In this document: in pieces, positions 1 through 40,870 of the stretch | Layout of the letters: each line of letters opens with the position of its first letter | How positions within the stretch are numbered: position 1 is the stretch's first letter | Source: a virus | Reading direction: 5' to 3' (one strand) | IMG/VR virus record: IMGVR_UViG_2651869533_000044 | Coordinates: 1 to 40,870 of that record | DNA: 40,870 bases | Program-made: the position numbers and the translations under genes | The notes under the pieces: generated by a model | The model's input: the letters and a program-made list of their open reading frames with translations, nothing else | Databases searched by the model: none | What the model was told of the DNA's origin: nothing

Positions 1-101
1 TTACATAATTGCCTAGAATATGCAAAAAAGTCTTCGTCAAATTCTTTATTGCTCATAAAATCCTTATAAAATCAACATCTTCGGAATAGTATCCATTTGA
101 A
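1..101. repeat. 101-bp terminal direct repeat (copy 1), either a circular-assembly overlap or terminal redundancy
   Basis: Bases 1-101 (ttacataattgcc...tccatttgaa) recur exactly at 40770-40870. The minus-strand ORF starting at 40825 equals one starting at position 56, so genes read through the junction. Confidence 0.9.
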
Positions 102-394
102 GATCCGTGCCAACGAATAGTTACAGATCCTTTGATAGTAGAAATCTCATAAAATGTCCATGTATCAGAATCCCATTCATTGCGTGTGGCACTACTCCTG
201 GATTCGGCTCGTAGAATCGGACTGTCAATCAACCATTCGAGATCTCCGCAAATATCTTCTATTTCGACGGTTTCACAGCAATGTTGCTCATGACACATTT
301 TATATATCTCTGTATCAGATATGTAAAATATCAGCGCCGATTCCTGTCTAATAATCTTTTTGATTGTCTTTCCTTTTAGGATTTCAAATTCCAT
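53..394 (-). CDS. hypothetical protein (113 aa)
   Basis: Intact ORF whose stop overlaps the next ATG (TTATGA). It has a Cys-rich centre (HEQHCCETVE) and a C-terminal WHGSSNGYYSEDV block. No function recognised. Confidence 0.6.
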   Translation of the reverse strand: MEFEILKGKTIKKIIRQESALIFYISDTEIYKMCHEQHCCETVEIEDICGDLEWLIDSPILRAESRSSATRNEWDSDTWTFYEISTIKGSVTIRWHGSSNGYYSEDVDFIRIL

Positions 395-421
395 ATTGAT
401 CTAATCCTTTAAAATATCTAT

Positions 422-492
422 TTGAGGGAGAAGGATTCGAACCTCCGCCGCCGGAGCCAAATTCCGGAGTTCTACCACTGAACTATCCCTCA
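422..492 (-). tRNA. tRNA-Gln (anticodon UUG)
   Basis: Minus-strand cloverleaf. Acceptor UGAGGGA/UCCCUCA, D arm GUUC-AGUGGUA-GAAC, anticodon arm CCGGA-AUUUGGC-UCCGG, 4-nt variable loop, T arm GGAGG-UUCGAAU-CCUUC, discriminator A, no encoded CCA. U1:A72 is typical of bacterial tRNA-Gln. Confidence 0.75.
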
Positions 493-493
493 T

Positions 494-1660
494 CTAATCC
501 TTATATGGGTCATAATTTCGCGCATCTGCCATTGCTACCCCAATAGGTTTCAATGTATGCAATATTTTCACTGTGTCTTTGTGCGCGTCCAGAACTTCTT
601 CAATGCGTTTATACGCTTGCGGAGCTTCGTCCACGTCAGCCCCTCTGAGTTCAACTCCGGCTCTTTCAACCCAAGATCGCATCGCGTCTTTGCTAATAAG
701 TCCATCTGTGAGCTGTCTTCCAGTTTTTCTGTCTCTCTTTCCCTTGGCCTGATTTCTTCCCATACAGCGTCCTGCGCCGTGTATGGTCGATCGTAAGGAT
801 TGGATGGATGACTCGTGCTCGCCTCCCTCGAGTATGACGCTGATATCTCCCATAGATCCTCCAACAAAGCTTTTTTGACCAGGAAAGGCAGGAGTAGATC
901 CTTTTCTGATAACCCAGAGATCTCTACCAAAATGGTGTTCTTTCCAAGCAAAGTTGTGGTGGTTGTGAATCTCTTCGACGATGTTTCCTCTAAGAATTTG
1001 CGCAACTCGTTGACATACCCAATCTCTCCCTGCATAAGCATATCGTCCAGCAAGCTCCATACATTTGAGGTATGTGATCCCAAGCTCAGAGCTTTCATCA
1101 AAAACCACCGGATCTGCATGTACTCCATCTACGCCTCCTCCTTCTCTGACAAAATGAGTAGCGATAGAGTGTCCAAGGCCGCGAGAACCAAAATGCACAC
1201 CCACCCATACTCTGTCCAACTCATCGACGAAAATGTCAACATAGTGATTGCCACCGCCGACAGTACCAAGTTGGTTATAAGCTTTGTCTTTAAGATCTTT
1301 GAGGAGGTCGAGTTCAGCCCATATGCCTTCGTCAAAAATTTCGTGATCCACTTTCTCATTGTTTTGCCTTCCAATTCCAAAGCTAATGTGCTTTTGGATT
1401 TCGTTCATATTCCGATATATTCCTTCACGCACTACAGAAGCATCGCAATCCAATCTAACAGCTTTATTCCCACATGCGATGTCATAGCCCACACCATTGA
1501 CACAAATAGCCTTATCAAGCCCAATAACACTACCAACGGGTAGACTATAGCCAAGGTGCCCATCAGCACACAAAGCGCCACATACCGCATTTGATTTCTC
1601 CATGGCAGATTTCATCTGAGACATTACTTCATCTTCAACAATTCCGAAGGTCTTGATCAT
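494..1660 (-). CDS. rtcB: RtcB RNA 3'-phosphate/5'-OH ligase
   Basis: 388 aa with the RtcB signature blocks GYDIACG, GGGNHYVDIF, HFGSRGLGH, IHNHHNF, IRKGSTPA, GGSMGD and HGAGR. Confidence 0.93.
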   Translation of the reverse strand: MIKTFGIVEDEVMSQMKSAMEKSNAVCGALCADGHLGYSLPVGSVIGLDKAICVNGVGYDIACGNKAVRLDCDASVVREGIYRNMNEIQKHISFGIGRQNNEKVDHEIFDEGIWAELDLLKDLKDKAYNQLGTVGGGNHYVDIFVDELDRVWVGVHFGSRGLGHSIATHFVREGGGVDGVHADPVVFDESSELGITYLKCMELAGRYAYAGRDWVCQRVAQILRGNIVEEIHNHHNFAWKEHHFGRDLWVIRKGSTPAFPGQKSFVGGSMGDISVILEGGEHESSIQSLRSTIHGAGRCMGRNQAKGKRDRKTGRQLTDGLISKDAMRSWVERAGVELRGADVDEAPQAYKRIEEVLDAHKDTVKILHTLKPIGVAMADARNYDPYKD

Positions 1661-2205
1661 ACTTTCACTACAGGGTTAGGAAGGATATTAAATTTTTCTT
1701 TATATTCTATGACCATCGCGATCAGAGAAGATTTTTTTTCTAAAAATCCTTCTACTATATTGCACTGACGACAAAGAATCGCTCTAAATTCCCCGGTTTC
1801 ATGACAGTGATCCACTTGTGGTTTTCTTTCTGTATCCGTCACATCAAATTCCAAACCACAACATGCACATCTATTTTTTTGCTGAAAAAGAACCTTTTCA
1901 TACATTTCAAGAGTAATGCCATATTTTTTCTTTAAAGTCTGATTTTTTGCTTTTTCAGGAAAATTTTTCCTCCAGTGTTTTCCATGATCTTTAGATCTTT
2001 TTTTGATCTTTTCGGCATTTTCAACATAATATTTTTTGTCATATCCATTTAACTTTCTCTTCTCAAGGGCCTTTCTAGAATATGCGTAGGTCTTATTCTT
2101 GTTTTCAGAGCACCATCCCTTGATATATGCTTTAATTTTTTCTTTATTCTTAGAGTAATAATCTTTTGAATTATTCACTCTATCTTCTTTGTTTTTGTAT
2201 GGCAT
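1657..2205 (-). CDS. endonuclease VII-domain (HNH-like) nuclease, possible free-standing homing endonuclease
   Basis: 182 aa. The C-terminus CACCG...QVDHCHETGEFRAILCRQCN matches the T4 endonuclease VII-type motif. The N-terminal half is Lys-rich with repeated YY-x-N-x-EKIK units. There is a 4-nt overlap with the rtcB start. Confidence 0.75.
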   Translation of the reverse strand: MPYKNKEDRVNNSKDYYSKNKEKIKAYIKGWCSENKNKTYAYSRKALEKRKLNGYDKKYYVENAEKIKKRSKDHGKHWRKNFPEKAKNQTLKKKYGITLEMYEKVLFQQKNRCACCGLEFDVTDTERKPQVDHCHETGEFRAILCRQCNIVEGFLEKKSSLIAMVIEYKEKFNILPNPVVKV

Positions 2206-2212
2206 AATAACA

Positions 2213-2512
2213 TTACACTACCACAATTGGACTTGGAAGACCATTTAAACGTGGTGCAAAATAAGGCCAATATTGGTTATAAGGAACAACATTATAGGGA
2301 GGCGCGCATACAGCAACCATCCCTAATCCTCCTGATCCACCAACAGCGCCCTGCTCAGCACTATCAGGTAAAGGCCAAGGGAATTGACGAGCACGAGGAG
2401 GAATGGGGGTGCAAACCATACCAAGTCCCGCAAAAGGGCTACCATTTCCGCCTGCGCTGGTAATCTGTGACGGTGGATTCGGGGGGTTGTTGCCTGCCAT
2501 ATCGTGCTCCAA
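2213..2512 (-). CDS. hypothetical Gly/Pro-rich protein (99 aa)
   Basis: ORF in operon orientation with GGAG 8 nt upstream of the ATG. Low-complexity composition, so the coding status is only moderately supported. Confidence 0.45.
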   Translation of the reverse strand: MEHDMAGNNPPNPPSQITSAGGNGSPFAGLGMVCTPIPPRARQFPWPLPDSAEQGAVGGSGGLGMVAVCAPPYNVVPYNQYWPYFAPRLNGLPSPIVVV

Positions 2513-2534
2513 TTGGTTTTATCGACATACTTTC

Positions 2535-2543
2535 ATTATAGCA
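2535..2543 (-). promoter_or_regulatory. extended -10 promoter element (TGCTATAAT) on the minus strand
   Basis: The minus strand reads ..GGATATGCTATAATGAAAG.. in the 87-bp gap upstream of ORF 2213-2512. No good -35 was seen. Confidence 0.35.
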
Positions 2544-2599
2544 TATCCATACAATCATTATTGTTAACAAAGTCCACAATATCATTATTGAAAGGTATC

Positions 2600-2848
2600 T
2601 CATTGCAAAGGATTGTCTTTTAGGAAAGATCCAAAATTAGCAACGTCTTCGAAACATTCAGAATCAATATGTTTGATAAGCCCACCCATTAAATAATTAC
2701 AGAACTGCCTATCTTTAGGCTCCATGATTGCGTAACAAGTCCAAAAACAAGAAAGGAATGCTATCATAGCTTCACTCTTATCTCTCTTGTATTCCTTCAC
2801 GAACTTGTCTGTAAAATGCGCAACATCGTCTATCATTTGATAGCTCAT
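2600..2848 (-). CDS. hypothetical protein (82 aa)
   Basis: ORF overlapping the terminase stop by 4 nt (translational coupling). No motif recognised. Confidence 0.55.
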   Translation of the reverse strand: MSYQMIDDVAHFTDKFVKEYKRDKSEAMIAFLSCFWTCYAIMEPKDRQFCNYLMGGLIKHIDSECFEDVANFGSFLKDNPLQ

Positions 2849-4365
2849 TCAAACCTCGGATGATACTTATTGTACATTCTTTCTGCTTCTGCATCAGATA
2901 TCCCACTACTAGCACTATCTATGTGGTCTTTTATCGCTATAGCTGCATATCTAAACGCATCGGCTCCATGGCTGTATTTATTGTGGACAGGTCTGTTTTT
3001 ATACATGTCATGAACCGGATCGTATTCTTTTTTGTAGTTCTCTAGGCACTTAATTAACTTGTCGCATTTCTCGGCATCGATCCATACTCTGGGGAATATC
3101 TCGCGAGCAACGTTGATTCCCTCATCTAGACTGATATTTAATGTCGCAAGCTTTATGAGCGGAACTCCGAGGCCAGCGGCCACGCTTTTGATTGATTCAC
3201 GAGTGGCCATGCTCCTGTTTTCGATATCATGAGGTCCAAAATATCTGTCATATAAATAAGGTTTTGATTTGATAAGTGAGAGATAATGGGCAAAGCCTTC
3301 TCCCGAATTTTCGTAATAGTCGATAACATGAATTTCCTGTCCTATATTCTGCCAAAAAACTATAGCGCATGAATCAAGCATACCTGGGTCAAAAGCTACG
3401 CATACACGAGCTTCTCTATCCCAAGGAACTCGAACATTAGTGCCAATTCTACCTTCAAAACGAGCTTCCCCAATCCACTTAGCATAGAAAGAACCATCTA
3501 CAGAGCTTTCAAACGCTTCCTCTGGCGTAGATGGGTATTCCCGTCTTTGGTCGTCTTTTTGTATCAATAATTTCCTATAATACCAAGACTTTTTTTGTAC
3601 AGAAAGGTTTATGCCCTTCATTCGCAGTGATTCAAAATATTCTTCTATCTCTTTTGGGATTATGGTAGGCTCTGTCTCTTCGTAATCTTTGCAATCATAC
3701 CAAGGAAAAAAATGAAACCTATAATCGAGAGGACTCAATTTTTTACCCATTGTCTTATCAGCTTGGGCTACCTGGCAGATATCGTAAAAAGCTCCTTCCT
3801 TTCCCTCCGCAGTACTTTCGATGAAGATGTATTGTTTATTTGCGACCGTGTTCAAGCTTCCAGTGATGATTTCACGAGCTTTATCAGGATAGTGAGAGCA
3901 GATCTTTCCAAATTCACTTATATGGAGATATTGCAACGTACTACCCCGCATCGAAGTACCTACGCGCAAGCTAGAATTATTATTGAAAACCATTTCCCTG
4001 GCGCTATCCGTGGTAGCCGTGCGAAGGGACTTGATGCAATCTGGCATCTTGTCATACGCGAACTTGATGCGCTTGAAAATATGTTCAGCGTCCTCTCTAG
4101 TGTGTGCTATTATTCCAGCTGCAACATTGGATCTAAAAAGGCAGATATCCAAAAAGTAGAGACAGACAAAAGTAGAGATTCCGAGCTGTCGGGCTTTAAG
4201 TATCACATTAGAGAACCATATATTTTCATATAATTGCTTTTGAGCATAATTTAACTTAAACAGAGTTGCCGACCCATCTTTATCCACGATAGTATATAGA
4301 TTTTGTAATCTCCACAAAGGGTCCGGAAGATATTTGTGTAAGTCGGCAAGCTGTTCAGGAGTCAT
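2845..4365 (-). CDS. terL: terminase large subunit
   Basis: 506 aa. N-terminal ATPase blocks (ILKARQLGISTF, LQYLHISEF) and C-terminal nuclease blocks (VCVAFDPGMLDSCAIVF, SHGADAFRY). The size is typical. Confidence 0.85.
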   Translation of the reverse strand: MTPEQLADLHKYLPDPLWRLQNLYTIVDKDGSATLFKLNYAQKQLYENIWFSNVILKARQLGISTFVCLYFLDICLFRSNVAAGIIAHTREDAEHIFKRIKFAYDKMPDCIKSLRTATTDSAREMVFNNNSSLRVGTSMRGSTLQYLHISEFGKICSHYPDKAREIITGSLNTVANKQYIFIESTAEGKEGAFYDICQVAQADKTMGKKLSPLDYRFHFFPWYDCKDYEETEPTIIPKEIEEYFESLRMKGINLSVQKKSWYYRKLLIQKDDQRREYPSTPEEAFESSVDGSFYAKWIGEARFEGRIGTNVRVPWDREARVCVAFDPGMLDSCAIVFWQNIGQEIHVIDYYENSGEGFAHYLSLIKSKPYLYDRYFGPHDIENRSMATRESIKSVAAGLGVPLIKLATLNISLDEGINVAREIFPRVWIDAEKCDKLIKCLENYKKEYDPVHDMYKNRPVHNKYSHGADAFRYAAIAIKDHIDSASSGISDAEAERMYNKYHPRFE

Positions 4366-4775
4366 TATTCTTCGTCTTCTTCACAACCGGCACAGTCAGA
4401 TTGGTTTTCCGACTGTTTTTTAATCCAAACCTCCACTTTCCCATCATTAATACATCGATAAAGAGAATATCCTAATTTTTCATATTCCAATCTATAATTC
4501 TCTAAATCTTGCAAAAAAAACGAATCAGTGGAAATCAATTTGTAATCCTCTCTTTTACAAACAACTTCAAAAATTTCATTTTTATTTTTAATATGAATAA
4601 TTTGTCTTTTAAGAATTTCTATATCTCTTTTTAATTCATCGATTGTTTCCATAAGACATTTAATTTGTTTTGATTTAAAACACTCATTCATTCTTTGCCA
4701 CCATGTTAATTGGTTTAATTTAAAGTTCATAATCCATTCATCATTTATAATCATATACTTGCCATATAAATTCAT
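4365..4775 (-). CDS. hypothetical coiled-coil protein (136 aa)
   Basis: ORF directly upstream of terL with a TAATG overlap. Central heptad-like stretch (ETIDELKRDIEILKRQIIHIK) and an acidic Cys-containing tail. Confidence 0.55.
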   Translation of the reverse strand: MNLYGKYMIINDEWIMNFKLNQLTWWQRMNECFKSKQIKCLMETIDELKRDIEILKRQIIHIKNKNEIFEVVCKREDYKLISTDSFFLQDLENYRLEYEKLGYSLYRCINDGKVEVWIKKQSENQSDCAGCEEDEE

Positions 4776-4835
4776 TTACAGCTCAGCTCGTTTATGATAT
4801 CTTGTAACAATATAAATACTTCTTCCATATTATCC

Positions 4836-5492
4836 TCAAATTTCCACTCTTATAGCACCGTTTACTGGATCATAATTCTCATCCATGCGGGATGCATTAA
4901 CAAATATTGTCTGCAAACCTAAAATATCCGTTTGTTTTCCGAAAGATTCGTGAATATGACCAAATACATGTAACTTTGGATTTATCTTGATAACCGTATC
5001 TTTAAGCGATTTGCTTCCTACTGAAGAATTAGCACTTCGTCTATTGCAAACCTTGTCTAGTATTCCAAAAGGAGGGGAGTGAGTTACTAAAATATCGATA
5101 TCTTTAGGAATTAAAGACCATTTTTCAGACAACTCTTCATCTGTATCAACGGTGAAAGCTTTACAATTTGAGTTCATACCCTTGAAAGTTTTAGTCCAAG
5201 GAGAGCCCCATATCTTTAGATGTTGAAATTCGGTTCCTGAGTCGCACAGATATTCAAAAGAACCAGAAACCTTGCCTATAGGTCCTTGGTAATTCTCTTT
5301 ATTGGCTTTGTTGTCGTGATTTCCGGCGATTACTATCTTTTTCTTATATTTTTGTTCATCAACCCACTCGAAGAAGTCAAAGCATTCAGAAAGAGTGTCT
5401 GATAAAGTCCAATCTCCAGCTACGATAAGAAGATCACCTGAAGGAAGTTTCGGATGATCTCCATGCATATCTGATATGCATGTGATTTTCAT
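4836..5492 (-). CDS. calcineurin-like metallophosphoesterase
   Basis: 218 aa with all five metallophosphatase blocks: ISDMHG, VAGDWT, GNHD, THSPP, GHIHE. Confidence 0.88.
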   Translation of the reverse strand: MKITCISDMHGDHPKLPSGDLLIVAGDWTLSDTLSECFDFFEWVDEQKYKKKIVIAGNHDNKANKENYQGPIGKVSGSFEYLCDSGTEFQHLKIWGSPWTKTFKGMNSNCKAFTVDTDEELSEKWSLIPKDIDILVTHSPPFGILDKVCNRRSANSSVGSKSLKDTVIKINPKLHVFGHIHESFGKQTDILGLQTIFVNASRMDENYDPVNGAIRVEI

Positions 5493-6460
5493 AATTCATA
5501 GTCCAGGTTGATGGATTTAAAGCTAATCATCTTGCCGTTGATGTGCTCCCAAGATCTGATAACCACACCTTCACGGATATGTCCATTGGCATAATTGCCG
5601 GTAGCGAGCGAACCAATGTCGGTTTCGTCGAAATTATCCCTTACTGTTAGAATCCGTACGGTTGGAAATCCAATCTTCTCACAAAAGTCTATGAAATCGT
5701 ACCCGTCCAGATAGCTCCTCTCTTCGATATTGTAGGCGCTGAACGCTAACCCATCTATCTCAGAAAACCCCATTGGATTCTTTTGAATCTTGGGACCACA
5801 AGTCTCCCACTGAAGGGCGTATCCTTCCGGGAGAATCTCTCTGAGATTATACTTGTTGGCAACCTTCCAATAGCCATTATCACCCTCTTCCAACTCTAGA
5901 TTTCTACTGCACACACCAAACTCGCCTTTCCACTTATAAGCCGTTGTAGAAGATCCGTCGGCCTTCTCTGTGACGTAGTATCGATGTGCCCATAAAGACG
6001 CTATATCTTCTTCACAGCGCTGCCAGTTAGGCTCGTCTGTCTTTGGTATAAATGAGGGGAAGTTTCCTTTGCATTTCCCCTCTAAAGAGGCGGGAACCGG
6101 CTTAACATATTTGATAACTCCCATAACTTCGGTGAGGTCATCTCCAATCTCATCATCTGATGCAACCCAAGGTGTGATTACGCACTCAGAAGGAGCGCCT
6201 TTGAAACGACGCATCTTAACGCGCCAATTAGAGCTTCTTAGAAATTGTACAAGAGAAGATTCGGGAACTATTGCGTCCTGAAGATAGACAAGGCAGGTGT
6301 GACCTACTTCGAAGTCTTCTTTCCGAACGACTCCGCGCCACTTACCGCCTTTTCCGCACACAACAGTAGCAGAAACAATGAAATCAGCTCCTGGAATAGC
6401 TTCCATTGAGATAATCTTACCGACGAAGACAAGATTTTTATTATTCTGTTGAGTGTCCAT
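5489..6460 (-). CDS. ATP-dependent RNA ligase, DraRnl (DRB0094)-like
   Basis: 323 aa. An N-terminal OB-like segment is followed by nucleotidyltransferase motif I TEKADGSS (KxDG), motif IV EGVVIR and motif V ISFKSIN. There is a 4-nt overlap with the phosphoesterase gene. Confidence 0.75.
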   Translation of the reverse strand: MDTQQNNKNLVFVGKIISMEAIPGADFIVSATVVCGKGGKWRGVVRKEDFEVGHTCLVYLQDAIVPESSLVQFLRSSNWRVKMRRFKGAPSECVITPWVASDDEIGDDLTEVMGVIKYVKPVPASLEGKCKGNFPSFIPKTDEPNWQRCEEDIASLWAHRYYVTEKADGSSTTAYKWKGEFGVCSRNLELEEGDNGYWKVANKYNLREILPEGYALQWETCGPKIQKNPMGFSEIDGLAFSAYNIEERSYLDGYDFIDFCEKIGFPTVRILTVRDNFDETDIGSLATGNYANGHIREGVVIRSWEHINGKMISFKSINLDYEL

Positions 6461-6601
6461 ACCTCTTTACTCCAAGCCAACGTCTGTAATTTCTAGTTAA
6501 ACAGTTACATAGGTGCTTTCCTTCAGAATGATGAGTAATACCTACCCTAGCTTTCTTCTGAAGGAACTTTTTCTTAGATAATTGCTTCAAACGTGTAACC
6601 G

Positions 6602-6883
6602 TTACACCGACTCAGGATTGGGCAGAACATCGTCTACAGGAACTACAGACCTAACGATCAATTTGATCTCTTCAGTCTTCAGGAGGTACCTACACTTTCC
6701 GATAGAGAACCCGAAGAACTCTCCTTGGTAAGACTGGTCCACGGCAGATGCAATATCTTCGTCTTCGACTTCAAGTTGTGTTTCTAAAGTCAAATTTCTA
6801 TCGCACTTATATACGAATATCCATCGGAATTTTGTTGTTTTATCTTCTTCTTTTGGATTTTGTTTCTTGATTGCTTTTGCCAT
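6602..6883 (-). CDS. hypothetical protein (93 aa from MAKAIKKQ; the ORF track extends to 6916)
   Basis: GGAG lies 7 nt upstream of the ATG at 6883. The longer start at 6916 would overlap the predicted promoter. Confidence 0.5.
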   Translation of the reverse strand: MAKAIKKQNPKEEDKTTKFRWIFVYKCDRNLTLETQLEVEDEDIASAVDQSYQGEFFGFSIGKCRYLLKTEEIKLIVRSVVPVDDVLPNPESV

Positions 6884-6903
6884 CACAGACTCCTTTTTTT
6901 TGG

Positions 6904-6932
6904 ATCTTAATGGCACTTCGGATTTACGACAA
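6904..6932 (-). promoter_or_regulatory. sigma70-like promoter (TTGTCG-17-TAAGAT) for the leftward operon
   Basis: On the minus strand, TTGTCG is at 6932-6927 and TAAGAT at 6909-6904 with a 17-nt spacer, immediately downstream of the iteron cluster. Confidence 0.35.
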
Positions 6933-6968
6933 CTAATTACTTTAACACGTCTAAAATATTGTTTTGAC

Positions 6969-7078
6969 GTAAGGTTTTCTGTTAGGGTAATTTGGCAAAT
7001 TTTACTTGTCAGCGTAAGGTTTTCTGTTAGGGTATGTAAGGTTTTCTGTTAGGGTATGTAAGGTTTTCTGTTAGGGTC
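6969..7078 (+). repeat. four direct copies of the 21-bp iteron-like repeat GTAAGGTTTTCTGTTAGGGTA
   Basis: Copies start at 6969, 7014, 7036 and 7058. The last three are in exact 22-bp phase and the first lies 45 bp upstream. Confidence 0.9.
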
Positions 7079-7498
7079 TGCCCTATGAGATTTGACTCAT
7101 TAAGTTATTAAGATATTAATAACAGGGAGCCGTTTTGTACGGCCCCCCGTTATTTAAAAAAAGTAGATACATCAGCATTAAGATTTGGTAAATATATCAA
7201 TAAAATGCCGATTTCTGCTTGCAAGGTACCTAGAATTGATTTACACAGTCCCAGACGTGATTTGATATGTTTTTTGCATTATATTCGCTTAAATCGAAAA
7301 TTAGACGCGTTCTGAATCGTTTTTTTCGTGTCTGACACCCAGAAGATCGAAAACTTTACGGATTGCTCTTCTGGTAGAATTTTAAGTATTTCATATATAT
7401 AGGTCAGCTATCTGTCCAAATAGCATCTGTCAAGTTTTTGTCTTGTGTCAAGCCCTACCCCCTCCCCTATCCTTAAACCTGCCCCTCCCTCACCCCTA

Positions 7499-7558
7499 GT
7501 CTCGATTGTTACCCCTTCGGGGCTCGCGGAAGCGACAGGTCGCCTCCGTCTCGATTGT
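7499..7558 (+). other. GC-rich tetraloop-hairpin element flanked by 11-bp direct repeats (GTCTCGATTGT)
   Basis: GTCTCGATTGT occurs at 7499-7509 and 7548-7558. Between them lie CCCC-UUCG-GGGG, UCGC-GGAA-GCGA and GCGA-CAGG-UCGC hairpins. A C-tract region precedes it (7453-7495). Confidence 0.5.
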
Positions 7559-7656
7559 ACCAAAGGGTTTTTTTAAAGTATATTTATTTTTACAACCCTT
7601 TTCATTAGAAGCCTTCCGCTTTAGCTGAGGGAATATTCACCATACATCTAAATCAC

Positions 7657-7685
7657 TTGTAGTCTTTGGTGATCGCTGATAAAAT
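7657..7685 (+). promoter_or_regulatory. sigma70-like promoter (TTGTAG-17-TAAAAT) reading into the pentamer arrays and ORF 7904
   Basis: TTGTAG at 7657-7662, an exact 17-nt spacer, TAAAAT at 7680-7685. The first array starts about 20 nt downstream of the expected start site. Confidence 0.5.
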
Positions 7686-7709
7686 ACAACATTTTATTTT
7701 CTATTTCAA

Positions 7710-7880
7710 GGCTGGGCATGGCGAGGCCAGGCGAGTCAAGGCATGGCAAGGCTAGGCTGGGCATGGCCAGGCGAGGCTTTGCGTGGCGAGGCAAGGTTTA
7801 TTGGGGGCGAAAGCTCATATTTCAAGGCTGGGCGAGGCAGGGCAGGGCATGGCTAGTCGGGGCTAGGCATGGCGAGGTTT
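7710..7880 (+). repeat. (GGCNN)n pentamer arrays 1 and 2 (18 + 11 units) joined by a 26-nt GNRA-hairpin linker
   Basis: Array 1 is 7710-7799, the linker ATTGGGGGCGAAAGCTCATATTTCAA is 7800-7825, and array 2 is 7826-7880. Both arrays hold perfect 5-nt register within the block and end in GGTTT. Confidence 0.9.
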
Positions 7881-7903
7881 AACTTAACAAACAAGGAAAA
7901 AAA

Positions 7904-8491
7904 ATGACAAAAGTAAAAGCAAATATTGAAATCGAAGGATGCAAACCATTTCTATGGCATACTTTTCCATTGGACGCTCTTTCAACCACCAAGAAAAGAG
8001 AAGGAACGACGGGAGATAACAAATCAGAATGGAAAGACACCGTATTGATGGACAATGATCGACGCCTCTACATTTACAACAGCTATCTTTTGTCATCGAT
8101 TGCCGATGGAGGAAAAGAAATTAAGCAGGGTCGCGGCAACATCTCCAAAAAGGTATCATCAACTCTTGACATCGAAGAATATAGACTTTTTCTCACAGAT
8201 CTTACCGTACCATCTGAAGAAGACTTAACAAGAAATGACAGCGATCTCGTTTATTTAGACGTTCGAGCTGTTGTCAATCCAATGACAAAAGGCAGAAATT
8301 TGCGCTATCGTATCGCTGCCCGTCCAGGTTGGAAGCTTAAATTCGTAGTAGGCTGGGATGATCGCATTCTCTCTAAAGATCAGATCAAATCTTGTATAGA
8401 AAACGCCGGAGATTTACAAGGAATTGGAGACGGCAGAGGTTTAGGATTCGGAAGATTTAAACTTCTGAAATTTGAAATGATTAAGAATTAA
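7904..8491 (+). CDS. hypothetical protein (195 aa), possibly a RAMP-type (Cas7/Csm3- or Cas6-like) RNA-binding fold
   Basis: AGGAA lies 6 nt upstream of the ATG. It is one of only two ORFs of 60 aa or more in the 2.9-kb island. The C-terminal GIGDGRGLGFG fits the RAMP glycine-rich loop GhGxxxxxGhG. The fold assignment is from memory of RAMP patterns, not from an alignment. Confidence 0.55.
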   Translation: MTKVKANIEIEGCKPFLWHTFPLDALSTTKKREGTTGDNKSEWKDTVLMDNDRRLYIYNSYLLSSIADGGKEIKQGRGNISKKVSSTLDIEEYRLFLTDLTVPSEEDLTRNDSDLVYLDVRAVVNPMTKGRNLRYRIAARPGWKLKFVVGWDDRILSKDQIKSCIENAGDLQGIGDGRGLGFGRFKLLKFEMIKN

Positions 8492-8500
8492 TTTTTTCAA

Positions 8501-8742
8501 GGCTGGGCGAGGCTAGGCAAGGCAGGGTTTATTGGGGGCGCAAGCCCATATTTCATGGCTTGGAGTGGCAAGGCCAGGCATGGCAAGGCACGGCTAGGCA
8601 AGGCACGGCGTAGCCAGGCATGGCAAGGCAAGGCAGGGCAGGGCAAGGCAAGGTTTATTGAGGGCGTGAGCTCATTTTTCGGGGCAGGGAATGGATGGGC
8701 AAGGCGAGGCTGGGCTAGGCCAGGCTAGGCAAGGCAAGGTTT
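8501..8742 (+). repeat. (GGCNN)n pentamer arrays 3, 4 and 5 (6 + 20 + 12 units) joined by two 26-nt GNRA-hairpin linkers
   Basis: Arrays are 8501-8530, 8557-8656 and 8683-8742. Linkers are 8531-8556 (ATTGGGGGCGCAAGCCCATATTTCAT) and 8657-8682 (ATTGAGGGCGTGAGCTCATTTTTCGG). Confidence 0.9.
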
Positions 8743-9054
8743 TATTGAGGCAGGATGAGAGATGAATGAATGGATCAACGTTTGCGGAAAGCTGGCGTGG
8801 CAAGCTATGTTACCTAATATATGCATTCTTCCGTCATAACTGGCAGTAAAATATTTGTTTGAGTACTTAGGATTAGACAGTTAGATGGTATTAGAAAAAT
8901 ACTCAGCCTCTTCGGCTGCCACGGCGTTGAAGCTGAGCTGTATCAACTGATTGAAAAATCTAAAAGGTAACAATAAGGCCTGTCAAGCGACAACTCGGCA
9001 GGTCCATATACTCCTTAGGGTATATCAAAATAGAAAAAAATATAAAAAGCTATT

Positions 9055-9255
9055 TTAACAACTGATAAAATTCCCACCTAAATCCCTTTGTTCCGCAGTT
9101 GGGTTATCGGAAAAGTCGTCTAGGGTTAAATGATGGCCTTCTCTCTTGATGCGGTCAGGCTGATCACAAGAATCACAATGATCTAAAGGAACGAACCATA
9201 TCTTTTTCTGATCGGTTTTCATTCTTTGTTCCATCTCACATTTATGACATCCCAT
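9055..9255 (-). CDS. small zinc-ribbon-like protein (66 aa)
   Basis: Two Cys pairs (CHKC and CDSC). AAGGAG lies 7 nt upstream of the ATG. Confidence 0.55.
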   Translation of the reverse strand: MGCHKCEMEQRMKTDQKKIWFVPLDHCDSCDQPDRIKREGHHLTLDDFSDNPTAEQRDLGGNFISC

Positions 9256-9747
9256 AATCTTGCTCCTTGATGTCGCCGTTCAAAAAAGTCGAGAGATAGG
9301 ATTTGAACCTATCGCCAAAAGCCTTGCGCCACTCTTTCATATATATACGAAATAGAAAAAACTTAAAAAGTAAATATAGGGATTGTTAAGATTTCTTAAT
9401 AATTAAAAAAAATGGAACCAGAATCTGTGTAAAAGTACCTTAAATCACTCCAATATTATTGGGAATGTTAAGAATTAGGGAGTTATGGAAATGTTTCGAA
9501 AAATGGAAAAAAATATGGGTCGTTATAGTGATATGTATATTTAAGTACCCGTCCTCCTGCGGGGCTGCACCCCTCGACCCCCACCCCCGGTAAGTAAATC
9601 ATTTAGTACTTCGTTGATCTGAACTCTTAGGACTCAACTCAATAGTGTAGATAAATACCAATAACCAATCCTATCCATACATAATTAAAGTGTAAGGTTA
9701 GACGAACGGCTAGATCTACATAGTAATTAATTGAATCAAGATAGTTA

Positions 9748-9768
9748 TACCCTAACAGAAAACCTTAC
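9748..9768 (-). repeat. inverted copy of the 21-bp iteron (TACCCTAACAGAAAACCTTAC)
   Basis: Exact reverse complement of the 6969-7078 repeat unit. Direct-orientation half-sites flank it: GTAAGGTT at 9692-9699 and CTGTTAGG at 9782-9789. Confidence 0.85.
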
Positions 9769-9861
9769 GCTACGCTTATTGCTGTTAGGTTGCACAATAT
9801 TGTTTGTCTATGAGAATGCCTCTAGGACTGCATTAGAGGCGATTTAAGCCAATCAAACTAT

Positions 9862-10422
9862 TTACTTGATAAGATCTTGGGCAACGATGCCATAATCGAT
9901 TTTAGAGGGCTCTAATGAGGTCGGCTCTATGGAAGGTGGAGTTACGTCAATTGGCTCAGATTTTGATTGAGAAATCCTTTCAAGCAATGAGGCTAAAGGA
10001 TTTAGGTTATGGTTGACTGTTGATTCGTCTTTCCAACCTTCTCGAGCAACCAACATGAACTTAATAAAGTTTCCATCACCCTTCTTTGTGACTGCTAAAT
10101 CAACCAATCTCTGCTCTTGAATCTGTCTAGCCAAATTAAATGCGTCACGGAACCCTTCATGCCTTTTCTCGAATCTAGAGGCATGTTCTCGAAGCAAACC
10201 CCTTGAGTTTAAGAAGCTTGCGAGATAATAATTTCTTGGATTCTCGAGCCATTCGTATAAGGCTTCGATCTCTTCTTCTATCTTCTCATCTGTCCAAGTG
10301 AGTGGACGACCACCCTTATTGACTATCTTAAATGGCTGAGGCTGATCTGATTTTGCATTTTGGATAGCCAAGGAAGCCTTTGTTGAATGGTGTAGTTCAG
10401 TACGTTGTGATCTTACCGCCAT
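9862..10422 (-). CDS. putative terminase small subunit / DNA-binding protein (P22 gp3-like pattern)
   Basis: 186 aa. GGRPLTWTDEKIEEEIEALYEWLENP followed by a helical region ending in KFMLVAREGWKDES resembles small terminases of the gp3 type. It lies next to the repeat-bounded island. Confidence 0.4.
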   Translation of the reverse strand: MAVRSQRTELHHSTKASLAIQNAKSDQPQPFKIVNKGGRPLTWTDEKIEEEIEALYEWLENPRNYYLASFLNSRGLLREHASRFEKRHEGFRDAFNLARQIQEQRLVDLAVTKKGDGNFIKFMLVAREGWKDESTVNHNLNPLASLLERISQSKSEPIDVTPPSIEPTSLEPSKIDYGIVAQDLIK

Positions 10423-10556
10423 ACACTTACGCTCAATTTATATTTCTCACTTGTGTAGAATTGTCGACTTGACGTATTCTAATTGAAAATTAACACAAGA
10501 ACCAACGAAAAGGCAAGAACAATGAAAACATATCACGCAATTGTCGAGGTGACACC

Positions 10557-10805
10557 ATGTATATAGACCTAGAAATCCCAAAAGAATGCTTAGAAGCAGT
10601 GTGTACGAGTGGCGATAACGAATCCGCTGTTCACTATTGGTTTGAAGAACTTGGTATCAGCGCATTGCTGGATGCTAATGAGTGTAGAGAGTCTATCTAT
10701 GAGCTTGGATATACCATAACTAGCGAATTGGATGAGGACTATAAGAAACATGCATTTTGGAATGAATGTTGGAGTCAATATGAATCGATGGAGATAGAGC
10801 AATGA
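10557..10805 (+). CDS. hypothetical acidic protein (82 aa)
   Basis: First gene of the plus-strand cassette. Its stop overlaps the next start (ATGA). Confidence 0.5.
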   Translation: MYIDLEIPKECLEAVCTSGDNESAVHYWFEELGISALLDANECRESIYELGYTITSELDEDYKKHAFWNECWSQYESMEIEQ

Positions 10806-11272
10806 GTAATCATGCAGAGACAGCAAAGATGATAAGAAAAGAGTTGAAGAAAGCATTTCCTAAGATCAAGTTTAGGGTAACATCTGATAGATATGCGGGG
10901 GGTAGCAGTGTGAATATATCTTGGCTGAATGGCCCTGTTAGCTCAGACGTTAACAAGGTGGTTCACAAATATCAGTACGGACATTTTGACGGGCAAACAG
11001 ATTGCTATGATGTCGATAGTTCCCGCGATGACATACCTCAAGTGCAATATGTTCAAGTGAATCGTGAGATTGAGGAAGACATAAAAGAGAAAGTATTTGC
11101 ATGGCTACAGAGGACACACGTTCACTTTGATGAAGTGTTTTCAATAGATGAATACAGCCCTAAACTTCAATTAAGTTGGAATGTATGCACTCCCAGAGAA
11201 TTCATTTACAGAGTGCTTGTTAAAATGGATTTAACAAACGGATTTAACGAACCAAATGAGGTAGAGCAATGA
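10802..11272 (+). CDS. hypothetical protein, LPD29-like domain (recalled pattern)
   Basis: 156 aa. TAKMIRKELKKAFPKIKFRVTSDRYAGGSSVNISWLNGP...YGHFDGQTDCYD resembles the large-polyvalent-protein-associated domain 29 pattern as I remember it. Confidence 0.4.
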   Translation: MSNHAETAKMIRKELKKAFPKIKFRVTSDRYAGGSSVNISWLNGPVSSDVNKVVHKYQYGHFDGQTDCYDVDSSRDDIPQVQYVQVNREIEEDIKEKVFAWLQRTHVHFDEVFSIDEYSPKLQLSWNVCTPREFIYRVLVKMDLTNGFNEPNEVEQ

Positions 11273-11691
11273 GTGCAATAAAAGACTTTCATGCTTGGTG
11301 TTTTGACCAAGCTGAGCTCATACGACAGGGTAATTATACGCAACTGGATAGAGAAAACTTAATAGAGGAAATCGAATCATTGGGCCGTCAAGAAAGGGAT
11401 AAGTTAACGAGTGCATTGAGGATACTATTTATGCATCTATTGAAGTATATCTATCAACCTGAATACCGTTCTAAGAGCTGGTTATATTCTATCGCTGAAG
11501 AGAGGAGACAAATTAAAAAGTTCATGTCTAATACTCCAAGTTTGAAGAGTTCTTTCGATGAATGCGTGGAAGAAGCTTATGAGAAAGCTAGGTACCAAGC
11601 TGCAAGAGAGACTGGCATAGACTTGGAGACATTCAACGAAGAATATGCGTTTGATATCGATGATGCACTAAAAGAGGGGTGGTTACCGTGA
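11269..11691 (+). CDS. DUF29 family protein
   Basis: 140 aa. DFHAWCFDQAELIRQGNYTQLDRENLIEEIESLGRQERDKLTSALRILFMHLLKY..SW matches the DUF29 consensus. Confidence 0.65.
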   Translation: MSAIKDFHAWCFDQAELIRQGNYTQLDRENLIEEIESLGRQERDKLTSALRILFMHLLKYIYQPEYRSKSWLYSIAEERRQIKKFMSNTPSLKSSFDECVEEAYEKARYQAARETGIDLETFNEEYAFDIDDALKEGWLP

Positions 11692-12233
11692 AAATAGGCT
11701 ACATAAGAGTAAGCACAATAGAGCAAAACACGGCCCGTCAATTAGACGGCATGGTTTTGGACAAAGTATTTACAGAAAAATTGAGTGGTAAGAGCACAAA
11801 TAGGGAGCAACTGCAAGCTTGCTTGGCGTATTGCAGAGAGGGCGATGAGCTTTACGTGCATAGCATCGATAGGATGGCTAGAAATCTGGTGGATTTAAGA
11901 AAGATTATCGAGGGGCTGAACACAAAGAAGGTTTCCGTTCACTTTGTTAAGGAGAACCTCATATTTTCTGGTAAAGAAAATGCTATGGGCATGCTTTTAT
12001 TGAATGTTATGGGGGCATTTGCGGAGTTTGAGAGGGCTCTTATGCTTGAAAGGACTATGGAAGGTGTTGCCAAGGCTAAGGCTGAAGGGAAGTATAAGGG
12101 AAGAAAGCCTAGCTTGAATGAAGAACAAGTTAAGAGCTTAAAAGAACGCTTGAAATTAGGTATTTCCAAGTCTAAAGTATCTAGGGAATTCAACATTAGC
12201 CGTGATACCGTTTACAACTATCTAGGTGATTAG
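11679..12233 (+). CDS. small serine recombinase (resolvase/invertase family)
   Basis: 184 aa. Catalytic N-terminus GYIRVSTIEQNTARQ, then the SIDRMARN block, then a C-terminal HTH (ISKSKVSREFNISRDTVYNYL). Confidence 0.9.
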   Translation: MVTVKIGYIRVSTIEQNTARQLDGMVLDKVFTEKLSGKSTNREQLQACLAYCREGDELYVHSIDRMARNLVDLRKIIEGLNTKKVSVHFVKENLIFSGKENAMGMLLLNVMGAFAEFERALMLERTMEGVAKAKAEGKYKGRKPSLNEEQVKSLKERLKLGISKSKVSREFNISRDTVYNYLGD

Positions 12234-12412
12234 TGTCAATACCGATATTAGTTAAGAGAGAATGTAGAAAATGTAAGCAGATGAAAGAAGAATACAAGTT
12301 TCCGCCTGTACGGAAAGGGAAGGTATCTTTGTCTAAGGACTGCAAAGAGTGTGTTCAAAGATACAATTCTTTGATCAAAGCAAAAAACAATGCTATAAAT
12401 TGGGGGCATTGA
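12233..12412 (+). CDS. small zinc-ribbon protein (59 aa, GTG start; just below the ORF-track cutoff)
   Basis: The GTG overlaps the recombinase TAG by 1 nt, with AGGTGA 3 nt upstream. Two CxxC pairs (CRKC, CKEC). A terminator follows. Confidence 0.4.
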   Translation: MSIPILVKRECRKCKQMKEEYKFPPVRKGKVSLSKDCKECVQRYNSLIKAKNNAINWGH

Positions 12413-12424
12413 AGCCCCTTTTTT
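12402..12424. terminator. bidirectional rho-independent terminator between convergent operons
   Basis: GGGGC-ATTGAA-GCCCC followed by TTTTTT. It sits between the end of the plus cassette and the stop of minus ORF 12424-12660. Confidence 0.6.
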
Positions 12425-12660
12425 CAGAACGGAATTTCTTCTTGAGCCGGATATGATGGCTTTTGAGGTGCGTAATAAGGTTGAGGTTGGGGAACGCTTC
12501 TCACTGAGGCGGGTGGTGGCGAATAGGTAGGCGCTGAGTTTGACAGCAAGTCTGCAACGCGATTTACTGCTTCAGTGAGCTTTTTGAGATTAAAGCTAAT
12601 CCAATGTAGAGATTCTTCGGGGCTTTGAATTCTTCGTTGTTGATTATTGTCGTATGCCAT
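12424..12660 (-). CDS. hypothetical protein (78 aa) with an SSB-like Pro/Gln-rich linker and C-terminal acidic tip ..AQEEIPF
   Basis: The C-terminus PPPASVRSVPQPQPYYAPQKPSYPAQEEIPF mimics the bacterial SSB tail (..DDDIPF). No OB-fold-length N-terminal domain is present. Confidence 0.55.
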   Translation of the reverse strand: MAYDNNQQRRIQSPEESLHWISFNLKKLTEAVNRVADLLSNSAPTYSPPPASVRSVPQPQPYYAPQKPSYPAQEEIPF

Positions 12661-12968
12661 TACTTCGATCCTTTCTTTTTAGATTTTCCCGCCTCTGAAT
12701 AAGCAATCGCTACAGCTTGCTTTTGCGGTTTTCCAGCTTCCATTTCTCTTTTCACGTTCTCGCTAAAGCCTTTCTTGGTTTTAGCTTCCTTACCTTTCAC
12801 TAGTGGCATAAGCTCACCTTTCCTTACAAATATGTTTACATCGCCTAATTCTGGAATATACAAGTATTGAGTTATGCCAGAATAGGTGGACAACCTATCT
12901 ATATCTGTTTGCTGTAAAGAAATCTCTATAAAATGATCGTCCAGCACCTCTTCGTGTATCAATCGCAT
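12660..12968 (-). CDS. hypothetical basic protein (102 aa)
   Basis: The C-terminal GKPQKQAVAIAYSEAGKSKKK motif is common in small conserved bacterial and phage proteins. TAATG overlap with the next gene. Confidence 0.55.
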   Translation of the reverse strand: MRLIHEEVLDDHFIEISLQQTDIDRLSTYSGITQYLYIPELGDVNIFVRKGELMPLVKGKEAKTKKGFSENVKREMEAGKPQKQAVAIAYSEAGKSKKKGSK

Positions 12969-13399
12969 CTGGTAGCTCCTATCTGTTGCAATTCTTCTAG
13001 GGGTATTACCTTGATTACAGTACGAGGGCTATCTCCGTAACGCTTTCTCAATATCAGATCTGTTATTTGTGAATCGTCCGCATAGACAATCTCTTTCATC
13101 GCATTAGTCACTAGATAAGCTAAGTTATCGATATCTGGTCGCTTTGTGTGGAGTATGACTCCATTCAACATTTGCTTAGCGCGTACTTTAGAGGTCGATT
13201 TAGGTATTGGCATGTAAAATGTCATATGAACTTCTACAGGGCAAGTTAAAGGCTCTTTAGGAGAGTCTGGCCTTATTTGCCACTGGATATAACCCTTCTC
13301 TTGTGAAGAAGGATCGTAAGCTTGTGCGAATTTGCCACAAACACGGAATTTAGTTTGCTTTTGAGGAACTGGATCGCCGAATATTTCGAATATAAACAA
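12959..13399 (-). CDS. rusA: RusA-family Holliday junction resolvase
   Basis: 146 aa. G-DPVPQKQTKF near the N-terminus, then KRPDIDNLAYLVTNAMKEIVYADDSQI, the RusA catalytic Asp block. Confidence 0.72.
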   Translation of the reverse strand: MFIFEIFGDPVPQKQTKFRVCGKFAQAYDPSSQEKGYIQWQIRPDSPKEPLTCPVEVHMTFYMPIPKSTSKVRAKQMLNGVILHTKRPDIDNLAYLVTNAMKEIVYADDSQITDLILRKRYGDSPRTVIKVIPLEELQQIGATRCD

Positions 13400-13443
13400 A
13401 TATATACCTCGTAGTCATTTCTTGAGACATACGAGGCTTTTTG

Positions 13444-13659
13444 TTACTTATCAAGACATTTATCTGTTTCGGTAGCTGCATACAAAATTTCAATCATTTT
13501 TATCATCACCTTCAATTGTTCTTTGGATTTACATGATCGAGTAAGAATCCGAATCATTACAATTTGAAGCTCTTTTATGGTTGCCTTTTTTTCTTCAAAA
13601 AGATGCCATATCGCGTCGTTAAAATAAACAAATCTATCAAAACTTTCCTGTGATTCCAT
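13444..13659 (-). CDS. hypothetical protein (71 aa)
   Basis: ORF in operon orientation, abutting the upstream gene's stop. Confidence 0.5.
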   Translation of the reverse strand: MESQESFDRFVYFNDAIWHLFEEKKATIKELQIVMIRILTRSCKSKEQLKVMIKMIEILYAATETDKCLDK

Positions 13660-14124
13660 TCACCCCTCCTTCTCAATTTGTCTTCTCCCCTCTCTTTCAT
13701 AGAGAGCTGTTAGATCGGACTTAGAAATTACCCACGCCCCACCGCACTTCTTTGCTGGAAGATCGCCTATTCTTATCAAATAATATAGTCTGGAAGGGGA
13801 ATAGAAGTATCCGAACTCTTGCGCAAATGTCTTTGAGGCGTGCAAAACGCTCCATCTGTCGTTTTCTATGTCAAACAGCTTCTTTCCTTCGAAAACTCTT
13901 TTTTCACAGATATATTTACTCTTGCGATAAGATTCTAGATCGGATTTCTTCACGCAAATTATCTTTCTTTTTATATAAACGATTGGTCTGCCTTTGTATT
14001 GCTTCTCAAATTTGTGATATCTAATCTCTGAGGGTATCTGCCCGTCTTTTATCGCGTTGAATATTGCCTGTCTCTTGACTCTTCCAAGTTTAGCCGCTTG
14101 CGCTACCGATAACCATTCTTCCAT
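13660..14124 (-). CDS. helix-turn-helix DNA-binding protein (excisionase/MerR-like HTH at both ends)
   Basis: 154 aa. N-terminal WLSVAQAAKLGRVKRQAIFNAIKDGQIP and C-terminal LPAKKCGGAWVISKSDL are HTH_17-like segments. Confidence 0.55.
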   Translation of the reverse strand: MEEWLSVAQAAKLGRVKRQAIFNAIKDGQIPSEIRYHKFEKQYKGRPIVYIKRKIICVKKSDLESYRKSKYICEKRVFEGKKLFDIENDRWSVLHASKTFAQEFGYFYSPSRLYYLIRIGDLPAKKCGGAWVISKSDLTALYEREGRRQIEKEG

Positions 14125-14150
14125 TTTTCTATACTCCCCATCAAAAAATT

Positions 14151-14753
14151 ATGTTTGTGTACATAAATCATTACAATATATACCAAGCCTATATGGAAGT
14201 CAATGGACGAAGATATGCGAGAGTTTCTGAAGTGATAAGCAGCTTCAATGACTTTTCAAAGATCCCCAAAGAAGTTCTCGAAAACAAGGCGCTTCTCGGC
14301 ACCAGAGTTCATGAACTCATCAAAGAGGAAATTCAAGGGGAGTTCCCTATTGCCCTCGGAAAGGAATGCGGCTACATGGAGAGCTTCGTACGGTGGAAAG
14401 ATGCAACTAGAGCCGAGTTTATTGCCTCTGAGAAACGGTATTGCGACGAGGAAAGAAGACTTACCGGTTGCATCGACGCTATCGTCAAATTGCATGGAGA
14501 AGATGAAGCTATCCTGGTCGATTTCAAAACCTCTGCTCAAGAGTCTCCTATCACGTGGCCTATGCAGGCTCACTTGTACTACTATTTATTGGTACGACAT
14601 AACGTTTCCGTGGCTAATCGCTTTCTTTTTATAAAGCTAGACCGTCATGGAAATATGCCAAACGTATTCCAATACAAATTTGACACTAACCTCTTAAATA
14701 AATGTTTGCAATTAGTTGATGAATATTGGGAGAACAAAAGCCTTGGACTATGA
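14151..14753 (+). CDS. PD-(D/E)XK family nuclease (recombination exonuclease partner of RecT)
   Basis: 200 aa, with an alternative start at 14193 (MEVNGRRY). GTRVHELIKEE and CIDAIV...ILVDFKTS fit the D..(D/E)xK core. It sits upstream of the RecT-like gene. Confidence 0.55.
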   Translation: MFVYINHYNIYQAYMEVNGRRYARVSEVISSFNDFSKIPKEVLENKALLGTRVHELIKEEIQGEFPIALGKECGYMESFVRWKDATRAEFIASEKRYCDEERRLTGCIDAIVKLHGEDEAILVDFKTSAQESPITWPMQAHLYYYLLVRHNVSVANRFLFIKLDRHGNMPNVFQYKFDTNLLNKCLQLVDEYWENKSLGL

Positions 14754-15007
14754 AAAGTACGCTATCGAGGACGAAGAAGAGTTTTGGGAAGAAGAAAGAG
14801 ACACTCATAGGCTGGAAGAACCTGATTCATACTGTGGGGGGTATTTAGAGCAGGCTGAGTATTCCTATGAGTGTCGAATATTCAAAGAAAAATAGGGGTG
14901 GCGACCGAGACAGCTGCTACCCCTAAGTACTGGCTTACTGTCCCAGCAGACAAACCAAACGAAAAGATCCATGAACGTATATGAAATATTTAACATGTAC
15001 GAGGATT

Positions 15008-15793
15008 ATGGTCAATATAACCAAATTTGAACAACAAAACAAAGACTTAGATACCCTGAGAGCAATGGCCGCGGTGGCTGTCCAATCTGGAAAATATAGC
15101 GCTGATTACAACCAAGCTACAGTTCTAAATATATTTATGACAGCAAGGGCTCTTGGAGTAGATCCAATGTTAGCTCTCAATGGCGGATTCAATATCATCA
15201 AGGGAAAGATCAATATGGGCGCTCACTTCATGGTAGCACTCGCCAGAAGAGCAGGACACTCCCTCAAAGTTGTAGAGATGACTAATACAAAATGTACTAT
15301 CATCGGAAAGAGGAAGGACAACGAAGATAGCCTAAAATATGAAATGGATTGGAATGAAGCAACCGCTGCTGGACTTACAAACAAGGATAACTGGCAAAAG
15401 AATCCTAAGCAGATGCTTTATTGCGCTTGTGTTCGCAACGTCTTCAGAATTCTATTTGCTGACATTGCCATACCATACGATGCTGATGAGATGGGCGATG
15501 ATGATCGATTAGAGGTTCAGAGCTCATTAGAGACGGTATCTGTGTGTGAGGCGATATCTGAGTCGGGTGAGACAAAAGAATCGATTGTAGAGCATTCTAG
15601 ACCCATTGGCGAAGATCCTAGAGTAACGCTACAACTAGAGTTGGCTAAAGACGGCACAGATTGTTCTAGACTTGATGAGTGGTTAGAGGCTAGATCTCTT
15701 TCTGTTGGGAAGCCATTATCGATCGTGATGCATCAATGCTTGACTAAGTTCGATAACTTCAAGAGCGCTTACAAAAAATGGATTGAATCCTAA
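15008..15793 (+). CDS. recT: RecT-like single-strand annealing protein
   Basis: The start MVNITKF is preferred because GAGGA lies 4 nt upstream; the ORF track starts at 14981. LNIFMTARALGVDP...GLTNKDNWQKNPKQMLYCACVRNVFRILF matches RecT family blocks. Confidence 0.62.
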   Translation: MVNITKFEQQNKDLDTLRAMAAVAVQSGKYSADYNQATVLNIFMTARALGVDPMLALNGGFNIIKGKINMGAHFMVALARRAGHSLKVVEMTNTKCTIIGKRKDNEDSLKYEMDWNEATAAGLTNKDNWQKNPKQMLYCACVRNVFRILFADIAIPYDADEMGDDDRLEVQSSLETVSVCEAISESGETKESIVEHSRPIGEDPRVTLQLELAKDGTDCSRLDEWLEARSLSVGKPLSIVMHQCLTKFDNFKSAYKKWIES

Positions 15794-16164
15794 AGGCTTG
15801 CTCGAGTTTCTTTTTTCTTCTCAAAGTTAAACTCTGTTTGAATGACTCTTGGCTTTCTTGGAAGTTTGTTACTCTCTTCCACGGAAGCCATCTCTTTTTT
15901 CAACCACTTCGTCTTATGAGACCAATCTAGGTAGTCTACTTTGTGCTTTTCTAGCACGTGGTTTAAGAATTGGGCTTCAACTTCGTCAAGGAAATGATTT
16001 TTTATGCAGTCCTTCACCACAAAAAGCAATTTAGAGCTTTTTTCATCGAAAATTCCAACTTCTGAAAAATTCTCGATAGCCTTTATTTTTTTTCTATCCT
16101 GAAAAAATCCTTCAAAGCGAGTTTTTAGCTCAGAAAGTCGGTCGAAAAGTGTTGATTTGGACAT
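15790..16164 (-). CDS. hypothetical protein (124 aa)
   Basis: ORF convergent with recT (4-nt overlap of the stops). No motif recognised. Confidence 0.5.
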   Translation of the reverse strand: MSKSTLFDRLSELKTRFEGFFQDRKKIKAIENFSEVGIFDEKSSKLLFVVKDCIKNHFLDEVEAQFLNHVLEKHKVDYLDWSHKTKWLKKEMASVEESNKLPRKPRVIQTEFNFEKKKETRASL

Positions 16165-16206
16165 AGATTCCTCTCATTTGGAGGTGAAAGAATACTCCTA
16201 AGCCAA

Positions 16207-16593
16207 TTATTCGTCCATCCAAGTGGGAAATTCTGTCTCTGTGTTGATTTTCCTTTTGGGCAAAGGAATTTGTCGTGTATATCGATCGGGAGTTTTAAAT
16301 CTATGCTCAATCTGGCCTATAGATCCCAAATAATTTAAGCAGCAACAAGTTTCCTCCTTGAATTTCAAATATGGCTCGTGAAAAGAAATGCTCCAAATTC
16401 TCCTTCTCTGGTTTTCAGTCCAAGCTATCCAAGCATTGTTCCTGTCTTTAGGAACTCCCCAAAATATTCCTTGACCAATCCAATGAGTTCGATCCATAAC
16501 TTTCCTAAAGAACAAACAATTAGAACCATAGTCCTGGTGAGGGCCTAAAGATCTATGAGAATCTTCCCTATCTTCAGCTGAGTATCTAGCCAT
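16207..16593 (-). CDS. hypothetical protein (128 aa)
   Basis: Trp-rich ORF whose start overlaps the end of the initiator gene by 8 nt, in operon orientation. Confidence 0.45.
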   Translation of the reverse strand: MARYSAEDREDSHRSLGPHQDYGSNCLFFRKVMDRTHWIGQGIFWGVPKDRNNAWIAWTENQRRRIWSISFHEPYLKFKEETCCCLNYLGSIGQIEHRFKTPDRYTRQIPLPKRKINTETEFPTWMDE

Positions 16594-17521
16594 TTCTTCT
16601 CAACTTGAAGCATTTCAGCATCTCTGCTTCGAAGGTTATGGGATTCTGCTCCATAGTGATTTTTTGATTTGTGCCTAAATGGATAAGTTCTTTGTCCCCG
16701 ATAAAGAATATTTTTGCCGTGGGATGCTGATCCAATCTCAATTGCTGAGCGCATTCATGTGCTACAGCTCGGTTTTTGGATACCCATCCCGGCTTCGTGT
16801 TGCAGGCGTTCATATTGAGAAAAATTCTATCGTAATTTCTTCTCAATCCCTCTGCTGATTGTAGCGTCTTAGACCAGAAAAAATCATTGAATGCCCATGC
16901 AATAGCATCTAAAAGCTCATTAGGCTTCCTAGAATCGATTCGAATGGCATCGTCTATGGTGTCACACCATTTATCGATTTTTGGCTCCTTAAACTTCGGA
17001 TGAATCGTTTTGATCTGCTTCAACAGCTCTTTGGCTATCTCTTCAGATTCTTTTGAAAAAGAGGAAACAGAAATCGTCCCGACTTTAGGAGGGTCAAGGT
17101 CCTCTTCGGACCTATCTTTCTGTTTCATTAAAGTACCTTTAGGTACTGATTGGTAAGACTCATTACTTAGTAGTGCTCGATTTTCCACGTCTTGAATAAC
17201 CACGTCTTGAAAACCGCGGTGTGGTAAACAATTTTTGAATTCCCTGACCACATAGTCAACATAAGCTATTCGTCCTTTTTCTCTGTGTCGAGTAAGTTCA
17301 ACATAACCCTCTCGCTTCAATTCTTTTAAGGCTGAATAGATAGCACATTCTTTTTCTTTGGATACAGATGCTAGATGAGAAACATGAAATTCCCAATCGT
17401 CAGGACGGGACATGCAGTAAGCCCATAGACCTTTAGCTTTGAAGCTAAGATTGGGATCTTCTAGAGCGCCTTTGTGGATGCAGACGTAATTTTTATCGTG
17501 TTTGACTCGAATGATAGACAT
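16586..17521 (-). CDS. replication initiator / replisome organiser with an N-terminal winged-helix domain
   Basis: 311 aa. The N-terminus YVCIHKGALEDPNLSFKAKGLWAYCMSRPDDWEFHVSHLASVSKEKECAIYSALKELKREGYVEL is the typical phage/plasmid Rep-organiser winged-helix pattern. Confidence 0.5.
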   Translation of the reverse strand: MSIIRVKHDKNYVCIHKGALEDPNLSFKAKGLWAYCMSRPDDWEFHVSHLASVSKEKECAIYSALKELKREGYVELTRHREKGRIAYVDYVVREFKNCLPHRGFQDVVIQDVENRALLSNESYQSVPKGTLMKQKDRSEEDLDPPKVGTISVSSFSKESEEIAKELLKQIKTIHPKFKEPKIDKWCDTIDDAIRIDSRKPNELLDAIAWAFNDFFWSKTLQSAEGLRRNYDRIFLNMNACNTKPGWVSKNRAVAHECAQQLRLDQHPTAKIFFIGDKELIHLGTNQKITMEQNPITFEAEMLKCFKLRRNG

Positions 17522-17523
17522 AT

Positions 17524-17550
17524 GGTTCTCAGGTTAAATTTCTGAGAACC
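17524..17550 (-). promoter_or_regulatory. 9-bp stem hairpin abutting the initiator start codon (possible translational control)
   Basis: The minus strand reads GGTTCTCAG-AAATTTAAC-CTGAGAACC and is followed directly by ATATG. No free Shine-Dalgarno sequence is visible. Confidence 0.4.
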
Positions 17551-17568
17551 CCTGGCATGCTTGATTTG

Positions 17569-17652
17569 TTGCCCTAGGCCCGTTATACTTGTATATAATG
17601 GGCCCTTCGTGGCAAGATGATAACGTTTCCACCAAGAAACGTTACATTTTTT
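17569..17652 (+). ncRNA. candidate short countertranscript antisense to the initiator leader (promoter, about 48 nt, terminator)
   Basis: TTGCCC-17-TATATA at 17569-17597, then the hairpin AACGTTTC-CACCAA-GAAACGTT (17622-17643) followed by ACATTTTTT. Confidence 0.3.
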
Positions 17653-17808
17653 GAACCTCTGGTCTGCATGCCAGGGGTTCTTCTTTTTCCACGATACTCT
17701 GAAGCAAATAAATAATCTAGAACAGTCTTTTACGAAGCCATTCCACACATAGCTGATAGAACAGCAAGAATGATGAGTATAAGTCCTTGAGAGACAGTAG
17801 GAAATTCT

Positions 17809-18012
17809 TCATGACGCGACTCCGCTAATTGCTGTTTGCGACGATACTTTTGGTGATAAGTCAACATGGGCACCTGTCTCTTGTTGGATTACATTCTCAG
17901 CTACTTCCTCGACGATGTTGTCGGGTCCTAGATATTTCACCGAAATAGCTCCTCCAATTGCACAGAGGGCAACGATGACGATAACTATCAAACTTAAAGA
18001 ACAACGCTTCAT
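17809..18012 (-). CDS. small secreted/membrane protein (67 aa), possible lipoprotein
   Basis: N-terminal MKRCSLSLIVIVIVALCAIGG is a signal-peptide/TM segment with a Cys after VAL. Confidence 0.5.
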   Translation of the reverse strand: MKRCSLSLIVIVIVALCAIGGAISVKYLGPDNIVEEVAENVIQQETGAHVDLSPKVSSQTAISGVAS

Positions 18013-18021
18013 ATATAACTC

Positions 18022-18735
18022 CTAAATTACGGTCAAGTTTCCGGTACTTCCCATCACTTTAAACACAGCTGCGGTAGTTCCTGCTACTATGCAAGAGATG
18101 TCTACCACGTCGCTTTCTTCAGTAGCTGCTAAGCTTGTAGATGCAGTTACAGATCCAAAGATTATCGTTTGAGTGCCGCTAGTGGTTACAATCCATTTTC
18201 CAGAGCTATAACCCACAATTGAGAAAGAATCTCCGAGAGAAGCGCTGCTTGGAAGGGCAAAGGTTACTTCAGTTGACCCGTTATCGACCAAATAGATGTT
18301 TTCCGCGGCCAAGGTCACAGAATCGGTTGTAACGTCGTTCCAGGTGTATCCGCTCGATGATGATGCAATAGTGATTGTGTGGGGAAGGTCTGTGGTTGAT
18401 CCAGTGATCGTTATTCCGTCTCCGGCTTCTAGAGTTATGACTCCATCAAGAGGGTAGATAGGGGTTGTTCCAGATGGAACTGCGAACTCGGTAGCAGATC
18501 CGTAAGCCCCTGCAAATTGAACCCAATTGGCTACATTGTCTGGTTTAGATAGGAGGATATAGGCATTTGGATAGATATATGGGCTTTCTGAGGATATGTT
18601 TGTATTAACCCAGATTGTTGGAACAGAAAACTTATAATTGGTGGATAAAGGTCCTAATTGAGTAGTGCTTAGAAAATAGGGAGTTGGCTGGGATGTCCCT
18701 TCGTAAGCCAATGGATTGAATGGAGGGATGCTCAT
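18022..18735 (-). CDS. tail fibre-like protein (237 aa)
   Basis: Ser/Thr/Gly-rich beta-type composition. Last of seven consecutive fibre-like ORFs. Confidence 0.45.
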   Translation of the reverse strand: MSIPPFNPLAYEGTSQPTPYFLSTTQLGPLSTNYKFSVPTIWVNTNISSESPYIYPNAYILLSKPDNVANWVQFAGAYGSATEFAVPSGTTPIYPLDGVITLEAGDGITITGSTTDLPHTITIASSSSGYTWNDVTTDSVTLAAENIYLVDNGSTEVTFALPSSASLGDSFSIVGYSSGKWIVTTSGTQTIIFGSVTASTSLAATEESDVVDISCIVAGTTAAVFKVMGSTGNLTVI

Positions 18736-18744
18736 ATTTTTCCT

Positions 18745-19251
18745 TTAGACGGTATAGAATCCTGTAAAAGATATAAATGTGGTTGAAGTCATATTGCTAT
18801 CTGTCCAAAATGTAACAGATCCTCCTGATGGAGCACTATCCCCGATTACTGCAGTCGTTGAACTATTCTGCATTTGAATAAATGGAGAAATGTTTCCTGA
18901 TGTAGTGGATGCGTTTTGCCAATTAGATATGTTAAAAAAACTTCTATTTCCATTTCCAATTGTAGTAATTGGAAATCCAGTAATAGTAACAGATCCAGTG
19001 CTACTTCCTATAGATGATAATTGAACAACTCCTTGAACAAAAACTACGCTACCAATCTGAGAATAAACACCAAATTGATATGTGTAGGTAATACCGATTG
19101 TTCCTCCTCCGAAGGCTATTCCTGGAGTCCAAGTTCCTTCGGAATATGTACTCAACGCTGTTCCAGATCCAAGAGTTATACTGGTCAATGTAGGAGTTGC
19201 GGTAAATGCACATCCAGATGATGTTAAAGAAGTTCCTGCTAATACTACCAT
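18745..19251 (-). CDS. tail fibre-like / receptor-binding protein (168 aa)
   Basis: Ser/Thr/Gly-rich. GTWTPGIAFGGG...YQFGVYSQIGSVVFV resembles fibre-tip domains. Confidence 0.4.
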   Translation of the reverse strand: MVVLAGTSLTSSGCAFTATPTLTSITLGSGTALSTYSEGTWTPGIAFGGGTIGITYTYQFGVYSQIGSVVFVQGVVQLSSIGSSTGSVTITGFPITTIGNGNRSFFNISNWQNASTTSGNISPFIQMQNSSTTAVIGDSAPSGGSVTFWTDSNMTSTTFISFTGFYTV

Positions 19252-19267
19252 GATTTTCCTTTAGAAT

Positions 19268-19903
19268 TTAGCATACTAAGTAGCCACCGAATTGAGTGTT
19301 TCCCTGTCCGCCAGCAATAGTCACTGTTTTGGTGCTTCCCGTAACAGCTGTATGAGCGTAACAAGTATCCCCAGCTGTCATACGAATCAATGCGCTGCTA
19401 TTTACTGCAAATTCACCCGATGTAATGTTAGATGTTGGATTTCCATAATACATAACAATGTTTTCGCTATTTGATATGAAATTGGAAGCAAGTAACGTGT
19501 GAGATAAGTTTAATCCCTCAAAGTACATTATGCAAAAAAAGTAGTATGTTCCGGTAACTGGAGCTGTGAATACACCTATTGATGCATTATAATTTGATCC
19601 AATGTTAGTTGTTGTGGAATCTAATACGAGTTGATATGAAGTGCTATCCCCAGTAACATCAGTTAGATCTACACTAGAATATGCAATAAATGAAGATGCG
19701 TTTGCCGAAGCGCTCCACGTCATTGCAGATGATCCGCCACCAGCTGAAGTTAGAAGGTATCCACTAGTTCCTGAAGTGATTGGAAGGTTAAAGTTATACG
19801 TTCCAGCAGCAGCTTGAGGGATAATGGAAACAGTCCCAGATGATGACCCAATAACATTTAACTGAGGAACTGTAGAGTTTATGCTGTTATTTATAGATGA
19901 CAT
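19268..19903 (-). CDS. tail fibre-like protein with a C1q/TNF-like C-terminal domain
   Basis: 211 aa. GVFTAPVTGTYYFFCIMYF is the hallmark C1q globular-domain strand pattern (F-x-AP-x-x-G-x-Y-x-F). Confidence 0.4.
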   Translation of the reverse strand: MSSINNSINSTVPQLNVIGSSSGTVSIIPQAAAGTYNFNLPITSGTSGYLLTSAGGGSSAMTWSASANASSFIAYSSVDLTDVTGDSTSYQLVLDSTTTNIGSNYNASIGVFTAPVTGTYYFFCIMYFEGLNLSHTLLASNFISNSENIVMYYGNPTSNITSGEFAVNSSALIRMTAGDTCYAHTAVTGSTKTVTIAGGQGNTQFGGYLVC

Positions 19904-19904
19904 C

Positions 19905-21137
19905 TTATACCGGAGTTACTTGTTGTCCTGTGATTGAAGCTGTCATAGACGCATCTGTTGATAGAAGCACATAGTATCCAGCTGGTAGGTATACGGTCAC
20001 AGGAACGATTCCAAGGACTGTAACGCCTACTATTAAGATATCCGCTGTCGGAGTCGATGTAGGCCCAACACCGCAAGAGAGAGTGCCGGCAGTGTTAACA
20101 GTTATATTTACGTAAACAATAAGAATTACATCGTACCCTGTAGTGTTCTGCAGAGCGGTTCCAAGGGATAAAGATCCAAGAGCTGCGTTAGCTAATGCAG
20201 AAGAAGTGGGTGATGTAACTACTCCTATTCCTGTAGAGGATGATGTTTGAGAAACAATAGAGTTTGAAAGATCCGTACAATCAAACATGTAATAGGTAGC
20301 ATTCGCGCTGGCATAACTATCATCGAGGAACGAACATGAGATGAAGTATGTAATAAAAGTTCCTCCAGCCACTATATTAAACGTTGATCCTGTGGCAAAA
20401 TAGCATCCTAGGAAAAACAGAGTGAATGTGCTGCTATCGTTGATTCTAAATAGAATTCCAGAAGCAAAGCTGCATTGTAGAAATTCTATTTGAGATTGCA
20501 CAGCTGTGTATAATTCTAATTCTACAGTAAAGAAAGAAGCTTGCGCGGAGATCTCTCCTAAACCGTTAAATATTAATGATGTTATCTCACAGTTTCTTAT
20601 GTCGGCAAACGATCTATTTGTCCCACCATCATTATCTGCTCTAAGACTTGATAAGAGAAGACCTTGGAATAGAACAGATGAATTTTCTAGAGTTATACTT
20701 CCGTCTGGGAAATCTATATTTGAAATACTTAGTTTGCAATCGGTAATAGTAGCTGTAACGCCATTTATGATTACGGAAGCTGGAATGGGAGCATTTGTTC
20801 CTTCAAGCAATAACATACCATAGGATGTTGGAGCGAAAGCAACTAGGTTTACTCCATCGTAGAAAGTAAGCGTTCCTCCAGTAGGAGTATAAGATCCTGG
20901 CTTCACGTAGACGTTAGCGGGATTGGAAGATGATGCTCCGGCAGTATTGGCAGCTGTCATGGCTGCTTGGATTCCAGCATCCCCTGTATACTCTGCGTGT
21001 GTATCTCCAGTTTGTCCAACAATATAAGGGGTTATAGAGTAGTATGTACCTCCAGAAGATGCTTGGTAGGTTGCTAGCTCTCCGTCACCATTGGATGTAA
21101 GAGTATCTGTTGAGGTACCAGGTCCGTAATAGGCCAT
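19905..21137 (-). CDS. tailspike/fibre-like protein, probable beta-helix (410 aa)
   Basis: Repetitive Ser/Thr/Asn/Gly-rich sequence with periodic hydrophobic residues, located in the fibre cluster. Confidence 0.4.
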   Translation of the reverse strand: MAYYGPGTSTDTLTSNGDGELATYQASSGGTYYSITPYIVGQTGDTHAEYTGDAGIQAAMTAANTAGASSSNPANVYVKPGSYTPTGGTLTFYDGVNLVAFAPTSYGMLLLEGTNAPIPASVIINGVTATITDCKLSISNIDFPDGSITLENSSVLFQGLLLSSLRADNDGGTNRSFADIRNCEITSLIFNGLGEISAQASFFTVELELYTAVQSQIEFLQCSFASGILFRINDSSTFTLFFLGCYFATGSTFNIVAGGTFITYFISCSFLDDSYASANATYYMFDCTDLSNSIVSQTSSSTGIGVVTSPTSSALANAALGSLSLGTALQNTTGYDVILIVYVNITVNTAGTLSCGVGPTSTPTADILIVGVTVLGIVPVTVYLPAGYYVLLSTDASMTASITGQQVTPV

Positions 21138-21138
21138 G

Positions 21139-22149
21139 TTAGTTTATATCCCAGTTTGTTCCGTTAAATACTAGTTGTACGGCATCATAGTTTCCTGCCA
21201 ATACTAGAGATGACTGACCGTCAATTGTTCCACTTGTAATAGTGATGTTATTAGTTCCTGCTGATCCGGTAGAATCCTTGATCAATACGAACTGACCTTT
21301 ATCCGGAGATGCATACAGATCGATAGTGATCGTACCCCCTGAAGAGTCGCAAGATAGATATTGGTCGGCTGCCACCATTGAATAGGTTCCGGCAGTTACT
21401 CCGGTAACTTCGTAGGCAGTAAATATAGCTGTAGGCGCCGTAACAGCTCCTAATTGACCTGTGGTAGTATCGATAGTCACATAGTTTGTATTCGAAGTGG
21501 TGACTCCTACAATACCAGCTATATAGCAAGTGTTTTGCTCTAGAGGATCGGTACCTTGAGTTCCGATTCTAATAGTATTGTTTTCTGCGGCTACTCCTAG
21601 ACTGCCTATCAAGATATTGCTACTCTCTGAAGAGGTGTAGTTTGTTCCAGAGAAGTAACCCACCATAGTATTAAAATTTCCGCTAACCAAAGAAATTCCT
21701 GAATGAGCGCCAATAGCGGTATTGTCTCCAGAGCCAGTTAATGCATTTAAAGCATAAGCTCCAACTGCCGTATTTGATGTTGCGTCATTAGCGGATTGTA
21801 GTGCGCCAATTCCAATTGCAACATGAGAATCGTCGTCTGTTATTGAAGCTAGAGCGGCTGCTCCAAGTCCTGTGCATCCGCTTGCCGTATTACTGGCAAC
21901 TCCAGCTAGAGATCCTAGAATTGTGTTGTCGTTGTCATCTGTTAAATTTAATGTAGAAACAGTGCCAGAATTGACGAATTGTACGGAACTTCCGCAATTT
22001 ATAGCTGCTTGATCCGCATAGATAGTAACTGTGGTTCCTGTGATAGAACCAGTGTCTCCGTCAATGGTGGTAATGCCTGAACCACTTCCTCCAGTACCCA
22101 CAAAATCGAAGTTTTGAGTGAATGGATTGTATACAACTCCTGTGCTCAT
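21139..22149 (-). CDS. tail fibre-like protein with YadA-head (Hep_Hag)-like repeats
   Basis: 336 aa. Repeats such as NTAVGAYALNALTGSGDNTAIGAHSG and NTMVGYFSG resemble trimeric-autotransporter head repeats. Confidence 0.45.
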   Translation of the reverse strand: MSTGVVYNPFTQNFDFVGTGGSGSGITTIDGDTGSITGTTVTIYADQAAINCGSSVQFVNSGTVSTLNLTDDNDNTILGSLAGVASNTASGCTGLGAAALASITDDDSHVAIGIGALQSANDATSNTAVGAYALNALTGSGDNTAIGAHSGISLVSGNFNTMVGYFSGTNYTSSESSNILIGSLGVAAENNTIRIGTQGTDPLEQNTCYIAGIVGVTTSNTNYVTIDTTTGQLGAVTAPTAIFTAYEVTGVTAGTYSMVAADQYLSCDSSGGTITIDLYASPDKGQFVLIKDSTGSAGTNNITITSGTIDGQSSLVLAGNYDAVQLVFNGTNWDIN

Positions 22150-22156
22150 TTAAACC

Positions 22157-22456
22157 TCAACTATATGTGTAAGATGCGTAATCGCTGAATACGAATTGGA
22201 AATCATTGGAAGCATTTCCATTTCCGTCTTGTGGCCAAGTGATAGAAGTTGGGATATCTGAGGTGTACTGAATATAGAATATCTGCCATACAGCATCATC
22301 TACACTCGCTCCAGGTCTAGCAAAACCAACGTATGCTAGTTGGCTAGATCCATTCAGAATTGACTGATAGGCAAGGTTTCCGAAAGAGGAGGGAATTACC
22401 CTCCCTTGCGCATCAAGTCTTCCAAAAGGTCTTAGATTTACTACTGGTATAGCCAT
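22157..22456 (-). CDS. hypothetical small virion-module protein (99 aa)
   Basis: ORF between two fibre genes. No motif recognised. Confidence 0.5.
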   Translation of the reverse strand: MAIPVVNLRPFGRLDAQGRVIPSSFGNLAYQSILNGSSQLAYVGFARPGASVDDAVWQIFYIQYTSDIPTSITWPQDGNGNASNDFQFVFSDYASYTYS

Positions 22457-22464
22457 TATTTACC

Positions 22465-23322
22465 TTACAGTGGTCGGATGATTAAATAAGAAAAGCTAGA
22501 TTGATCACCTGTTTGCGTATTCGCAGGAGTGCCAGGCTCTAGAGAGGTAAAAGTGATGCTAGTACCTGCTATGATGGTATAGGTAAGAACACCTAACGCA
22601 GTTGAAGAACCAGAACCGGTAGCGGAAATTCTATTAGTGTAAATTAGATCTCCAGCAGCGATATTTGTGTTGTTTACAACTAGAACGCCGTTGGTCAAGT
22701 TTCCAGAACCAACAAATCCAAGAGTTCCGCCAGCAATTTCTAAGTGATTCCCTATAGTGGATAGAGATAGATTTCCGTTAGTGGCTGTGATATTTCCAAG
22801 AGTTGCAGTAAGGGAAGTAGACGCTGTTAGAGATCCTGTTACGGATGTGTTGCCAGTAGCGTTCCCGATGCTGACAATGCCTGATCCGCCACTGCATATA
22901 TTAACTGCATTGGCTCCAGATCCTGTCCCTACGTTGACTATTTGAGTTCCAGAAGATGATCCTAGAGTGATAGCTCCCGTAGCAGCTGATCCGCCAATTA
23001 CTATGGTTCCGCTAGTCTGTCCTGATCCAATTGTAGAATTATTAGCTGCCTGTGCTGTTCCAAGGGTATAGGCTAGAGTGTTTGTCAAAGTGGTGAAGGA
23101 GCCAGCTCCTCCAGAAGTAGACAAAAGCTTCCATGTATCTAAACCACCAGATTTGGAGGAGAGCATATAGATAGCTCCGCTGGAATTTAAGATACCGATG
23201 GTGCCGAGTCTATTTTCGCTTAGAACCGCATCTGAAGGGGCTTCTAACAGTTGAAGGACGTTAGCTGGGTTGGCGACTTGTCCCCCGCCGTAGTAGGGAG
23301 TGTAATTAGGAAGGGTGGTCAT
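22465..23322 (-). CDS. tail fibre-like protein (285 aa), first of the fibre cluster
   Basis: Gly/Ser/Thr/Asn-rich with repeated GSG..TG..T units. A possible N-terminal adaptor segment is MTTLPNYTPYYGG. Confidence 0.45.
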   Translation of the reverse strand: MTTLPNYTPYYGGGQVANPANVLQLLEAPSDAVLSENRLGTIGILNSSGAIYMLSSKSGGLDTWKLLSTSGGAGSFTTLTNTLAYTLGTAQAANNSTIGSGQTSGTIVIGGSAATGAITLGSSSGTQIVNVGTGSGANAVNICSGGSGIVSIGNATGNTSVTGSLTASTSLTATLGNITATNGNLSLSTIGNHLEIAGGTLGFVGSGNLTNGVLVVNNTNIAAGDLIYTNRISATGSGSSTALGVLTYTIIAGTSITFTSLEPGTPANTQTGDQSSFSYLIIRPL

Positions 23323-23438
23323 AGAGAGGCTCCGTATAGGATGTTGTGTTAACTAAATTTTAGTGTAAACTTATTTTTATAAATATACTTTAAATGTTTC
23401 GGGTGGTATTCTTTTTGGAAAATGGAGCAGAAGTTATG

Positions 23439-23804
23439 GATTTTACCTTGATTGTTAACTCTGGGATTTTGTTAACGGGATTGACTACTCTGTATAAGAT
23501 GGGTAGGCTTATCGCAAATATTGATGCTAAATTCTTGGCTGTAGATGTTAAATTTGATGTTATGGACAAGAAATTTGATGCAATAGATAGGAAATTCGAT
23601 GCAATAGATAAGAGATTTGATGCAATAGATAAGAGATTCGATGCAATAGCTTCAGATATCAAAGAAATAAAGGCTGATATACGTGTTCTGGATTCTAGAA
23701 TATCGAAGCTAGAAGTTCGTGTAGAAGAAAGGACTCTGAAAGTGGTTCACGTTCAGAAACCATATGTACAACAAATAGAAGAATCATTGGCAGCTAAGGA
23801 GTAG
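23439..23804 (+). CDS. membrane-anchored coiled-coil protein with six 7-aa tandem repeats ((K/R)FDAIDK)
   Basis: The start MDFTLIV is preferred because GGAG lies 9 nt upstream; the ORF track starts at 23394. N-terminal TM helix, then 21-bp tandem DNA repeats at about 23529-23654, then a coiled coil. Confidence 0.55.
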   Translation, partial: DFTLIVNSGILLTGLTTLYKMGRLIANIDAKFLAVDVKFDVMDKKFDAIDRKFDAIDKRFDAIDKRFDAIASDIKEIKADIRVLDSRISKLEVRVEERTLKVVHVQKPYVQQIEESLAAKE

Positions 23805-23810
23805 AAAATT

Positions 23811-24017
23811 ATGGAATTTAATCAAACACTAGCAATTATTACAGGCGTTCTTGGAGTGATCCTCGGAAATGCGGCTATCTTCATTCCGCTAATTTTGTGG
23901 TTCAGGGCAGAAGCTAACGCGGATCGCAGAGATATAGTGAATTTAATAATTTCTATGAAAGACGAATCTAAGGATTTTCACGGAAGACTTTGTGCTATCG
24001 AAGAAAGGAGAAAATAA
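23811..24017 (+). CDS. small membrane protein (68 aa), holin-like candidate
   Basis: N-terminal TM segment(s) LAIITGVLGVILGNAAIFIPLILWF, then a charged tail. It follows the previous plus-strand gene by 6 nt. Confidence 0.45.
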   Translation: MEFNQTLAIITGVLGVILGNAAIFIPLILWFRAEANADRRDIVNLIISMKDESKDFHGRLCAIEERRK

Positions 24018-24072
24018 TGGGTATGATAATTATTTGTATTTTAGGATATATAATATATCACACATTAGCTAG

Positions 24073-25620
24073 CTAGGGCTCAAGTCCTAGTTCTTCCCAA
24101 TCTATTTCTGAATATTCCTCCGGAAGATTGTCTCTGATATATTTTTGAAATTGCACTCCGACAGCTCTGGCTGCTGGCTCACTGCCAGATCTTATAGATC
24201 TCCCAAGATTTCGAACCAATGATTGAGCTGTTGGATTGGTAAGTATTAATGAAGAAACTTTTTTAAGGGTTCCTAAACTCATAACATTGGCTATAGATTT
24301 GCCTAGAGTTGGTGCACTTCCTGATACTACAGCTCCTAGTACATTCTGCAATTCTCCGGAATTTAAAAATGCATTGAATGCAGATGGACTTATTTCGCTT
24401 AGATTGTTTATATACCTTCCATATAAAGCATTTGTTGTCTGAAGATCTTGTGCAAGTTGAGGATCTGCGCTTTCAATGGCTTCGAGAAGAGGTTCTTTCA
24501 TCCGGCTAAGCAATGTCCTTCCCGCTCTCGTATCATTTACGTTTCTCCAAGTACCAATGAGCTGTCTAGAGTTTGATCCGCCGTTCTGTATATCTGTTAT
24601 TGTTTGCGTAATAAAATCTACATAACCTTGTTGTGTAGGTGATAAAGTGTGCGTGTTAGATCGAACATCATTGATTATCCCTTGCAACCTTTGTATTAAT
24701 GTTGTTTCTGCATTGGCTGAGATTGGAATAGAAGCAGATGCACGTGTTTGTAGTCCTTCGATAGCATTTCCTAGAGCCTGCTCAGTCTGTTGAAAAGCGG
24801 TTCTTGTCCCCGCACTTGCAGCAGCTAATGGTCCATGACGGCGTATTTGTGCGTTTGTAGCAAGTACAGGAGCTAATTCAGCATCCGACATACCCAGTTG
24901 TCTTGCACCATTATATAATTGTTGAGCTTCTGCTGGAGGAATATATCTTCCAGCGGCGACGGCCTGAATTGCTGACGTTAATGCTGGAACTGAAAGATTG
25001 GCAGCTAATTTCCATCCTTCTGACAAATCGGAAGCTTCAGTTGCTCCTGAAGTAGCTAATGAAGCCGCCTTAACAGCCGCAGATCCAGGGAGAAGCAATT
25101 GTGGAGCTGCTCGACCGATACCTTCTGCTCCTCGTTCTATTCGACCTCTTCCATGCTCTGGAAGTTCTGGATTTGTTTTCTTGAGCCGTTCGGTCTGTAT
25201 GTCTCGCGCTTGTTGATAAGTAGGAAGAATCTTGGGAAACTTTTCTCCTCCTTTTTTTACTAAATCTGGAATGAAGTTTGTTATAAAATCGTTTATATGC
25301 TCATCTTCTTCTGAAGGAATATTTCCAGATTCTAATTTTTGAGTAGCCCCTTTTTCGGATAATTTATTACTCACATATCTCCACAATTCGGCCACATTAG
25401 ATGGAAATGAATGTATTCCAGCTACTGCTTCCCTACCCAGAAGTAAAGGTGTGTTCTTTATCTGTTCTCCTATGGAAGGCGTTTCTTGTTTTATTGATTT
25501 TTTCGGTGAAGGTGTATCGAAAAAATCAATATCTATTTCAGATTCATTTGTAGCATTTGGAGGAACTCTGGATGGGATGTCGAAAAAATCAAGATCACTT
25601 TTTGAAGACTCTCGTTTCAT
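24073..25620 (-). CDS. internal virion / ejection-type protein (515 aa)
   Basis: Large Ala/Gln/Ser-rich ORF placed after the tubular proteins and before the fibres, as T7 gp15/16 are. No enzymatic motif recognised. Confidence 0.35.
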   Translation of the reverse strand: MKRESSKSDLDFFDIPSRVPPNATNESEIDIDFFDTPSPKKSIKQETPSIGEQIKNTPLLLGREAVAGIHSFPSNVAELWRYVSNKLSEKGATQKLESGNIPSEEDEHINDFITNFIPDLVKKGGEKFPKILPTYQQARDIQTERLKKTNPELPEHGRGRIERGAEGIGRAAPQLLLPGSAAVKAASLATSGATEASDLSEGWKLAANLSVPALTSAIQAVAAGRYIPPAEAQQLYNGARQLGMSDAELAPVLATNAQIRRHGPLAAASAGTRTAFQQTEQALGNAIEGLQTRASASIPISANAETTLIQRLQGIINDVRSNTHTLSPTQQGYVDFITQTITDIQNGGSNSRQLIGTWRNVNDTRAGRTLLSRMKEPLLEAIESADPQLAQDLQTTNALYGRYINNLSEISPSAFNAFLNSGELQNVLGAVVSGSAPTLGKSIANVMSLGTLKKVSSLILTNPTAQSLVRNLGRSIRSGSEPAARAVGVQFQKYIRDNLPEEYSEIDWEELGLEP

Positions 25621-25622
25621 AT

Positions 25623-26804
25623 TTACCCTTCGCTAGCTCTTAATCTAGTCGCTTCGTTGGGAATAGTATAACCTAATTTTTTTGCATAGTTTAATGCTTT
25701 CAATTTGTCATTCCCAAATTTCTCTAATAAGTAATCTTTTTTTTCTAAAGTAAGAGGAGTTCCTCTAGCTACAGGTTTTAGACTTTTTACTCCATTAGCT
25801 TTCTCATAGGCAACTCTTAGATCGTATGAAAGATCATCTGTTCGTTGTTCTTCGTAATCTCTTATAGATTCATGAGCTAGTTGGTCTATATTAGAAGGTA
25901 TAGGAATTCCTTTTGATTCGTAACGCTGAATTATATTGTCCCTAGCATCTAATAATTTTTCTTCTATATCTAGGTTGGCATTGGCGATATCGAAAAGAGC
26001 TTCATTAGATTCTGCCTTTTTACCCAGTGACGGAATTGCCGATCCTATTTGTTGTTCAATCCAAACGTTTGGTCGGCCTTTAATTTTAGAAAGATTGGAT
26101 ACCAAAACATCTTTCATTGCAGATTGAAGTTGTACACCGCTTTTATTTTTTAAAGGTTCGCCCCAAGGTCCAAGATTAGATGCCAACCAGTTTATGTCAA
26201 ATCCGCCAACATCTCCTTCTTCAGCTGCTTGTCGAGCTATCTTATAATCTAATCGCTGTCTATGAATGGACTCTCTTTTTCCAAGTGAGTCTTCTTGTAT
26301 TTTTTGAACTACATTAGATTGTCTCTCTATGTTTTTTAATTTCATAGAAGATTGATCTTTTAAATATTGTTTGTGCTCTGCATTAAATTCATCTCTTCTC
26401 TGATCCACAAATCTTTTAGCAACTTCTGATCCCTTTCCAGCTGCAATCTTTGATTCTGCCACCATAAGCGCTCTTTCATCTAAAACTGGAGCTCCAGACT
26501 GATTTCTGATTATGAATGGATTTGATGATTCTACAGGGGGTTGAGTTTGTGATCGAGATTGTCCATTAGCAGCCAAATTTAGCGCAGCGGGTTGATTAGA
26601 ATCCGATATGGATTCGTTAATATTTTCTGGAGATGCTGAGGAATTATTTTTTGCATAATATTGTTCTAAATACTTATCTGCCTCTGTAGTCGCTCTTCTT
26701 TTAGCAAGCCCCGTAGCTAATGCTCCGGCAGCATGTGCGATATAAGGGCTTAACTGCTCCAATGGACTAGGAACGTAAGGTAAAACTTGTACTTGCTGTG
26801 CCAT
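25623..26804 (-). CDS. internal virion-type protein (393 aa)
   Basis: The position and the helical, charged composition are the only evidence. Confidence 0.3.
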   Translation of the reverse strand: MAQQVQVLPYVPSPLEQLSPYIAHAAGALATGLAKRRATTEADKYLEQYYAKNNSSASPENINESISDSNQPAALNLAANGQSRSQTQPPVESSNPFIIRNQSGAPVLDERALMVAESKIAAGKGSEVAKRFVDQRRDEFNAEHKQYLKDQSSMKLKNIERQSNVVQKIQEDSLGKRESIHRQRLDYKIARQAAEEGDVGGFDINWLASNLGPWGEPLKNKSGVQLQSAMKDVLVSNLSKIKGRPNVWIEQQIGSAIPSLGKKAESNEALFDIANANLDIEEKLLDARDNIIQRYESKGIPIPSNIDQLAHESIRDYEEQRTDDLSYDLRVAYEKANGVKSLKPVARGTPLTLEKKDYLLEKFGNDKLKALNYAKKLGYTIPNEATRLRASEG

Positions 26805-27004
26805 TATTTGCCTCTTTTTTTAGGACCGAAGTCTGATAGGCCGGATAATCCTGGACGCGCTTGAATGTCCGTACCTAGTGCTCTGCTACTCCTAGATCTG
26901 GAAGGTGGATTCGCTTCTTTCTTGTTTACACGATCTTCATAATCTACAGGTTGATCCGGAGCTGGACCACGAAATTGACGTTGATTTACGGTGTTCTTAG
27001 CCAT
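26804..27004 (-). CDS. hypothetical basic protein (66 aa)
   Basis: ORF with 1-nt start/stop overlaps on both sides. Confidence 0.45.
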   Translation of the reverse strand: MAKNTVNQRQFRGPAPDQPVDYEDRVNKKEANPPSRSRSSRALGTDIQARPGLSGLSDFGPKKRGK

Positions 27005-27501
27005 TAGGTTTTAAATCCCCCGGAAGCCCATCCACTTGCTGCTTGTCCTCCTGCTCCCAATACGCTTTGTAGAATGCTTTGGAAGGTAGAAGGTTGTGTT
27101 TGCAAATAAGCTTGTCTTGGTTGTGCGCCTATTTGAGATTGATTAATTCCTAGACTTCCTAAACCCTGGGCTGCTGATTGCTGCATCTGAGCTAACTGTG
27201 AGGCTAATCCTGTGTTTAAATCTGCCGCTCCTGCTGCTAATGCATTATTTAGAGAGCTGGAACCTTTATTGCCTCTTCCAAAAGCATTCAATATTGAGGG
27301 AATTGTATTTTGCTGGAAGTTCTTGTTTGCTTGGTTTGTGATAGCTTGGCCGCCTCCTCCACCAGGAAGAAATTGTCTAAATCCTTCCGCGGCCGCTTCT
27401 GTATTGCTAGAAGCTTGACCTAAAATTTGCTGTAAGAAGTTATTAACATCGCCACTGAAGATGTCTTTTTGAGTATAGCCTCCGCCCTTACTTTGACCCA
27501 T
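27004..27501 (-). CDS. Gly/Gln/Ala-rich virion-module protein (165 aa)
   Basis: Low-complexity GQ-rich ORF in the structural operon. Confidence 0.35.
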   Translation of the reverse strand: MGQSKGGGYTQKDIFSGDVNNFLQQILGQASSNTEAAAEGFRQFLPGGGGGQAITNQANKNFQQNTIPSILNAFGRGNKGSSSLNNALAAGAADLNTGLASQLAQMQQSAAQGLGSLGINQSQIGAQPRQAYLQTQPSTFQSILQSVLGAGGQAASGWASGGFKT

Positions 27502-27518
27502 ATTTCACCTGTTAACTT

Positions 27519-27974
27519 TTAATTAGAATTATACTCTAAAAGAGATATCTTCGATCTTTTAAACCCTTTCTTAAGAAAGAACTTCTCGTTAGTGGTTGCC
27601 CAAAGAACTCTTGGGGATTTAGTTTGCTTTCGAAGTACTTCTAGAAATTCAATCGCTTTGTCTATGCCAGCACCTTTACCCCAATATTCCTTTGAGATAG
27701 AGAAGGTATTTATAAATAGGCTATTGTCCAAAATGTTGAGTTCTGCCCACAAATAACCTTGAATCTTCTTGTCATCATCTACCAGCACATATAGGAAGTT
27801 GCTGGGATTGTCGATCTGCATCTCTTGATACATATAGAATTGCTCTGGAGAAAAGGTGCGTCCTTTCACCGCGTCGATTAACAAGGAGGGGATTAATCGG
27901 GGTATTTTCAGACGCACAAACTTAAGGGCGCTAGGTGATTTTTTCTCTGGTAAAACCGTCTCTTGAGTAGTCAT
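27519..27974 (-). CDS. GNAT-family N-acetyltransferase
   Basis: 151 aa. GYLWAEL...FSISKEYWGKGAGIDKAIEFLEVL fits GNAT motif A (Q/R-x-x-G-x-G/A) and its beta4-alpha3 context. Confidence 0.6.
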   Translation of the reverse strand: MTTQETVLPEKKSPSALKFVRLKIPRLIPSLLIDAVKGRTFSPEQFYMYQEMQIDNPSNFLYVLVDDDKKIQGYLWAELNILDNSLFINTFSISKEYWGKGAGIDKAIEFLEVLRKQTKSPRVLWATTNEKFFLKKGFKRSKISLLEYNSN

Positions 27975-27980
27975 ATGCTC

Positions 27981-28415
27981 CTATTGAGTTCCGATGATTC
28001 TAATATTAAAACTTCCAGTCGTATTTTCTACGGAATGCGCAATCTGATAGTTGGTGGTAGTGCTAGTAATGGTCAATGTAGCTCCTGAAAATGGAGAATC
28101 TGTACCAGCTTGAAAAGTGAGTTCCTCTACTGTGCCTGCCGCTGCATTAGATGCTTTTGATAGGGCTGCTACAAGGCAAGGTAGCCCGGTAGTCACTCCA
28201 GAAACACAAACGATGTATGAGCCAAATGTGGGTAAATTAAGGATGTTTGTGGCTGTGTAAGTAATAGCCATTGGTGTGTAGATCCAATCTTTTTGATTCA
28301 CTGAATAAGCTATCTTCTTATAGAGATCTGTAAAATAAGCAATGAATAGAGAGTCGTCTTCTGGAACTACTGTATTTTGAGGCAAAAAAGGTCGTATTAC
28401 TGTAGGGAATGTCAT
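27981..28415 (-). CDS. hypothetical virion-module protein (144 aa from MTFPTVI; the ORF track extends to 28448)
   Basis: The ATG at 28415 forms an ATGA overlap with the stop of the upstream gene (28412-28414). Confidence 0.45.
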   Translation of the reverse strand: MTFPTVIRPFLPQNTVVPEDDSLFIAYFTDLYKKIAYSVNQKDWIYTPMAITYTATNILNLPTFGSYIVCVSGVTTGLPCLVAALSKASNAAAGTVEELTFQAGTDSPFSGATLTITSTTTNYQIAHSVENTTGSFNIRIIGTQ

Positions 28416-30604
28416 GGTCCAGTTAGCCTTCCTGCGGGCCTTACCCAAAGAACGAATCCGAGAAACTGCATGGCTGCATTCTTGTCAGGATCTATCTCCA
28501 TCCTAATAAACTGTCCAATAAGATTTGCATAAATTCTCTTGAATGCGTATTGGCTATTTGTAGGGCCGTCTAAAGTTAAGGTTTTTGTTATCGCATAAGA
28601 ATCGCTATTATCAACGAAGAATAATAGAGTCACTGTCACAGGGTCTAGGGAATAGTTTGATACTACCTGGTAATATATATCTATGTATCCAAATTGTATC
28701 TTTTGTCCTGAGTCTATAAGAGGATTCCATCTTGTGGATACTATATCTAAGTCAATGGCAGTTCCAGATATATAGTTTGCTGTGATGGGCGTGTCTTCAG
28801 CAACAGCCGACGCAAATGTAAGATAGAAAAATCCGGTTGAGTAGTCTATAGACCCGGTTCCTCCTAAACTTCCTGTAAGAATGCCTTCTTCATCGCTTAA
28901 AAAAGTCTCTACAGAATCTGTTGCTGTGAATGTTCCATAAAGAATTGGTATGTTAGCTGTGGCCCCAGTGTAGGTAGCTCCCCCATCTCCAGTAGCAATT
29001 ACTTCTGCATCTACATTTATCTGCCCATCTGAAATAGTTTGTGGATCATCCAGATACCAAACATTACCTACAGTATCTCCAGAAAGAAGAATTGGAGAAG
29101 AGCTTTGAGATGCATAAGAGCTCCAAGTAAATTCCGCTTCGGACCATGGTATATCAAGATCTGCCCAAGTCGTTCCGGATATCTTGTAAAATAGACCTAG
29201 GCAAGTCATGTAGTCTTCGAATTCGTAAGTAGCCCAGGTATTTTCAATAAAATTATATATCAAAGCTCTATCAGACCCAGGAGCTACAGAATCGATTAGA
29301 TCTAATGGATTAGATGTAGATACATATAACATCCAGGTTTGATTTAAATTGTCATATCTCTGAGAAAATGTCTGACTGTAATATTCCTCAGAAAATTGAG
29401 TCTCATAGTAATCTATAATTGGAAGATCGTATCTCTGTACGTTTACTGCATCGCAAGAGAGAAGTCCTGTATTTCCTCCGGTTGTCGCTCTTTCATCATA
29501 TGCAACGGTTCCGTAGGGTGTATTTGTGCTCTTAGATGCGCTTATTCTTTCGAAAATGAATGGATTGTATTGGTCTCCTGTATATCGGAATCTCCATATG
29601 CTGTTCGTGAAGAATACTATAAGAACGTCTCTTACAAATTCAGTAGAAATTATAAAGTCACCTGTTGATGCGGCAAGAAAACCTCCGCTTCCGGTGATCT
29701 GAATGAAATTGAATGGATCAAACTCCGCGCTCCAATAAATAGACTGTCCCTGAATCCCGTTTACACTCAATGTAGGCTGTATAATAAGAAGTCTATTTTG
29801 ATATATTTTTACATCCAAAGCAGTTGTTATATATTCGTATTTAGATCCAGATGTTGAATTTATTAGAAATTGAGGTCTTTGTATATCTGTTCCGTCGAAA
29901 GTTGTTATAGGATCTATATTGTTGGTCATATATATATATGACGCAGCACCTACGATAGCCTGCCAATTACACCAGTTAAAGAAGTTTTTTATAGTTCCGG
30001 TGAAGTAGTTTCCGCTGGTACTGGCGTTTATCGACAAAGACACGTTATCAGTAGATCCTGTAAAATTCAGGGTTGCTATTCCAGTAGTCAGGTTTATTGT
30101 TCCTCCAGAGGCAAAGATTCCTCCATCGGTAAGATTCCCAGAAATGTCAGAGGTTAGTACTGTTGTTCCATCGGTAATATTTATCGAAGAATACACAAGA
30201 TTTTGAAAGAAAGTAGGGATTACCAATGTTCCCGTAGCGGTTCCTTTCCAAAATACTATCGACTGTATTATTGGAGAAGAACCTGAGTATTCAACTATAT
30301 CGGTCAATGCATCAAACTCATTAGATCCAGAGTTGTATAGGTATAGATTTTGAGTTGACGCTGCTAGTAGAGATACGGCTCCGGTCTGTTCATCTTGATA
30401 CTGAATTAGTCCCATCACAGGATTTGTATCAGAAAGAGTACTTCCAAACTGCGAGTATCCATTGCGCTTGCTTATCACTCCCCTATAAACATACCCATTA
30501 ATAAGTGGTTCAAATGCATCTGCAGGTCTTATCCATGGTTGCAGGTAGTTATTCGTTCCTGTCTTGAATTCCTTGATGGCATATGGTTGGTAAGCAGTAC
30601 TCAT
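28412..30604 (-). CDS. tail tubular protein B / nozzle (T7 gp12-like)
   Basis: 730 aa from MSTAYQPY; the ATG at 30604 forms an ATGA overlap with the upstream stop. The N-terminus TGTNNYLQPWIRPADAFEPLINGYVYRGVISKRNGYSQFG parallels the gp12 N-terminal pattern (..QQP..LR....N.....G..KRPG). Confidence 0.55.
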   Translation of the reverse strand: MSTAYQPYAIKEFKTGTNNYLQPWIRPADAFEPLINGYVYRGVISKRNGYSQFGSTLSDTNPVMGLIQYQDEQTGAVSLLAASTQNLYLYNSGSNEFDALTDIVEYSGSSPIIQSIVFWKGTATGTLVIPTFFQNLVYSSINITDGTTVLTSDISGNLTDGGIFASGGTINLTTGIATLNFTGSTDNVSLSINASTSGNYFTGTIKNFFNWCNWQAIVGAASYIYMTNNIDPITTFDGTDIQRPQFLINSTSGSKYEYITTALDVKIYQNRLLIIQPTLSVNGIQGQSIYWSAEFDPFNFIQITGSGGFLAASTGDFIISTEFVRDVLIVFFTNSIWRFRYTGDQYNPFIFERISASKSTNTPYGTVAYDERATTGGNTGLLSCDAVNVQRYDLPIIDYYETQFSEEYYSQTFSQRYDNLNQTWMLYVSTSNPLDLIDSVAPGSDRALIYNFIENTWATYEFEDYMTCLGLFYKISGTTWADLDIPWSEAEFTWSSYASQSSSPILLSGDTVGNVWYLDDPQTISDGQINVDAEVIATGDGGATYTGATANIPILYGTFTATDSVETFLSDEEGILTGSLGGTGSIDYSTGFFYLTFASAVAEDTPITANYISGTAIDLDIVSTRWNPLIDSGQKIQFGYIDIYYQVVSNYSLDPVTVTLLFFVDNSDSYAITKTLTLDGPTNSQYAFKRIYANLIGQFIRMEIDPDKNAAMQFLGFVLWVRPAGRLTGP

Positions 30605-31215
30605 GATTGCAGCACCGCGAAACAACCTCCTGTAGGATCTGCTAGTGCCGAAGTTGCATAGAAATACAAAGTAAAGGACGTTGTGCTAGATGGTGAAAAA
30701 TTTAATATATTTGCTCTACCTATACCTGAAAAATTATATGTACTTCCAATAACCCCATATACAGCGCTAGTTAATGCAGAAGACATTGTTACTGTCCATT
30801 GACCTGCTGAAACACGAGTCATTGATTCAATATTGTAAGAATCTAAAATTGCAGCTGTAGTACCGGATATAGTAAAATACGCCCAAGCTTTTACAGCACT
30901 CAATATAGCTACAGATGTAGACCCAGAGTCACCGCTCTTGTATACGGCTTGAGTTGTTGTAGAAAAAGTATTTGTCTGACTTGTGTAATAAGTTCCTTGA
31001 CCTGTCGCAGGAACTACCGTGCTAAGAGATGCTTGATTGGGCATTGTAGCTTGTTTGTGGTATCCGCTAGGACTTCCAGTTGTACTTCCAGTTACTAAAT
31101 CGGTATGTTCAATATTAAACTGAGTATTAAGCTGAGTGAAGTTAGCTAATATTGCGGATTGACTAACACTAATCAAATTGTAAGATTGTGGTATTAATGG
31201 ATTGTATGCTGTCAT
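30601..31215 (-). CDS. tail tubular protein A-like / virion protein (204 aa)
   Basis: Assigned by position immediately upstream of the gp12-like gene and by gp11-like size. Ser/Thr-rich. Confidence 0.35.
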   Translation of the reverse strand: MTAYNPLIPQSYNLISVSQSAILANFTQLNTQFNIEHTDLVTGSTTGSPSGYHKQATMPNQASLSTVVPATGQGTYYTSQTNTFSTTTQAVYKSGDSGSTSVAILSAVKAWAYFTISGTTAAILDSYNIESMTRVSAGQWTVTMSSALTSAVYGVIGSTYNFSGIGRANILNFSPSSTTSFTLYFYATSALADPTGGCFAVLQS

Positions 31216-31233
31216 CTATCTCCTTATATTTTT

Positions 31234-32112
31234 CTAGAAACGAGGAACCCCTTGCATGGGGGTATACTGTTGTATAGTGCGACTAAGAGCCACATTCTCT
31301 TGCCTCTTAAGCAACGGATAATAGCGGTCATAGTTCTCTGTATCGCCTCTATCAGCAAAGATCTCCAGTGAAGCTCCATACGCTATCAATGGACCCCACT
31401 CGGGTTGGACCGGTGTGGTGTTTGTGCTTGATAAGACTGACGGGATGGTGAATCCCTGCATTCGGATCTGGTAAACCTGATCTGGAACTGGCATCAGTGT
31501 GAATTCATTCTCAAAGAATAAAACACCTTGAGGTCTATTCTCTTGGCAAGCTTGATACTTATCGTAGATTGTGGCCGCAGAGCTAGGAGCTGTTGTAAAG
31601 GTGGCTGAAAAAGCTCCTGTGGAATAGGTAATAGTTCCACTTCCATCTCCCGCTAGGACACCTGAACCGTCATCTTGAAGAACCTGGGTTCCATCTGTAA
31701 TGAAGTAGCTTCCAGGTATGATTGGATACCCTTGAGTAGTACTAGCAAAGGTTGTAGTAGTTCCGTCTCCAGTTGCTACAGAATCAACATTATATTGCTG
31801 AGGCCAATCTTGGTAGAATATGTCTGGATCTTCATAGAATATAAGAGGGAAACCGTCGGCATATGCTCCAGGGGAGTCTGTCCAATAACCGCTAGGAAAC
31901 GAATAGACGTTCTGACCAGCTGTAGTTTTAAAGTCCAGAAATGCATTCTGAATCTGGACTTTTAGCTCTTGAGGCATCCCATAAACATAATAATCGTTTA
32001 TGTAGGCATTTACCGTGTCATCACTCATCTGATCGGTACTTGGAGCTCCAACAACGTTTCGAACTTTTATATTGATGTTACTAAGAGTCCATCCAGAGGT
32101 TGTGATCGACAT
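31234..32112 (-). CDS. virion protein, possible head-tail adaptor (292 aa)
   Basis: Assigned by position between the capsid/decoration genes and the tubular genes. No specific motif recognised. Confidence 0.3.
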   Translation of the reverse strand: MSITTSGWTLSNINIKVRNVVGAPSTDQMSDDTVNAYINDYYVYGMPQELKVQIQNAFLDFKTTAGQNVYSFPSGYWTDSPGAYADGFPLIFYEDPDIFYQDWPQQYNVDSVATGDGTTTTFASTTQGYPIIPGSYFITDGTQVLQDDGSGVLAGDGSGTITYSTGAFSATFTTAPSSAATIYDKYQACQENRPQGVLFFENEFTLMPVPDQVYQIRMQGFTIPSVLSSTNTTPVQPEWGPLIAYGASLEIFADRGDTENYDRYYPLLKRQENVALSRTIQQYTPMQGVPRF

Positions 32113-32119
32113 GAATTAC

Positions 32120-32527
32120 CTAAGCTGCTTTGTTTTTAGGAGGATTACGGAATTGAAAGATGTACTTGTATCCGCAGATGTAATGCTCTTGGAACCCTGC
32201 AAAGTTCTTTCTGTATGCGTACTGAGGTTCTTTACAGCTCTCTAGGTGTTCGATCACCTCTTCAGGCAACATATAGTCCGCTCCATGCAAAAGCTTATAA
32301 AGCTTCAATGGGTGCGTTGCGCTTGAGTAATGGAAGTCTAGAGCTACTCCTGCATCGCGACCGTTAAGGAAAGTTACGTTGCGATACGCTGGGATGTGCT
32401 TAGCGAGTACAATCTCATCTAATTTTGGGGCTGCTTCTTCGAATCCTTCTGGATTTTGCTTCAGAATGTTCTCAGTAATTACCTTCTCCTTCTGATCGCT
32501 CAGACGGCGATATTTGGGCCTTGCCAT
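32120..32527 (-). CDS. hypothetical protein (135 aa from MARPKYRRL; the ORF track gives a GTG start at 32560)
   Basis: AAGGAA lies 5 nt upstream of the ATG at 32527. This start avoids overlap with the upstream gene. Confidence 0.45.
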   Translation of the reverse strand: MARPKYRRLSDQKEKVITENILKQNPEGFEEAAPKLDEIVLAKHIPAYRNVTFLNGRDAGVALDFHYSSATHPLKLYKLLHGADYMLPEEVIEHLESCKEPQYAYRKNFAGFQEHYICGYKYIFQFRNPPKNKAA

Positions 32528-32541
32528 ATGTATTCCTTTAG

Positions 32542-32907
32542 TTATAAAATGTTTTGCCACGGCGTATTGAATGTCTGTGAACCTACCGTTTGTGTTGGTG
32601 GCTGACCTGTGTCTATGCAGATTACGCCGCCGCTGACGTAAGCTGGAAAATTTGTACTATTGATGTCCACTGTGAAGGTGTCGGTGTCTGTATCGACTGC
32701 TGTGATTAAAGTGGTGATTCCGTTTATTGGAAGCATTCCTAAGACTTGCTTGAAGGTAACGCTTGTAACGCCCACATCTAAGGCGGTGAATGGATAAGCT
32801 GTACAGGTGACTACTGACCTGGAATTGTTCGTAATGCCTGTTATAGCGTATACGGTCTCTAGGAACTCGTTGGGAGAAGGATATGTGACAGAAGGGGGAT
32901 TTCCCAT
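32542..32907 (-). CDS. small capsid-decoration/fibre-type protein, paralogous to the central domain of ORF 32986-33750
   Basis: 121 aa. FTALDVGVTSVTFKQVLGMLPINGITTLITAVDTDTDTFTVDINSTNFPAYVSGGVICI aligns by eye with FTSNDIGVTVVSFHNVVGMTQINTLSGVVQSITSTTSFTVNINTTSFTAYSSGGIANI. Confidence 0.45.
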   Translation of the reverse strand: MGNPPSVTYPSPNEFLETVYAITGITNNSRSVVTCTAYPFTALDVGVTSVTFKQVLGMLPINGITTLITAVDTDTDTFTVDINSTNFPAYVSGGVICIDTGQPPTQTVGSQTFNTPWQNIL

Positions 32908-32930
32908 AAGTCCTCTTTAAGTAGCTCGCT

Positions 32931-32978
32931 AGGGGGTTTTTTAGACCCCCTGGCGATGAACGGACCTAATTTCCGTTC
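32931..32978 (-). promoter_or_regulatory. two tandem intergenic hairpins after the capsid/decoration genes (attenuator or RNA-stability element)
   Basis: AGGGGGT-7 nt-ACCCCCT (32931-32951) and GAACGGA-7 nt-TCCGTTC (32958-32978). No U-run follows either, so they are not classical terminators. Confidence 0.3.
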
Positions 32979-32985
32979 CTATTTC

Positions 32986-33750
32986 TTAAGCGCTAGTAAA
33001 GTCCGCATCTAGAACTGCTTCGTACAACCAGACATCATCTGTATTAACCATTAGCGATGAACCAAGAGTTAAACCAAGGATACTTGTGTTATATAGAGGA
33101 GCATTCAAGATTTGGCTTGTGCTAGTCTGTGCTGGAGGGAATCCGGGAGCGTTTCCAGAGGTGATTAGACCGCCCTGAAGCGCTGGGATACCCGTAACAA
33201 TATTTGCAATACCTCCGCTGCTATAAGCAGTGAAAGAAGTAGTGTTAATATTTACTGTAAAAGAAGTTGTAGAAGTGATGCTTTGAACAACACCAGAAAG
33301 CGTGTTGATCTGAGTCATACCGACTACATTATGGAAAGATACAACTGTTACTCCGATATCATTGCTGGTAAAGGCATGAGTAGCTGTAATGCTTGCATTA
33401 GCTGCTTGGCTGATTCCGGTGATTGTCAAGTTAGATGACGGGAATACTGAAGAACCTGCTGTTGTATATGGAGTGATGCCATTCGACGTCAAAAGAATTT
33501 TTTGAACCGAATATTGGATGTCAACGGGAGGAGTTGTCGCTACTGAGACTGAGTAAGATTTCTCAATAAACGCTTCTCCATTTCTCATCTGAGGCATCCA
33601 AAAAGCACTCAAAATACCGCCTGTTACGGGCTGAGCTACTGTGAGTGTTTGGTTCCACATAGTAAATCTTGTAGGATAGAATCCAAGACCAAGATTTTGA
33701 GCTACTCCACCTGTTGCAACTGTTAGGGAGCCATTTTTTATAATTGCCAT
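32986..33750 (-). CDS. capsid decoration / head fibre-type protein (254 aa)
   Basis: It lies immediately downstream of the capsid gene and contains the GM-x-x-(I/L)N..F-x-(V/I)-x-I-(N/D)-(S/T)-(S/T)-x-F-x-x-Y-x-x-GG domain seen in phage head-decoration proteins (recalled E1 FCCH-like annotation). Confidence 0.45.
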   Translation of the reverse strand: MAIIKNGSLTVATGGVAQNLGLGFYPTRFTMWNQTLTVAQPVTGGILSAFWMPQMRNGEAFIEKSYSVSVATTPPVDIQYSVQKILLTSNGITPYTTAGSSVFPSSNLTITGISQAANASITATHAFTSNDIGVTVVSFHNVVGMTQINTLSGVVQSITSTTSFTVNINTTSFTAYSSGGIANIVTGIPALQGGLITSGNAPGFPPAQTSTSQILNAPLYNTSILGLTLGSSLMVNTDDVWLYEAVLDADFTSA

Positions 33751-33759
33751 GATCTCTCC

Positions 33760-34441
33760 TTATGCCGAAGCAAGTGTTGAAGTGATTCTAGTGATCCAGT
33801 TGTCATTGAGGATTCGAGTTGCAAATGGGTATTTGTAACCAACAGTTCCACGCTGATTGAGAGGATCGGCAGTACCGGAAGCCCCGAGAGGTTTCACAAT
33901 AAATTCTGCTTCTTTGGCTCCAAGACGAATTACCCCATAAGCTTCTTGTCCGACCATAAAGGATGAATAGACGTTTGGAGTTGCTCCGTTACTGTAACCA
34001 TTTGTGTTCAAAAGCCAGCGAACGTTACGAGTAGCGCCCCATTCAGCTTCCAAAGCATTCATTGGATTTGGATAGTTTGCAGCTTGAATGAACGAGCTAA
34101 CAGCTTCCAAATCGGACTGCATATCTACGGACATGAAGCCCCAATAGCTTGATCTTACGGGACTTGTGCCGAACTTGTTTTCTCCAGGGAGAGGGTTCGT
34201 CATGAGTCTTGCGTTACCTTGACGGAGAGCTACGATTGCAGTCTGAATATCTGCATCAGTGATCTCTGTCGGGGTATTGCCATTAAGACCATACTGACAT
34301 GCGATAGTTGAGGCCGTAGAGACCATCATATCGCGGATCAGCGTGTCCAAAGTCAAACCAAGTTGGAGTGACAAGACTTTAGTTGCCTCATTGAGGACAC
34401 GGTCCTGGACCACATATTGTACCTGATCGGTGCCGATCGGC
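33760..34441 (-). CDS. major capsid protein (HK97-fold family), exon 3 of 3
   Basis: The exon is in frame from 34441 (G completing an AUG codon, then PIGTDQVQYVVQDRVLNEATK...). The C-terminal 226 aa is capsid-like (..GAKEAEFIVKPLG..DPLNQRGTVGYK..). The ORF-track entry 33760-34413 begins at an internal GTG. Confidence 0.8.
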
Positions 34442-34762
34442 CTGTTACTTTATTGACCCTATGTGATAAGGGCGGAGGGTCTTGTTATTCCCCTCTCTGG
34501 ATATTTCTACCCAGTGCGGACTATCGCATCTGCTTTCGCAGTCCAATTGTTTAGTCTCTCACGGTGAACATTAATCACATTCTTTTGTGCCATATCGGTA
34601 TCAACAAAAATGCAAGGCATATGAGCGAACGTTTTGAAGTCTTCCGCTCTCTTAATACTCATAAACCTTTAAATATCCTTCCGCCTTGTCTTCCGTCTGC
34701 GTTAAGCAGCGAGGAGTTCCAAGTCAATTAAATCGGATTTATTTATGTCACCACTACCGTTA
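34442..34762 (-). ncRNA. group I self-splicing intron 2 (321 nt, no ORF)
   Basis: P1 pairs exon GUCACCAU with IGS GUGGUGAC (34754-34747), giving U.G at the splice site. The core has GUUCACCGUGAGAGACUAAAC (P7 5' strand), CUGC-GAAA-GCAG (P8) and AGAUGCGAUAGUCC (P7 3' strand). The intron ends ..AAAGUAACAG, with the terminal G at 34442. Confidence 0.8.
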
Positions 34763-34876
34763 ATGGTGACAAACGAACCATACCATTGAATTTGCGCTTT
34801 AAAGTCGGTGACTGAAAGCTGATCCCCTGGAGGAGTTTGCCCATCTGTAAGTGGAACTGTCGCTGCTGTTCGAGCG
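34763..34876 (-). CDS. major capsid protein, exon 2 of 3 (114 nt)
   Basis: Encodes (L)ARTAATVPLTDGQTPPGDQLSVTDFKAQIQWYGSFVT(M), the conserved L-T-(D/E)-G-x-T-P...YG block of this capsid family. Phase 1+37 codons+2 fits both junctions. Confidence 0.78.
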
Positions 34877-35586
34877 CTGTTACTTTTTTGACCTTGTTCC
34901 TTAAGGCGGGGAAGCTCTTCGGCATTCCCTCTCATTGTTACCAATGAGTCCAGACTATCGCATCTCCCAATGCTGGGAGTCCCTGAATTTAGTCGTTCAC
35001 GGTAGATTTTAATATTATCAGTATGGCATACTACCAAAGTATGGAATACCATATACATCAACTTAGCTATCTCGCTGGCATTATGGATGGCGAGGGAACT
35101 ATTTCCATGAATGATAAGAGAATCATGAAGAGAAAATCTCAAGGCATCAGAAAGACTAATAAAGTCTATAGAGCAAGAGTTAACTTCTCCACTAATGTTA
35201 CCGTATGCAACACCGATCAAAGATTGATCGATTGGCTCATTGCTAATTTTGGAGGAGCTGCTAGCTATTCCAAAAGACAACATGAACATTGGAAGCAAAA
35301 GATAACATGGATTATGCCGAGAAAGAGTATTGCTAAAATTCTTACTGACATTCTTCCATTTCTTGTCTTGAAAAAAGAACAAGCTAAATTGATGATTGAG
35401 GCGAGAAAAAGCTTCGATGACAACCAAAAACAACTTTTGACTTCTGATGAAGTCTACAATCGCCGTCTTGAGATTTGTAATCTTATTCGCCTTCATAATA
35501 AAAAAATCCTTCCGCCTTGTTGTCCTTAAGCTGCCTCAAGGGGTTCCAAGTCAATTATCGAGGATTTATCCACGCCAACATTTTCT
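34877..35586 (-). ncRNA. group I self-splicing intron 1 (710 nt) carrying an opposite-strand LAGLIDADG gene
   Basis: P1 pairs exon CACGCU with IGS GGCGUG (35576-35571). The core has ACCGUGAACGACUAAAU, P8 CUCCCA-GCAU-UGGGAG, AGAUGCGAUAGUC and P9 CUCAUUG-GUAA-CAAUGAG. It ends ..AAAGUAACAG, with the terminal G at 34877. The 5' and 3' blocks are homologous to intron 2. Confidence 0.8.
35023..35529 (+). CDS. LAGLIDADG homing endonuclease (single-motif, I-CreI-size), antisense to its host intron
   Basis: 168 aa. LSYLAGIMDGEGTISM is a clear LAGLIDADG motif, and the downstream KILTDILPFLVLKKEQAKLMIE block is typical. It lies wholly inside intron 1 but on the plus strand. Confidence 0.8.
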   Translation: MAYYQSMEYHIHQLSYLAGIMDGEGTISMNDKRIMKRKSQGIRKTNKVYRARVNFSTNVTVCNTDQRLIDWLIANFGGAASYSKRQHEHWKQKITWIMPRKSIAKILTDILPFLVLKKEQAKLMIEARKSFDDNQKQLLTSDEVYNRRLEICNLIRLHNKKILPPCCP

Positions 35587-35753
35587 AGCGTGCCATATCT
35601 TCGGAAGACCATCTGGTCGCCGGAGTTAAGTGGTATCTGTCTCTTTTGAGCGAACAAATCGTAGATGAAATAGGGTCTTGCGAGCGCTAGTAACAATCTA
35701 TCGAAGTATGTTCGAACCTCTGGAGGCAGTTGGGTAAGGCCTGTAATTGCCAT
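35587..35753 (-). CDS. major capsid protein, exon 1 of 3 (167 nt)
   Basis: MAITGLTQLPPEVRTYFDRLLLALARPYFIYDLFAQKRQIPLNSGDQMVFRRYGT(L). The unspliced frame hits a stop 20 codons past the predicted splice site. GGAT..ATG context follows the scaffold gene. Confidence 0.8.
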
Positions 35754-35763
35754 TATTCATCCT

Positions 35764-36570
35764 TTAGATCCCCTCTTGAAATTTGCTATAGATAGCGTGG
35801 AAGTCCTTGTCACTCATCGTTGCGTAATAGTCCGTTTGACTTAGCCCACCTTGACCTCCTGCCTGAGCAAGAGTTCCTGGTTTGCGTGAGTTTTCGACCA
35901 TTTTTTGAGCGGAAACGCTCTTTTGAGGAGTAACTGGAGGAGCTTTTACCATTGCTTCTAACTCTTGGTTGCGCTGAATCAATTGCTGTTTTTCTTGATA
36001 CTCCTTTGCTCGGGAGTATGCATATTCAGCTTTGTTGTCTACTCGCTTAAGAGTGTTAACAAACAAGGGATCTGTTTCTGCTAGTTGTTTTCCGTACTTT
36101 TGTAATACTTCGGCATAGTCGGATTTCTGAGACTGAACTTGAAGTTCTTCTAAGCGAGATTCATATTCACGCTCTCTTTCAGCCCATGCTCTTCGAAATT
36201 CGCCAACATTAGGGATTTCTGAATCCTGCATGCCGTCAAACATCTCCCGACGCTTTTGTGCTTCTTGAGGCTTTTGAACCTGATTCGCTCGGAGGATTTC
36301 AAGCTGGAGTTGGTTCTCCCGTCTTTCGTTCTCTCTCGATGCCTTTAATTGCTCGACGCTTTCTGCGAGTGCCCTGAAGTTGCGTTCTTGAGGATCTTCT
36401 ACCTTTACAGGAGCTTCTTGTTGCACTTCTGCAACTGGCTCTGGAGGCATAGGGATCTGATTCCCGAACTCTTCATCGTTCAATTCTCTTTGGAAAGAAT
36501 TCTGCTGTTCTTGTTCCACGGCGGCTGGAACCTCATATTCGCCCTGATAACTGTTTGTATCGATAGCCAT
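35764..36570 (-). CDS. scaffolding protein
   Basis: 268 aa, Glu/Gln-rich and predicted helical. It lies immediately upstream of the capsid gene and downstream of the portal. Confidence 0.55.
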   Translation of the reverse strand: MAIDTNSYQGEYEVPAAVEQEQQNSFQRELNDEEFGNQIPMPPEPVAEVQQEAPVKVEDPQERNFRALAESVEQLKASRENERRENQLQLEILRANQVQKPQEAQKRREMFDGMQDSEIPNVGEFRRAWAEREREYESRLEELQVQSQKSDYAEVLQKYGKQLAETDPLFVNTLKRVDNKAEYAYSRAKEYQEKQQLIQRNQELEAMVKAPPVTPQKSVSAQKMVENSRKPGTLAQAGGQGGLSQTDYYATMSDKDFHAIYSKFQEGI

Positions 36571-36599
36571 TGCATTCCCAATTGGTTGCAGGTTCTAAT

Positions 36600-36965
36600 C
36601 TAGGCCAGTAAGATTCCCATCTGCTGACCGACCTCTGAGATGGTTTCGAAGGTGTCTTGCTTAGCTTTGGAAAGCAGAGACGGGTCTATCGGTACATCTG
36701 GAGGTATTGATAATTCCGGCATGAATTTAAATATTCCTTTGGCGTGATCCACGTACCACACCAGAAGACCAATGATCTTCGGGGGTCTTTGCCTATAGAA
36801 CTTAAATGTCTGCCTAAAAACTTCTGGTTGAGCTTTGTCTTGCTTTGCAGCGTAGACCACGTAAAAAGGCTCCCTATCGCTTTTTAAGGAAGATGCATAT
36901 TCTTCGGCTTTGCGCCACACATCCATTCCCCATGCGTCTCGTGATTCACCAATTTCTTGAGCCAT
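36600..36965 (-). CDS. hypothetical protein (121 aa)
   Basis: ORF in the head-module operon. No motif recognised. Confidence 0.5.
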   Translation of the reverse strand: MAQEIGESRDAWGMDVWRKAEEYASSLKSDREPFYVVYAAKQDKAQPEVFRQTFKFYRQRPPKIIGLLVWYVDHAKGIFKFMPELSIPPDVPIDPSLLSKAKQDTFETISEVGQQMGILLA

Positions 36966-36971
36966 AATTAC

Positions 36972-37187
36972 TTAATGCTCCGCTGGGCCTTCCCAGTCAT
37001 AATGTTTCATCTGTCCATTAATCTTTTTAGAATCGGACTTGCATCCACCCATTCCGGCTTGACCGTAGGCGATGTCCATAGCTTGACCTTTGAACTCAGA
37101 AACGCCCATACCATGTTCTGGGTGGCCTTTCTTAGAGACTTTAGGTTTGTCCATCTCATGCTCGTAATGAGCCATTTCGTTTTTCAT
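36972..37187 (-). CDS. hypothetical His/Gly/Met-rich protein (71 aa)
   Basis: ORF contiguous with its neighbours on the minus strand. Confidence 0.4.
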   Translation of the reverse strand: MKNEMAHYEHEMDKPKVSKKGHPEHGMGVSEFKGQAMDIAYGQAGMGGCKSDSKKINGQMKHYDWEGPAEH

Positions 37188-37409
37188 CTATTTGCCTTTG
37201 TGCATTTTCTTTTCATACTGTTTGTTTGATTCGAGGGAGCGCTGGTTAAAGTTTCCCGTATCTGCTGGAGGACCTTCAGATGAGTATCCGTAAGGCATTT
37301 CAGATTCTTGTACTCTTGAATCGAGTTCTCTTGAGTAAGAGTCTGCTGGTACCGGATGTCGATAGTCGTTGTCGGATTTATTCAACATATCGTGAAATTT
37401 CTCTCTCAC
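37188..37409 (-). CDS. hypothetical protein (73 aa)
   Basis: ORF abutting the next gene, with a 4-nt overlap with the upstream ORF. Confidence 0.4.
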   Translation of the reverse strand: MREKFHDMLNKSDNDYRHPVPADSYSRELDSRVQESEMPYGYSSEGPPADTGNFNQRSLESNKQYEKKMHKGK

Positions 37410-37606
37410 TTAGAACCTCGTTTCTTCTTCATCTTTTCATATTTCTCGATGATAGGATCCCGCACGTCGCGGTCGATCTTTACCAACTTCTCGTTCTTCT
37501 TCTCGGCTTTCTTAAGGACTTTTACGGCTTCTTTATCTGCGCCTTTCTTTACGTCACGCTCAGCTGTTTGCATTCTCTTAGTAACTTGGTGCATCTTTTT
37601 GTCCAA
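37406..37606 (-). CDS. hypothetical Lys-rich protein (66 aa; the ATG at 37594 is the more likely start)
   Basis: The ORF-track start is a TTG, with an in-frame ATG four codons later. The sequence is a highly basic helix. Confidence 0.4.
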   Translation of the reverse strand: MDKKMHQVTKRMQTAERDVKKGADKEAVKVLKKAEKKNEKLVKIDRDVRDPIIEKYEKMKKKRGSK

Positions 37607-37740
37607 AAGGGACCCCTTTCTTGTGTAAATTTTCTAATTCAAAGTGTACACATAAAAATAAATTCTTTGCATATAATAAAATTCTTGCATGTTGAGATGT
37701 AACAAAAAGTCAGGAAAAGGAAATCAGGAGTGAATCCTTA

Positions 37741-39801
37741 CTAAGGAGCTACAGGAGCCGAAGCGTTAGCTTTTGCTTGTTCCTTTCCCTCTAGTTCATG
37801 AATAAACGCCAATTTAGCACGCAAGTTCTCGATATCTATAGATTCAAGCTCTTTGACAGCCTTCAATAGATTCAGAACACTAGCCGTCTTGTCTTCCTCC
37901 GCCCTAGCAATACGCTCAGCGCTCAATGCTGCATCTAACTGGATCTTGTTGATACGTTCTGCTGCGAGGGCTCTATCGGACTCGGATTTTGAGTCTACAC
38001 CGCGAGTGATTGTCTCTTGGTTCTGCATTTGAAGCTCGGCTTGTTTCTGAGCCTGTTCTTGGGCTGCTTTCATCTCACCTGCCATTCTTTCACCTATCAC
38101 ACGCTTATCGTGCAAGGAAGAGGCGCTAATGATCTCTGAGTCGGTTATATTCACTCCCATTGCCTTCAGAGCTAAGCGACCAGCAAAGTCTGTCTGACGC
38201 TGAGTGTCTGTTAGCAGACCTTCTTCAACAACTACGCTGTACTTTGTGAAGGATTTTGAGAAGAATTCCGGAGTAGGATCTTTCTTTGTGATAGCCTTGA
38301 TTTTCTCTGGAGTATAGTTCAGTTGCATTAATTTTAGAGTTTTCTCGCCCAGTAGTCTCTGAGACTCTCTCAAACCATCGAAAATATCTTGCAAATTGAT
38401 GAGACCTGCTGACTGTCTCATCTTTCCTAGAATTCCAGTAATTTCGACCTTTTCATTGTCAGCCATTCCAAATAGTTCAGAGTTAACCCCTGCAATTTCC
38501 ATCATATCTTTTTCAAACTCGCCTTCTAACTGGAACATAGAGGCGGGGATATCTGCGGCTTGTAGACGTTGAATATCCGTCATTTGAGCTTCTGGCTTTA
38601 ACCAGATGACCTGACCTTGTCCTGTTTTATAGAGAGAAGACGGGTTTGAGACGCTATTGGTTTTAGCGATAAACCCGCTGTTGAGCTGATTGTCCAAGAT
38701 ATCGACCATCTTAGAGCGTCTTTTATTTATCTCTGTTTGAGGATCTCTAACTATTCTAACTAACGATTGAATCTTCCATGTATATAGATCATAAGAAGGC
38801 TCAAAAATGCAAAAAAATGGAACAAAAGGATAATCATTTAGTCCAAATGGGTCCTTACCATAATAAATTAGTTGTCCTTCTACAATTATACCTAGATCGA
38901 CACTTCGAACAGGCTTTCTGATAACCTCTAATTGAGGGTATAACTCTCTAAACAGCTTTAATCTCTTTCTATCTCCATTCCACTCTCTAGTTTCTCCAGT
39001 CTCCATATCGACCAGAACATCTTTGGTTTCCCAACGCGTCTTCCAGTATTCTGTATAGTTAAGAAGTTTCTGCATTCCCCACTGCCTAGCGTAAGGCATA
39101 TAGGTGAATTTGTCATCGCGGCTACCCCAAGGCAATCGAGAGATAACATCCTCTTTATCGGGATGAAGGGAGATCACTTCTGTTCTGGATAGGAACTTGC
39201 GTCGGGAGATGAAAGAGCAATCTGAGAGATCTTTCTTGGTGAGAAATGGGTCCATAATCACCGCATTCCAAGAATCGTGGTGGAACCGGATATCTCCTGA
39301 GATTGGGTCAGATCTATAATCAACCCAAGGACTTACGAACGAAAGACCTGTTGTAAGCGCTCCTTTAAAACCTTCAGAGATGGTTTCGTATCCTCCACAA
39401 GACTGCATTATGTATTGCATCACATCTGATTGAATCTCCGCAGTGAGTTCAGATGAGTCTTCAATAGGGCTGATAACTGTGGCCAGTCGGTTCTTGCGCT
39501 GATATCCCTGTACCAGATTAATGAGCCGTCGTATTTTATTGTATGTGAAGGAGGATCTTCTTTGATTGTTGAGGTAGGAGAGTTCTTCCAAACTCCATTG
39601 ATTACCGAGATAGTATGATAAATCCTTGTAAGCTTCTGCATAATACGTATTCCATAACTGATAAGCTCTTTCGTAGTTCTGACCGAATTCTTGTATTACA
39701 TCTTGGTGTTGCGCCAACCTCTCATCGGAGGATATTTTTTTTCTATAATCATCTAGGAAGTCTTTTGAATCGGAGGAGTAGTTTGACATGGGGTTGGACA
39801 T
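37741..39801 (-). CDS. portal protein
   Basis: 686 aa. It has the YYLGNQWSLEE block near the N-terminus, a long C-terminal charged coiled region, and lies upstream of scaffold and capsid. Confidence 0.72.
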   Translation of the reverse strand: MSNPMSNYSSDSKDFLDDYRKKISSDERLAQHQDVIQEFGQNYERAYQLWNTYYAEAYKDLSYYLGNQWSLEELSYLNNQRRSSFTYNKIRRLINLVQGYQRKNRLATVISPIEDSSELTAEIQSDVMQYIMQSCGGYETISEGFKGALTTGLSFVSPWVDYRSDPISGDIRFHHDSWNAVIMDPFLTKKDLSDCSFISRRKFLSRTEVISLHPDKEDVISRLPWGSRDDKFTYMPYARQWGMQKLLNYTEYWKTRWETKDVLVDMETGETREWNGDRKRLKLFRELYPQLEVIRKPVRSVDLGIIVEGQLIYYGKDPFGLNDYPFVPFFCIFEPSYDLYTWKIQSLVRIVRDPQTEINKRRSKMVDILDNQLNSGFIAKTNSVSNPSSLYKTGQGQVIWLKPEAQMTDIQRLQAADIPASMFQLEGEFEKDMMEIAGVNSELFGMADNEKVEITGILGKMRQSAGLINLQDIFDGLRESQRLLGEKTLKLMQLNYTPEKIKAITKKDPTPEFFSKSFTKYSVVVEEGLLTDTQRQTDFAGRLALKAMGVNITDSEIISASSLHDKRVIGERMAGEMKAAQEQAQKQAELQMQNQETITRGVDSKSESDRALAAERINKIQLDAALSAERIARAEEDKTASVLNLLKAVKELESIDIENLRAKLAFIHELEGKEQAKANASAPVAP

Positions 39802-39811
39802 TAATAATCCT

Positions 39812-39842
39812 TTGAATGTTTAACCCCATGGTAAACATTCAA
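39812..39842 (-). promoter_or_regulatory. 11-bp stem hairpin directly upstream of the portal ribosome-binding site
   Basis: TTGAATGTTTA-9 nt-TAAACATTCAA. On the minus strand it is followed by AGGATTATTAATG (the portal start). Confidence 0.35.
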
Positions 39843-39862
39843 ATTGAAACTTTACAGTAAAA

Positions 39863-40072
39863 TCAATTGCACTGTAAAACTTCACCTATCCTATGGAACG
39901 CATCTAACCAAGACTTTTCACTTAAGAAAGATATGTTTAATGTTTTATCGCCAATATAGACTAGCTCTAACCACCATTTTGGTTCTTCTTTTTCAACAAC
40001 AAACGAATATTTTGAACATATCATTAAGTTTGCGAGGCATATAACATGGTTTTCTGATTTGATATAGATCAT
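39863..40072 (-). CDS. hypothetical protein (69 aa)
   Basis: ATGA overlap with the upstream 58-aa ORF. Confidence 0.45.
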   Translation of the reverse strand: MIYIKSENHVICLANLMICSKYSFVVEKEEPKWWLELVYIGDKTLNISFLSEKSWLDAFHRIGEVLQCN

Positions 40073-40245
40073 CCAAATTCCATTTGTTCGTCTTGGTCAA
40101 TTTTTGTTTTTAAATCATTGATAGAAACCCAACCATCGAAGATCTTTCTGTATTCACAGTAGCAACCGTAGCACAGCTTCCTATTGCGGTAGTCAACCAA
40201 CGCTGAGGAATGAAAACTACAGGTTTCGCAAGGATAGCGCTTCAT
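40069..40245 (-). CDS. small zinc-ribbon protein (58 aa, below the ORF-track cutoff)
   Basis: MKRYPCETCSFHSSALVDYRNRKLCYGCYCEYRK.. has CxxC and CxxC pairs. ATGA overlaps occur at both ends. Confidence 0.4.
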   Translation of the reverse strand: MKRYPCETCSFHSSALVDYRNRKLCYGCYCEYRKIFDGWVSINDLKTKIDQDEQMEFG

Positions 40246-40376
40246 GTTGGAGGAACCACACCTGGAGGTGGAGGGATGCGAGGAGCCGACCCATTAGTTC
40301 CTGGAGTTTGAGATATAGGAGACATGGGAGAGCGAGGAACTGGACTCGGAGGTATTTGAGTAGCAACCATTGTCAT
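40242..40376 (-). CDS. Pro-rich micro-protein (44 aa)
   Basis: MTMVATQIPPSPVPRSPMSP...PPPPGVVPPT. GAGGGAA lies 5 nt upstream, with ATGA overlaps at both ends. Confidence 0.3.
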   Translation of the reverse strand: MTMVATQIPPSPVPRSPMSPISQTPGTNGSAPRIPPPPGVVPPT

Positions 40377-40486
40377 AGAAATTCCCTCATCTCTTTAATC
40401 ATTGCATGAAGACTAAAAAATGCAAACATACTAAGAAGGGCATTTAGTCCTACACATACTAGAAGAATAGTACATAGATTACTCAT
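40373..40486 (-). CDS. single-pass membrane micro-protein (37 aa)
   Basis: MSNLCTILLVCVGLNALLSMFAFFSLHAMIKEMREFL. Its stop overlaps the next ATG. Confidence 0.3.
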   Translation of the reverse strand: MSNLCTILLVCVGLNALLSMFAFFSLHAMIKEMREFL

Positions 40487-40628
40487 TTTTCCACTCCGTT
40501 ACCGTAAAAACCATTGAATAACTATCGCAATCATCAAATGTAGCCGTTTCAGGTCTATATATAGCTCGTCGAACCCCTTCTCCCTTTACTACAACTACTT
40601 TTCCTTTAGGCGGGGTCTCATCGCTCAT
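40479..40628 (-). CDS. hypothetical micro-protein (49 aa)
   Basis: MSDETPPKGKVVVVKGEGVRRAIYRPE.., in operon orientation and overlapping the next ORF by 8 nt. Confidence 0.3.
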   Translation of the reverse strand: MSDETPPKGKVVVVKGEGVRRAIYRPETATFDDCDSYSMVFTVTEWKNE

Positions 40629-40639
40629 CTTTATCCAAC

Positions 40640-40825
40640 TCATCTAGGCTCCAAAAACATCGCTCTTTCATGTTTAGTATATTTTGAAACAGAAACTAAG
40701 TAGAAATACTTGCCGTCGTCTGGGCTAAAAAGACAGCTATAGTTCTTGTCTCTTTTCTTATCAACTAAGTTACATAATTGCCTAGAATATGCAAAAAAGT
40801 CTTCGTCAAATTCTTTATTGCTCAT
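40640..40825 (-). CDS. hypothetical protein (61 aa)
   Basis: Its start lies inside the terminal repeat (equivalent to position 56) and overlaps the stop of ORF 53-394 across the circle junction. Confidence 0.5.
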   Translation of the reverse strand: MSNKEFDEDFFAYSRQLCNLVDKKRDKNYSCLFSPDDGKYFYLVSVSKYTKHERAMFLEPR

Positions 40826-40870
40826 AAAATCCTTATAAAATCAACATCTTCGGAATAGTATCCATTTGAA
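40770..40870. repeat. 101-bp terminal direct repeat (copy 2)
   Basis: Identical to bases 1-101. Confidence 0.9.

Follow-up and report, generated by a model that had tools for sequence, protein, structure and literature searches.

A kinase-less set of two RNA ligases and an MPPED2-family phosphoesterase in an uncultured phage and its relatives, a candidate RNA-repair module

RtcB, an Rnl5-type RNA ligase and an MPPED2-family binuclear metallophosphodiesterase (MPE) were found, with a tRNA gene, in the 40.8-kb genome of an uncultured phage. The window, which is the whole stretch of DNA analyzed, is 40,870 nucleotides long, and the genome is complete, as seen from a 101-bp terminal overlap. Its predicted proteins bear out two ligation chemistries without a kinase. 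RtcB-Rnl5-(x)-MPE is a recurrent cassette in related phages, often with tRNA genes next to it. We give about even credence to the reading that RtcB, Rnl5, MPE and the tRNA form a kinase-less accessory RNA-repair module, which would protect the translation apparatus.

All the features described here are on the minus strand. The ligase (5489-6460) is followed by MPE (4836-5492), by orf136 (4365-4775), which is in the small-terminase position with its stop overlapping the TerL start, and by the large terminase TerL (2845-4365; PHROG 2 and others). orf136 had no match in Pfam, PHROG or NCBIfam and, like TerL, is context outside the module. TerL separates the ligase-MPE pair from an Endonuclease VII-type HNH protein (EndoVII; 1657-2205, 182 aa; Pfam PF02945, 2.5e-17; PHROG 2914), RtcB (494-1660) and a tRNA-Gln(UUG) (422-492; ARAGORN; Rfam tRNA, 66.7 bits) one base past the RtcB stop codon. 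A DUF7448 protein (53-394; Pfam PF24240, 5.9e-27) lies 3' of the tRNA. The ligase, MPE, TerL and RtcB make up a gene string in one direction with short gaps, and ATGA overlaps of the ligase stop with the MPE start and of the EndoVII stop with the RtcB start show that both pairs are translationally coupled. The preliminary description had placed the three enzymes here, with a 4-nt overlap of ligase and phosphoesterase, terL interleaved and the tRNA-Gln at the end, and the family matches (Pfam, PHROG, PDB) and gene layout agree with it. Upstream of the string, a non-coding region (6975-7450) contains TTGACA-type hexamers, a hairpin and four direct repeats of 21-22 nt (TRF: 7014-7077, period 22, 100% matches), and is a possible promoter/operator. 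Promoter and terminator scans found sites no more numerous than in shuffled sequence. The portal is P22-type and the nearest TerL matches belong to phages named as siphoviruses; TerL is 44% identical in amino acids to those of Erwinia and Klebsiella phages.

The family matches of the ligase, MPE and RtcB were confirmed at the sequence level as far above chance. The ligase matched Pfam RNA_ligase (PF09414, 9.7e-22), an N-terminal PHA02142 OB domain (PF21189, 7.7e-8) and PHROG 968 'RNA ligase' (1.2e-41). Its top PDB match, NgrRnl (5cot, 2.1e-27), covered the whole length, and its AlphaFold model (pLDDT 87) has the lysine nucleotidyltransferase fold, matching 5cot in Foldseek with an E value of 3e-27 and a TM score of 0.78 over 335 columns. 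In an alignment of 15 homologues, K166/D168/G169, E219, E297/G298 and K315 were invariant, with K166 in the KxDG motif. The phage ligase therefore resembles the Rnl5 enzymes DraRnl and NgrRnl in its N-terminal OB and C-terminal nucleotidyltransferase domains, its lack of a C-terminal appendage and its retention of motifs I, III, IV and V, but it is just ~29% identical to NgrRnl. It scored 106 bits, below the 151-bit equivalog cut-off of NCBIfam TIGR02306, and its setting in a phage next to MPE, RtcB and tRNA is unlike that of DraRnl, whose partner is a DEDDh-like exonuclease (PMC5397189).

MPE (218 aa; Pfam Metallophos, 5.1e-15) matched MPPED2 in the PDB (single-sequence search, 1.1e-32; profile search, 1.9e-48), and all remaining PDB matches were weaker than 1e-3. 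Its predicted model (pLDDT 88) matched MPPED2 in Foldseek (E 8e-17, TM 0.83; 36% identity), with Dbr1, SbcD and Mre11 as weaker structural neighbours. The class III metallophosphodiesterases MPPED1, MPPED2 and dMpped are thus its sole significant solved relatives. MPE is shorter (218 aa vs 296-aa chains), but it shares every metal-binding motif with them, including the canonical GHxH histidine; the conserved residues are D8, H10, G26-D27, G57-N58-H59-D60, H138 and G178-H179-x-H181. Two other assignments were rejected: Mre11/SbcD-like, since the MPPED2 match was far stronger than that to any nuclease, and Pnkp/lambda-phosphatase-like, since MPE groups with the MPPED2 family. Of the view that the phosphoesterase is an RNA end-healing rather than a DNA-repair enzyme, the exclusion of the Mre11/SbcD grouping stands, whereas a Pnkp-type grouping is also absent. 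MPPED enzymes are reported to be phosphodiesterases without monoesterase activity that prefer 2',3'-cAMP (PMC10547211), so MPE could hydrolyse 2',3'-cyclic ends, but a 3'-OH would need a further enzyme. If MPE acts as its family does, it cannot by itself yield the 3'-OH/5'-phosphate ends that Rnl5 needs, and the proposal that it heals 3' ends as in bacterial Pnkp is not supported. The animal MPPED enzymes have been studied as cyclic-nucleotide hydrolases and are not known to be connected with RNA ligases (PMC10547211).

RtcB is the short bacterial/phage form (388 aa; Pfam PF01139, 1.1e-64; PHROG 1075, 2.4e-74). Alignment with P. horikoshii RtcB confirmed that the catalytic residues are all present, as equivalents of D65, C98, N202/H203, H234, H329 and the guanylylated H404. 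It has the full-length Pfam RtcB domain, metal-binding residues and GMP-accepting histidine of the known RtcBs (E. coli rtcBA operon; PrfH-linked RtcB2), but scored below the NCBIfam equivalog thresholds for E. coli-type RtcB and release-factor-linked RtcB2 and, unlike them, has no RtcA, RtcR, archease or PrfH partner. Instead, it is coupled to the HNH protein and a tRNA gene. RtcB is frequent among phages (689 INPHARED records) and is annotated in mycobacteriophages and in Bacillus, Listeria and jumbo phages. EndoVII had a homologue in just one (L061) of ~220 related loci examined and is probably a packaging-associated or mobile HNH protein outside RNA repair. The DUF7448 family is also found 3' of RtcB in Sinorhizobium phage AP-16-3 (tblastn, 51% identity directly after RtcB in L075) and among the arrayed tRNA genes of a T5-like phage.

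No convincing Walker-A/P-loop protein was found when every ORF of 50 aa or longer across the genome was considered, as the preliminary description had said of a 5'-kinase, and no polynucleotide kinase was found near the ligase in 64 loci. The classical route that turns RNase-cut ends into an Rnl5 substrate is therefore missing, and a T4-style heal-and-seal pathway is incomplete; Rnl5 must use ends already 5'-phosphorylated or rely on a host kinase. The logic is similar to that of phage T4 Pnkp and Rnl1 against PrrC, where the phage undoes RNA cleavage by a host defence, and of bacterial Pnkp/Hen1: a phosphoesterase adjoins an ATP-dependent ligase, and relatives of this phage carry a PNKP-type HAD phosphatase. 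However, the phage lacks any 5'-kinase, its ligase is a duplex nick-sealer whereas T4 Rnl1 is tRNA-loop-specific, its phosphoesterase is MPPED-type in contrast to the HAD or lambda-phosphatase-type enzymes of the Pnkp systems, and it has RtcB as a second, kinase-independent ligase.

The cassette recurs in ~40-kb metagenomic relatives with a P22-type portal. Across 52 non-redundant ligase loci, RtcB (61-71% identity) was on the ligase strand without exception and mostly immediately upstream of the ligase (median offset -1334). MPE was within 6 kb of the ligase in 23 of 34 well-flanked ligase loci; 12 of the 34 had the RtcB-ligase-MPE trio, and all 12 RtcB-positive loci among them had MPE. With p values uncorrected for phylogeny and ignoring shared ancestry, MPE (23/34 ligase loci vs 9/36 ligase-negative loci, p = 7e-4) and RtcB (12/34 vs 2/36, p = 0.002) were enriched near the ligase, and tRNA genes, frequently directly 3' of the cassette, were enriched in RtcB-positive loci (12/17 vs 11/36 RtcB-negative, p = 0.008). 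The ligase and MPE abut or overlap with the ligase first in this genome and L063 and with MPE first in L026, L054 and L066-69, and start/stop overlaps occur in both orders in separate sublineages. MPE was on the opposite strand in 8 of 41 loci.

RtcB, Rnl5 and MPE are also patchily distributed accessory genes, and MPE is much commoner than the ligase within the lineage. The ligase was present in 10 and absent in 38 of 48 MPE-anchored loci. Among 39 portal-anchored loci, only 3 carried it, and of the 12 portal-anchored loci with MPE, 9 were without it. Nor was the ligase found in this phage's nearest relatives by portal (65-82% identity). With so few MPE loci having a ligase, the adjacency may be due in part to a common hot spot for accessory genes. 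A possible, though rather unlikely, explanation is that three independent genes with separate jobs have clustered in a variable region beside the packaging genes, with MPE acting on free nucleotides. Its role might then be to recover 2',3'-cNMPs released by RNA breakdown, or to remove immune signals that consist of cyclic nucleotides or oligonucleotides. Characterized MPPED enzymes cleave cAMP, cGMP and 2',3'-cAMP (PMC10547211), and phage calcineurin-like phosphodiesterases have been proposed as counter-signal enzymes (PMC7824862). In unrelated phages, MPE is found among nucleotide-metabolism genes, not ligases: it adjoins a dNMP kinase and a nucleoside deoxyribosyltransferase in Tunturiibacter phage Tunturi_5 and is near RNR and ThyA in a Flavobacterium phage. 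The enrichment of MPE near the ligase, the overlaps in both orders and the presence of MPE in every RtcB-positive ligase locus argue against this explanation.

Another explanation, which we consider improbable, is repair of the phage's own DNA or of RNA-DNA hybrids. Rnl5 would seal nicks with a ribonucleotide 3'-OH (primer remnants, ribonucleotide patches) after 3'-end cleaning by MPE, much as is seen with DraRnl and its operon partner, and such 5'-phosphate nicks require no kinase. The physiological evidence on Rnl5 enzymes comes solely from DNA repair after irradiation in Deinococcus, where DraRnl ligase activity aids survival and genome reassembly and the operon partner is DEDDh 3'-exonuclease-like (PMC5397189). 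Rnl5 enzymes can also work with a 5'-phosphate strand and a template made of DNA (PMC4408790, PMC5397189), and nucleases are among the weaker structural neighbours of MPE. However, the MPPED2 match far exceeds these, tight linkage of the phage ligase to RtcB, tRNA genes and a PNKP-type phosphatase is recurrent, and the genes sit with the packaging and accessory set, outside the replication module at 14-17.5 kb.

The phosphatase in question is a standalone HAD_PNKP 3'-phosphatase (Pfam 3.8e-24, DxDxT motif) that adjoins the ligase in several relatives (L005, L039, L043, L054, L066-69). Two kinds of 3'-phosphoesterase, never a kinase, and adjoining tRNA genes would also suit a slightly less probable explanation again, in which tRNA 3' ends are healed and no ligation is involved. 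After attack on the acceptor stem or CCA, MPE, joined in relatives by the HAD phosphatase, would remove blocking groups (cyclic phosphate, phosphate or pyrophosphate), the host CCA-adding enzyme would restore the tRNA, and other lesions would be left to the ligases. This proposal is wholly inferential and leaves the translational coupling of MPE and ligase unexplained, and the cassette was seen to contain neither a CCA-adding enzyme nor a related gene.

For the RNA-repair module, we infer the substrates, the phosphodiesterase role and the defence system targeted from family chemistry. RtcB would reseal breaks left by metal-independent ribonucleases (anticodon nucleases, HEPN enzymes, toxins), in which 2',3'-cyclic-phosphate or 3'-phosphate ends face 5'-OH ends. 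Rnl5 would join RNA duplexes nicked to leave 3'-OH/5'-phosphate ends, such as the stems of tRNAs or rRNAs that metal-dependent nucleases have cut. The most plausible task of MPE is to open the 2',3'-cyclic phosphates of RNA ends or of nucleotides, which would supply RtcB, or the 3'-phosphatase of the relatives, with 3'-phosphate ends, while the phage tRNA may replace depleted host tRNA. The missing kinase, the abundance of MPE relative to the ligase, its opposite orientation in some loci and its nucleotide-metabolism neighbours in unrelated phages, the portal-nearest relatives without the ligase, the ancestry-blind statistics and the Deinococcus data are points against this reading.

Overall, the interpretation in the preliminary description is partly supported. 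Both chemistries are present in a 40-kb genome, but the claim that this is unusual must be qualified, given the frequency of the trio and of MPE in relatives and the precedents in jumbo phages. There, RtcB occurs with ATP-dependent RNA ligases in any combination, with tRNA arrays and occasional calcineurin-like phosphatases, and the sets have been read as a phage answer to immune systems that cleave tRNAs (Iyer et al. 2021, PMC7824862). The jumbo-phage ligases are Rnl1 or Rnl2, whereas here Rnl5, without an accompanying kinase, is in a compact cassette of a small genome. The use by phages of RtcB together with ATP-dependent RNA ligases, phosphoesterases and tRNAs to counter defences that cleave tRNA was thus already known (PMC7824862); the set of RtcB, Rnl5 and MPE recurs in related phages and is not peculiar to this genome.

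An exact direct repeat of the first 101 bp closed the window (1-101 = 40770-40870), which shows that the assembly is circular and the genome, of 40,769 bp, is complete. Every convincing gene between about 6916 and 53 was on the minus strand. In transcription order, this string contained orf104 (6602-6916), a 323-aa ligase (5489-6460), a 218-aa phosphoesterase (MPE, 4836-5492), orf136 in the small-terminase position (4365-4775), TerL (2845-4365), orf82 (2600-2848), an endonuclease VII-type HNH protein (1657-2205), RtcB (494-1660), tRNA-Gln(UUG) (422-492), and a DUF7448 protein (53-394). From there, a P22-type portal (37741-39801) was reached across the circular junction, with the head and tail genes beyond. 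The ligase stop codon and the MPE start codon shared an ATGA, as did the EndoVII stop and the RtcB start, and the tRNA began one base past the RtcB stop codon. Of about 220 related loci examined, L061 alone had a homologue of this EndoVII-type gene, which is probably a recent mobile or packaging-associated insertion. Promoter and terminator scans of the string yielded no more sites than shuffled sequence, and a search for a non-coding RNA partner such as a Y RNA with Rfam at the gathering threshold returned the tRNA alone.

Just upstream of the orf104-ligase string were four 21-22-nt direct repeats (6975-7077, minus strand ACCCTAACAGAAAACCTTACRT), which may be operator or iteron sites, adjoined by a GC-rich hairpin at about 7120-7150. 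Pentamer-periodic arrays, (GGCAA/GGCAG/GGCTA)n, at 7707-7877 and 8498-8739 flanked an ORF of PHROG 4652 (7904-8491, unknown function) and gave rise to spurious Arg/Gly/Lys-rich ORFs. The rest of the genome encoded an exonuclease, a RecT-like annealing protein, a replication initiator, and a serine invertase/recombinase (11679-12233, plus strand; PHROG 125, 2.2e-61), the last of which suggests a temperate lifestyle or an invertible segment. No close cultured relative was found, since megablast of 400-6500 against INPHARED, a set of sequenced phage genomes, gave zero matches and the best TerL match had 44% amino-acid identity.

The ligase is an Rnl5 enzyme. Pfam placed an OB domain (PF21189, PHA02142) at residues 10-79 and a nucleotidyltransferase domain (PF09414, RNA_ligase) at residues 161-308 of the 323, which is the Rnl5 order of an N-terminal OB followed by a C-terminal nucleotidyltransferase without a C-terminal appendage. 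The only solved relatives in a PDB sequence search were the NgrRnl entries from Naegleria gruberi (2e-27, residues 34-318). An AlphaFold model (pLDDT 87) matched NgrRnl in Foldseek across 335 columns (E 3e-27, TM 0.78), and T4 Rnl2, Rnl1, archaeal Rnl3, and fungal Trl1 matched only its nucleotidyltransferase/catalytic domain at a TM of 0.47 or less. Motif I (K166-A-D168-G169) aligned with K170-L-D-G of NgrRnl, and K166, D168, G169, E219, E297, G298, and K315 of motifs I, III, IV, and V were invariant among 15 homologues. The protein scored 106.2 bits against the equivalog cut-off of 151.15 for NCBIfam TIGR02306 (DRB0094) and is, therefore, not a DraRnl equivalog but a divergent member of its family. 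Rnl5 enzymes seal duplex nicks with a 3'-OH RNA strand and a 5'-phosphate (PMC4408790), and this sealing is Mn-dependent (PMC4408790, PMC5397189). The physiological roles of the family have been called "uncharted" (PMC5397189).

MPE is an MPPED2-like, class III metallophosphodiesterase, and the assignment was specific over other metallophosphoesterases. It matched Pfam Metallophos and carried all five motifs of the binuclear, calcineurin-like fold (DxH, GD, GNH(D/E), H, and GHxH) as D8-x-H10, G26-D27, G57-N58-H59-D60, H138, and G178-H179-I-H181, which were kept in relatives. Rat MPPED2 was the sole return of a single-sequence PDB search (1e-32). A 20-sequence profile again placed MPPED2 first (1.9e-48), followed by insignificant matches to Lmo2642 (1.5e-3), Rv0805 (0.27), and SbcD (0.97). 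Foldseek with the MPE model (pLDDT 88) agreed, with MPPED2 (E 8e-17, TM 0.83) ahead, at a distance, of aq_1956 and the RNA-debranching enzyme Dbr1 (about 1e-7), SbcD (4.5e-4), and Mre11 (1.7e-3). The preliminary description had likened the phosphoesterase to bacterial Pnkp, a comparison that must be given up on both sequence and structure: Pnkp/lambda-phosphatase entries were absent from its PDB sequence matches up to E = 10 and from its top 50 Foldseek matches, and PP1- and calcineurin-type phosphatases matched only at E above 0.009. In addition, a phosphoesterase of the Clostridium thermocellum Pnkp type would be expected to come with a fused or adjacent P-loop 5'-OH polynucleotide kinase, and there is none in this genome. 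The same description had proposed that a grouping with the DNA-repair enzymes Mre11 and SbcD would overturn an RNA-end role; no such grouping was seen, and this identity was also rejected. An ABC-ATPase partner (SbcC/Rad50) is impossible here because the genome contains no Walker-A protein.

MPPED1/2 and the fly orthologue dMpped are reported to hydrolyse diesters and not monoesters and to favour 2',3'-cAMP over 3',5'-cAMP or cGMP, a 2',3'-cyclic preference whose biological relevance was described as "unknown" (PMC10547211). By analogy, an MPPED-type enzyme could open the 2',3'-cyclic phosphate of an RNA end, and it would not leave a 3'-OH by itself. Calcineurin-like phosphatases now and then replace HAD phosphatases in phage RNA-repair systems (PMC7824862). 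Healing of tRNA 3' ends would be a less likely role for the window genes.

RtcB was present as a full-length domain (PF01139, 1e-64, 219.7 bits against a cut-off of 27, residues 29-376). When it was aligned with the Pyrococcus horikoshii enzyme, DGH, DIxCG, GNH, H(x)GSRGLGH, HN, and HGAGR were all kept, and RtcB is intact. In the PhoRtcB structures, these residues are the Asp/Cys/His metal ligands and, in HGAGR, the GMP-accepting histidine. Its scores were below those of the equivalogs (NF007153, 119.6 vs 407 bits; TIGR03073, 97.7 vs 271.8 bits), and RtcA, RtcR, and PrfH were not detected in the gene string. Neither the scores nor the partner genes, therefore, indicate orthology to Escherichia coli RtcB or the PrfH-linked RtcB2.

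The classical example of phage RNA repair is T4 Pnkp/Rnl1, which acts against PrrC. T4-type heal-and-seal combines a kinase, a HAD 3'-phosphatase, and the tRNA-loop-specific Rnl1. In contrast, the window has no kinase, its ligase is an Rnl5 and not an Rnl1, and no HAD phosphatase was found in the gene string, although relatives have one. The preliminary observation that no 5'-kinase P-loop protein could be recognised was borne out by a Walker-A scan of all ORFs of 50 aa or more across the complete genome. It gave just two matches, in the OB domain of the ligase and at the C-terminal end of a 102-aa ORF, and both were judged to be spurious. Walker-A scans of 64 ligase loci did not find a polynucleotide kinase either; up to 6 kb from the ligase, they located terminases and a DnaC-like protein only. 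With no kinase in the genome or near the ligase in these loci, there is no encoded T4-style route by which a 5'-OH break could become a substrate for Rnl5. A 185-aa ORF that was conserved after the ligase in about 10 relatives had no Pfam or NCBIfam match.

Standalone PNKP-type HAD phosphatases adjoined the ligase in several RtcB-negative relatives (L005, 9011-9574; L066, 12705-13322; also L039, L043, and L054; L-numbers denote related loci fetched for comparison). These HAD_PNKP proteins were considered as kinases and dismissed: their DxDxT motif came without a P-loop or kinase domain, which leaves them as phosphatases only. RtcB and the HAD phosphatase never occurred together among the ligase loci. 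Mutual exclusion of the two is only suggestive, as the numbers are too small (p about 0.1, a hand estimate).

Ligase homologues number in the thousands, and the closest (57-67% identity) came from metagenomic contigs that measured about 38-42 kb and carried P22-type portals. Scanning the IMG/VR virus sequences with the single ligase protein gave no matches and, for the ligase-anchored sample, sixty loci were fetched through an alignment-based scan. An MPE homologue was near the ligase in 41 of 62 loci, 33 of these on the same strand. RtcB (61-71% identity) was found in 18 ligase loci, including the window; in every case it shared the strand of the ligase, and it usually lay immediately upstream (median offset -1334). 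When redundant loci and those with less than 3 kb on either side of the ligase were set aside, 34 remained, of which 23 had MPE and 12 had RtcB, and all 12 of the RtcB loci also had MPE. The typical gene order, as seen in L028, was a small second metallophosphoesterase, RtcB, orf61, Rnl5, a GroES-like protein, MPE, tRNAs, and TerL. Elsewhere, the ligase preceded MPE, with the genes abutting or overlapping, in the window and L063. The opposite order was seen in L066-69, where the two genes overlapped by 4 nt, and in L026 and L054, where they were nearly contiguous. The second metallophosphoesterase of L028 (8142-8711, 189 aa, upstream of RtcB) is weakly PdeM-like, and a GroES/Cpn10-like gene separated the ligase from MPE in 13 relatives (L028, 11097-11402). 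One sublineage had an intein in TerL (L002, 11807-14026, a 739-aa TerL with Pfam Intein_splicing; also L003 and L004).

The main competing explanation is that these are independent accessory genes, gathered in a common hot-spot beside the packaging genes, and that MPE acts on free or signalling nucleotides. Both genes were enriched beside the ligase: MPE was present in 23/34 ligase loci vs 9/36 ligase-negative loci (p = 7e-4) and RtcB in 12/34 vs 2/36 (p = 0.002), by a crude test that ignores shared ancestry. The ligase-MPE association is asymmetric. MPE far outnumbered the ligase, with over 533 IMG/VR matches, and the ligase was found in only 10 of 48 well-flanked loci that were anchored on MPE. 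Anchoring on the portal gave a sample without bias for accessory genes; its 39 well-flanked loci contained MPE in 12, RtcB in 5, and the ligase in 3. The three ligase-bearing loci each had all three genes and came from one sublineage. The nearest relatives by portal (65-82% identity) were without the ligase, and some had MPE and some RtcB, the latter with up to 81% identity and, like RtcB of the window, situated between the TerL and portal genes. The cassette is recurrent in relatives and is built of patchy accessory genes.

RtcB, Rnl5-like ligases, and MPE relatives are each individually common in sequenced phages (689, 297, and 98 INPHARED records, respectively). No ligase-MPE pairing was found outside this lineage in INPHARED and the other phage loci examined, and in the one INPHARED genome with both, the genes were 340 kb apart. 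The MPE genes of Tunturi_5 and of a Flavobacterium phage were among nucleotide-metabolism genes, and there was no ligase or MPE near RtcB in Tunturi_5, AP-16-3, or Mwe-JY26.

The surroundings of the cassette provide a further indication of its role. tRNA genes adjoined it in 12/17 RtcB-positive vs 11/36 RtcB-negative loci (p = 0.008), with a tRNA cluster directly at the cassette in L015, L017, L019, L028, L030, L032, L038, L041, L046, L050, L173, and L182. Asn(GUU) was the most frequent of these tRNAs, and Asp(GUC), His(GUG), and Thr(UGU) were recurrent. Colicin E5-type anticodon nucleases have GUN-anticodon tRNAs as their targets. The anticodon loop of the window tRNA-Gln(UUG), read by eye, is A32-U33-UUG-G37-C38; G37 seems unusual in a Gln tRNA. 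Altered anticodon loops in phage tRNAs have been associated with evasion of anticodon nucleases. The DUF7448 protein that follows RtcB and the tRNA in the window had a homologue with 51% identity directly after RtcB in Sinorhizobium phage AP-16-3 (L075, 7222-7557). Other DUF7448 proteins lay between two tRNA-Ser genes in the tRNA array of the T5-like phage EscoHU1 (L079, 3974-4330) and between RNR subunit genes in SPO1-like Bacillus phages. tRNA arrays are known to go with phage RNA-repair systems (PMC7824862), and the tRNA adjacency fits a function centred on tRNA and translation. Repair of nicks in DNA or hybrids, by analogy with DraRnl, would be a less likely function. The one genetic study tied DraRnl to recovery from ionising radiation (PMC5397189).

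The best-supported explanation is an accessory RNA-repair module in which two ligases cover both possible break chemistries. RtcB would join 2',3'-cyclic-phosphate or 3'-phosphate ends to 5'-OH ends, and nicks in paired RNA with 3'-OH/5'-phosphate ends would fall to Rnl5. Cyclic-phosphate ends would be processed by the MPPED-type diesterase, and the tRNA of the phage would be a replacement part. Phages are known to counter host defences that cleave tRNA or rRNA by encoding RNA repair, and such a defence would be what the module counters. The gene identities, their intact motifs, the coupling, the lack of a kinase, and the recurrence in relatives are established by the analysis; the substrates, what the phosphodiesterase does, and which host defence is countered are inferred. 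A more specific proposal is that the MPPED2-type enzyme is a dedicated RNA-end partner of the ligases, opening 2',3'-cyclic phosphates in a kinase-less tRNA-repair cassette of RtcB, Rnl5, MPE, and tRNAs, with a HAD phosphatase in some relatives. We regard this as a tentative idea that is rather unlikely to be correct.

The host may be an acidobacterium. L070 (CAWDQB010000068.1, 1-12605), a relative with the cassette (identities to the window of 70% for RtcB, 59% for the ligase, and 42% for MPE), is at the end of a 242-kb contig binned to an uncultured Acidobacteriaceae MAG and may be a prophage and a pointer to the host. In addition, the best INPHARED matches of both RtcB and MPE were in one jumbo phage of Tunturiibacter (Acidobacteriota) from tundra soil. 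An Acidobacteriaceae host is a hint only, as MAG binning can err and the phage region of L070 has about 38-49% G+C.

We could not find a description of a compact cassette that unites Rnl5 with RtcB and an enzyme of the MPPED2 family, without a kinase, in phages of this size (about 40 kb) in the literature covered, outside of which lies the main comparative survey of RNA repair (Burroughs and Aravind 2016). If the genes are unrelated neighbours in a hot-spot, the finding shrinks to the correct annotation of three known enzyme families. If MPE is the RNA-end partner of the ligases, the cassette would provide the first physiological role for viral Rnl5 ligases and would explain the preference of MPPED enzymes for 2',3'-cyclic phosphates. 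The cassette is a small, genetically tractable setting in which the role of Rnl5 and the MPPED 2',3'-cyclic preference can be tested. It also suggests that small phages of soil bacteria meet both metal-independent and metal-dependent RNA-cutting defences.

What the first reader, a model, noticed from the sequence alone, without database searches (positions are those of the whole stretch)
7657..8742. Five in-register (GGCNN)n pentamer arrays joined by covarying GNRA-hairpin linkers flank a solitary RAMP-like ORF: candidate novel repeat-RNA/protein system
There are 67 pentamers of the form GGCNN, with rare GTCAA, TGCGT, GGAGT and AGCCA variants, in five blocks: 7710-7799 (18 units), 7826-7880 (11), 8501-8530 (6), 8557-8656 (20) and 8683-8742 (12). 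Each block keeps perfect 5-nt register, is preceded by TTTCAA, TTTCAT or TTTCGG, and ends with GGTTT. Three 26-nt linkers (7800-7825, 8531-8556, 8657-8682) share ATTG(G/A)GGGCG..AGC(T/C)CAT(A/T)TTTC. Each forms a 4-bp stem capped by GAAA, GCAA or GUGA. The loop sequence drifts but stays GNRA, and a T/C change keeps G.U or G-C pairing. This argues for selection on a plus-strand RNA, because the complement would give ordinary loops. A TTGTAG-17-TAAAAT promoter (7657-7685) reads into block 1, and the blocks bracket ORF 7904-8491. I know of no described element with this architecture. It is not a CRISPR array, since the 'spacers' are low-complexity. It is not a known type III antitoxin repeat either, since those use 34-36-nt units on one side of the toxin. 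I see three hypotheses. (i) The RNA is a scaffold or sponge whose triplet-plus-2-nt geometry recalls the TRAP binding site, and it may polymerise the adjacent protein. (ii) The RNA is a precursor cut at the hairpins by the RAMP-like protein. (iii) The G-rich non-template strand promotes R-loops or two-tetrad quadruplexes that prime replication in a polymerase-less phage.
Basis: partly seen in the sequence, partly recalled or inferred. Interest (0 to 1): 0.9.

Follow-up and report, generated by a model that had tools for sequence, protein, structure and literature searches.

The report
Phage VIPR guide-RNA system

Summary

It is not an undescribed element. The ORF is a homologue of the Vipr protein of Escherichia phage SUSP1:
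- pairwise BLASTP gives E=8e-13 at 26% identity;
- the family profile matches PDB 36pp "SUSP1 Vipr protein" at E=9e-11;
- both proteins fall in PHROG 4652;
- the predicted fold is Cas7/Csm3-like.

The arrays match the published vrRNA format: tandem GGY/NN repeats followed by a conserved 3' tail, flanking vipr on its own strand. In 30 of 37 viral loci that encode homologues, period-5 GG arrays detected by a strict scan lie on the gene's strand. The generic period-5 detector or direct reading found GTY/GTT-type arrays in six of the other seven.

By homology, Vipr should polymerise at one protomer per pentamer, hide the GGY bases, and present the NN dinucleotides to read double-stranded DNA while skipping one base in three, silencing competing mobile elements.

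Local peculiarities are the absence of a vap accessory gene, a short GNRA-hairpin tail instead of a pseudoknot, and guides of up to 19 dinucleotides. I found no significant natural target. Verdict: a new member of a known kind.

The parts
7657..7685 (+). Promoter-like TTGTAG-17-TAAAAT upstream of the first vrRNA (weak, unverified)
   Evidence: Read from the sequence. Not listed by the promoter scan. Similar TTGnnn-17/18-TAnnnT motifs lie just upstream of the locus in L003, L004, L008 and L010.
7710..7799 (+). vrRNA 1 repeat tract: 18 pentamers, giving 17 NN guide dinucleotides plus the terminal GGTTT
7800..7825 (+). Tail/linker 1: ATTGG + hairpin GGGC-GAAA-GCTC (7805-7816) + ATATTTCAA
7826..7880 (+). 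vrRNA 2 repeat tract: 11 pentamers (10 NN). It ends 23 nt before the vipr ATG, so it lies in the vipr 5' leader, and it has no hairpin after it.
   Evidence: The same placement is seen in L001, L009, L011, L022, L025 and L039.
7893..7897 (+). Shine-Dalgarno-like AAGGA for vipr
   Evidence: Read from the sequence.
7904..8491 (+). vipr gene: a 195-aa single-RRM RAMP (Cas7-like) with the G-loop GIGDGRGLGFGRF
   Evidence: homology to SUSP1 Vipr and PHROG 4652. (AlphaFold2 model at mean pLDDT 88, Csm3-like fold).
8501..8530 (+). vrRNA 3 repeat tract: 6 pentamers (5 NN), probably too short to specify a target and possibly vestigial
8531..8556 (+). Tail/linker 2 with hairpin GGGC-GCAA-GCCC (8536-8547)
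8557..8656 (+). vrRNA 4 repeat tract: 20 pentamers (19 NN)
8657..8682 (+). Tail/linker 3 with hairpin GGGC-GUGA-GCUC (8662-8673)
8683..8742 (+). vrRNA 5 repeat tract: 12 pentamers (11 NN; units 2-3 are degenerate GGA)
8743..8751 (+). Remnant of the conserved tail (TATTGAGGC) after the last vrRNA, with no hairpin

Best explanation
The locus is a VIPR (Viral Interference Programmable Repeat) system carried by an uncultivated phage of about 40 kb.

The 195-aa ORF is a Vipr protein, a minimal Cas7-like RAMP. The five pentamer blocks encode vrRNAs, two upstream and three downstream of vipr, all on the vipr strand.

The mechanism below is taken from the characterised SUSP1 and P. fulva homologues and is not shown for this locus:
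- The region is transcribed on the plus strand.
- Vipr protomers polymerise along each vrRNA, one per pentamer.
- Each GGY is flipped into protein pockets, and the two variable bases of every unit are left exposed.
- The string of NN dinucleotides pairs with one strand of a double-stranded DNA target in which every third base is skipped.
- The resulting stable complex blocks transcription of a competing phage, prophage or satellite.

The conserved GGUUU(U)AUUG element, and the 4-bp GNRA hairpin that follows it inside arrays, most likely play the role of the vrRNA 3' tail or cap and of punctuation between neighbouring vrRNAs. That last point is my inference.
For: Protein:
- Pairwise BLASTP against the SUSP1 protein YP_009199429.1 gives E=8e-13, 26% identity over the whole length, and both proteins are 195 aa.
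- The family profile hits PDB 36pp 'SUSP1 Vipr protein' at E=9.1e-11.
- Both proteins hit PHROG 4652 over their full length: the window ORF at 3.4e-12 and the SUSP1 protein at 1.4e-96.
- The AlphaFold2 model (mean pLDDT 88) matches Csm3/Cas7 subunits at Foldseek E~1e-8, probability 1.00, TM about 0.5.
- The residues that hold GGY in SUSP1 (H17, R138, D177, R179; 10.64898/2026.04.26.720927) align with window H19, R136, D176 and R178. R136 and R178 are invariant in the 29-sequence alignment.

RNA:
- 60 of 67 units are GGY, and the NN positions take 11 different dinucleotides.
- The layout matches SUSP1, which has one vrRNA upstream and three downstream on the gene strand.

Co-occurrence:
- 30 of 37 IMG/VR loci encoding homologues (34-56% identity) carry period-5 GG arrays on the gene's strand, next to the gene. 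Only four loci also have a run away from it: L017/L035 beside a second vipr copy, L027 and L031 on the minus strand.
- Of the other seven loci, six have GTY/GTT-type arrays found by the generic detector or by reading. In L033, a near-duplicate of L032, none was detected or inspected.

Guide-like turnover:
- An 84%-identical Vipr (L039) is flanked by completely different NN strings while GGY is kept.
- L023 and L026, about 85% identical in flanking DNA, share one guide and have swapped another.

Other:
- No self-target under the 1-nt-skip rule, as reported for published systems.
- The linker hairpin is supported by covariation across four arrays: 98.7% of cells paired, 15 cells changed on both sides, 0 of 500 shuffles as high, and a collapse when the partner is slid.
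Against: - No expression data exist for this locus, and the promoter is a weak consensus match.
- No vap accessory gene is present. There is no homologue of SUSP1 vap1 or of the HNH partner anywhere in the window.
- SUSP1 W178, which stacks on G2, is a glycine here.
- The tail is a short hairpin rather than the SUSP1 pseudoknot, and it is missing after vrRNAs 2 and 5.
- Guides of 17 and 19 dinucleotides exceed the published range of 9-16, and vrRNA 3 has only 5.
- The NN positions are C-poor (7 of 134 bases) and contain internal repeats.
- Seed-and-extend scans of the viral, metagenome and genome collections gave no significant target. The best was 29/34 for vrRNA 1 in a 300-aa ORF that I guess to be a capsid gene, with the skipped base at codon position 1, and that is about what chance would yield in a collection of this size.
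Confidence: 0.9

Rival explanations
1. Protein-binding RNA without guide function. The pentamer tracts would only be high-affinity assembly sites (a TRAP-like sponge or scaffold, or an autoregulatory leader) for the adjacent protein, and the NN bases would carry no target information.
For: - No significant DNA target was found for any of the four usable guides.
- NN composition is biased and internally repetitive.
- vrRNA 2 sits in the vipr 5' leader, 23 nt from the ATG, and the same is true in several relatives. That placement would suit translational feedback.
Against: - Homologues with the same repeat format were shown to bind and silence DNA specified by the NN bases (10.64898/2026.04.26.720920).
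- NN strings turn over completely between close relatives while GGY is kept. That is expected for guides and not for simple binding sites.
- My target search needed exact seeds and could easily have missed true targets.
Confidence: 0.05
2. CRISPR-like precursor in which the RAMP protein is a Cas6-type endoribonuclease. It would cut at the GNRA hairpins, and the released units would act through some pathway other than Vipr filaments.
For: - The C-terminal loop fits the GhGxxxxxGhG pattern that, from my own knowledge and not a test here, is typical of Cas5/Cas6.
- The hairpins are conserved by covariation and sit exactly between units.
Against: - The best structural matches are backbone Cas7/Csm3 subunits.
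- The first and last vrRNAs of each array have no hairpin, and single-vrRNA relatives (L001, L039) have none at all, so the hairpin is not required for a functional unit.
- No cas1, cas2 or other cas genes are present.
- In one relative a tRNA abuts the array, which suggests that host RNases do the trimming.
Confidence: 0.04
3. A DNA-level element. The G-rich strand would form quadruplexes or R-loops that prime replication, or the repeats would be packaging or partition sites.
For: - The locus lies between the terminase large-subunit region and a small-terminase-like gene.
- Every pentamer carries a GG.
Against: - The arrays always share the strand of the protein gene and travel with it across unrelated genome contexts.
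- G.U pairs in the linker stem argue for a single-stranded plus-strand molecule.
- The homologous system acts as an RNP.
Confidence: 0.01

Closest known systems
VIPR system of Escherichia phage SUSP1 (type II VIPR; Vipr YP_009199429.1, PDB 36pp; bioRxiv 10.64898/2026.04.26.720920 and 10.64898/2026.04.26.720927)
   Same: - Homologous 195-aa Vipr protein.
- Pentamer GGY/NN tracts on the gene strand, both upstream and downstream of vipr.
- A conserved element 3' of each tract.
- Phage-encoded.
- No self-targets.
- GGY-contacting His, Arg, Asp and Arg conserved.
   Different: - Only 26% identity.
- GGC rather than GGT units.
- No vap1 gene.
- The tail is GGUUUAUUG plus a 4-bp GNRA hairpin instead of a pseudoknot, and 26-nt linkers replace the longer inter-vrRNA segments.
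- Up to 19 guide dinucleotides against the published 9-16.
- The Trp that stacks on G2 is replaced by Gly.
- Targets are unknown.
Class 1 CRISPR-Cas backbone (Cas7/Csm3 on crRNA)
   Same: - RAMP fold with G-loop and thumb.
- The protein oligomerises along a guide RNA and periodically flips bases.
- Arrays of guide units separated by a small hairpin.
   Different: - 5-nt rather than 6-nt period.
- The guide is discontinuous (2 of every 5 bases).
- No cas1/cas2 adaptation genes, no large subunit or nuclease, and no true repeat-spacer array.
vipr-HNH loci (L013-L037), probably the nuclease-bearing VIPR types
   Same: Homologous Vipr (34-46% identity) and pentamer arrays on the same strand.
   Different: - An HNH gene directly downstream of vipr in 24 loci.
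- Some of these loci use GTYNN units and different linkers.
- The window has no HNH partner.
TRAP-trp leader RNA (11 G/UAG triplets with 2-3 nt spacers)
   Same: A protein oligomer reads a triplet-plus-spacer RNA with a period of about 5 nt.
   Different: The protein fold is unrelated. TRAP RNA is a regulatory leader and its spacers carry no guide information.

Membership tests
VIPR system | Vipr protein: a small (~20 kDa) single-RRM RAMP with G-loop and thumb, homologous to characterised Vipr | tested here: met
   - BLASTP against SUSP1 Vipr: E=8e-13.
- Profile against PDB 36pp_D: E=9.1e-11.
- Shared PHROG 4652.
- Cas7/Csm3-like fold, Foldseek E~1e-8.
VIPR system | Residues that sequester GGY (SUSP1 H17, D177 for G1; R138, W178 for G2; R179 for Y3) | tested here: met
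   H19, D176, R136 and R178 align with the SUSP1 residues. The W178 position is Gly177. So four of five are conserved.
VIPR system | vrRNA: tandem YNNGG (GGY/NN) pentamers with conserved GGY and hypervariable NN, next to vipr on its strand | tested here: met
   - 60 of 67 units are GGY, with 11 kinds of NN.
- Arrays lie next to homologues in 30 of 37 loci by the GG scan, and in six more by the generic detector or by reading.
- NN strings are replaced between close relatives.
- Tract lengths of 5-19 NN fall partly outside the published 9-16.
VIPR system | Invariant, structured 3' tail after the repeat tract | tested here: inconclusive
   GGUUU(U)AU follows the tracts throughout the clade. A covarying 4-bp GNRA hairpin follows three of the five tracts but is absent after the last tract of each array. 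There is no pseudoknot.
VIPR system | vap accessory gene in the operon (typical, not universal) | tested here: not met
   No gene lies between vipr and its arrays. There is no homologue of SUSP1 vap1 or of the HNH partner in the window. The discovery paper also reports stand-alone vipr genes.
VIPR system | NN string matches DNA of competing mobile elements with one skipped base, and there is no self-target | tested here: inconclusive
   - No self-target: the best 1-nt-skip matches in the window are 22/34, 14/20, 23/38 and 16/22.
- No significant external target. The best is 29/34, which is chance level for the collection.
- The search tools needed exact seeds.
VIPR system | vrRNAs are expressed, co-purify with Vipr, and form a filament with one protomer per repeat | not testable with these tools
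   Needs small-RNA sequencing, pull-down and electron microscopy.
CRISPR-Cas | Identical repeats separating unique contiguous spacers, plus cas1/cas2 or other cas genes | tested here: not met
   The 26-nt linkers separate pentamer tracts, not unique spacers. The ten neighbouring ORFs I scanned gave no cas family, and Rfam and tandem-repeat scans show no CRISPR repeat.
Type III toxin-antitoxin (ToxIN-like) | Tandem ~36-nt antitoxin RNA repeats upstream of an endoribonuclease toxin | tested here: not met
   The repeat unit is 5 nt and lies on both sides of the gene. The protein is a RAMP homologue with no significant Pfam match; the only hit, AHJR-like at E=0.17, is below the cut-off.

The most novel reading that the evidence does not exclude
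This vap-less clade may use its own way of making and controlling vrRNAs. The covarying GNRA hairpins would be the processing or capping signals that punctuate arrays, in the place of the pseudoknot tails or hammerhead ribozymes of published types. The vrRNA embedded in the vipr 5' leader, 20-27 nt from the start codon in the window and several relatives, would let Vipr filaments throttle vipr translation. Guides of 17-19 dinucleotides would extend the known working length of the code.
Probability: 0.2. Interest if true: 0.5.

Novelty: new member of a known kind. Interest (0 to 1): 0.35.

Why it matters
VIPR is a very recently described form of RNA-guided DNA recognition, proposed to be ancestral to CRISPR.

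This locus adds a divergent natural example from an uncultivated phage. It is only 26% identical to the studied protein, has no accessory gene, carries a minimal hairpin tail and has unusually long guides.

The 37 related loci show how variable the format is. They include GGC, GGT, GGA and GTY units, a tRNA-abutted array, and HNH-linked operons.

That helps in defining the minimal requirements of the system and in annotating such loci. The Donkeykong array overlaps an annotated 'hypothetical protein' CDS (gp48).

It does not open a new category.

Tried and rejected
Tried without result:
- Pfam, NCBIfam and PADLOC give nothing significant for the ORF.
- Rfam finds nothing in the locus and no hammerhead in 31 related loci.
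- tblastn of the ORF against GenBank phages finds nothing.

Target hunting under the 1-nt-skip rule:
- No self-target.
- No cross-targeting among about 70 guides and about 300 kb of related loci, with skips of 0-3 giving indistinguishable results.
- Exact-seed scans were as follows.

| Guide and seed | Collection | Hits |
|---|---|---|
| vrRNA 2, full | viral | 0 |
| vrRNA 1, 5' seed | viral | 0 |
| vrRNA 4 seed | GTDB genomes | 3 chance hits |
| vrRNA 1 seed | metagenomes | 9 chance hits |
| vrRNA 1, 3' seed | viral | 4 |
| vrRNA 4, 3' seed | viral | 0 |
| vrRNA 5 seed | viral | 28 |
| vrRNA 2 seed | viral | 26 |
| vrRNA 4, middle seed | viral | 6 |

- Only vrRNA 1 against L053/L054 extends beyond the seed (29/34). 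The skipped base falls on codon position 1, no other guide converges on that contig, and a 29/34 match is roughly what chance predicts for the collection. I do not count it as a target.

Considered and not run:
- A degenerate-peptide search of the protein database for wobble-skipped targets. I dropped it as too costly and too insensitive.

Rejected readings:
- Neutral microsatellite, CRISPR array, ToxIN-type antitoxin, G-quadruplex or R-loop origin.
Full report

Yes. The first three bases are GGC in 55 units, GGT in 5, GGA in 3, GTC in 2, TGC in 1 and AGC in 1.

Each block is preceded by TTTCAA, TTTCAT or TTTCGG and ends in GGTTT. The three 26-nt linkers have the stated sequences. Each folds as a 4-bp stem with a GAAA, GCAA or GUGA loop.

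An in-phase GG scan finds these five blocks on the plus strand and nothing on the minus strand or elsewhere in the 40.9-kb window. The longest perfect GGY run is 9-10 units. No shuffle of the window or of the local composition exceeds 5.

The proposed promoter TTGTAG-17-TAAAAT is present at 7657-7685. By my count only 3 of 6 bases match in the -35 hexamer, and the promoter scan does not list it. The scan finds no more promoter-like sites in this region than in shuffles.

**2. What is the ORF?**

Pfam gives nothing significant for ORF 7904-8491. PHROGs places it full-length in phrog_4652, a family of unknown function (E=3.4e-12).

The large protein collection holds 110 homologues, many on contigs of about 40 kb. 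The profile search of 1.84 billion representatives finds 1,663 clusters at E<=0.001.

A profile of 29 members (A1) hits one solved structure, PDB 36pp chain D, 'SUSP1 Vipr protein', at E=9.1e-11 over the whole length.

I recovered the SUSP1 gene from GenBank (NC_028808.2, YP_009199429.1). Pairwise BLASTP against the window ORF gives E=8e-13 at 26% identity, and both proteins are 195 aa. The SUSP1 protein is itself a strong member of phrog_4652 (1.4e-96).

The AlphaFold2 model (mean pLDDT 88.2, pTM 0.82) matches Csm3/Cas7 backbone subunits of type III and type VII CRISPR complexes. Foldseek E is about 1e-8, probability 1.00 and TM about 0.5.

**3. What is known about this family?**

A full-text search found two 2026 bioRxiv preprints.

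- They consist of a ~20 kDa ancestral RAMP (Vipr) and vrRNAs.
- A vrRNA is made of 9-16 YNNGG repeats (conserved GGY alternating with hypervariable NN) followed by an invariant structured 3' tail.
- vrRNAs are encoded in the intergenic regions on both sides of vipr, mostly in phages and prophages.
- They co-purify with Vipr.
- The NN dinucleotides specify a double-stranded DNA target in which one base in three is skipped, usually the codon wobble base. There is no PAM, and either strand can be targeted.
- Binding represses transcription.
- Natural targets are satellites, prophages and other VIPR loci.
- Seven types are described, with six kinds of accessory (vap) gene. Alternative repeat consensuses (NNNGG, YNNNG, NNNNG) and other array architectures (staggered, hammerhead-interspersed, single vrRNA) are also described.

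The second preprint (10.64898/2026.04.26.720927) gives cryo-EM structures.
- One protomer binds per repeat, in a right-handed filament.
- G1 is held by H17 and D177. G2 is held by R138 and W178. Y3 sits in a pocket that includes R179.
- The R-loop appears to form from the 3' tail towards the 5' end.

**4. Does the window meet the definition?**

The protein criterion is met (section 2). In the alignments, the GGY-binding residues correspond to window H19, D176, R136 and R178. R136 and R178 are invariant in A1. The tryptophan equivalent is Gly177.

The RNA criterion is met. Ninety per cent of units are GGY, and the NN positions take 11 different values. The overall layout mirrors SUSP1, where (GGTNN)n tracts lie once upstream and three times downstream of vipr on its strand.

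The association holds across the family.
- Among 37 IMG/VR loci encoding homologues of 34-56% identity, 30 carry in-phase GG arrays on the gene's strand, next to the gene. Only four loci also have a run away from it: L017/L035 beside a second vipr copy, L027 and L031 on the minus strand.
- Of the remaining seven, six have arrays of the related GTYNN or GTTNN form, found by the generic period-5 detector or by reading the sequence. In L033, a near-duplicate of L032, none was detected or inspected.

The NN strings behave like guides.
- A relative with 84% protein identity (L039) has entirely different NN strings and unit numbers, with GGY intact.
- L023 and L026 are 83-89% identical in their flanks. 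They share one tract almost unchanged and have exchanged another.

No tract has a self-target in the window under the one-base-skip rule. The best matches are 22/34, 14/20, 23/38 and 16/22, no better than for skips of 0 or 2.

**5. Where does this locus differ from the characterised systems?**

(a) There is no accessory gene.
- vipr is flanked directly by its arrays. The next ORFs are on the other strand, and neither SUSP1 vap1 nor the HNH partner has a homologue in the window.
- In my loci the family splits in two. The clade containing the window (L001-L012, L022) has a stand-alone vipr among portal and terminase genes. In a more distant clade (L013-L037), an HNH gene follows vipr in 24 loci.
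- The paper's text assigns vap genes to types II-VII. By elimination the stand-alone clade may be type I, but I could not see the figures, so this is only an inference.

(b) The tail differs.
- Throughout the clade every tract ends in GGUUU(U)AU.
- Inside arrays this is followed by a 4-bp hairpin with a GNRA-type loop.
- In an alignment of 19 linkers from four loci, the stem is paired in 98.7% of cells. Two of the four pairs change on both sides (GC, UA, CG and UG at one position), giving 15 double-change cells. No shuffle out of 500 reaches that, and pairing falls to 54% or less when the partner is slid.
- Fourteen G.U cells mark the plus strand as the folded strand.
- By folding energy alone the hairpins are unremarkable (z about 0).
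- The last tract of each array, and the tracts of single-vrRNA relatives, have no hairpin. It is therefore not needed by every vrRNA. I read it as a 3' cap or as punctuation between units.

(c) Tract lengths are 17, 10, 5, 19 and 11 dinucleotides. The two longest exceed the published range, and the shortest is unlikely to be specific.

(d) vrRNA 2 ends 23 nt before the vipr ATG. Upstream vrRNAs sit 20-27 nt from the start codon in several relatives too. This places a Vipr assembly site in the vipr leader.

**6. Natural targets**

I converted each tract into an NNxNNx pattern and searched both strands.
- Locally there is nothing, and skips of 0-3 are indistinguishable.
- The public collections could only be scanned for exact patterns, so I used seeds of 8-10 dinucleotides and scored the extension.
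- Only one hit extends. vrRNA 1 matches 29 of 34 positions in two related viral contigs (L053, L054), inside a 300-aa ORF that I guess from size and position to be a capsid gene, in a phage unrelated to the window.
- The extension probability is about 2e-3 to 6e-3 before correcting for multiple tests. The skipped base falls on codon position 1 rather than the wobble position, and no other guide converges on that contig. By my estimate a 29/34 match is roughly what a collection of this size yields by chance.

I therefore report no established target.

**7. Genome context**

The window is a phage genome. It encodes:
- a terminase large subunit (2845-4365);
- a small-terminase-like gene (9862-10422);
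- RtcB, an RNA ligase, a phosphoesterase and a tRNA-Gln;
- a DUF29 protein and a DNA invertase.

An identical 4.4-kb stretch occurs on a Logan contig from run SRR6214538. The terminase is at most 45% identical to any GenBank phage. The phage is therefore uncultivated and its host is unknown.

**8. Verdict**

It misses the point that the variable dinucleotides are the guide, and it is out of date on novelty.

The locus is a new, divergent member of the VIPR kind. Homology, architecture, co-occurrence, covariation and guide turnover are shown here. Filament formation, one-base-skip DNA recognition and silencing of competitors are inferred from the characterised homologues. Expression, processing and targets of this particular locus remain untested.

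Noticed in passing
window 6968-7078: Four copies of a 22-bp direct repeat, (C/T)GTAAGGTTTTCTGTTAGGGTA, lie between the leftward operon and the VIPR locus. Three are in tandem. They look like iterons or operator sites.
   Followed up: no
window 7445-7560: A C-rich tract is followed by two 11-nt direct repeats (GTCTCGATTGT). These flank three small plus-strand hairpins with UUCG, GGAA and AG loops. The complement of the C-rich tract (…GGGGCAGGTTTAAGG…) resembles a degenerate vrRNA 3' end on the minus strand.
   Followed up: no
L010 4916-5063 (near-duplicate locus L012 has arrays at equivalent offsets; its tRNA was not checked): A pentamer array ends 4 nt before a tRNA gene, so host tRNA-processing enzymes could set the vrRNA 3' end. 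This locus uses GGANN units, with a purine at position 3, unlike the GGY rule.
   Followed up: partly
L013-L037 (e.g. L028 4659-5269, L034 2831-3129, L036 4638-5007): In this more distant clade an HNH endonuclease gene follows vipr in 24 loci. In L028, L034 and L036 the arrays use GTYNN units with non-hairpin linkers ending in GTAC or ATAC. L028 and L036 have a covarying hairpin upstream of vipr.
   Followed up: partly
L023 3975-4722 versus L026 4613-5196: These two loci are 83-89% identical in their flanks. One guide is kept almost unchanged, while the guide next to vipr is replaced entirely (20 versus 17 dinucleotides). This is cassette-like guide turnover.
   Followed up: partly
L117 (Mycobacterium phage Donkeykong NC_051648.1, record 36870-37969): A long (GGCNN)n array lies under an annotated 'hypothetical protein' gp48 (record 36870-37256). 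The blastn match at record 37045-37138 falls inside it, and the CDS is probably a mis-annotation. The array sits directly upstream of gp49 (record 37223-37969), which aligns weakly with the Vipr profile (hhalign E=1.2e-4, probability 55%) and has a GVGDWRP…YGRYEV G-loop. Cheoctovirus mycobacteriophages therefore probably carry VIPR loci too.
   Followed up: partly
window 422-6460: The phage carries what looks like a tRNA-repair set: RtcB ligase (494-1660), a metallophosphoesterase (4836-5492), an RNA ligase (5489-6460) and a tRNA-Gln(UUG) gene (422-492). I infer, without testing it, that this counters host anticodon nucleases.
   Followed up: no
window 7826-7903, also L001, L009, L011, L022, L025, L039: The upstream vrRNA ends 20-27 nt before the vipr start codon, just ahead of the ribosome-binding site. 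The guide RNA is therefore part of the vipr leader, and Vipr assembly there could feed back on translation. This is an idea only.
   Followed up: no

Follow-up and report, generated by a model that had tools for sequence, protein, structure and literature searches.

The locus at positions 7704 to 8760 of IMG/VR virus record IMGVR_UViG_2651869533_000044 is very probably (we put it at about 0.88) a VIPR (Viral Interference Programmable Repeat) system of an uncultured ~41-kb phage, in which one protein and five guide arrays would serve in DNA silencing. The record was analyzed over its whole length of 40,870 nucleotides (here, the window). A preliminary description of this DNA, made from its letters alone, had pointed to a RAMP-like protein next to repeats; it was essentially right, and the class of system has already been described, in two 2026 preprints, according to which the Vipr protein covers the RNA of the repeats and uses an NN-x-NN code to silence DNA, with seven VIPR types defined by Vipr phylogeny (bioRxiv 10.64898/2026.04.26.720920,.720927). 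The features of the locus are as follows.

7710 to 7799, + strand: vrRNA array 1, 18 GGYNN units (16 strict), with 17 guide dinucleotides and a terminal GGTTT; repeat family D1/D2
7805 to 7816, + strand: tail/linker hairpin 1, GGGC-GAAA-GCTC, inside the tail ATTGGGGGCGAAAGCTCATATTTCAA (7800 to 7825); from covariation
7826 to 7880, + strand: vrRNA array 2, 11 units, with 10 guide dinucleotides and GGTTT; from the pentamer scan
7893 to 7897, + strand: vipr Shine-Dalgarno (AAGGA), with the ATG 6 nt downstream and the end of array 2 13 nt upstream; by direct reading
7904 to 8491, + strand: vipr gene, encoding a 195-aa minimal RAMP; from ORF and translation, the PDB 36pp match, AlphaFold2 (AF2), Foldseek, and contact residues
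8501 to 8530, + strand: vrRNA array 3, 6 units (short); from the pentamer scan
8536 to 8547, + strand: tail/linker hairpin 2, GGGC-GCAA-GCCC; from covariation
8557 to 8656, + strand: vrRNA array 4, 20 units (18 strict), with 19 guide dinucleotides and GGTTT
8662 to 8673, + strand: tail/linker hairpin 3, GGGC-GTGA-GCTC; from covariation
8683 to 8742, + strand: vrRNA array 5, 12 units (9 strict, from 8698), with two GGA units near the 5' end

Family membership and predicted fold of the vipr product

The vipr ORF starts with ATG and encodes 195 residues, and its translation agreed with the strings quoted in the preliminary description: KANIEIEGCKPFLWH occupies residues 5 to 19, near the N-terminus, AGDLQGIGDGRGLGFGRFKLLKFEMIKN is the C-terminus, and the third string is found as R134-x-R136-I-x-x-x-P-G-W-K-L-K-F-V-V. 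The mid-protein segment reported with them also exists (Y58-N-S-Y-L-L-S-S-I66), but its pattern is Y-x-S-x-L-x-S-x-I and not Y-x-x-S-x-(L/I)-x-S-(I/L), a minor slip. The G-loop, G173 to G183 (also delimited as 173 to 184), lies 12 to 22 residues from the C-terminal end. In an alignment of 53 homologs, with identities of 37 to 84%, G173, R178, G181, and G183 were invariant, and G169, G175, G177, and R184 were conserved in at least 90% of the sequences. Judged by this alignment, the glycine-rich C-terminus is a conserved feature and no chance motif, and the RAMP glycine-rich loop claimed for it coincides with the G-loop of the RRM model described below. The gene had further been called an orphan. 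This holds in the sense that it is solitary, with no Cas effector and no CRISPR array, but not with regard to relatives, since there are 110 metagenomic homologs at an E value of ≤1e-35 and 1,651 cluster representatives (50% identity) of the family at an E value of ≤1e-3. The nearest relative (P0001) shared 97% identity, a tblastn search against GenBank phages gave no match, and PHROG 4652, which matches the protein, is annotated as "unknown function."

When all PDB sequences were searched with phmmer, the sole significant match was 36pp, the "SUSP1 Vipr protein" (E = 4e-8), with residues 6 to 187 of the vipr product aligned to residues 4 to 187 of 202. Along the same lines, a profile built from 53 family sequences retrieved 36pp from the PDB (E = 4.1e-11) and nothing else. 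The AF2 model (pLDDT, 90.6; pTM, 0.84) has the topology beta1-alpha1-beta2-beta3-alpha2-[G-loop]-beta4, that is, an RRM core in which the G-loop follows alpha2 and precedes beta4, and a thumb beta-hairpin at approximately residues 116 to 139 that bears the invariant NPxTKGRNxRYR. With this model as the query, Foldseek gave 134 PDB matches at an E value of ≤1e-3, and the top 50 were all Csm3, Csm5, type VII Cas7, or Cmr4 chains (E = 6e-9 to 7e-7; TM, 0.5 to 0.6). In BFVD, uncharacterized viral proteins (TM, 0.73) were among the best structural matches, as was a "Cas system-associated RAMP superfamily protein." A single RRM core, a thumb, and a glycine-rich loop are the minimal RAMP hallmarks used in the VIPR discovery pipeline (bioRxiv 10.64898/2026.04.26.720920,.720927). 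The structural check that had been proposed, by AlphaFold and Foldseek, came out as a predicted RAMP fold of the RRM kind with Cas7-type top matches, and the vipr product is a phage RAMP of the Vipr family on the grounds of its homology to 36pp, its predicted fold, and its contact residues (see below).

The corresponding check against profiles of CRISPR Cas families did not bear out such a membership. Pfam gave zero RAMP matches even at an E value of ≤10, NCBIfam gave zero matches of any kind, and in PADLOC the sole match was to Csm4 in the G-loop region (E = 0.021; 12 bits), so that, as far as sequence profiles go, the vipr product belongs to no curated CRISPR Cas family. A Pfam match to an AHJR-like nuclease (E = 0.17) was rejected because its 11.9 bits fell far short of the cutoff of 26.1 bits and because the modeled fold is that of an RRM instead of PD-(D/E)xK. 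The protein resembles the Cas7 backbone subunits (Csm3 and Csm5 of type III-A, Cmr4 of type III-B, and Cas7 of type VII) in its predicted RRM core, its thumb hairpin, and the G-loop before the last strand, and it would be expected to act like them, with each protomer covering a fixed number of guide nucleotides and a thumb that flips bases out. It differs from them in lacking detectable profile membership, partner Cas proteins, and a CRISPR repeat-spacer array, in a guide made of pentamer repeats rather than a contiguous spacer, and in a guide period of 5 nt versus 6 nt in Cas7, the period stated for class 1 CRISPR (bioRxiv 10.64898/2026.04.26.720920,.720927).

Given a fold like that of Csm3, the gene might instead be a stray CRISPR Cas7/Csm3 that acts as an anti-CRISPR decoy, poisoning the type III or type I complexes of the host, with the pentamers unrelated to it. 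The preliminary description had mentioned a decoy, an idea for which we found no support: no curated Cas7, Csm3, or Cmr4 profile was matched (nothing in Pfam and NCBIfam; Csm4 in PADLOC at an E value of 0.02), the specific sequence kinship is to Vipr, and 40 of 46 related loci have same-strand GGYNN arrays, which a decoy would not need. We consider this explanation highly improbable.

In SUSP1 Vipr, the residues that recognize GGY are H17, D177, R138, W178, and R179 (bioRxiv 10.64898/2026.04.26.720927). Four of these five GG-holding residues are kept in the vipr product, as H19 (H in 36/53 members of the clade and N in 16/53), R136 (53/53), D176 (44/53), and R178 (53/53). SUSP1 K82 corresponds to K71 (K/R in 52/53), and G87-K88 corresponds to G76-R77 (G in 53/53 and K/R in 53/53). 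The exception is Trp178, which stacks on G2 in SUSP1 and is replaced here by Gly177, with Gly in 50 of the 53 clade members; therefore, repeat recognition may differ in detail from that of SUSP1. Overall identity to SUSP1 Vipr is low, and since the N-terminal alpha-bundle (residues 22 to 50; pLDDT, 70 to 73) aligns badly, the equivalent of K33 could not be placed.

Pentamer arrays, tail hairpins, and gene neighborhood

An array was taken to be a tandem run of four or more YNNGG/GGYNN units that lies in intergenic sequence beside vipr and on its strand. The flanking repeat that had been noticed earlier turned out to be five such arrays, all on the + strand, that is, the strand of the gene, and there were none elsewhere on either strand of the 40.9 kb. 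Over the five arrays, GGC was kept in 57 of 67 units and a strict GGY in 64 of 67. The NN strings differed from one array to another, with GGC, the leader TTTCAA|GGCTG, and the terminal GGTTT remaining constant; similarly, related loci kept GGY, the terminal GGTTT, and the tail and had unrelated NN strings. The conserved leader TTTCAA precedes array 1 and is found again at array 3, which begins 10 nt past the vipr stop codon (TTTCAA|GGCTG in both). Among the related loci, a same-strand array adjoined the vipr homolog in 40 of 46 (32 strict and 8 with relaxed GGA-NN units), compared with 4 arrays over the 338 kb of distal strand-sequence.

Arrays 1, 3, and 4 are followed by a tail with the consensus ATTG-(GGGC-GNRA-GCYC)-ATWTTTC. 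Its 4-bp GNRA hairpin was 100% paired over 14 distinct tails from 5 loci, and two of the four pairs showed compensatory changes (exchanges GC/UA/CG and AU/GU/UG/GC). None of 500 shuffles reached the covariation score, and slid controls paired at 48% or less. The tail of array 5 is degenerate (TATTGAGGCAGGATGAG), with no clear hairpin, and array 2 lacks a hairpin tail and leads into the ribosome-binding site of vipr.

The hairpins between consecutive arrays, together with the fact that Cas6 belongs to the RAMPs as well and likewise has its G-loop at the C-terminus, could suggest a Cas6-like endoribonuclease with the main task of cleaving the transcribed arrays at their GNRA linker hairpins. However, the Foldseek ranking is led by Cas7-type backbone subunits (Csm3, Csm5, and Cmr4) and not by Cas6, the model has a single RRM where Cas6 has two, the conserved residues are those that hold GGY rather than residues that would bind a hairpin, and the protein is homologous in sequence to Vipr, of which one protomer covers each repeat unit. 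RNA processing by this protein, another earlier suggestion, is without support, and we regard the Cas6-like reading as quite improbable.

It could also be argued that the arrays are non-functional G-rich simple repeats, arising by slippage or forming G-quadruplexes, and that the ORF is an unrelated conserved phage protein. Tandem Repeats Finder does see the arrays only as imperfect 5-, 10-, 15-, and 20-nt repeats, and the subthreshold AHJR-like match would provide the ORF with another function. Against this, GG and Y are fixed and NN varies, strand and position relative to vipr are conserved in diverged loci, and the hairpin between arrays covaries; as for the ORF, the AHJR-like match again fails on score (11.9 versus 26.1 bits) and on fold (RRM, not PD-(D/E)xK). 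The probability of this explanation is close to negligible. Other scans of the region were negative: Rfam gave no family over positions 6800 to 9500, including no hammerhead between the arrays, and the C-rich stretch at 7440 to 7565 had no significant fold (z = 0.05). A sigma-70 scan of the + strand ahead of array 1 revealed no convincing promoter, and a terminator scan gave none after array 5; these two results carry little weight.

Portal, major head, terminase, and replication genes are present in the window. This accords with the earlier view of a RAMP that is solitary, phage-borne, and of the small Cas7/Csm3 type, which the predicted fold also favors. The statement that no other cas gene is present was correct for effector genes (none in a PADLOC scan of 46 window ORFs); the sole cas-named match was a weak Cas4-type nuclease domain (27 bits; E, ~1e-6) in the ORF at 14151 to 14753, 6 kb from vipr. 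There was no CRISPR-type interspaced array in the window; among its ORFs, PADLOC also reported a PDC-S10 match (E = 7.6e-66). The neighbors of vipr are ordinary phage genes on the opposite strand, and no partner gene was conserved across its relatives. Nor was there a vap gene, as the only + strand ORFs of 40 aa or more beside vipr are spurious frames through the arrays. A vap gene next to vipr is described as "typical," with six vap families for the seven VIPR types, and stand-alone vipr genes have also been reported (bioRxiv 10.64898/2026.04.26.720920,.720927); therefore, vap is not obligatory.

In order to put the locus into perspective, we compared it with the type II VIPR of Escherichia phage SUSP1 (PDB 36pp). 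The proteins are homologous over their full length (195 versus 202 aa) and share the G-loop core G-[IV]-G-D-x-R and the thumb Y-R. Both loci have the GGY-NN unit, vrRNA sets on the vipr strand (one ahead of the gene and three behind it), and a conserved structured element 3' of arrays (here, arrays 1, 3, and 4), and both are phage-borne, without a CRISPR array and without a self-target. The layout of upstream and downstream arrays resembles that of type II, but vap1 is absent here. In addition, the SUSP1 tail is a pseudoknot and the one found here is a 4-bp GNRA hairpin, which does not follow the final array of either cluster (arrays 2 and 5); Gly takes the place of the Trp178 that lies on G2 in SUSP1; and the arrays hold 5 to 19 guide dinucleotides, beyond the 9-to-16 range at both ends.

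A blastn search of the vipr locus against GenBank phages hit only mycobacteriophage arrays, which belong to a separate VIPR-like locus. This example in cultured phages, found in passing, is the QUICO_57 region of Mycobacterium phages Quico, Florinda, and Donkeykong, where ~48 GGC-NN pentamers, in blocks that overlap by 1 nt, lie directly upstream of a 199-aa protein ending in GVGDWRP...YGRYEV. The gene-array arrangement is alike, but the GC content is much higher, the arrays are staggered and overlapping, and the protein, distantly related to the vipr product, has a SUSP1-type G-loop with Trp.

Guide target searches

The window has no self-target. When it was searched under the 1-nt-skip rule with the arrays masked, the best NN matches were 65% for guide vr1 and 61% for vr4, equal to those under the control skip rules. 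Likewise, 74 guides from 43 related loci compared against 340 kb showed no excess of skip-1 over skip-0, skip-2, or skip-3. A lack of self-targets has been published for other VIPR loci too (bioRxiv 10.64898/2026.04.26.720920,.720927).

These results bear on the possibility that the locus, although VIPR-like, mainly controls its own expression, with Vipr on array 2, in the 5' untranslated region (UTR) of vipr, occluding the ribosome-binding site and the arrays perhaps regulating RNA rather than foreign DNA. Array 2 does end 13 nt ahead of the Shine-Dalgarno without a tail hairpin, and the junction GGTTTAAC..AAGGA..ATG recurs in the related loci L001/L004 and L010. Moreover, the SUSP1 Vipr guide can also pair with RNA, but RNA targets give incomplete filaments and silencing takes place on DNA (bioRxiv 10.64898/2026.04.26.720927). 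Since the window contains no guide-matching site, and since autoregulation would come on top of inter-phage targeting and not in its place, we consider own-expression control unlikely as the main role.

Targets elsewhere were sought in nine exact-seed scans over IMG/VR, metagenomes, and 185,579 genomes, with a target defined by at least 80% NN match under the 1-nt-skip rule. There was no match in IMG/VR to the 12-NN exact cores of vr1 and vr4 or to the seeds of vr5, vr2, and the vr1 5' half, none in the metagenomes or the 185,579 genomes to the 11-NN exact core of vr1, and none in the genomes to the 10-NN exact core of vr4. Two seed-only matches of the latter core in the metagenomes were rejected, with overall values of 55% and 68%, as was one family at the chance level (71%) found in IMG/VR with the vr1 3' half. 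The same half of vr1 gave one candidate in IMG/VR, a 29/34 (85%) NN match in the major head (capsid) gene of an unrelated phage, present in IMGVR_UViG_3300031227_000189 and 3300035698_006003. This site reached 56 to 65% under other skip rules, and its chance expectation was ~0.004 to 0.05 for the seed-restricted search. No second guide matched over 20.9 kb of the candidate phage, the guides of relatives did not converge on it, and the site was not conserved in a 71%-identical capsid gene. The match is only suggestive of the capsid gene as a candidate vr1 target.

Proposed mechanism and significance

In the VIPR reading, which we favor, the five flanking GGC-NN arrays would encode the guide RNAs (vrRNAs) of Vipr, probably on one + strand transcript in the order vr1, hairpin, vr2, ribosome-binding site, vipr, vr3, hairpin, vr4, hairpin, and vr5. 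Vipr protomers would polymerize along each array, one per pentamer. That the protein may coat the flanking repeat RNA had been proposed earlier, and the analogy is favorable, as SUSP1 Vipr, the sole sequence-level relative with a solved structure, polymerizes along RNA with one protomer per GGYNN repeat, as seen by cryo-EM (bioRxiv 10.64898/2026.04.26.720927). The G-loop, the beta-sheet His, and the thumb Arg would sequester each GGY and leave the two variable bases exposed, and the filament would then bind double-stranded DNA, reading NN-x-NN-x with one base skipped per repeat, and silence transcription. Expression of vrRNA, copurification with Vipr, and DNA binding and silencing have been demonstrated for SUSP1 and P. 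fulva only (bioRxiv 10.64898/2026.04.26.720920,.720927), and it is by extension of that work that we expect transcription and maturation of the arrays, filaments, the 1-nt-skip code, targeting of DNA and not RNA, and silencing in this phage. Because the window contains no target, the most plausible targets would be genes of competing phages or mobile elements.

A bolder and rather unlikely version is that the vap-less clade is a mechanistic variant of VIPR, in which G2 would be held without Trp (Gly177), the GNRA hairpin would be a maturation or capping signal, array 2 in the vipr 5' UTR would provide translation feedback, and vr1 would act on an unrelated co-infecting phage by silencing its major capsid gene, where the skipped base would fall on the first codon position and not on the wobble position.

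VIPR is a phage-borne, RNA-guided form of DNA silencing built on a RAMP and has been proposed to predate CRISPR. The locus leaves the current picture of VIPR unchanged and adds a compact example to it, one gene and five guides in ~1.05 kb of an uncultured ~41-kb phage. It also indicates that VIPR systems can be recognized in raw sequence from the G-loop and the flanking pentamer repeats. Because its clade has neither a vap gene nor the Trp on the second guanine, it may be useful as a minimal model for finding out which VIPR components are indispensable.

Identity and fold of the vipr product

The preliminary description had drawn attention to an ORF for an orphan 195-aa protein ending in a RAMP-type glycine loop. 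The ORF is as described, and the strings quoted from it occur in the translation, except that the mid-protein pattern was slightly inaccurate. Database searches show that the protein is not an orphan: we found 110 metagenomic homologs at an E value of ≤1e-35, many of them on contigs of ca. 40 kb, and an exhaustive profile search retrieved 1,651 cluster representatives (50% identity) at ≤1e-3. Within the glycine-rich C-terminal segment (G173-I-G-D-G-R-G-L-G-F-G183), G173, R178, G181, and G183 were invariant in an alignment of 53 homologs (37 to 84% identity), in which G169, G175, G177, and R184 were at least 90% conserved; given this conservation, the segment is not a product of chance.

The vipr gene and the surrounding pentamer arrays
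7710-7799, plus strand, array 1, 18 units
7826-7880, plus strand, array 2, 11 units
6 nt upstream of the ATG, plus strand, Shine-Dalgarno AAGGA of vipr, read from the sequence
7904-8491, plus strand, vipr, ATG start, 195 aa
8501-8530, plus strand, array 3, 6 units
8557-8656, plus strand, array 4, 20 units
8683/8698-8742, plus strand, array 5, 12 or 9 units

Family databases were of little help: Pfam gave only a subthreshold AHJR-like match, NCBIfam none, PADLOC only Csm4 (E=0.02), and PHROG 4652, which does match, is annotated as "unknown function." Among all PDB chains, the single significant match by sequence was 36pp, the Vipr protein of Escherichia phage SUSP1 (E=4e-8, near full length), and the family profile retrieved 36pp (E=4.1e-11) and no other chain. 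A confident AlphaFold2 model built from the family alignment (pLDDT 90.6, pTM 0.84) comprises beta1 (3-12), a helical insertion modelled with less confidence (22-50), a beta strand (54-58), alpha1 (59-72), additional strands with a hairpin at 116-139, alpha2 (158-172), the glycine loop (173-184), and, at the end, one more strand (185-192). This is a predicted ferredoxin/RRM core whose G-loop sits where RAMP proteins have it. Foldseek found 134 PDB matches at E≤1e-3, and the top 50 were all Cas7-type backbone subunits (type III-A Csm3/Csm5, type VII Cas7, and Cmr4; TM 0.5-0.6), so that the RAMP fold proposed earlier is borne out. Among viral predicted structures, the best matches were to viral proteins that are uncharacterised (TM 0.73) and to a protein annotated "Cas system-associated RAMP superfamily protein." The predicted fold is common to this protein and the CRISPR Cas7 families, but sequence profiles and genomic context separate it from them.

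Vipr has been described as a minimal RAMP found mainly in phages and proviruses, the gene being flanked by intergenic arrays of 9-16 YNNGG (equivalent to GGY-NN) pentamers, each array with a structured 3' tail, that are transcribed into guide RNAs (vrRNAs) of ~100 nt (bioRxiv 10.64898/2026.04.26.720920,.720927). By cryo-EM, each pentamer binds one protomer; GGY is sequestered (G1 by H17 and D177, G2 by R138 and W178, Y3 by R179 with its neighbours), and the NN bases are exposed (bioRxiv 10.64898/2026.04.26.720927). In order to compare these contacts, SUSP1 numbering was rebuilt from the printed alignments and checked against every residue named in the paper, and SUSP1 was then aligned to the family HMM. 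The contacts are conserved, the exception being W178; the equivalent of K33 could not be placed in this alignment, as the alpha-bundle region aligns too poorly.

SUSP1 Vipr contact residues, their window equivalents, and conservation among 53 clade members
H17: H19; H in 36, N in 16
R138: R136; 53/53
D177: D176; 44/53
R179: R178; 53/53
K82 (non-target-strand clamp): K71; K or R in 52/53
G87-K88 (non-target-strand clamp): G76-R77; G in 53/53, K or R in 53/53
W178 (stacks on G2): G177; Gly in 50/53

Pentamer arrays and their conservation

When both strands of the window were scanned for pentamers, GGYNN runs were found on the plus strand only and around vipr only. GGC occupied 57 of the 67 units and strict GGY 64, while the NN strings varied from array to array. 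Most arrays are preceded by a conserved leader (TTTCAA before GGCTG in arrays 1-3, TTTCAT before GGCTT in array 4), and all five end in GGTTT. The guide dinucleotides (7710-8742) are nearly devoid of C (7/134 bases) and never use GC, CC, CG, CT, or TC, which the related loci L044, L005, and L010 use freely; single GGA units occur within arrays 4 and 5.

The element ATTG-(GGGC-GNRA-GCYC)-ATWTTTC follows arrays 1, 3, and 4, whereas the final array of each cluster (array 2 and array 5) has no such hairpin. Relatives carry this tail element with other stems (GATC/GATC, GTCC/GGGC, GAGC/GCTC). Across 14 distinct tails from five loci, 56/56 cells were paired, with double-sided changes in 2/4 pairs; the covariation score was reached by 0/500 shuffles, and slid controls paired at ≤48%. 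Covariation support for the putative hairpin is good but not overwhelming, the helix being short and the loci few. Rfam returned no family for the array region, hammerhead included.

The array directly upstream of vipr (7826-7906) lacks a hairpin tail; its end reads GGTTTAAC...AAGGA...ATG, so that it abuts the ribosome-binding site. This junction is kept in diverged relatives (L001 9917-10003, L004 2914-3003, L010 2927-3003), which suggests that array 2 serves as the 5' untranslated region of the vipr mRNA; autoregulation through it is possible.

In 32 of 46 related loci, drawn from IMG/VR and other assemblies, a strict GGYNN array of six or more units lies within ~1.5 kb of the gene and in its orientation, and 8 further loci have relaxed GGNNN arrays, mostly GGA-NN; 338 kb of distal strand-sequence contained only 4 arrays. 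In relatives, GGY, the terminal GGTTT, and a hairpin tail are retained, while the NN strings are unrelated, the signature expected of guide RNAs. Taken together, we consider it well supported (probability about 0.9) that the protein is a Vipr family member and that the arrays are vrRNA genes.

GGA-NN arrays of up to 44 units flank some relatives (L011 3565-3784, L014 3916-3990, L034 2844-2968), placing a purine at repeat position 3, though the SUSP1 pocket was described as excluding purines. Outside this group, Mycobacterium phage Quico (NC_028751.1) has ~48 GGC-NN pentamers at 2407-2647, in blocks overlapping by 1 nt, directly upstream of CDS 2779-3378 (QUICO_57), a 199-aa hypothetical protein with a SUSP1-type G-loop end (GVGDWRP...YGRYEV). 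This locus of a cultured mycobacteriophage is VIPR-like and unannotated, and it adjoins the immunity region; the same blastn match was obtained in phages Florinda and Donkeykong.

Genomic context

The window encodes phage functions (portal, major head protein, large terminase, replication initiator, RusA, endonuclease VII, serine recombinase, and an RNA-repair set), and between 6916 and 9459 vipr is the sole plus-strand gene, its neighbours lying on the opposite strand. The preliminary description listed no other cas gene; neither a Cas effector gene nor a CRISPR-type array was found in the window. The sole cas-named match, in a 200-aa ORF (14151-14753, plus strand), is to a Cas4-type PD-(D/E)xK nuclease domain and is weak (PADLOC Cas4, 27 bits, E about 1e-6); the product is probably a nuclease of phage recombination. 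No partner resembling vap, the accessory gene of VIPR loci, was found in the window or conserved in relatives. The absence of vap, the Trp-to-Gly change in the G2 pocket, and the simple hairpin tail are real differences from SUSP1.

Several other features were observed. The RNA-repair set, with tRNA-Gln(UUG) (422-492, minus), a metallophosphoesterase and an RNA ligase (4836-5492 and 5489-6460, both minus), and an RtcB-type tRNA-splicing ligase ORF (PHROG 1075/32430), suggests countermeasures against host anticodon nucleases. One of the 46 window ORFs, outside the 20 re-scanned individually, matches the PADLOC candidate-defence model PDC-S10 (E=7.6e-66). A 22-nt direct repeat, (C/T)GTAAGGTTTTCTGTTAGGGTA, occurs in four copies at 6968-7078, three of which are in exact tandem; the copies lie upstream of the VIPR locus, in a non-coding gap of ~800 bp, and look like iterons or operators. 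At 7440-7565, a C-rich tract (CCCTACCCCCTCCCCTATCC..CCTGCCCCTCCCTCACCCC) precedes the direct repeat GTCTCGATTGT(T)AC, which brackets two hairpins (UUCG and GCGAC..GTCGC), and a T-run comes after these; this region had no Rfam match, and its overall fold did not surpass that of shuffled sequences (z=0.05). The gap between ORFs at about 23.4-24.0 kb contains, at 23550-23649, a 21-nt tandem repeat (AAATTTGATGCAATAGATAAG; 4.8 copies, 87% matches).

Candidate targets and mode of action

Published VIPR systems read double-stranded DNA as NN-x-NN-x, skipping one base per repeat, which leads to transcriptional silencing; natural targets are competing phages and satellites, and the loci do not self-target (bioRxiv 10.64898/2026.04.26.720920,.720927). 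The guides studied here had no matching site in the window, long guides reaching 61-65%, the level of control skip rules, in agreement with the published controls.

Collections were searched for exact patterns only, with cores of 9-12 guide dinucleotides, and eight of nine scans yielded nothing or seed-only matches. The 3' half of vr1, the guide of array 1, matched two contig families in IMG/VR. The first was at chance level outside the seed (6/16). The second (IMGVR_UViG_3300031227_000189, 36 kb, and 3300035698_006003), from a phage that shows no detectable similarity to the one studied here, matched at 11/16 outside the seed and 29/34 overall (85%, versus 56-65% under other skip rules).

Candidate vr1 target
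L053 10238-10287 (= L051 9261-9310, the two phage contigs), minus strand, 29/34 guide bases under the 1-nt-skip rule, within the major head protein gene (PHROG 264)

We regard this site as a lead only. The chance of at least 11/16 is about 0.7-1e-3 per seed match, or roughly 0.004-0.05 with the seed matches expected and examined, and about 1-20 chance matches at ≥85% are expected in an unrestricted search of 1e11 positions, vr1 being A/T-rich. Moreover, no other guide, from the window phage (compared with 20.9 kb of the candidate phage) or from its relatives, matches that phage, the skipped base falls at codon position 1 (the paper favours the wobble position), and a capsid gene of 71% identity does not retain the site. 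The window guides as a whole are strongly A-rich, which produces more chance matches in AT-rich DNA.

Of the roles suggested beforehand for a solitary phage RAMP, coating of the flanking repeat RNA is the one that these results support; RNA processing and an anti-CRISPR decoy found no support. Since the contact residues are conserved, it is plausible, by analogy with SUSP1 and P. fulva, that the arrays are co-transcribed, that Vipr protomers load one per pentamer, that the guide is read by a 1-nt-skip code, and that double-stranded DNA would be targeted and then silenced. On the testable criteria of membership, the locus belongs with VIPR (Viral Interference Programmable Repeat), a class already described, and by analogy it would work like such a system.

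What the first reader, a model, noticed from the sequence alone, without database searches (positions are those of the whole stretch)
33760..35753. Major capsid gene split into three exons by two group I introns
The capsid N-terminus (35753-35587), a 38-codon middle piece (34876-34763) and the C-terminal 226 codons (34441-33760) lie on the minus strand in three separate frames. They are separated by 710 and 321 nt. Both spacers have group I hallmarks. Each P1 helix has the U.G wobble at the splice site: CACGCU pairs with GGCGUG, and GUCACCAU pairs with GUGGUGAC. Both also have the conserved ..GACUAAA.. and AGAUGCGAUAGUC P7 strands, P8/P9 hairpins with GNRA loops, and a terminal G in ..AAAGUAACAG. 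Removing them joins ..FRRYGT-L-ARTAATVPLTDGQTPPG.. and ..WYGSFVT-M-PIGTDQVQYVVQDRVL.. in frame, giving a 963-nt, 320-aa capsid protein. Virion assembly would therefore depend on two self-splicing events in the most highly expressed late gene.
Basis: partly seen in the sequence, partly recalled or inferred. Interest (0 to 1): 0.85.

Follow-up and report, generated by a model that had tools for sequence, protein, structure and literature searches.

The report
Capsid gene with two self-splicing introns
The major capsid gene of this complete ~40.8-kb uncultivated phage is interrupted by two group I (self-splicing) introns, one carrying a homing-endonuclease gene on the opposite strand; the feature is real and well supported, but it is a new example of a known arrangement, not a new kind of system.

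Summary
Confirmed, with corrected 3' splice sites. On the minus strand the capsid gene is exon 1 35753-35587, intron 1 35586-34871 (716 nt), exon 2 34870-34763, intron 2 34762-34433 (330 nt) and exon 3 34432-33760.

The spliced CDS is 948 nt with the stop (315 aa, not 320). That is the same length as uninterrupted genes of relatives with up to 97% protein identity. Its 3' splice sites ("AACAG|") are 6 and 9 nt too early, and they break the frame in same-site introns of relatives.

Both introns belong to a large group I family in uncultivated phages. P3, P4, P5, P6, P6a, P8, P9 and P9.1 are backed by strong covariation: about 95% of cells paired, against 40-50% in slid controls. P7 is invariant and forms the P3/P7 pseudoknot. 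Rfam's RF00028 model misses the family.

Intron 1 carries an I-CreI-like LAGLIDADG gene (35023-35529) antisense in loop L6a. Intron 2 keeps only a remnant.

Capsid-gene introns and multi-intron phage genes are already known (LittleE, Tuc2009, Twort). The less expected side observation is that antisense endonuclease genes in this family keep the capsid-sense reading frame open.

The parts
35587..35753 (-). Capsid exon 1 (codons 1-55 plus the first two bases of Leu56). It ends in U 35587.
   Evidence: The ATG at 35753 is preceded by AAGGA. tblastn HSP for residues 1-56. Alignment A1. The last 6 nt, CACGCU (35592-35587), form P1.
34871..35586 (-). Group I intron 1, 716 nt. The 5' core half is 35586-35503 (IGS GGCGUG 35576-35571, P3, P4, P5, P6 and the P6a 5' strand). 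Loop L6a is 35502-35011. The 3' core half is 35010-34871 (P6a', P6', P7 GACUA 34994-34990, P3', P8, P7' UAGUC 34957-34953, P9 with a GUAA loop, P9.1, P9.2 and the AAAAGUAACAG tail). The terminal G is 34871.
   Evidence: Helix coordinates. Model R1 hits the two halves at 101.3 and 36 bits, but both window introns were in the R1 seed. Covariation of the family. P10 is UGUU (35580-35577) paired with AACA (34870-34867). Boundaries come from intron-less relatives and same-site introns.
35023..35529 (+). Single-motif LAGLIDADG homing-endonuclease gene (168 aa, motif LAGIMDGEG), antisense to the intron. It fills loop L6a. Its last ~10 codons and its TAA stop overlap the P6a, P6, P4' and P5 strands.
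   Evidence: phrog_5046, E 1.2e-20. Pfam PF00961, 19.7 bits, E 0.0016, below the 23.1-bit cut-off. I-CreI and its engineered variants in the PDB, E 5e-6 to 0.01. Homologues sit in 22 other capsid-gene introns.
34702..35496 (-). Capsid-sense 'shadow' ORF (264 aa), exactly codon-aligned with the antisense endonuclease gene. Its AUG at 35496 lies 10 nt after GGAAGGA. It runs through L6a and the 3' core half, continues in frame through exon 2, and stops at the UAA in L5 of intron 2.
   Evidence: No stop in this frame across the endonuclease span, against 10 and 17 in the other two frames. No credible Pfam domain. The source's gene caller called it as a gene (P0135).
34763..34870 (-). Capsid exon 2, 108 nt (third base of Leu56, codons 57-91, first two bases of Ile92). 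It ends in U 34763.
   Evidence: tblastn HSP for residues 57-92. Alignment A1. The last 8 nt, GUCACCAU, form P1 of intron 2.
34433..34762 (-). Group I intron 2, 330 nt. IGS GUGGUGAC 34754-34747; P3 34737-34731 with 34548-34542; P4-P6; P6a 34678-34672 with 34572-34566, enclosing a 99-nt L6a insert (34671-34573); P7 GACUA 34556-34552 with UAGUC 34523-34519; P8 with a GAAA loop; P9 with a GAAA loop; P9.1; P9.2. The terminal G is 34433.
   Evidence: R1 full-length hit 34442-34749 at 175.7 bits, but this intron was in the seed. Coordinates. P10 is CGGU (34759-34756) paired with ACCG (34431-34428). Same-site introns in L193 and L201 also end in G, and P10 co-varies with the exon in L193.
34507..34662 (-). 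51-aa sense ORF in L6a of intron 2, preceded by AAAGG. Its first 17 nt and leader (GGUUUAUGAGUAUUAAG) are identical to the start of the shadow ORF in the endonuclease-bearing same-site intron of L201. The insert is therefore read as a remnant of a deleted endonuclease gene.
   Evidence: No Pfam match.
33760..34432 (-). Capsid exon 3 (third base of Ile92, codons 93-315 and the TAA stop).
   Evidence: tblastn HSP for residues 93-315. The spliced CDS of 948 nt equals the length of six intron-less genes.

Best explanation
The window is a complete phage genome with a 101-nt terminal repeat. Its N4-gp56-type major capsid gene carries two mobile group I introns.

**Splicing mechanism (inferred from established group I chemistry).**
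- Each intron folds into a group I ribozyme on the late capsid transcript.
- An external guanosine attacks after the U of the P1 U.G pair, at 35587|35586 and at 34763|34762.
- The freed exon end, held by P1 and P10, then attacks after the terminal G, at 34871|34870 and at 34433|34432.
- The resulting 945-nt reading frame encodes a 315-aa capsid protein reading ..FRRYGTL-TAATVPL.. and ..SFVTI-TDQVQY..
- Because the capsid protein is essential, both splicing events must be efficient.

**Mobility (inferred).**
- Intron 1 is probably mobile. Loop L6a holds an I-CreI-like LAGLIDADG endonuclease gene on the opposite strand, which presumably cuts intron-less capsid alleles of co-infecting relatives and drives homing.
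- Intron 2 belongs to a different sub-lineage of the same family. It has lost its endonuclease gene and keeps only a 99-nt remnant.

**What is shown and what is inferred.**
- Shown: exon collinearity, boundaries, RNA architecture with covariation, endonuclease homology, and recurrence in other contigs.
- Inferred: self-splicing activity, homing, and how the antisense endonuclease gene is expressed.
For: **The exons form one capsid gene.**
- The joined exons match phrog_1357 over profile positions 22-345 of 356 in one stretch.
- There are 728 homologues. The uninterrupted ones are 310-318 aa at 73-94% identity.
- With the corrected junctions the CDS is 948 nt, as in six intron-less relatives, and aligns to them without gaps at 73-83% nucleotide identity.

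**The boundaries follow group I rules.**
- U precedes both 5' splice sites and G ends both introns.
- P10 has 4 bp in each intron.
- In same-site introns of relatives, P1 and P10 change in a compensatory way: CACGCU/GGCGUG becomes GACGCU/GGCGUC in L192, and exon ACCG/CGGU becomes AACGG/CCGUU in L193.

**The RNA structure is supported by covariation.**
- RNAalifold on a plain MAFFT alignment of 14 cores recovers P3, P4, P5, P6, P6a, P8, P9 and P9.1. Of 38 pairs, 30 show compensatory changes.
- With the P7 pseudoknot added, 95.5% of cells are paired, against 40-45% for slid controls and 0 of 500 shuffles.
- On 136 distinct family members, 94.7% of cells are paired against 42-50% for slid controls, and 37 of 38 pairs are compensatory.
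- P7 (GACUA/UAGUC) is invariant.

**The endonuclease and the assembly.**
- Endonuclease homology.
- The same two-intron arrangement occurs in an independent contig (L067 = L193).
- The window's own ORFs occur exactly in other public assemblies.
- The genome is complete.
Against: - No RNA-seq, RT-PCR or peptide evidence for the junctions is available.
- Rfam RF00028 gives no hit on the window, even at E<=10 and on intron 2 alone. A family member, L023, reaches only 28.4 bits against a gathering score of 50.
- P3 of intron 1 has one C.A mismatch.
- No promoter or Shine-Dalgarno sequence was found for the antisense endonuclease gene, so its expression, and hence present-day mobility, is unproven.
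- The Pfam LAGLIDADG_1 score is below the curated cut-off.
Confidence: 0.93

Rival explanations
1. The introns are real, but splicing uses the reader's 3' sites (after the G of AAAGUAACAG). This would give a 320-aa protein with an extra AR at junction 1 and MPIG in place of I at junction 2.
For: Both alternatives are in frame in this window, and a G precedes each site.
Against: - None of the 11 aligned relatives has the extra residues.
- In same-site introns the AACAG-to-exon distance is 4 nt (L001, L193), 5 nt (L192) or 10 nt (L193 intron 2).
- P10 pairs only with the corrected exon starts.
Confidence: 0.02
2. The capsid gene is a decaying pseudogene, or the contig is a mis-assembly or chimera, and no functional capsid is made from it.
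For: No expression data are available. The exact spliced protein is absent from the 15-billion-protein collection.
Against: - The genome is complete with a terminal repeat.
- The exons keep up to 97% protein identity to intact genes, with no frameshift or stop.
- All ribozyme core elements are intact.
- The same arrangement is in an independent contig (L067).
- The window's exon-1 and shadow ORFs recur exactly in other assemblies.
- No second capsid gene was seen in the ORF map.
Confidence: 0.03
3. The intervening sequences are removed by a protein-dependent route, for example endonuclease cleavage followed by the phage's own RtcB or RNA ligase, or they are inteins or bypassed by recoding. They are not self-splicing.
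For: The phage encodes RtcB (494-1660) and an RNA ligase (5489-6460). Rfam's group I model does not score the introns.
Against: - A complete, covariation-supported group I core, with a U.G pair at the 5' site, a terminal G and P10, makes an extra machinery unnecessary.
- Stops in the upstream exon frame inside both introns exclude inteins and read-through.
- RtcB lies next to a tRNA gene, which fits tRNA repair.
Confidence: 0.02

Closest known systems
Capsid-gene intron of mycobacteriophage LittleE (Cluster J; Pope et al. 2013, PMC3706429)
   Same: An intron in the major capsid gene of a tailed phage, with U at the exon end and G at the intron end. It has a LAGLIDADG-like reading frame on the bottom (antisense) strand. 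Splicing was shown to be efficient in a very highly expressed late gene.
   Different: LittleE has one 819-bp intron, not two. It is a high-GC temperate siphovirus with an unrelated capsid sequence. The authors left the intron type 'most likely group I'. Here the architecture is established by covariation, and the intron belongs to a large family spread over many sites of one capsid gene family.
Staphylococcus phage Twort orf142 with three group I introns (Landthaler & Shub 1999, title cited)
   Same: Several group I introns lie in one phage protein-coding gene. Neighbouring related introns create a risk of exon skipping. Here exon 2 is 108 nt, so skipping would stay in frame.
   Different: From my own knowledge, Twort introns are subgroup IA2, with P7.1/P7.2. 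In the family here P3' is followed directly by P8 and there is no P2. Exon skipping was not tested here, and the P10 pairings argue for fidelity.
Tetrahymena-type group I core (classical R and S elements) and Rfam RF00028
   Same: P7 is GACUA/UAGUC, followed by AAA and preceded by ..GAUAGUC, as in the classical consensus (my knowledge, and the RF00028 consensus shown). The order of helices and the P3/P7 pseudoknot are the same.
   Different: The window does not reach any RF00028 score. The family has no P2, a short P5, an insertion site in L6a, and P9.1 and P9.2 hairpins. A conserved AAAGUAACAG tail lies 4-10 nt before the terminal G. The subgroup was not assigned.
I-CreI-type single-motif LAGLIDADG homing endonucleases
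   Same: About 165 aa with one LAGLIDADG motif (LAGIMDGEG aligned to LAGFVDGDG), encoded in a loop of a group I intron.
   Different: The gene lies on the strand opposite to the intron. Sequence similarity is weak (E 5e-6 to 0.01). Activity and target site are untested.

Membership tests
Group I intron | The last 5'-exon nucleotide is U, paired with G of the internal guide sequence (P1). | tested here: met
   CACGCU/GGCGUG and GUCACCAU/GUGGUGAC. P1 co-varies with the exon sequence in relatives and at other insertion sites.
Group I intron | The intron ends with a guanosine (omega-G) immediately before the 3' exon. | tested here: met
G 34871 and G 34433, set by collinearity with intron-less genes.
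Group I intron | Core helices P3-P9 in canonical order, with a P3/P7 pseudoknot. | tested here: met
   Predicted without guidance by RNAalifold. 95.5% and 94.7% of cells are paired against 40-50% for slid controls; 30 of 43 and 37 of 38 pairs are compensatory. P7 itself is invariant, so it is neither supported nor contradicted by covariation.
Group I intron | P10 pairing between the guide region and the start of the 3' exon. | tested here: met
   UGUU/AACA in intron 1 and CGGU/ACCG in intron 2. The pairing is compensatory in L193 (CCGUU/AACGG). The helices are short, at 4 bp.
Group I intron | Score at or above the gathering threshold of Rfam RF00028. | tested here: not met
   No hit at gathering or at E<=10. 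A family member, L023, scores 28.4 bits (E 0.0012, gathering score 50), and another canonical member, L045, scores nothing. Others report the model as incomplete for phage introns (PMC11878797).
Group I intron | Guanosine-dependent self-splicing in vitro. | not testable with these tools
   Needs transcription and splicing assays.
Group I intron subgroup IA2 (typical of T4, SPO1 and Twort introns) | Extra helices P7.1/P7.2 between P3' and P8. | tested here: not met
   The P3' columns 150-156 are followed directly by the P8 columns 157-183 in alignment A2. The definition of IA2 is from my own knowledge.
LAGLIDADG homing endonuclease | LAGLIDADG motif with an acidic catalytic residue, and homology to family members. 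| tested here: inconclusive
   The motif LAGIMDGEG aligns to I-CreI LAGFVDGDG. phrog_5046 gives E 1e-20. Pfam PF00961 gives 19.7 bits, below the 23.1-bit cut-off.
LAGLIDADG homing endonuclease | Cleaves the intron-less allele at the insertion site. | not testable with these tools
   Needs an enzyme assay. Intron-less alleles that could serve as targets exist.
N4-gp56-type (HK97-fold) major capsid protein | Full-length collinear homology to family members. | tested here: met
   phrog_1357, E 3e-40 over the whole length. Homologues at up to 97% identity, named 'N4-gp56 family major capsid protein' by JGI. The fold itself was not modelled.

The most novel reading that the evidence does not exclude
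In this intron family, selection keeps the endonuclease gene readable on both strands when it lies antisense. The capsid-sense strand then carries a ribosome-binding site and an AUG at the 5' edge of loop L6a, followed by an open frame that spans the whole endonuclease gene.

In 18 antisense endonuclease genes, the codons that would create sense-strand stops (TTA, CTA, TCA) make up 0.7% of codons. They make up 4.2% in the four sense-oriented homologues and 4.7% in the window's ORFs of 150 aa or more.

The most novel reading is that this 'decoy' ORF is translated on the capsid pre-mRNA. Translation would keep ribosomes on the ~500-nt unstructured loop and so protect the most highly expressed late transcript from Rho-dependent termination, RNase attack or misfolding. 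That would be a previously undescribed accommodation between a mobile intron and its host gene.
Probability: 0.3. Interest if true: 0.7.

Novelty: new member of a known kind. Interest (0 to 1): 0.45.

Why it matters
- **Annotation.** Gene callers mis-annotated this essential gene. The public records hold a 75-aa fragment and a 264-aa artefactual ORF. The same will happen for many related phages, which distorts capsid-based classification and gene counts.
- **Detection.** The introns belong to a large, well-structured group I family that the standard Rfam model does not detect. Model R1 and the alignments made here could recover hundreds of split phage genes.
- **Biology.** The capsid gene of this phage group is a hotspot with at least a dozen insertion sites and up to three or more introns per gene. 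This makes it a natural system for studying the homing cycle of invasion, endonuclease decay and intron loss.
- **Open question.** If selection does maintain the orientation-specific open frame over antisense endonuclease genes, it points to an unrecognised constraint on introns in highly expressed bacterial-type transcripts.

Tried and rejected
- **Rfam scans.** The whole window at gathering threshold, the region at E<=10, and intron 2 alone all gave no group I hit. I treat this as a sensitivity limit, because true family members score at most 28 bits.
- **GenBank phage DNA searches.** Near and distant modes gave no match, so there is no cultured close relative.
- **Exact look-up of the spliced 315-aa protein.** It is absent, so there is no RNA-derived or intron-less twin to prove the junctions.
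- **Host inference from GTDB genomes.** Three MAG contigs are assigned to three unrelated taxa: Aquaspirillum, Chthonomonas and Acidobacteriaceae. This is not informative.
- **Promoter scan for the antisense endonuclease gene.** Nothing convincing was found upstream of 35023. A TAATAT 7 nt before the ATG might make a leaderless mRNA, but it is not conserved in L001.
Rejected.
- **Intein, read-through or separate-gene readings.** Rejected because of in-frame stops and because exon 2 has no start signal.
- **Intragenic duplication of one intron.** Rejected. The two cores are 67% identical, and each is closer to introns in other contigs at 71-75%.
- **Subgroup assignment.** Not achieved. IA2 is excluded by the absence of P7.1/P7.2.
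Full report
**1. What is in the sequence**

Read on the minus strand, 35753-33760 holds three open pieces of a capsid gene in three frames, separated by two stretches full of stops.
- It matches PHROG 1357 (major head protein) in a single stretch over almost the whole profile (E 3e-40).
- It finds 728 homologues. The uninterrupted ones are 310-318 aa at 73-94% identity, and JGI names some 'N4-gp56 family major capsid protein'.
- GenBank phages hold only distant relatives at about 25-32% identity, and no similar DNA.

The window has an exact 101-nt terminal direct repeat, so it is a complete genome of about 40.8 kb. Portal, terminase and tail genes lie on the same strand as the capsid gene.

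**2. Correcting the junctions**

The relatives read FRRYGTL-TAATVPL and SFVTI-TDQVQY.

The only boundaries that satisfy both this alignment and the group I rules are:

| Part | Window coordinates (minus strand) | Length |
|---|---|---|
| Exon 1 | 35753-35587 | 167 nt |
| Intron 1 | 35586-34871 | 716 nt |
| Exon 2 | 34870-34763 | 108 nt |
| Intron 2 | 34762-34433 | 330 nt |
| Exon 3 | 34432-33760 | 673 nt |

- The spliced CDS is 948 nt with the stop (315 aa). This equals the gene length in six intron-less relatives, and it aligns to them without gaps at 73-83% nucleotide identity.
- Both 5' exons end in U and both introns end in G.
- In same-site introns of other contigs this distance is 4, 5, 9 or 10 nt. 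Splicing at AACAG would therefore shift the frame or meet a stop there.
- P10 also supports the corrected sites. It is UGUU/AACA in intron 1 and CGGU/ACCG in intron 2. In L193 the exon change to AACGG is matched by CCGUU in the guide region.

**3. Are they group I introns?**

Rfam gives no hit on the window at any setting. I therefore tested the structure by comparison with related sequences.
- A scan of viral contigs for the R...S motif pair (GACTAAA ... GATGCGATAGTC) returned more than 120 contigs.
- A scan for capsid relatives returned 80 loci.
- tblastn across all loci showed 63 uninterrupted capsid genes. It also showed 54 distinct intervening sequences inside capsid homologues, at about a dozen positions: residues 56/57, 87/88, 92/93, 102-104, 112-119, 143/144, 180/181, 225-228, 246, 258/259 and 290/291.
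- A plain MAFFT alignment of 14 cores was folded by RNAalifold without guidance. It gave the long-range P3, then P4, P5, P6, P6a, P8, P9 and P9.1, with compensatory changes in 30 of 38 pairs.
- With the invariant P7 (GACUA/UAGUC) added as a pseudoknot, 95.5% of cells pair. Slid controls give 40-45%, and 0 of 500 shuffles reach the observed value.
- A covariance model built from this alignment (R1) found 175 copies in 100 loci. On 136 distinct sequences, 94.7% of cells pair against 42-50% for slid controls, and 37 of 38 pairs are compensatory. That alignment is fitted to the model, so it leans towards the structure. The unguided result does not have this bias.
- By eye, P9.2 also co-varies: CCUA/UAGG, CCAC/GUGG, CCAUA/UAUGG and CCCUG/CAGGG.
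- At every insertion site inspected, P1 pairs the local exon end, always finishing in U.G.

The order of helices, the P3/P7 pseudoknot, the P7 and J8/7 sequences, the U.G pair, the terminal G and P10 together define a group I intron.

The Rfam failure is a sensitivity problem. A bona fide family member, L023, reaches only 28.4 bits and another, L045, scores nothing. A recent study notes that RF00028 is incomplete for phage introns (PMC11878797).

The family has no P2 and no P7.1/P7.2, so it is not IA2. I could not assign a subgroup. R1 finds no further copy elsewhere in the window.

**4. The two introns differ**

Their cores are 67% identical, and each is closer to introns in other contigs. 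Intron 1 is 73-75% identical to same-site introns. Intron 2 is 71-74% identical to L193 and L027. They are therefore independent insertions, not a duplication.

*Intron 1*
- Loop L6a holds a 168-aa + strand ORF (35023-35529) with the motif LAGIMDGEG.
- It matches phrog_5046 (E 1e-20), Pfam LAGLIDADG_1 (below the curated cut-off) and I-CreI structures.
- It lies antisense to the intron. Its last codons and its stop overlap the P6a, P6, P4' and P5 strands.

*Intron 2*
- It has only a 99-nt L6a insert.
- The start of that insert is identical over 17 nt to the 726-nt, endonuclease-bearing intron at the same site in L201.
- L193 has a 234-nt version with a minimal loop.
- Site 56/57 shows the same series: 716 nt with the endonuclease gene here, and 345 nt with a remnant in L192.

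This is the expected homing cycle of invasion, endonuclease decay and, in most relatives, absence of the intron.

The two-intron arrangement recurs in an independent contig (L067 = L193). The window's own fragment ORFs occur exactly in other assemblies. This argues against an assembly artefact.

**5. Mechanism**

The steps below follow from group I chemistry and are inferred, not shown.
- Guanosine attacks at the two U.G sites.
- The exons are then ligated after the terminal G of each intron.
- The 315-aa capsid protein is translated from the spliced late mRNA.

Both insertion sites lie in the most conserved parts of the protein (invariant columns), which is typical of homing-endonuclease targets.

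Exon 2 is 108 nt, so joining exon 1 to exon 3 would stay in frame. The guide region of intron 1 pairs with exon 2 and not with exon 3, which should limit such skipping. This was not tested.

How the antisense endonuclease gene is transcribed is unknown. No promoter or Shine-Dalgarno sequence was found.

**6. Comparison with what is known**

- Group I introns in phage capsid genes are documented. The mycobacteriophage LittleE capsid intron is efficiently spliced and carries a bottom-strand LAGLIDADG-like ORF. The same paper cites a capsid-gene intron in lactococcal phage Tuc2009 (PMC3706429).
- Antisense endonuclease genes are known in nuclear rDNA introns (PMC9548176).

The finding is therefore a new member of a known kind. 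Three things are new in degree:
- a phage capsid gene with two introns;
- membership in a large, previously unmodelled intron family;
- the concentration of that family in one capsid gene family. Of the 150 best R1 hits, 79 lie in or beside capsid homologues.

Some relatives carry three or more introns. L066 has three R1 hits interleaved with capsid HSPs.

**7. A side observation that may matter more**

- Of 22 endonuclease homologues in capsid-gene introns, 18 are antisense.
- In those 18, the capsid-sense strand has a long ORF exactly codon-aligned with the endonuclease gene.
- That ORF starts at an AUG with an upstream purine-rich Shine-Dalgarno-like motif (GGAAGGA, AAAGGA or AAGAGG). The AUG lies 12-20 nt after the P6 5' strand where that strand was located.
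- Endonuclease codons that would give sense-strand stops (TTA, CTA, TCA) are 24 of about 3,500 (0.7%) in antisense genes, and 8 of the 18 genes have none.
- The same codons are 32 of 754 (4.2%) in the four sense-oriented genes and 4.7% in the window's ORFs of 150 aa or more, a set that includes some spurious and shadow ORFs.
- The aligned sense frame has 0-5 stops, against 4-43 in the other two frames. For sense-oriented genes the aligned opposite frame has 4-12 stops.
- A broader scan of all 205 sources gave 0.62% (n=20 antisense), 6.8% (n=2 sense) and 3.3% (n=21 with no intron core nearby).

Two caveats apply. The sequences are related, so these are not independent counts. The sense-oriented control group is small.

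The ORF product has no recognisable domain.

The pattern suggests selection for an open, translatable sense frame across the loop. A role in keeping ribosomes on the pre-mRNA (against Rho termination, RNases or misfolding) is my speculation only.

**8. Verdict**

My confidence that these are two functional group I introns yielding a 315-aa capsid protein is 0.93. The novelty is modest, and interest is moderate (0.45).

Noticed in passing
window 34702-35496 (-) over 35023-35529 (+); also L001, L002, L157, L184, L193, L050, L051, L098, L024, L057, L068, L106, L114, L118, L121, L201, L007: Antisense LAGLIDADG genes in this intron family keep the capsid-sense, codon-aligned frame open. TTA, CTA and TCA codons are 0.6-0.7% of codons in antisense genes, against 4-7% in sense-oriented homologues. 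A Shine-Dalgarno-like motif and an AUG sit at the 5' edge of L6a. In the window, the exon-1 frame stops at the UAA 35528-35526 in L5, 30 nt before that AUG.
   Followed up: partly
L003-L122 and L123-L202 (IMG/VR contigs): The intron family is very abundant: 175 R1 hits in 100 loci, and up to 6-7 per locus in L015, L020 and L074. About half the hits lie in or beside N4-gp56-type capsid genes, at about a dozen different codon positions. L066 has three hits interleaved with capsid exons. L020 has five hits just upstream of a capsid match that starts at residue 104. Rfam RF00028 misses nearly all of them.
   Followed up: partly
window 34573-34671; L192 3168-3514; L193 3117-3352; L201 2274-3001: Both insertion sites show a decay series: introns of about 720 nt with the endonuclease gene, about 330-345 nt with a remnant that keeps the 3' end of the endonuclease gene, and a 234-nt minimal form. 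Most close relatives have no intron at all (63 of the loci examined).
   Followed up: partly
L055 746-1039 and L072 4248-4617 (loop L6a of capsid-gene introns): Some endonuclease-less members carry short sense ORFs with CxxC...CxxC spacing, read directly from the DNA. An example is MVCDKCKKEIPRGHVCLGNASNTKVTCTNC in L055. These are possible small zinc-ribbon peptides encoded in the intron loop.
   Followed up: no
window 422-492 (-), 494-1660 (-), 5489-6460 (-): A tRNA gene lies directly beside an RtcB-type RNA ligase gene (phrog_1075, E 2e-74), with a second RNA ligase (phrog_968) nearby. This looks like a tRNA-repair module, perhaps against host anticodon nucleases. It is not needed for group I splicing.
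   Followed up: no
window 7760-7880, 8491-8611, 8617-8737 (+): Three copies of a ~120-nt element, with 84% mean column identity. Each is built of GGCNN pentamer arrays on both sides of a conserved GGTTTATTGGGGGCGNAAGCTCATATTTCA core. They flank the + strand ORF 7904-8491 (phrog_4652, unknown function). They may be an origin or a protein-binding array.
   Followed up: partly
window 1-101 and 40770-40870: An exact 101-nt direct terminal repeat, so the window is a complete phage genome of about 40.77 kb (or a circular assembly overlap).
   Followed up: no
window 34423-34440 and 34861-34876 (minus-strand RNA): At both 3' splice sites the last intron bases can pair with the first exon bases: CGAUCG/CGAUC around G 34433, and CGCU/AGCG around G 34871. 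This places the terminal G in a hairpin loop. It may be a chance palindrome, part of a pseudo-palindromic endonuclease target, or a 3'-site presentation element.
   Followed up: no
window 32986-33750 (-) and the next gene downstream in L001/L002: The gene just downstream of the capsid gene hits Pfam E1_FCCH (E 2e-7). The same family is recorded for the equivalent genes of relatives. This is an unexpected domain for a head-decoration-like position.
   Followed up: no

Follow-up and report, generated by a model that had tools for sequence, protein, structure and literature searches.

Homing endonuclease genes (HEGs) within introns must be expressed in a way that spares both the folding of the surrounding ribozyme and the expression of the host gene. 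The answer of phage T4 is a delayed, structure-gated translation of an ORF in sense orientation (PMC3073962, PMC2988022). The window analysed here, a stretch of 40,870 nucleotides of viral DNA (positions 1 to 40,870 of IMG/VR record IMGVR_UViG_2651869533_000044), raises the question of what an endonuclease-like ORF does on the strand opposite to its host intron, and how it is accommodated in the middle of a capsid gene. Based on sequence comparisons, we put the probability at roughly 0.85 that this ORF is a working HEG lodged backwards in the P6a loop of a self-splicing intron, which is inserted after codon 56 of the capsid gene.

Two insertions interrupt the major capsid gene, which lies on the minus strand. 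Intron-less alleles delimit exon 1 (35587..35753, codons 1-56), followed by the predicted group I intron 1 (34871..35586, 716 nt), exon 2 (34763..34870, 36 codons), the predicted group I intron 2 (34433..34762, 330 nt) and exon 3 (33760..34432, through the stop codon). The spliced product of 315 amino acids is collinear with intron-less homologues and aligns in one piece with uninterrupted capsid proteins, for example those of the Bacillus phages Page and Pascal. A scan of IMG/VR with exon 3 recovered 77 related loci, most of them with an uninterrupted 315-aa capsid gene, and in a comparison at the DNA level the spliced coding sequence aligned without gaps to the intron-less alleles, with 97% protein identity. 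These alleles (e.g. locus L012) join exactly at YGTL|TAATV and FVTI|TDQVQ, intron 1 separating the codons of Leu56 and Thr57. The junctions confirm what an initial annotation of this DNA had claimed, namely that the capsid exons read on the minus strand and that the ORF lies wholly inside intron 1. At the 5' splice site of intron 1, after U35587, the exon end CACGCU (35592-35587) and the internal guide GGCGUG (35576-35571) form P1, with a U·G pair at the cut; the 3' end reads ...CUCG, with the terminal G at 34871. Intron 2 belongs to the same family but is without a HEG; its P1 consists of GUCACCAU and GUGGUGAC, and it ends in ...UCGG, with the terminal G at 34433. A first splice model, with the 5' site after GGAACYCCU and the 3' site after AAGUAACAG, had yielded an in-frame protein of 353 aa; it was ruled out by the intron-less alleles, according to which the extra 18 + 20 residues are intron. 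The window DNA gave no match to GenBank phages. A capsid gene of 75% identity is present in a 242-kb contig of an Acidobacteriaceae MAG, which is a mere hint at the host.

The ORF at 35023..35529 (plus strand) encodes a protein of 168 aa of the single-motif I-CreI/I-MsoI type. The motif, YLAGIMDGEG, occupies residues 16-25 with the acidic E24 near its end, and the protein also contains the conserved LPFLVLKKEQAKL. In an alignment of 12 relatives, A18, G19, D22, G23 and G25 of the motif are invariant and E24 is nearly so; L114 and K117 of the LPxL..KK..A helix, and likewise R148, are invariant in the family. The window protein narrowly misses the gathering score of 23.1 of Pfam PF00961 (LAGLIDADG_1; 19.7 bits, E=0.0016), which is cleared by its relatives in loci L044 (30.6 bits) and L068 (23.6 bits). 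A phmmer search of the PDB matched I-CreI and I-MsoI weakly, and a profile built from the 12-sequence family matched I-MsoI (3e-13), I-CvuI (9e-11) and I-CreI (2e-9), covering about 130 residues. When 1.84 billion representatives were scanned in full with HMMER, 5317 relatives were returned at E<=1e-3, with both single- and double-domain proteins present. Enzymes of this type have an alpha-beta-beta-alpha-beta-beta-alpha fold that forms a DNA-binding saddle; the single-sequence AlphaFold model reached a pLDDT of 39 and is unusable for judging the fold. From these similarities we identify the ORF as the gene of a predicted homodimer-type LAGLIDADG endonuclease of the I-CreI/I-MsoI branch.

For this protein we propose a route of homing in which (i) the endonuclease would dimerise; (ii) in a mixed infection, the dimer would cut capsid alleles that have no intron, close to the YGTL|TAAT junction; and (iii) the break would be repaired from the intron-bearing genome. 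Alternatively, the endonuclease could be kept mainly for the benefit of the phage, besides or instead of homing, either by cutting the intron-less capsid genes of competing phages in a co-infected cell or by serving as a maturase. An intron endonuclease of phage PhiPA3 is reported to mediate interference competition (PMC11620839), and the capsid introns in our family, which occur at 12 or more sites and in many combinations, would fit frequent mixed infections. However, nothing in the sequence sets the window gene apart from ordinary homing. A protein translated from the complement of the intron RNA is an unlikely maturase, and introns of the family that have no HEG, intron 2 included, persist nonetheless. 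We regard a primary role in phage benefit as unlikely and retain homing as the preferred reading.

Two phages from IMG/VR, L011 and L026, share intron 1 and its insertion site, and their HEGs, likewise antisense, are 76% and 79% identical to that of the window. Between the window and these two relatives, the HEG frame exhibits dN/dS values of 0.10-0.17 at dS values of 1.4-1.7, and over half of the differences (75-77 of about 130) fall on third codon positions. In the same comparisons, the codon-aligned frame of the capsid strand has a dN/dS of about 1.0. The pattern recurs in both frames of a second antisense pair, L008 and L020. The HEG is under strong purifying selection and the overlapping capsid-strand frame is not. 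With its 168 codons, family-wide homology and a dN/dS of 0.1, the ORF is not a chance ORF; profile homology and dN/dS place the gene on the plus strand, where the initial description had put the ORF of 168 aa with the LAGIMDGEG motif.

Within the late block of about 25 kb, which reads on the minus strand, the HEG is the sole plus-strand gene for which homology was found, and it therefore needs its own start. The only -10-like element before its ATG is TATTAT (35013..35018, plus strand), which overlaps TAATAT (35010-35015); the two end 4 and 7 nt upstream of the ATG, respectively. No Shine-Dalgarno sequence, as present in about half of the phage's other genes, precedes the ATG. Both the weak TATTAT at this distance and the missing Shine-Dalgarno sequence had been pointed out in the initial annotation. 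The -10-like elements are not conserved in the two closest relatives, L011 and L026, and a scan for the sigma-70 consensus and for terminators gave no hit upstream of the HEG and none in excess of what shuffled sequence yields. At least ten antisense relatives (L008, L020, L089, L090, L092, L096, L098, L104, L111 and L127) have a sigma-70-like promoter element inside the loop, between P6' and the ATG, as do most of the antisense lineages, with -35 and -10 hexamers separated by 17 nt and mostly accompanied by a Shine-Dalgarno sequence (AAGGAG, AAAGGA or AAGGAGG). Their -35-like hexamers are TGTACA, TAGACA and TTTACA, and their -10 hexamers TATAAT, TATAGT, TATTAT and TATACT; they are conserved between members with saturated synonymous sites. 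The clade of the window is without this promoter/leader segment of 60-70 nt. The earlier view that the HEG needs its own promoter is indirectly supported by the relatives, but the segment that would provide it is missing in the window clade. We propose that the HEG would be expressed from a plus-strand transcript starting inside the intron, the start being poorly defined in the window clade; here, a leaderless mRNA originating from TAATAT/TATTAT is possible.

Loss of a HEG can be seen in intron 2 next door, where an antisense remnant of 55 aa (34564..34731, plus strand) has similarity to the C-terminus of the L044 HEG. Over its C-terminal 32 residues, the remnant shares 78% identity with the corresponding end of that HEG, which is antisense, encodes 187 aa and resides at the same site. 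From this similarity we identify intron 2 as a HEG-less derivative of an L044-type intron, the state in which a homing cycle would be expected to end. The HEG of intron 1 might itself be a decaying relic, its expression or activity gone, that is heading for the same loss. This would be in line with the neighbouring remnant, with the window having no recognisable promoter or Shine-Dalgarno sequence, and with the absence from its clade of the segment found in other antisense lineages. However, the reading frame and the catalytic motif are intact, the family-invariant residues are retained, and dN/dS values of 0.10-0.17 across three members with near-saturated synonymous sites require long-term selection on the protein. 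The inactivating changes that the initial annotation had named as part of a refutation were not seen in the frame, the motif or the invariant residues. We consider a relic quite improbable and favour a HEG that is still in service.

The surrounding RNA was assessed within a family of about 30 homologous insertions, which occur at at least 12 sites of the capsid gene family and all have one architecture. The order is P1, a short joiner, P3, UAAUUGAC, P4, P5, P6/P6a, J6/7, P7 (GACUA), P3' and the P8 hairpin, frequently with a GNRA loop, followed by J8/7 (AUGCGA), P7' (UAGUC), P9 hairpins, a conserved GUAACAG, 3-30 nt and the terminal G. In intron 1, on the minus strand, P3 (35564-35558) pairs with P3' (34986-34980) and P4 (35550-35547) with P4' (35519-35516). 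The 3' catalytic core (34953..35002, minus strand) contains P6' (CCG, 35002-35000), which pairs with CGG at 35514-35512, P7 (GACUA, 34994-34990), P3', P8 (34979-34964) with J8/7 AUGCGA after it, and P7' (UAGUC, 34957-34953). P3 and P7 are interlocked in the pseudoknot found in all group I introns. In a covariation test of 30 named core pairs in P3-P9, based on an alignment of 21 sequences, 99% of the cells form standard pairs (slid controls, 36-47%), compensatory changes are found in 23 of the 30 pairs, and none of 500 shuffles was as good. P6, for example, covaries as CGG/CCG, GCG/CGC, CCG/CGG and GGC/GCC among family members. The alignment holds 12 G·U cells in P3, P4 and P9; because these would be A·C on the opposite strand, they assign the ribozyme to the minus strand. 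RNAfold of intron 2 alone recovered P1, P3-P6, P8 and P9 (z = -3.8). A 42-nt '5' exon repeat' had been considered as co-mobilised exon sequence; this was rejected, as the repeated sequence belongs to the intron, where it covers P3-P5.

The group I model of Rfam (RF00028) missed both introns of the window at a cut-off as permissive as E<=10, and four loci with compact relatives gave no Rfam hit at E<=1. We read this miss as a sensitivity gap of the model, since all structural hallmarks of group I introns are present. Taken at face value, it would suit an insertion of another kind, one that is tolerated or removed by means other than group I self-splicing. However, stop codons in the exon frame exclude an intein or an in-frame insert, every group I hallmark that can be tested in a sequence was found, with strong covariation, and the capsid intron of mycobacteriophage LittleE, with similar core motifs (GACUAAA ... 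AUAGUC, GUAACA), was shown to splice (PMC3706429). Such an insertion is very improbable, and we identify both interruptions as group I introns on the capsid strand, for which self-splicing is predicted. The minus-strand polarity of the core given in the initial annotation is borne out by covariation, the G·U pairs, the splice sites with their U·G pair and terminal G, and the intron-less alleles. A core on the plus strand, which that annotation had named as a possible refutation, was re-examined, and the core stays on the minus strand.

Within intron 1, the HEG is inserted in the terminal loop L6a (35011..35502, minus strand, 492 nt), which is closed by P6a (GGAUUUU/AAAAUCU, 35509-35503/35010-35004) and by P6 (CGG/CCG, 35514-35512/35002-35000). 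Nearly the whole loop consists of HEG sequence in reverse complement. The initial annotation had let the first HEG codons overlap the intron core; instead, the ATG lies 12 nt inside L6a, counted from the 3' strand of P6a, and the core is untouched at this end. It was correct about the other end, where the last nine codons (KKILPPCCP plus stop) overlap the conserved 5' intron block, i.e. the P6a, P6, P4' and P5' strands at 35503-35527. Such 'core creep', here on the strand opposite to the ribozyme, accounts for the PPCCP tail that is conserved among the relatives. We propose that the backwards orientation would separate translation of the HEG from folding of the ribozyme.

The capsid strand opposite to the HEG carries a mirror ORF of 264 codons (34702..35496, minus strand), which is codon-aligned with the HEG and free of stops. 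It starts at an AUG just past P6a, with GGAAGGA 10 nt upstream, continues in frame across the core and exon 2, and has its stop in intron 2; the mirror ORFs of antisense-HEG introns either end at P7' or continue in frame into the next exon. That this ORF is the real gene and the LAGLIDADG similarity of the opposite strand incidental can be dismissed: it is long, has GGAAGGA upstream of its AUG and lacks stops in almost every intron with an antisense HEG, but its dN/dS of about 1.0 argues against a real protein, it has no Pfam match, the differences concentrate at the third positions of the HEG, and it is the plus-strand protein that has profile-level homology to solved endonucleases.

The open mirror frame is a consequence of codon usage, since a HEG without TTA, CTA and TCA codons leaves the codon-aligned frame of the capsid strand open. 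TTA and CTA account for 41% of Leu codons in the phage genes, 36% in the plus-strand genes and 41% in sense and free-standing HEGs; the corresponding shares of TCA among Ser codons are 21%, 14% and 21%. The chance that the window HEG alone has none of the three is P = 3e-5. We compared mirror stops in 73 HEG clusters formed at 55% identity, leaving out the last ten codons, and found zero mirror-stop codons in 11 of 13 antisense clusters, against 0 of 60 among sense or other clusters (Mann-Whitney p = 1.4e-6). The other two opposite-strand frames of the HEGs contain 6-28 stops. Strand composition or codon bias was considered as the cause and rejected, both on these stops and on the TTA/CTA shares in plus-strand genes and sense HEGs. 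Loci L092 and L096, which belong to the same HEG lineage as L089 and L094 with their open mirror frames, and locus L098 are exceptions with 7-11 mirror stops, and show that the avoidance is not obligatory; the HEG of LittleE, which is sited in P9, does not exhibit it.

Avoidance in a single frame, together with a mirror sequence that evolves neutrally, points to selection on the passage of ribosomes and not on a mirror protein. We hypothesise that antisense HEGs in the P6a loop are selected against TTA, CTA and TCA so that the capsid pre-mRNA can be translated across the insert of 400-500 nt, and we would give this hypothesis about even odds. In the window, the avoidance would keep the 490-nt insert stop-free on the capsid strand, with ribosomes crossing the pre-mRNA as the likeliest reason. 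Translation through the insert might shield this long, unstructured and AU-rich RNA from premature termination or nucleases, might prevent the insert from misfolding with the ribozyme, or might strip off complementary HEG mRNA. Our literature searches found no description of frame-specific mirror-stop avoidance in antisense HEGs. If true, the hypothesis would describe an adaptation that lets a selfish gene live backwards in a very heavily expressed phage gene, and the frame-specific avoidance provides a concrete, testable prediction on the translation of intron RNA.

Antisense is the commoner HEG orientation in this intron family, with 23 antisense loci (13 clusters at 55% identity) and 13 sense-oriented ones. 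On viral contigs, antisense HEGs are found in the window, L011, L026, L008, L020, L068, L044/L046 and L006, sense HEGs in L038/L040, L045, L053 and L069, and a free-standing HEG in L007; a metagenome scan contributed a further 15 antisense and 9 sense cases. The arrangement, which the initial annotation had called rare, is uncommon in general, but not within this family. The comparison of orientation in homologous introns that had been suggested there reveals that the antisense layout recurs in many independent lineages. Our analysis points to a large group of environmental phages in which one intron family, undetected by Rfam, has colonised at least a dozen positions of the capsid gene; its commonest HEG arrangement is a backwards-encoded endonuclease with a promoter-like element of its own. 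Sense, antisense, HEG-less and remnant versions of one intron form a natural system for studying the cost and gain of orientation. The capsid genes of such phages are prone to be mis-annotated as fragments.

Among known systems, I-CreI, I-MsoI and I-CvuI are homodimeric LAGLIDADG endonucleases that are encoded in sense orientation in chloroplast rRNA introns. They resemble the window HEG in their one LAGLIDADG motif, their length of about 160-170 aa and a profile-level similarity over about 130 residues, and differ from it in orientation, in their chloroplast rRNA hosts and in the low sequence identity. The td intron of phage T4 carries the HEG of I-TevI, a GIY-YIG endonuclease encoded in sense orientation, in its P6 loop (PMC3073962, PMC2988022). 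As in the window, the P6 loop of the intron houses the HEG and the end of its ORF creeps into core helices; the expression signals of I-TevI lie inside the td intron, and entry of ribosomes into the core is a recognised splicing problem. In contrast to this GIY-YIG gene, the window has a LAGLIDADG gene in antisense orientation, whose overlap with the core is on the opposite strand. Antisense HEGs of the His-Cys box family are known from nuclear rDNA introns, among them that of I-DirII in Didymium iridis (PMC3073962, PMC9548176). I-DirII shares with the window HEG the position antisense to its host group I intron and is expressed from its own promoter. However, HEGs of this type are eukaryotic, with a Pol II promoter, a spliceosomal intron and poly(A), encode another nuclease family and reside in an untranslated rRNA gene.

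The closest counterpart is LittleE (Pope et al. 2013, GenBank JF937101), in which gp14, an I-CreI-like LAGLIDADG protein, is encoded on the bottom strand of a capsid intron whose splicing was proven by RT-PCR and N-terminal sequencing (PMC3706429). Both systems comprise a major capsid gene split by a group I-type intron with a bottom-strand LAGLIDADG gene, relatives with intron-less alleles, a related HEG-less intron elsewhere, and the core motifs GACUAAA ... AUAGUC with a GUAACA element near the 3' end. They differ in that the protein of LittleE is only distantly related and its genome GC-rich, and in that splicing is experimental in LittleE and inferred in the window. The layout described here adds a further example to an arrangement that is uncommon but known, with one published phage precedent. 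It differs from that precedent in its insertion site, which is L6a and not the P9 region 3' of P7', and in its mirror frame, which is free of stops in the window and contains two in LittleE.

TTA, CTA and TCA codons are absent from the antisense LAGLIDADG homing-endonuclease gene (HEG) of the window and from its antisense counterparts in the related viral and metagenomic loci L006, L008, L011, L020, L026, L044, L068, L089 and L090, and likewise from those of L094, L103, L104, L111, L112, L127, L136, L139, L163 and L164. Consequently, the codon-aligned frame on the capsid strand, which we term the mirror frame, stays open along the entire gene; in the window it spans 34702-35496 (minus strand). 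This avoidance characterises 11 of 13 antisense HEG lineages (clusters at 55% identity) and is absent from all 60 lineages of sense or other type, and the exceptions to openness among antisense HEGs are L092, L096 and L098. The mirror frame is evolving neutrally, at a dN/dS of about 1.

The sense LAGLIDADG genes at capsid site 261 (sites are numbered by capsid CDS nucleotide; L038 3013-3648, L045 3362-3886, L053 3297-3884 and L069 2909-3679) end in ...E(A/V)IV-stop. The terminal codons, GAxGYGAUAGUC UGA, are J8/7 and the 3' strand of P7, and it is thus the ribozyme core that sets the C-terminal sequence of these proteins. In the window, the exon 1 frame runs on for 19 codons into intron 1 (35586-35529, minus strand), across P3-P5, to a UAA in the P5 loop (35528-35526, minus strand) that shares two bases with the HEG stop codon on the opposite strand (35527-35529, plus strand).

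Promoter-like elements of the -35/N17/-10 type lie upstream of the antisense HEGs of L008 (minus strand, about 3150-3215), L020 (minus strand, about 2836-2900), L090, L096 (TAGACA-N17-TATAAT), L104, L111 (TTTACT-N17-TATAAT) and L127, and this group also has strong Shine-Dalgarno sequences between P6' and the HEG start. The clade of the window, L011 and L026 has no such promoter/Shine-Dalgarno segment between P6' and the HEG start.

The capsid gene of the phage group represented by L008-L084, located on the plus strand at about 3700-4650 in most loci, is an intron hotspot. A single intron family is inserted there after CDS nucleotides 167, 261, 277, about 290, 308 and about 314, with further sites after about 400, about 540, 644, 665, 683 and about 750. 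Intron combinations vary between alleles, reaching a maximum of three introns per gene, and intron-less alleles form the majority. In the window, another group I intron from this family (34433-34762, minus strand) lies in the capsid gene 108 nt downstream of intron 1. It contains no HEG, but a 55-aa HEG remnant (34564-34731, plus strand) survives in it; L044 has an antisense HEG at this intron site, and the remnant matches the C-terminus of that protein. In L092, more insertions (about 300-1200, minus strand) lie downstream of the antisense-HEG intron and carry sense ORFs, one of 132 aa and one of 97 aa; the identical C-terminal peptide of both, ...CSEHCGNTVRDK, suggests further repeated intron-like elements of a different kind.

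In the unrelated phage contig L007, a free-standing HEG homologue of 213 aa (2854-3495) is encoded in sense orientation, with the scaffold gene on one side and the capsid gene on the other. The only host hint comes from L088 (CAWDQB010000068.1), a 242-kb contig of an Acidobacteriaceae MAG that holds a 75% identical capsid gene in what may be a prophage; the remaining genome matches come from short contigs that had been assigned to Aquaspirillum and Chthonomonas MAGs. Elsewhere in the window, tRNA-Gln(UUG) (422-492), an RtcB-type RNA ligase (494-1660) and a second RNA ligase (5489-6460), all on the minus strand, constitute an RNA-repair set adjoining the terminase gene.

Comparison of window 34433-35586, L066, L069, L073 and L078 with Rfam 15 gave no match for any member of the intron family, either to RF00028 or to another family, even at permissive thresholds. 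P2 appears to be missing from the capsid introns, and the canonical group I core of this Rfam-negative family is backed by covariation.
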